From Candidatus Iainarchaeum sp. (GTDB lineage: Archaea; B1Sed10-29; WALL01), in the NCBI GenBank assembly GCA_021162685.1, contig JAGGYF010000014.1, positions 1-11,135 of the forward strand: a stretch of 11,135 nt of DNA. The letters are read 5' to 3'. Shown here in pieces: positions 1-11,135 of this stretch. Within the stretch, counting starts at the first letter, position 1; each line of letters starts with the position of its first letter. The notes under the pieces are model-generated. The model was given only the letters and a program-made list of their open reading frames with translations. It was not told where the DNA came from and searched no databases. Position numbers and translations under genes: made by a program.

Positions 1-16
1 ATGGAACCACTTTTTT

Positions 17-721
17 ATGGTAGATATAGAAAGAGTCTTCCATGTGAAACTTCGCAACTATACAGAAGACCCTGAGAGAACATGCGCTGTTGCCGCAATG
101 TTTAGTGTGAATGAAAAGGTAGATGATGAGACATTCACAAATGTTGACTATGAAAAGGCAATGCGCATATTAAGAAATGTTGTCGCAAGAGGCCATCATT
201 CTGTACTTGAACATGCCTCCTTTACATTCAATATATCTGGTGTATCGCGTGCGCTAACACACCAACTTGTGAGACATAGGATTGCATCGTACACACAGCA
301 AAGTCAAAGATACGTAAAACTGAAAGAGATAGAGTTCATAAAGCCAGACACAATTGCATCAAATGAAGAGTTCAACAAAAGATATGATTCCATGCTGGAA
401 AAAATATCTGAATTGTATATTGAAATGGTCAACGCAGGGATACCAAAAGAAGATGCGAGATACATCCTTCCAAACGCAACGCCTACAAGCATTATTGTTA
501 CCATGAACGCAAGAGAATTGCTCCACTTCTTCTCGCTGAGAACTTGTTATAGGGCACAATGGGAGATAAGAAGGATGGCAGAAGAGATGTTAAGGGAGTG
601 TAAAAAGGTTGCTCCAGTAATATTTGAAAAGGCTGGTCCTCCATGTATAAGGGGGCCATGTCCAGAAGGTAAATATACATGCGGAAAGCCAAGAAATAAT
701 GAGCCATTATTTATGTCATAG
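17..721 (+). CDS. thyX: FAD-dependent thymidylate synthase ThyX
   Basis: 234-aa ORF with GHHSVLEH, the ThyX signature RHRxxSxxQxSxR (QLVRHRIASYTQQSQRY), EDARYILP, MNARELLHF and AQWEIR. Confidence 0.97.
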   Translation: MVDIERVFHVKLRNYTEDPERTCAVAAMFSVNEKVDDETFTNVDYEKAMRILRNVVARGHHSVLEHASFTFNISGVSRALTHQLVRHRIASYTQQSQRYVKLKEIEFIKPDTIASNEEFNKRYDSMLEKISELYIEMVNAGIPKEDARYILPNATPTSIIVTMNARELLHFFSLRTCYRAQWEIRRMAEEMLRECKKVAPVIFEKAGPPCIRGPCPEGKYTCGKPRNNEPLFMS

Positions 722-730
722 GAGGATAGC

Positions 731-1504
731 ATGAGAGGACAACACAAAGGGGAAAACGGTAAGGTACTAATCATAGGTGGGAGTGAGGAGTACGTTGGCG
801 CTCCTGCCCTTGCTGGGCTTGCGGCCCTCCGTTCTGGATGTGACATTGTAAAGATAGCCACACCAGAGAAGGTAGCATATGCTATAAATACAATGAGTCC
901 AGACCTGATAACAATAAAACTCAAACCAGACCCCTTTGTTGGTGTTGATAACATAGATAGATTGAAAGCATTGGTGAATGATTTTGATTGTGTTTTGATA
1001 GGAAATGGGCTTGGAACAAAAAGGGAAACACGCGTAGCCATAAATAAACTCATTGATGACATAAAGAAGCCAATGGTGATTGACGCTGATGCTATAAAGC
1101 TACTCTCTGGAAAACGTCTCAGCAATTGTGTTATAACACCACACTCAAAGGAATTTGAGCTGTTTTTTAGTGAAGAAGCAGATGAGGAGAATGTCCTCAA
1201 GCATAGCAGAAAGGATTTTGTGGTATTACTAAAAGGAAAAACGGATATTATCTCAGATGGTGAAAGGATATATAAAAATGAAACAGGGAATGATGCAATG
1301 ACAGTTGGTGGAACAGGGGATATCTTAGCAGGTATTGTTGCCAGTTTTATAGCGCAAGGCATGCCATTATATGATGCAGCATATAGGGCAGCGATAGTTA
1401 ATGGAAAGGCTGGGGATATAGCATTCAGAAAGCTTGGGTATTCTATGATTGCCAGTGATCTACTTGGTTGTTTACCTGATGTCATGAGGGAGATAGATTT
1501 TTAA
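731..1504 (+). CDS. nnrD: ADP/ATP-dependent (S)-NAD(P)H-hydrate dehydratase (YjeF C-terminal domain, stand-alone)
   Basis: Motifs HKGENGKVLIIGGS, YVGAPALAGLAALRSG, IGNGLG, VIDADA, ITPHxxEF, LLKG and GNxxMxxGGTGDILAG. GGAGG RBS at 721-725. Confidence 0.95.
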   Translation: MRGQHKGENGKVLIIGGSEEYVGAPALAGLAALRSGCDIVKIATPEKVAYAINTMSPDLITIKLKPDPFVGVDNIDRLKALVNDFDCVLIGNGLGTKRETRVAINKLIDDIKKPMVIDADAIKLLSGKRLSNCVITPHSKEFELFFSEEADEENVLKHSRKDFVVLLKGKTDIISDGERIYKNETGNDAMTVGGTGDILAGIVASFIAQGMPLYDAAYRAAIVNGKAGDIAFRKLGYSMIASDLLGCLPDVMREIDF

Positions 1505-1528
1505 TGGATTGCTCCCTAACCAATATGC

Positions 1529-2458
1529 ATGGAACTTCTACTTAATGTTTTGATATTAGGTATAAGCTTTGTGGCATTGTTCAAGGGCGCAGATGTATTT
1601 GTTGATGCTGCTGCAAATATCGCAAGGCACTTAGGCATCTCCGAACTTTTAATATCGCTTACATTGGTCGCAGTTGCAACATCCTTACCAGAAACAGGGG
1701 TATCTGTGATTGCATCGTTTAGTGGAGAGACCGCGGTATCTGCATCAAACATTGTTGGCTCTGTTATATTTAACATATGTGTTGCATTCGGTATTATGAT
1801 ACTATTTCTTAGTTTTAAGGCAAACAAAAAGGTGATTGACAGGGATTGTGTTGCAATGCTTGTCTCATACCTCTTGCTATTCACAGCCGTTCTATTCGGT
1901 GGAATAAACTGGATGTGGGGCATAATCTTCATTGTTGCATATGGCGTATACCTCTATTATCTATACAAAGATGTAAAGCAGGATTATGAGCACTCAAAAA
2001 ATAAAGGTTCTATTATCAGAGACCTAGTCTTTCTCGTCATCGGCGCAGTTGTTATCTACCTTGGATCAAAATATGCTGTTGCATCTGCGGTATACCTCGC
2101 AAGAGTGATTGGTGTCTCTGAGTGGGCAATAGGTGCAACTGTACTTGCAGTTGGTACATCATTGCCAGAGTTCGCAGTATCTATCGGCGCATTGAGAAAA
2201 GGGAAACTCATGATATCGCTTGGCAATGTCATAGGAAGTAATGTATTTGATATACTTGTTGCACTTGGTCTATCAGCGATTGTGAATCCAATACTCATCA
2301 GCTTTAATGATATTATATTTGACATCTGGTTTATGTTGATAAGTGGCGCTGCTGTTACGCTATTTGCCATTCACAATAGAAGCATGCATACGCGCGAAGG
2401 TATCTTCTTTGTCCTGCTCTATGTGGGCTACATTATCCATCTTCTTGGTTTTATCTAG
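1529..2458 (+). CDS. Na+/Ca2+ exchanger (CaCA superfamily, YrbG/NCX_Mj-like)
   Basis: 309 aa with about 10 hydrophobic segments in two inverted halves. Alpha-1 repeat ATSLPE...GSVIFNI and alpha-2 repeat GTSLPE...GNVIGSNVFDI. Confidence 0.95.
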   Translation: MELLLNVLILGISFVALFKGADVFVDAAANIARHLGISELLISLTLVAVATSLPETGVSVIASFSGETAVSASNIVGSVIFNICVAFGIMILFLSFKANKKVIDRDCVAMLVSYLLLFTAVLFGGINWMWGIIFIVAYGVYLYYLYKDVKQDYEHSKNKGSIIRDLVFLVIGAVVIYLGSKYAVASAVYLARVIGVSEWAIGATVLAVGTSLPEFAVSIGALRKGKLMISLGNVIGSNVFDILVALGLSAIVNPILISFNDIIFDIWFMLISGAAVTLFAIHNRSMHTREGIFFVLLYVGYIIHLLGFI

Positions 2459-5400
2459 TCAAAACGTCTTAGAACCTTCTGCATCTTTGTCTCCCTTTTA
2501 GTTGGCTTTTTCATCCTTGTGAACAAAAAACCTATGACAGCAATGCCACCAAATAATAATCCTGCATTTGTAAGTGTCAAAAGCCCTGTTCTCGGTTGCT
2601 TTTCCTTGGCATGCTCGTACTCCATCTTTGCGTAGTGAATTGCCAATGCACATCTCCCGCTGTTGTATGCCTCAATGGCTCTTGTACTATTGGTTTTTTC
2701 TGTCCATATCCTTGCACTCTCACATATGGAATTAACCCTATCCTCTATCTCTTCTGCTATCTCTTTACATCTATCAATCATTTGATAATCTGGCTCATCT
2801 ATACTCTCAATGAATTGTTCTATATGATGGATATCACAGATAGTATCATCACTTGAGTCACATGCCTGTCTAAGCTCCTCTATCATTTTGTTCAATGTCT
2901 CTTTATCGCATGCATCATAGAATTGTTCATCAAGTGTTGCTTTTCTGTTGTGCAACAGTTGTTCTACTGTATCAATATTTGCTTTAATCTGCTCTGCCTC
3001 ACTGATAAAAGTAGAATAGTCTCCATGCACATACATTTGTTTGATTGCATCCCAATGGGATAGGAATTGCTCAATATCAAAATCCCTTATGTATGCATCT
3101 AACTGGCTGTATTGCTCTTTTATATCATCAACTTTTGGAGCAATATCATTAAACAATACATCTGCCCTCTTTTTCAATACCTTACTTATCTCTTTCCTCA
3201 ACTCATGTTTTGCTCTCTCAAACAACTCTATTGCACTATCGTATTGCTTCCTCGCAGTGTTTATCTCTGCTTGCTGTACTATCTTTTCTATTTGCTGTGT
3301 ATCTATACCAAGTGACTTTGCTCTATCTATGAGTGTATTGACTTCCTCTCTCTGTCTCTCAATTGTTTGTGCTTGCTCATCTTCATGTTCTATACTGTCC
3401 CTAACTGCATCTATCTCATCATATATTTCAATGGCTCTTGGGATGATTTCATCTTCATCTGCATCAGCAAGTGCCTCTATCATCTCCTCTATCCTTTCAA
3501 CATCATCTGGCGAATCCTGTATATCCTGCAACTCCTCCTCAAGCATTGCTATTGTATCATTTACTAATGAAGATCTCTTCCTCATACGAAATGTTATTGT
3601 AATTCCTTCATCTGGTCCACATGTAAGGCCTTGGATTTTTATTTTATTGCTAGCAACATAGCTCCATGTTCCCCTCTCAACTGATATATCTATTGGCAGG
3701 GAGGGGAATGGAACTGTAATGCTAACATTCTTGTGGTATGCATCACAGTATAAACCAATGGGTAATGCATAAAGCACAGAGTTATCATCCTCCATAAGTG
3801 TTATGGTATCTCCTATATGCACTGAGAGGGGCGTGTTGTTAGATACATACGTAACAGAGACGTTTTCCTCTTTGCCCACATACATTGTAAGGTGTATTGT
3901 ATCTTCTGTTATTGTTATGATTGCGTCATCTTTATCTGATGTTGCTGTGATAACCCCAGGTGCATTGAATGAGATGTGTGCCTTGAAGTGCTCCTTTGGT
4001 GATATCTGCCTTGTCTTTCTAACTAGCATTGTATTCTCATTAATCTCAAGAATATCAGTATACTCATCATTACATAATAGAGGTATTGTCTCTGCATCAA
4101 AGGTCATTAATCTCTTGCCAGGAGGCATATCTTCCTTGATTATGATATAGCCATTACTATACAGCAAAGGTCTATCAGATGAAATGGGTTCAATCACAGG
4201 TATGTGGATTACTGCATCCTCAACAACAAAGTCAAATGGATTGTATATCTGTATATTATATCTTGTATTTACGGGACTATTGCATGCAGGTGGTTCGTCA
4301 AATGTATACAAAACATTAGATATGATGATGTCTTCAGGCTCCACCTCTTCTGATATTTCCTCTATAGCAGTAGTATAGAATGTCTGCATCTCCTTAAGTG
4401 TTCCAAGTGCTGCTTCCACATCAAGGGAATCTTTATAGAAAAATGGCTCATATTGTGATGCCTTGTTTGAATATGTTGCACATCTTGCCTTCGGGTATAA
4501 ACCAGAATCAACAAGTTTTGATAGCATATTTATTAATATATTAAATGTTGCCCTCTTTGATTCCAATGTTTGCTTGTATCTCCTCTTGGCATTATTATAT
4601 ATCTCGTCGATTGTATTCATCGTAATGATGTTTATTTCGTTCATCTCATATATAGAATCTGGCAAAGGATAAGCAATGGCTCTCTCCCTTCTTCTCTTTA
4701 TCTTGTTCAATATCTGTTTATATCTAGAAACGTCCATGTCCTTTTCCGCTCGTTTGATCGTATCTTCTAACACATCTATATTCCTGTCAAGTGACGCGAT
4801 AGTATCCAAATTGCATGTATCCGTTGACTTATTCAAGCATAGGATAATATCTGCCTGTCTCAGCGCATAAGCATATGCTCTTATGGATTCACCAAGTGTT
4901 TGCTTTGACCTCGCACTGTTGCACAATGCCATTACCTTCTGTTTAATAGCCATGAATGATTGCCCTCCTTTCATGTTATTCATTGTATTTGTAATGACAT
5001 TGCACTTGTTCTCTGCCTCTTCCCTCAATGCCCTTGCCTCTTTCATAAGCTTATCCTGCTCTCTCATTGTGTATGCTGAATTGTCTATTATCTTATCAAG
5101 CATGAACGAAACATTTGATAGATAATGTTTTTGCCCATACTGGCACGCTCTCATGCTGTTTATTGAATATGTGTATGTTGCTCTATCCAACTCATTTTCT
5201 AGTCTTCTCTCCTCCTGCATATATGAATTGGCTCTTACATCAATAGGAACATACGACTCTGTCTGCCATCCTGCTATTGCCTCAGCAACACTCCTATCAA
5301 TAAGGTATATCTTCTCGTCCTTTATCCCTTTGTTTTTCTCTCTCAAGTCATTCAACTGTGAAGTTGCGCGTTCTTGCTGTATCTTATAGTGAGTATGCAT

Positions 5401-6234
5401 TTGTTCTATTGCCTTATCCAACCTATCAGCAACTTCAAGCATCTTTCCAACACCACTGAAATCACCTGGTGCGCTACCAACAAGATTGTTGTACCATGTG
5501 CCAAGAGAACGAGGTACCTTTCTTCCCTTGTAGAACGTAAACATCTCGGTATTTCCATAGAACATCAATGTTTGGAAAAACTTTGCATATCTTCCGTGGT
5601 CTACATCATTTAGATTCTCTATCTCATCACTATATACATTAAATGTTTCTGAATGATAGTAGGGGGTTCCAGCCCCAAGGCATTCTAGTTCATCTGCCTT
5701 ATGCTTTACAAATGAGTAGGAACGCTCTGACGCAAGAACTGCTTTCTTGTTTGCTTGTTCAATTTCTAGAGTCATACCCACAAGCGCTTCAATACATTCT
5801 GCTGCGCTTAGATGCGGCATGGCAAATGATGCAGAACAGTATTTCTCTGCATCTCTCTTATACTGCTTTGCGTTTCTTACGTGTTGCCAGCTCTCATCAA
5901 TTAAAGAGGATATGTCCCTAACCTCCTCTTTATTTCCAGAAAAATGTGTAGAAATATAGATATTAGCATCTGTGCCCTCGTGATATCCATCAACATACAA
6001 CATATACATTATAGACTGAGCATTTGATATTGTGTCAGCACCATCAACAAACACAACATACTTGCCTATGGTCTCTACAATGTTGGAAAACCCCTCTGTA
6101 AGAAGCTCAAATTTATCTATAATATTTAGTATCTTGTGTGTGGTTGCATCAAGAGCTATTTCTGTGCCCTCAGCAAATGCTGTATTCAACAAAATAAGCA
6201 GTATAATAAAATACTTCACCAATCCTCTCCCCAT
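2455..6234 (-). CDS. Large hypothetical secreted protein with C-terminal membrane anchor (1259 aa)
   Basis: 3.78-kb uninterrupted ORF with a GGGGAG RBS upstream. N-terminal signal peptide (MGRGLVKYFIILLILLNTAFA/E); helical N-terminal half, beta-rich middle, acidic coiled-coil-like C-terminal third; TM LLTLTNAGLLFGGIAVIGFLF (nt 2583-2521) followed by a basic tail. No family recognised. Confidence 0.9.
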   Translation of the reverse strand: MGRGLVKYFIILLILLNTAFAEGTEIALDATTHKILNIIDKFELLTEGFSNIVETIGKYVVFVDGADTISNAQSIMYMLYVDGYHEGTDANIYISTHFSGNKEEVRDISSLIDESWQHVRNAKQYKRDAEKYCSASFAMPHLSAAECIEALVGMTLEIEQANKKAVLASERSYSFVKHKADELECLGAGTPYYHSETFNVYSDEIENLNDVDHGRYAKFFQTLMFYGNTEMFTFYKGRKVPRSLGTWYNNLVGSAPGDFSGVGKMLEVADRLDKAIEQMHTHYKIQQERATSQLNDLREKNKGIKDEKIYLIDRSVAEAIAGWQTESYVPIDVRANSYMQEERRLENELDRATYTYSINSMRACQYGQKHYLSNVSFMLDKIIDNSAYTMREQDKLMKEARALREEAENKCNVITNTMNNMKGGQSFMAIKQKVMALCNSARSKQTLGESIRAYAYALRQADIILCLNKSTDTCNLDTIASLDRNIDVLEDTIKRAEKDMDVSRYKQILNKIKRRRERAIAYPLPDSIYEMNEINIITMNTIDEIYNNAKRRYKQTLESKRATFNILINMLSKLVDSGLYPKARCATYSNKASQYEPFFYKDSLDVEAALGTLKEMQTFYTTAIEEISEEVEPEDIIISNVLYTFDEPPACNSPVNTRYNIQIYNPFDFVVEDAVIHIPVIEPISSDRPLLYSNGYIIIKEDMPPGKRLMTFDAETIPLLCNDEYTDILEINENTMLVRKTRQISPKEHFKAHISFNAPGVITATSDKDDAIITITEDTIHLTMYVGKEENVSVTYVSNNTPLSVHIGDTITLMEDDNSVLYALPIGLYCDAYHKNVSITVPFPSLPIDISVERGTWSYVASNKIKIQGLTCGPDEGITITFRMRKRSSLVNDTIAMLEEELQDIQDSPDDVERIEEMIEALADADEDEIIPRAIEIYDEIDAVRDSIEHEDEQAQTIERQREEVNTLIDRAKSLGIDTQQIEKIVQQAEINTARKQYDSAIELFERAKHELRKEISKVLKKRADVLFNDIAPKVDDIKEQYSQLDAYIRDFDIEQFLSHWDAIKQMYVHGDYSTFISEAEQIKANIDTVEQLLHNRKATLDEQFYDACDKETLNKMIEELRQACDSSDDTICDIHHIEQFIESIDEPDYQMIDRCKEIAEEIEDRVNSICESARIWTEKTNSTRAIEAYNSGRCALAIHYAKMEYEHAKEKQPRTGLLTLTNAGLLFGGIAVIGFLFTRMKKPTKRETKMQKVLRRFD

Positions 6235-6278
6235 AGTTCTCTCCCCACTTAATTTTGTGGTGAGGATAAATAAAAATG

Positions 6279-6779
6279 TTATGGTCTCAGGAAATAATTA
6301 CTGAAGTCAACGCTATCGTCCTCCTCTCCTCGCATTATTCTGAGTATCTTCCGTACAGTAGACGCAACTGTCCTGCGCGTTGTATCTACTTGGTAAACCT
6401 TTTTGTAGTTTTCTCTTGCTCTTATCAGACAATAATCCAATGCCTCTGCCTCTACATTCTCCTTTATCTTCTTCTTTGAGTAATGCCTCTTTTGAAGTCT
6501 TCTCCACAGAACCTTGGGTGAACATCGCAAAACAAACACATACTCTGCTTTTAGGGGGATCTCACACAAGAGATGTCCTTCCATAACCCCATTCCTATTT
6601 TCTATTTCCTTTTTAAGTCGTTTCATGTCAACAACATAGCTTCCGTCTTCCTTTCCTGTGTATATCTTCTTTTCTCTTACTATCCTATTTACTTCAATAA
6701 GTGGTACTCTCATTTTCTTGGAGAGCTCTCTTGCAACACTTGTCTTCCCAGTACCTGGGACACCTGTTATAATAATCAT
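6279..6779 (-). CDS. Archaeal adenylate kinase, AK6/Fap7 family
   Basis: Walker A GVPGTGKT directly after MIIIIT, hhhEGH motif (GVMEGHL), and LRCSPxxLxxRLxKRxYxxxKIxENVEAE. Start re-called to the ATG at 6779 (166 aa) because the longer ORF overlaps the divergent gene. Confidence 0.92.
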   Translation of the reverse strand: MIIITGVPGTGKTSVARELSKKMRVPLIEVNRIVREKKIYTGKEDGSYVVDMKRLKKEIENRNGVMEGHLLCEIPLKAEYVFVLRCSPKVLWRRLQKRHYSKKKIKENVEAEALDYCLIRARENYKKVYQVDTTRRTVASTVRKILRIMRGEEDDSVDFSNYFLRP

Positions 6780-6840
6780 AATATTAAAAAAGAACATCAC
6801 CTTTAAATAATATTGCATTATAAATGATAGTGGTGAGCAT
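6780..6840. promoter_or_regulatory. Short divergent promoter region (AK6 / small membrane protein)
   Basis: 61-bp AT-rich spacer. TTTAAATA at 6802-6809 is about 30 nt upstream of ATG 6841; GGTGAG RBS at 6832-6837. TATA-like elements are also present on the - strand. Confidence 0.5.
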
Positions 6841-7059
6841 ATGCTGAAGGAACTTATCAATAGCATGGTTGATGCAGTTGAGGACCTCGCAACTGCAATT
6901 ATCGCAGTTGTCCTCGTTATATTCGTTGCTGGAGAATTCTATGCGAACATGTTCCCAGCTACAACACAGGAGTTTTGGTATCCAAGTGCATTATTTGTTG
7001 TTGTTTTGATACTAAAACTCATAAAGGATATCTTCCAAAAGGTAAGAAGAAAAAAATAG
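6841..7059 (+). CDS. Small hypothetical membrane protein (72 aa, 2 TM)
   Basis: GGTGAG RBS, two hydrophobic stretches (LATAIIAVVLVIFVAG and ALFVVVLILKLI) and a basic C-terminus (KVRRKK). Fills the gap between its neighbours exactly. Confidence 0.8.
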   Translation: MLKELINSMVDAVEDLATAIIAVVLVIFVAGEFYANMFPATTQEFWYPSALFVVVLILKLIKDIFQKVRRKK

Positions 7060-7932
7060 CTATTCAAGAACCTTAAATGAATCAATAACACCGTCGCCGT
7101 CTGTATCCAACCCTTCAACTACATTTTCTCCTTTTAGGTCAGTGCCACTCATTATTGCTAATATTGCCGCCCTTGTGCCTGCTCTTGACCTACCAGCAAC
7201 AACAAGCATGTGTTTGTTCTCGTTCCATGGGTTCTTTGTCAGAACAATAAGACCATTATGTTCGTGATACCTCTCACCTGTTTTTTCTGAGTATATTGTC
7301 CAAACATCTCCTGTCTCTATTCTTATGGGCAACTCGTCATTTATCCTTGCTGTTATCATATTTGTCACAGGTCCACCAACAACAATTATATTCCCCTCTA
7401 AGTCATTCTGCCTTGTATCTGTGTCAAGAAGAACACTTGGTTTGACACTTGTTGATAATGTACCTAAGTACAAACATAGGTCAGAAACAAAATGTGTATC
7501 TCTTGCCCTTGCATGATGTGGGCCATGTGGGTCAGGACTACCAACAATGATCTTTGCATCAAACACACCATCAGAGAAGAATGGGGCCAATAGGCTAGGG
7601 ATATCAACATGTTTCTTTGTTAATTTCCTCCATTCATCAACAAGTGCTATTGCATATGCCTTGTCCTTTGCTTTGTAATATCTGGCAACTGCCCCCTGCT
7701 TTTCCTCTGTCTTCACAACTGTAATAGCACCCAATCTCCTGAGCTGATTTATGTGATAGTATACCTTTTGCTCATCCATGCCTATTCGCTCTGCAAGCCT
7801 ACTAGGGTAATCTGGCTCCTTTGCCAGCTCTTTTAGTATTTTCCACCGCGTTGGGTCCAGGAGCTTCTGTAGCTCTCTTGGCTCTCTTATAAGGCGGGCG
7901 GGCATCTCTCCTGCTTTTGATACAATTCTCAT
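7060..7932 (-). CDS. ArsR-like winged-HTH transcriptional regulator fused to an S-layer-C-like alpha/beta domain
   Basis: N-terminal LLDPTRWKILKEL...YPSRLAERIGMDEQKVYYHINQLRRLGAI...ARYY is an ArsR/HTH_20-type wHTH. The C-terminal domain has IIVGSPDPHGP, NIIVVGGPVTN, LVVAGxxxxGTRAA and a terminal DxDxDG (DTDGDG). ATG 7932 preferred; GTG 7941 possible. Confidence 0.85.
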   Translation of the reverse strand: MRIVSKAGEMPARLIREPRELQKLLDPTRWKILKELAKEPDYPSRLAERIGMDEQKVYYHINQLRRLGAITVVKTEEKQGAVARYYKAKDKAYAIALVDEWRKLTKKHVDIPSLLAPFFSDGVFDAKIIVGSPDPHGPHHARARDTHFVSDLCLYLGTLSTSVKPSVLLDTDTRQNDLEGNIIVVGGPVTNMITARINDELPIRIETGDVWTIYSEKTGERYHEHNGLIVLTKNPWNENKHMLVVAGRSRAGTRAAILAIMSGTDLKGENVVEGLDTDGDGVIDSFKVLE

Positions 7933-7940
7933 AAAAACCA

Positions 7941-7963
7941 CTATAGTTTTTATTATAATGGTT
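7941..7963. promoter_or_regulatory. Putative operator site 1 (downstream of the regulator's TATA box)
   Basis: CTATAGT-TTTT-ATTATAA pseudo-palindrome (7941-7958). 7941-7963 is a 20/23 inverted copy of 8020-8042. Confidence 0.65.
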
Positions 7964-7978
7964 ATATAAAAACCTTTG
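7963..7978 (-). promoter_or_regulatory. BRE/TATA promoter of the regulator gene
   Basis: The - strand reads CAAAGGTT-TTTATATA, with the TATA box at 7970-7963, about 30 nt upstream of ATG 7932. Confidence 0.65.
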
Positions 7979-8019
7979 TTTTTCCCACTTTTTTCTTAAT
8001 ATTTTTAAGATAGTGATTA

Positions 8020-8042
8020 AACCATTATAATGGAAATTATAG
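8020..8042. promoter_or_regulatory. Putative operator site 2 (immediately upstream of the glmS BRE)
   Basis: TTATAAT-GGAA-ATTATAG pseudo-palindrome (8025-8042), overlapped by the perfect 12-bp palindrome CCATTATAATGG (8022-8033). Confidence 0.65.
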
Positions 8043-8056
8043 AAACTATTTATAAA
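8041..8056 (+). promoter_or_regulatory. BRE/TATA promoter of glmS
   Basis: AGAAACTA-TTTATAAA, with the TATA box at 8049-8056, about 30 nt upstream of ATG 8086. Confidence 0.7.
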
Positions 8057-8085
8057 AAAGAGAACACCAATCTGTTGGCGATGTT

Positions 8086-9843
8086 ATGTGTGGTATCATA
8101 GGATATAAAGGATTGAGGAATGCCAGTGATGTTGTTATAAATGGACTAAAACGCTTGGAATATAGAGGGTATGATTCTTGGGGAATGGCCCTCATTGGCT
8201 CTGATATGAACGTTGTGAAGAATGTTGGCAAGATCGGAGAAGTAGATGAGATTAATGTTGGGGAGGCACATATTGGTATAGGACATACACGATGGAGTAC
8301 ACATGGAAAGGTAAACAAGCTTAATGCACATCCGCACCTGTCATGCGATAAGAAGATTGCAATTGTACATAATGGTATTATTGAGAACTATCAGGAAATG
8401 CGAAGATACCTTATATCAAAAGACCATGTGTTTGTTTCAGATACAGACTCTGAGGTGATTGCACACCTTATTGAGGAACACATGAAAACGGTGGACTTTG
8501 TGGAGGCTGTTAGGAGGGCTGTTAATGAGTTAAAAGGAAGTTATGCAATTGTTGCTATGCATAAAGATATGAAATATCTTGTTGGAGCGAAGAAGGATTC
8601 ACCCCTTGTCATAGGTGTCGGAGAAAACGAATTGTTTTTTGCATCAGATGTTCCTGCCTTTCTGGAATACACAAGAGATGTTGTATTCATGGATGATGGT
8701 GAGCTAGCAGTACTAAATAGTGGTGTTGAAATCTTTGACATAGAAACAGGGAAGAAGAAAAAAAAGGACATAACACATGTTGATTGGAGTGCAGAGCAAG
8801 CATCAAAGGGAGAATTTGAGCACTTTATGATGAAAGAGATCTCTGAGCAGAATAGGACAATAAAACAGGCGCTCTCACACAGCAGAGATACCATAGAGGA
8901 TATTGCGAACAGAATAAACAATGCATTTGGTATATTCTTTGTTGCATGTGGAAGCTCGTATCATGCTGCACTAACCGCCTCATACATCTTCTCAAAAATA
9001 GCAAAAAAACACATCAATGTTGTTGTTGCCTCTGAATTCCCATACTACAAGGACTTTCTAACAGATAGGACATTGATGATGCCAATATCGCAATCAGGAG
9101 AAACAGCAGATGTACTACAAGCAGTTAAAACAGCAAAAGAGAAGGGAACGCATGTTGTCTCAATAGTGAATGTTGTGGGAAGTTCGTTGTACAGGCAATC
9201 TGATTATGCATTAACAATGAACGCGGGGCCTGAGATCTGTGTATTATCAACAAAAACATATACCTCTCAATTAACGTTGCTTACACTTCTAGCATACGCA
9301 TGTGCTGGAAAAATAGATGAAGGAAAGTTACTTCTTGAGAGGGTAGCAAAGGAGGTTGAAGAATTAACATCTCCTGAAACTAGAATCAGGCTTGTTGAAC
9401 TTGCATCAAAACTGAAAGATAAAAAGAACATATTTGTGATAGGTAGAGGGGTAAATTATCCTACTGCACTTGAAGCAGCATTAAAGATAAAAGAAGTATC
9501 CTATATACATGCAGAAGGATTCCCAGGTGGAGAGCTAAAGCATGGAACAATAGCACTCATCTCAGAAGGCACACCTTGTATAGTGCTTGCTCCAAATGAT
9601 GAAACCAGGGAGGAGATAATAAGCAATGCAATGGAAATAAAATCAAGAGGAGGGTACATCATAGGTATAAGCCCAGAGAACAATGAGGTATTTGACTTCC
9701 ACATAAAGGTTCCTGATGAGGGGATTGCATCATCCATACTCAATATCATACCCATACAAATACTTGCGTATTATCTTGCTGTGCTGAGAGGATGTGACCC
9801 AGACAAACCAAGAAACCTAGCAAAATCCGTGACTGTAAAATAA
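8086..9843 (+). CDS. glmS: Glutamine--fructose-6-phosphate aminotransferase (isomerizing)
   Basis: N-terminal MCGII nucleophile, RLEYRGYDSWG, GHTRWSTHG, NAHPH, HNGIIEN, SDTDSEVIAHL, SQSGETAD, ELKHG and C-terminal PRNLAKSVTV. Confidence 0.99.
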   Translation: MCGIIGYKGLRNASDVVINGLKRLEYRGYDSWGMALIGSDMNVVKNVGKIGEVDEINVGEAHIGIGHTRWSTHGKVNKLNAHPHLSCDKKIAIVHNGIIENYQEMRRYLISKDHVFVSDTDSEVIAHLIEEHMKTVDFVEAVRRAVNELKGSYAIVAMHKDMKYLVGAKKDSPLVIGVGENELFFASDVPAFLEYTRDVVFMDDGELAVLNSGVEIFDIETGKKKKKDITHVDWSAEQASKGEFEHFMMKEISEQNRTIKQALSHSRDTIEDIANRINNAFGIFFVACGSSYHAALTASYIFSKIAKKHINVVVASEFPYYKDFLTDRTLMMPISQSGETADVLQAVKTAKEKGTHVVSIVNVVGSSLYRQSDYALTMNAGPEICVLSTKTYTSQLTLLTLLAYACAGKIDEGKLLLERVAKEVEELTSPETRIRLVELASKLKDKKNIFVIGRGVNYPTALEAALKIKEVSYIHAEGFPGGELKHGTIALISEGTPCIVLAPNDETREEIISNAMEIKSRGGYIIGISPENNEVFDFHIKVPDEGIASSILNIIPIQILAYYLAVLRGCDPDKPRNLAKSVTVK

Positions 9844-9860
9844 CGAAATCCTTTTAAATA
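9844..9860 (+). promoter_or_regulatory. BRE/TATA promoter of the histone gene
   Basis: CGAAATCC-TTTTAAATA directly after the glmS stop codon. AGGTG RBS at 9888-9892. Confidence 0.65.
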
Positions 9861-9898
9861 AGTTCTTTGTAGAAATATAGGTAAAAAAGGTGTTTTTT

Positions 9899-10102
9899 AT
9901 GGGAGATCTACCAAGAGCAGCAGTTGAAAGGTTAATAAGGAATGCAGGGGCTAAGAGAGTAAGTGCAAGCGCTGCTGAAGCACTTGCAGAGGTATTAGAG
10001 GATGTTGCAATGGATATCGCAGCAGAAGCAACATTACTGGCAAAGCATGCTGGGAGAAAGACTGTTACAGCAAAGGACATAAAATTAGCAGCGAAAACCT
10101 AG
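9899..10102 (+). CDS. Archaeal histone (HMfA/HMfB family)
   Basis: MGDLPRAAVERLIRNAGAKRVS...AKHAGRKTVTAKDIKLA is a canonical archaeal histone fold of 67 aa. Start re-called to ATG 9899, downstream of the AGGTG RBS. Confidence 0.97.
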   Translation: MGDLPRAAVERLIRNAGAKRVSASAAEALAEVLEDVAMDIAAEATLLAKHAGRKTVTAKDIKLAAKT

Positions 10103-10296
10103 GGGTTTTTGTCTCTGTTCTTCCAAACAACCTGAGGAGTGTATCCCAAAAACTTATTGAGGTATTGGATAATCTCCTCCTTTGTTGCTAATGGGATGCT
10201 TTTTGTTTGCACAAACCCATCTGTACTATAACTTGTTATTATTGTTCTGTTGCCTTTATTCTCAACCACAACTCTAACTACACGCATGCTAACCAT
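10099..10296 (-). CDS. Small hypothetical protein (about 65 aa)
   Basis: The ATG at 10296 overlaps the upstream stop codon (TAATG), and its own stop overlaps the histone stop (CTAG). Sequence MVSMRVVRVVVENKGNRTIITSYSTDGFVQTKS...; alternative start at 10287. Confidence 0.65.
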   Translation of the reverse strand: MVSMRVVRVVVENKGNRTIITSYSTDGFVQTKSIPLATKEEIIQYLNKFLGYTPQVVWKNRDKNP

Positions 10297-11135
10297 TATG
10301 AAACAATTTGGACTGCTGTTGAGTTTACAGGTTCTCCACAACCTGTCCCATCACAAGGAGTTACCTCACATATCCATTGTTCATCAACTGCAAGATTGCT
10401 GTTGTCCACAGTACTTCCTGAAATGCCTGTATCGCTCCATGTTGTTCCATTATCAGTACTTTTAAACCATTTGAACGTACTTGCGTCTGAGTCGTTATCA
10501 TCATCAATGAAGGAGTACGTACAAGTTAAATTATCGCCAGCTGTGACATTTGCTGGGCTTGGAGTTATTGTGACATCTTCCACACTTGGTTCACTATTGT
10601 TTATTGTTAGAACTGATGAATTTACTGGGTTACCATAATCTATTCCGTCGCTTGGTGTATACTCACAGATTATCTCATCTCCTTTAGCAAAATTTGAGCT
10701 TGAAAGTGTTTTTGATGTCTCCCCTGCTATTTCCGTTCCATTTATGAACCATCTAAATGTTGAGCCAGATTCTGCATCGCCATCTGGGTCCGAAAATGTG
10801 CCATTGCATGTTAAATCAGTTGTAGTATATGCAGGATCTGGTGTGATAGAAACATCTGTTATGTTTGGTGGATTGTTGGGCTCAGCTGTCGTGAAATTAT
10901 AAACATCGCTCTCCTTACAATTTCCAGATGCATCACATGATTTAACTTTGTAATAGTATGTAGTATTTGATGTTAATCCACTAAGTTTGATTGAATGTGA
11001 TGTTACACTGCTATTATCTGTTACAGTATTATCAAGTGTGCTTGAACTTGTACCATAATATACAGTGCTGTTGCTTGACTCATCCGTTGTCCATGTTATT
11101 GTAGCGTTTTCTGTTGTGATGGATGTTGCAGTAAC
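10296..11135 (-). CDS. 3' part of an extracellular FN3 + tandem Ig-like repeat protein (5' end outside the window)
   Basis: The frame is open from 11135 to TAA 10298-10296 (279 aa, translated by hand). It has an FN3 domain (ATITWTTDE...HSIKLSGLTSNTTYYYKVKSCDASGN...FTT) followed by two repeats of about 95 aa. The ORF-track entry 10296..10583 is only its last domain. Confidence 0.9.
   Translation of the reverse strand, partial: VTATSITTENATITWTTDESSNSTVYYGTSSSTLDNTVTDNSSVTSHSIKLSGLTSNTTYYYKVKSCDASGNCKESDVYNFTTAEPNNPPNITDVSITPDPAYTTTDLTCNGTFSDPDGDAESGSTFRWFINGTEIAGETSKTLSSSNFAKGDEIICEYTPSDGIDYGNPVNSSVLTINNSEPSVEDVTITPSPANVTAGDNLTCTYSFIDDDNDSDASTFKWFKSTDNGTTWSDTGISGSTVDNSNLAVDEQWICEVTPCDGTGCGEPVNSTAVQIVS
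10299..10877 (-). repeat. Two tandem Ig-like protein domain repeats
   Basis: Repeat 1 (10877-10599) and repeat 2 (10598-10299) share NxxPxxxDVxITP...LTC...FxDxDxD...STFxWF...ICExTPxDG...GxPVNS. Confidence 0.85.

Follow-up and report, generated by a model that had tools for sequence, protein, structure and literature searches.

A candidate local regulator of hexosamine synthesis with an S-layer-anchor-like domain, encoded divergently from glmS in DPANN archaea

The window analysed here is the whole stretch of 11,135 nucleotides from Candidatus Iainarchaeum sp., in which a regulator gene and glmS lie head-to-head. The regulator gene occupies 7060-7932 on the reverse strand and encodes 290 aa from an ATG at 7932; an alternative GTG start at 7941 was considered, and the N-termini of orthologues give no support to it. 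On the forward strand, glmS at 8086-9843 encodes glutamine--fructose-6-phosphate transaminase (585 aa), with the Pfam domains SIS and GATase_6/7 and a TIGR01135 match of 3e-209 (696 bits; the cut-off is 418). The spacer between the two genes, 7933-8085, is 153 bp long, close to the 150 bp or so of the original prediction.

That prediction also placed two copies of one pseudo-palindrome in the spacer, each next to one promoter. Both copies are present (7941-7958 and 8025-8042) and both are near promoters, but their placement needs refinement: one is downstream of the regulator's predicted TATA box and the other upstream of that of glmS. We describe the sites by the dyad AYTAWAA-N6-TTWTART, which was written from the sites of the window and of close relatives and then tested on 86 loci. 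Candidate operator O1 (ACTATAG-N6-TTATAAT, 7940-7959) and candidate operator O2 (ATTATAA-N6-TTATAGA, 8024-8043) have one mismatch each to this dyad, and their starts are 84 bp apart. O1 is placed between the regulator's ATG at 7932 and its probable TATA box, TTTTTATATAA (7962-7972, reverse strand, some 38 nt ahead of that ATG); counting the CC/GG flanks, the site extends over 7938-7961 and reads CCAYTA-N12-TARTGG. O2 ends 5 nt before the probable glmS TATA box, TTTATAAAA (8049-8057, forward strand, 28 nt ahead of the start codon at 8086), so that O2 overlaps the position of the BRE. Both TATA boxes are inferred from sequence, and all site positions relative to a TATA box rest on boxes of this kind. 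O2 also overlaps a perfect 12-bp palindrome, CCATTATAATGG (8022-8033), and the two operators are inside a longer inverted repeat with 36-nt arms that are 75% complementary. The operator was at first read as CCATTA/TAATGG with N0 and N12 spacing (the perfect 12-bp palindrome), and this reading was given up because the N6 dyad fits both sites and also those of other phyla.

How unusual is such a pair of sites in one spacer? The pattern YTATART-N4-AYTATAR occurs in the whole genome (1,113,673 bases, 39.6% GC) only at 7941-7958 and 8025-8042, a count that is partly circular, since the pattern was built from those two sites. With at most one mismatch the N6 dyad occurs 7 times in 1.11 Mb, and the control spacings N4, N5, N7 and N8 give 5-11 occurrences each. 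Thus the genome-wide count is at background, but two of the seven, O1 and O2, which are the only matches in the window, fall within one 153-bp spacer, and this is above background.

TATA-like motifs in this genome peak at -30 to -26 from start codons, and together with the position of the glmS TATA box this gives a glmS leader of at most about 10 nt, as expected from the very short leader predicted for a TATA box about 30 nt from the ATG. No fold signal is seen (z +0.84) in the start region 8058-8130, made up of the last 28 nt before the ATG and the first 45 nt of coding sequence. The covariance model of the glmS ribozyme (Rfam RF00234) has no match upstream of glmS in the window and five related loci (L044, L045, L056, L077 and L100), and Rfam at E<=1 finds no family in the same set bar a tRNA in L077. 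The sequencing runs containing the stretch are four DNA runs of one study, with no RNA run listed.

What kind of protein is the regulator? Its model (pLDDT 88.2) has an ArsR/PH1932-like winged helix (residues ~1-98), a flexible linker (99-107) and an alpha/beta domain (108-290), and the Pfam matches are HTH_20 (6.4e-12, residues 24-73), HTH_5/ArsR (3.8e-7) and S_layer_C PF05124 (5.8e-12, residues 163-261). The name ArsR-type, used in the original prediction, is right for the fold, with Z of 10-11 to the structures of CzrA, SmtB and ArsR, but does not extend to the metalloregulator models, which score below cut-off (NF033788 27.8 bits against 55; CmtR 33.9 against 150). The TrmB model PF01978 is also below its cut-off (18 bits against 25.6), and there is no TrmB_C match in Pfam. 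Members of the family occur across DPANN, 903 of them at E<=1e-10. In an alignment of 122 regulator sequences, H136, D170, G247 and D276 are invariant; Q55 and Y59 of the recognition helix are at least 90% conserved, and so are G274, D280, G281 and D284 in the region of a DxDxDG loop (276-284) at the end of the alpha/beta domain. There is also a conserved GSPDPHGP..ARARD stretch.

Many family members carry the name 'S-layer protein' in NCBI-derived protein names, which for the regulator is a mislabel, an annotation error. TIGR01564, the model of the whole S-layer protein, covers the regulator only with model positions 489-568 of 571, and PF05124 only with profile positions 93-174 of 177. The regulator begins with a winged helix and, as judged by eye rather than by a predictor, has no hydrophobic start like that of a signal peptide. 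The genome also encodes an S-layer protein, an 812-aa ORF with a PF05124 match and a signal-peptide-like start.

The C-terminal alpha/beta domain of the regulator resembles the anchoring and dimerisation domain of S-layer proteins. Against the 9FSA domain the profile E is 4.7e-7 and the Foldseek value 3.7e-7, and VIA-align to 9fsa_A gives Z 13.2 with rmsd 2.7 over 127 aligned residues. The best ESM Atlas scores for this part, 0.87 and 0.85, are both to PF05124 clusters and, being below 0.9, serve as leads only. The 9FSA domain is described by its authors as responsible for dimerisation of the anchor, forming the two-fold axis (PMC11410804). A model of two copies of residues 100-290 of the regulator reaches an ipSAE of 0.92, against 0.00 for the best of three controls; at least 88% of contacts are common to the runs and the partner pLDDT is at least 89. 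Of 30 proteins solved as pairs, 20 reach the mark applied in this test, as does 1 of 23 solved as single chains, and the pass may echo the solved 9FSA dimer. In the model, the conserved ARARD stretch (142-146) is partly in the interface rather than in an obvious pocket. The GSPDPHGP..ARARD stretch as a phosphate-binding loop is an idea only, with residues 142-146 in the modelled dimer interface.

The gene neighbourhood gives a further view of function. Full-length orthologues of the regulator were found in 14 of 40 relatives, and glmS is divergent alongside in 13 of these 14, while the downstream kinase is kept in 7 of 14. Among 80 further loci from distinct species, glmS is divergent upstream in 59: adjacent in 38, behind GlmU-like, PGM_PMM, NTP_transferase or GNAT genes in 14, and behind unrelated genes in 7. 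The rest comprise 4 loci with PGM_PMM/NTP_transferase only, 10 with unrelated neighbours (10 of 73 informative loci) and 7 with too little upstream DNA. These counts overstate the number of independent events, since the loci come from related species. Where glmS is not adjacent, the intervening genes are usually GlmU-, GlmM- or nucleotidyltransferase-like. Of the 30 relatives having glmS, 16 are without the regulator, so it is dispensable for glmS expression.

The dyad is conserved along with the gene pair. At most one mismatch from it, a site is found upstream of the regulator in 53 of the 86 loci, against a mean of 1.6 and a maximum of 6 in 40 dinucleotide-preserving shuffles. The spacing is specific, with 53 loci for N6, 32 for N3 and 13 for N9, and no more than 7 for other spacings from 0 to 12; there are 4.14 sites per kb upstream of the regulator and 0.034 elsewhere in the same loci. 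ATA stands at -8 to -6 from the dyad in 35-38 of the 53 orthologous sites, which supports the regulator's predicted TATA box. The source genome (G000), G002, G004 and G008 each contain a single copy of the CC/GG-flanked form, immediately upstream of the regulator; in the last three, the exact dyad pattern likewise has one match, at the regulator promoter. In five genomes of other phyla an exact-dyad scan gave 1-5 matches each, against 0-8 for the reversed control, and its one informative outcome was recovery of the regulator locus in three. A clade with a YYY recognition helix has mostly AT-type dyad flanks; it is one clade only and has L014 as an exception, and we base no claim on it. The only exact match in the source genome is in the divergent spacer of an operon of PIG-L deacetylase, HAD, CYTH and GlmU-like genes (the C42 locus), a possible second target; it is a single match, and the PIG-L gene occurs in one of five relatives. 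Thus the two expectations of the original prediction, that homologues are linked to hexosamine genes and that the motif recurs in orthologous spacers, are borne out, the latter in several DPANN phyla.

Is there a mechanism that fits these results? With a conserved dyad at its own promoter and at linked candidate target genes, the regulator has the sequence signature of an autoregulated one-component system. We are rather confident that it acts locally, on its own gene and on hexosamine genes. The fuller reading, in which a one-component regulator conserved in DPANN controls hexosamine synthesis locally at the level of transcription, activating glmS while repressing itself, is to us evenly poised, and activation of glmS taken by itself stands slightly below that. 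In this scenario two subunits would pair through the C-terminal domain, the homologue of the dimerising domain of Methanococcus-type S-layer anchors, and the paired winged helices would recognise AYTAWAA-N6-TTWTART. As O1 is between the predicted TATA box and the start codon, protein bound there should block RNA polymerase and so repress the regulator gene; the autoregulation of the original prediction fits this conserved position. Protein bound at O2, over the BRE and 5 nt upstream of the glmS TATA box, might instead help to recruit TFB/TBP and so activate glmS. The logic would be that of LysR-type regulators or of Tgr/TrmBL1, repressing from downstream of TATA and activating from upstream, and the O1-O2 distance of 84 bp, about eight helical turns, might allow cooperative occupancy.

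The same sites could also serve to repress both promoters, with a tetramer or two cooperating dimers looping O1 to O2 and covering both the regulator's start site and the glmS BRE/TATA, and with an end product such as UDP-GlcNAc or GlcN6P as co-repressor. We take this to be rather unlikely, yet it is the strongest competitor. Feedback repression is the usual logic for biosynthetic genes, and a site that abuts BRE and TATA, as O2 does here and its counterpart does in locus L002, can equally exclude TFB. Two dyads are 84-86 bp apart in 7 of the 10 adjacent regulator-glmS spacers with two or more sites, in several phyla; the offset profile peaks at 85 bp. Most lineages, however, have no strong dyad over the glmS promoter: among 45 adjacent spacers, 14 have no dyad at one mismatch or fewer and 21 have a single one, near the regulator, and the site on the glmS side is far less conserved than the one on the regulator side, a partner some 85 or 108 bp away being present in roughly 14 of 53 loci. 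At loci with a separate, distant promoter for glmS, the edge of the dyad is about 24 nt upstream of the TATA-like box, too distant to occlude that promoter. What is more, sites at targets other than the regulator are upstream of TATA in every case examined by eye (the window, L002, L044, L045, L056 and C42), never downstream.

Then what signal would tune the switch? On the activator reading GlcN6P, GlcNAc-1P or UDP-GlcNAc might do so by acting on the C-terminal domain, and a hexosamine metabolite as effector is our tentative choice, held less firmly than activation itself. That the regulator senses a ligand and serves surface glycosylation, as the original prediction has it, is a hypothesis. 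It is unlikely, though worth stating, that hexosamine supply is set by a different signal, either a divalent cation at the DxDxDG loop or the state of the envelope. The conservation of D276 and its neighbours G274, D280, G281 and D284 speaks for this, as do weak profile matches to EF-hand proteins (E about 0.03), the homology to the S-layer anchoring domain and the presence of such an S-layer protein in the genome. On the other hand, the loop is flanked in the model by strands (269-275 and 285-288) and not by helices; it is thus not an EF-hand and may be purely structural. Nothing ties it to DNA binding, and the ArsR metal-sensor models stay below cut-off (NF033788 27.8 bits against 55). A bolder version, which we consider a long shot, is that the C-terminal domain was recruited from an S-layer anchor and still recognises the S-layer protein before export, as a mixed dimer, or an anchor-bound glycan or lipid-linked sugar. 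If so, the cell would gauge envelope assembly directly and match amino-sugar synthesis to it, an envelope-to-gene feedback across DPANN.

Does the regulator control glmS at all? It might control itself alone, the proximity of glmS being conserved gene order or a shared bidirectional promoter region. Conservation is far stronger for the dyad on the regulator side, no dyad or only one is present in 14 and 21 of the 45 adjacent spacers, and many relatives keep glmS without the regulator. But the linkage to glmS persists across phyla while other neighbours vary (13 of 14 against 7 of 14 for the kinase), and the genes that replace it next to the regulator are other hexosamine genes, not random ones. 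The dyad also accompanies a separated glmS: of 7 loci in which unrelated genes split the pair, 5 have it 119-198 nt upstream of glmS, and in G038, with regulator and glmS on different contigs, a dyad with one mismatch precedes glmS by 64-83 nt. None of the 14 loci with glmS as an internal gene of an operon has a dyad upstream of it. Control of the regulator gene alone is thus, in our judgement, quite improbable. Still more so is the idea that the dyad belongs to promoters in general or is bound by a different factor: its AT-rich, TATA-like sequence would suit that, and binding by the regulator is our proposal, but the motif is rare (7 in 1.11 Mb, the window's two both in the spacer), spacing-specific and, in its exact form, unique to the regulator promoter in G002, G004 and G008, and within 300 nt upstream of glmS the best dyad has 3-5 mismatches in 16 of 16 genomes lacking the regulator as against two or fewer in 13 of 14 genomes having it.

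All this makes the regulator a strong candidate for an archaeal switch dedicated to the supply of cell-surface sugars. A literature search found no paper on this regulator and, in full text with most subscription journals and supplements outside its scope, no dedicated regulator of glmS or UDP-GlcNAc supply for any archaeon. To our knowledge, hardly any work has addressed gene regulation in DPANN archaea. In the present case a protein family, a probable operator and a probable regulon can be read from sequence; as they are conserved in at least five labelled DPANN groups, the idea is testable with one purified protein and the 153-bp DNA. The reuse of a surface-layer assembly domain in a cytoplasmic transcription factor is an unusual domain recruitment, and for host-attached, surface-dependent organisms control of the amino-sugar supply may be central.

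How does this system compare with known ones? The bacterial glmS ribozyme and the GlmY/GlmZ sRNAs exert dedicated control over the same gene, as is proposed here, whereas control here would be transcriptional and protein-based, the leader being at most about 10 nt, unstructured and without Rfam match. Closest in the N-terminal winged helix are the Pyrococcus proteins PH1932 (PDB 1ULY/2CWE) and Phr (PDB 2P4W), with profile E values of 4.8e-14 to 1uly and 3.5e-7 to 2p4w and VIA-align Z of 11.8 and 11.7. In all three, a separate C-terminal dimerising part comes after the winged helix, but that of PH1932 and Phr, which is helical, is unrelated to the alpha/beta S-layer-anchor-like domain of the regulator, and neither protein is linked to glmS. 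Phr represses from a site over the transcription start. For the C-terminal domain the nearest relative is the Methanococcus voltae S-layer protein domain (PDB 9FSA; PF05124, TIGR01564), with which the regulator shares the fold and detectable sequence kinship. In the S-layer chain two segments far apart in the sequence (aa 24-75 and 484-576) come together to form this domain, while in the regulator it is continuous; unlike the S-layer protein, the regulator has a winged helix and is without the large outer part, and its family adds the GSPDPHGP..ARARD stretch and the C-terminal DxDxDG loop, both absent from the 9FSA alignment.

In proposed working mode the regulator is like TrmB, TrmBL1 and Tgr of the Thermococcales, sugar-sensing proteins with a winged helix and a C-terminal effector domain whose effect depends on the position of the site relative to TATA, although it scores as a non-member of that family and its motif differs. 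NagC of E. coli controls amino-sugar genes, including glmUS, and binds a pair of operators in a divergent spacer; it loops the divergent nagE-nagB region, which a looping repressor at the present locus would resemble. LysR-type regulators are divergent from their targets, repress themselves and activate the target. NagC (ROK) and the LysR-type regulators belong to unrelated families and work with bacterial transcription machinery, and thus the likeness of the DPANN regulator to them is one of logic only.

The regulator gene at 7060-7932 on the reverse strand is an open reading frame (ORF) of 290 aa, whose product matches the Pfam families HTH_20 (6.4e-12, residues 24-73), HTH_5/ArsR (3.8e-7) and S_layer_C, PF05124 (5.8e-12, residues 163-261). 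A spacer of 153 bp (7933-8085) separates it from glmS at 8086-9843 on the forward strand (TIGR01135, 3e-209, 696 bits against a cut-off of 418), and by these measures the original prediction described both genes and the spacer correctly. The contig, C10, belongs to a genome (G000) of 1,113,673 bases in 45 contigs, 98.4% complete and with 39.6% GC; the public records most closely related to it bear the name Candidatus Iainarchaeum, one of the DPANN lineages. Immediately downstream of the regulator there is a convergent 72-aa hydrophobic ORF, 6841-7059(+), which shares 26 nt with the beginning of the kinase gene. It was matched by tblastn in the loci of 5 of the 14 relatives that carry the regulator (L002, L003, L004, L006 and L008) and has no Pfam family; it is probably a small membrane protein. 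Further away, a 1259-aa ORF at 2455-6234(-) has no family above cut-off in a Pfam/NCBIfam search, with a weak DUF5790 match of 19.8 bits against 26.8.

Is the head-to-head arrangement kept in other genomes? A full-length orthologue of the regulator was found in 14 of 40 relatives, and glmS is present in all 14; another 16 of the 40 genomes have glmS without the regulator. In 13 of the 14, glmS is divergent and beside the regulator, and only 7 retain the adenylate-kinase-like gene that flanks the regulator at its other end. In a wider genome collection, glmS was found at 59 of 80 loci, always upstream and on the opposite strand. It is adjacent at 38 loci, lies behind co-directional GlmU-like, PGM_PMM (GlmM-like), NTP_transferase or GNAT genes at 14, and behind unrelated genes at 7. 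At 4 more loci glmS is not in view and PGM_PMM/NTP_transferase genes stand in its place, 10 loci have unrelated neighbours, and 7 have less than 900 nt of upstream DNA. Thus 63 of the 73 informative loci show a link to hexosamine genes, a positive outcome for the linkage test that the original prediction proposed.

The family itself is large. A search of 1.84 billion cluster representatives gave 921 matches at E<=1e-3, of which 137 reach E<=1e-30; almost all are full-length proteins of about 280-320 aa. A collection clustered at 90% contained 903 members at E<=1e-10. Where members are named, they are called 'S-layer protein' (NCBI) or 'ArsR family regulator' (JGI). According to the record titles of the best 80 genomic loci, 16 are from Woesearchaeota, 14 from Aenigmatarchaeota, 7 from Nanoarchaeota/Nanoarchaeia, 4 from Nanohaloarchaea (L049, L061, L094 and L096), 3 from Iainarchaeum, 2 from Micrarchaeota and 2 from Nanobdellati, while 17 are labelled only 'archaeon', 11 'uncultured Methanosarcinales', 2 Bathyarchaeia and 2 bacterial (Campylobacterales 1, Aminicenantes 1). 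Fifteen of the 80 have non-DPANN titles (L040, L041, L042, L044, L055, L057, L067, L071, L075, L082, L086, L089, L090, L098 and L100); these may be mislabelled bins, or the family may have a wider range.

The second line of evidence is a conserved dyad. The consensus AYTAWAA-N6-TTWTART was derived from the sites of the window and its close relatives, and then tested on 86 orthologous loci (95 before the removal of 7 duplicates and of 2 loci whose upstream DNA was too short). In the 150 nt preceding the regulator gene, 53 of the 86 loci have it at <=1 mismatch and 74 at <=2, and the test for a shared motif in orthologous spacers came out in favour of the original prediction. These counts overstate the number of independent events, as the loci come from related species. 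For 40 dinucleotide-preserving shuffles the corresponding numbers are 1.6 on average (maximum 6) and 12.9 (maximum 21). The signal is specific to the spacing, with 53 loci for N6, 32 for N3, 13 for N9 and at most 7 for every other spacing from 0 to 12, and to the position: dyad density is 4.14 per kb within 200 nt upstream of the gene and falls to 0.034 per kb across the other 473 kb of these loci. In each of the relatives G002, G004 and G008 the exact N6 dyad and its flanked form CCAYTA-N12-TARTGG have one match each per genome, just upstream of the regulator; the same scan gave no exact match in G001, G005 and G006. The bases at -8 to -6 from the dyad are A, T and A in 35-38 of the 53 sites, which fits a TATA box abutting the dyad on the side away from the gene. 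In 13 loci (L038, L041, L052, L057 and 9 others) an N3-spaced variant lies 20 bp upstream of the N6 dyad. The two together make four alternating half-sites between the putative regulator TATA box and the start, an arrangement suggestive of two dimers bound next to each other.

In the window the consensus dyad occurs only at the two candidate operators, O1 (7940-7959) and O2 (8024-8043), with one mismatch apiece and a start-to-start distance of 84 bp. O1 is flanked by CC/GG, giving CCAYTA-N12-TARTGG at 7938-7961, and O2 overlaps the perfect palindrome CCATTATAATGG at 8022-8033. The pattern first proposed for the operators, YTATART-N4-AYTATAR, occurs in the whole genome only at 7941-7958 and 8025-8042, both in the spacer, a count that is partly circular since the pattern was written from those two sites. 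Genome-wide, the N6 dyad has 7 matches at <=1 mismatch, one of them exact, and control spacings of N4, N5, N7 and N8 give 5-11 matches with none exact. The genome total is therefore at background level, but two matches within one spacer of 153 bp are not. Elsewhere, on contig C33 (7960-7980; L107), the palindrome ACCATTA-TT-TAATGGT has the half-sites of O1 and O2 with N2 spacing, and sits in a short spacer between an M42 aminopeptidase gene and a PIN-domain gene.

Does glmS itself belong to the targets? Sequence comparison gives four reasons to think so. First, of the 7 loci in which the pair is split by unrelated genes, 5 (L044, L045, L056, L077 and L100) have a dyad 119-198 nt upstream of glmS, and none was found there in L043 and L059; at the 14 loci that have glmS inside a glmU or glmM operon, a dyad upstream of it was found in none. 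Second, in G038, a genome with the regulator and glmS on separate contigs, a one-mismatch dyad lies 64-83 nt upstream of glmS. Third, in all 16 genomes that have glmS without the regulator the best match within 300 nt upstream has 3-5 mismatches, while in 13 of 14 regulator-bearing genomes the best match upstream of glmS has at most 2. Fourth, of the spacers with two or more dyads, 7 of 10 keep a spacing of 84-86 bp, which spans Iainarchaeota and lineages labelled Nanohaloarchaea, Aenigmatarchaeota and Nanobdellati. The profile of dyad offsets has maxima at 85 bp (6 of 53 at <=3 mismatches) and 108 bp (4 of 53), against a background of 0-3. On the other side, multiple sites at <=1 mismatch are present in just 10 of the 45 adjacent spacers; 21 have a single site and 14 none.

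The sole exact dyad of the genome is on contig C42 (9972-9991; L104 4973-4992), in a divergent spacer where it lies, in either direction, upstream of a TATA-like box. One of the two flanking units is an operon for a PIG-L-type deacetylase, a HAD hydrolase, a protein weakly matching CYTH and a GlmU-like protein that combines NTP_transferase and hexapeptide; the other encodes a DUF4215 protein whose start resembles a signal peptide. As a single match beside an operon that is not conserved in close relatives, it is only suggestive of a second target.

How would the sites lie relative to the promoters? For the 384 genes of this genome whose upstream DNA is free, TATA-like motifs are most frequent at -30 to -26 from the start codon, so most mRNAs are leaderless or nearly so. 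The putative glmS TATA box TTTATAAAA (8049-8057) starts at -37 and lies 28 nt before the ATG, and that of the regulator (7962-7972, reverse strand) starts at about -38, which would leave either gene a leader of no more than about 10 nt. O1 would then lie between the putative TATA box of the regulator and its start, while O2 ends 5 nt upstream of the putative glmS TATA box, over the BRE position, both placements being relative to boxes read from the sequence. No fold signal (z +0.84) was found in the glmS start region 8058-8130, which covers the last 28 nt before the ATG and the first 45 coding nt, and no Rfam family was matched there, hence no glmS ribozyme. A different arrangement is seen in three Woesearchaeota-type loci with a separate glmS promoter (L044 837-1052, L045 1480-1625 and L056 1603-1790, glmS strand). 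After a dyad and a TATA-like box come about 100 nt ending in a strong hairpin and U-run (fold z -0.6, -3.0 and -2.1, respectively), and then a second TATA-like box about 28 nt before glmS. The hairpin stretch, which has no Rfam match, could be a short transcript or an attenuator-like leader.

By fold, the regulator combines an ArsR-like winged helix with a domain of the S-layer anchoring type. Its AlphaFold2 model (15-row alignment; pLDDT 88.2, pTM 0.62) has a winged helix (1-98), a low-confidence linker (99-107) and an alpha/beta domain (108-290). The N-terminal part resembles PH1932 (Z 11.8) and Phr (Z 11.7). The C-terminal part resembles 9FSA (Z 13.2, rmsd 2.7, 127 residues, 26% identity), which a sequence profile also finds (E 4.7e-7), as well as a BcsB segment (Z 12.0) and the N-terminal domains of GH115 and GH67 glucuronidase (Z 11.7 and 10.3). 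9FSA is a Methanococcus voltae S-layer domain to which its authors attribute anchor dimerisation (PMC11410804). A dimer model of residues 100-290 reached an ipSAE of 0.92 against 0.00 for the best of three controls, with at least 88% of contacts in common between runs, partner pLDDT of at least 89 and a symmetric interface at residues 142-158 and 160-169. Of 30 proteins solved as pairs, 20 attain the mark used for dimers, as does 1 of 23 whose structures are single chains; because the solved 9FSA dimer may have aided the pass, the model shows likeness more than proof. Among 122 family representatives H136, D170, G247 and D276 are invariant, and recognition-helix Q55 and Y59, D145, N181, G186-P188, N191, G252-T253, D280, G281 and D284 are at least 90% conserved. 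The C-terminal DxDxDG loop sits between two strands in the model and is thus not an EF-hand; tested for membership, the regulator fell outside the metal-sensing ArsR, S-layer, TrmB and EF-hand proteins alike. The genome's own Methanococcus-type S-layer protein is probably the 812-aa product of C31:21179-23617 (L116 1680-4118, +), with a signal-peptide-like start and PF05124-type N- and C-terminal segments. It resembles the regulator weakly but collinearly, and a 282-aa ORF directly preceding its gene has a winged-helix-like stretch.

How might such a protein act? A dimer joined through the C-terminal domain would read the dyad. At its own promoter the site would cover the interval between TATA box and start, where archaeal repressors classically bind. 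At the other candidate targets read by eye (glmS in the window and in L002, the separate glmS promoters of L044, L045 and L056, and the C42 spacer) every site precedes the TATA box, at a distance of 4 to about 25 nt. Archaeal regulators such as Tgr and TrmBL1 act as repressors when their site is downstream and as activators when it is upstream, and by this rule we favour autorepression with activation of the hexosamine genes and cooperative occupancy of O1 and O2, although the sign of control is tentative, a little short of an even call. The main rival, that a loop between O1 and O2 represses both promoters with an end product as co-repressor, we consider rather unlikely. A metabolite of the pathway as effector is the economical guess, possible but doubtful, with a cation or envelope signal as the alternative.

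In its logic the regulator resembles TrmB-type sugar regulators, divergent regulators of the LysR type, and NagC. A search of the full-text literature, supplements and most subscription journals aside, returned no article that describes a regulator of glmS in archaea or a transcription factor carrying PF05124. The regulator would be of the local one-component type, in which, for archaea, both the effector/dimerisation domain and the target pathway are new.
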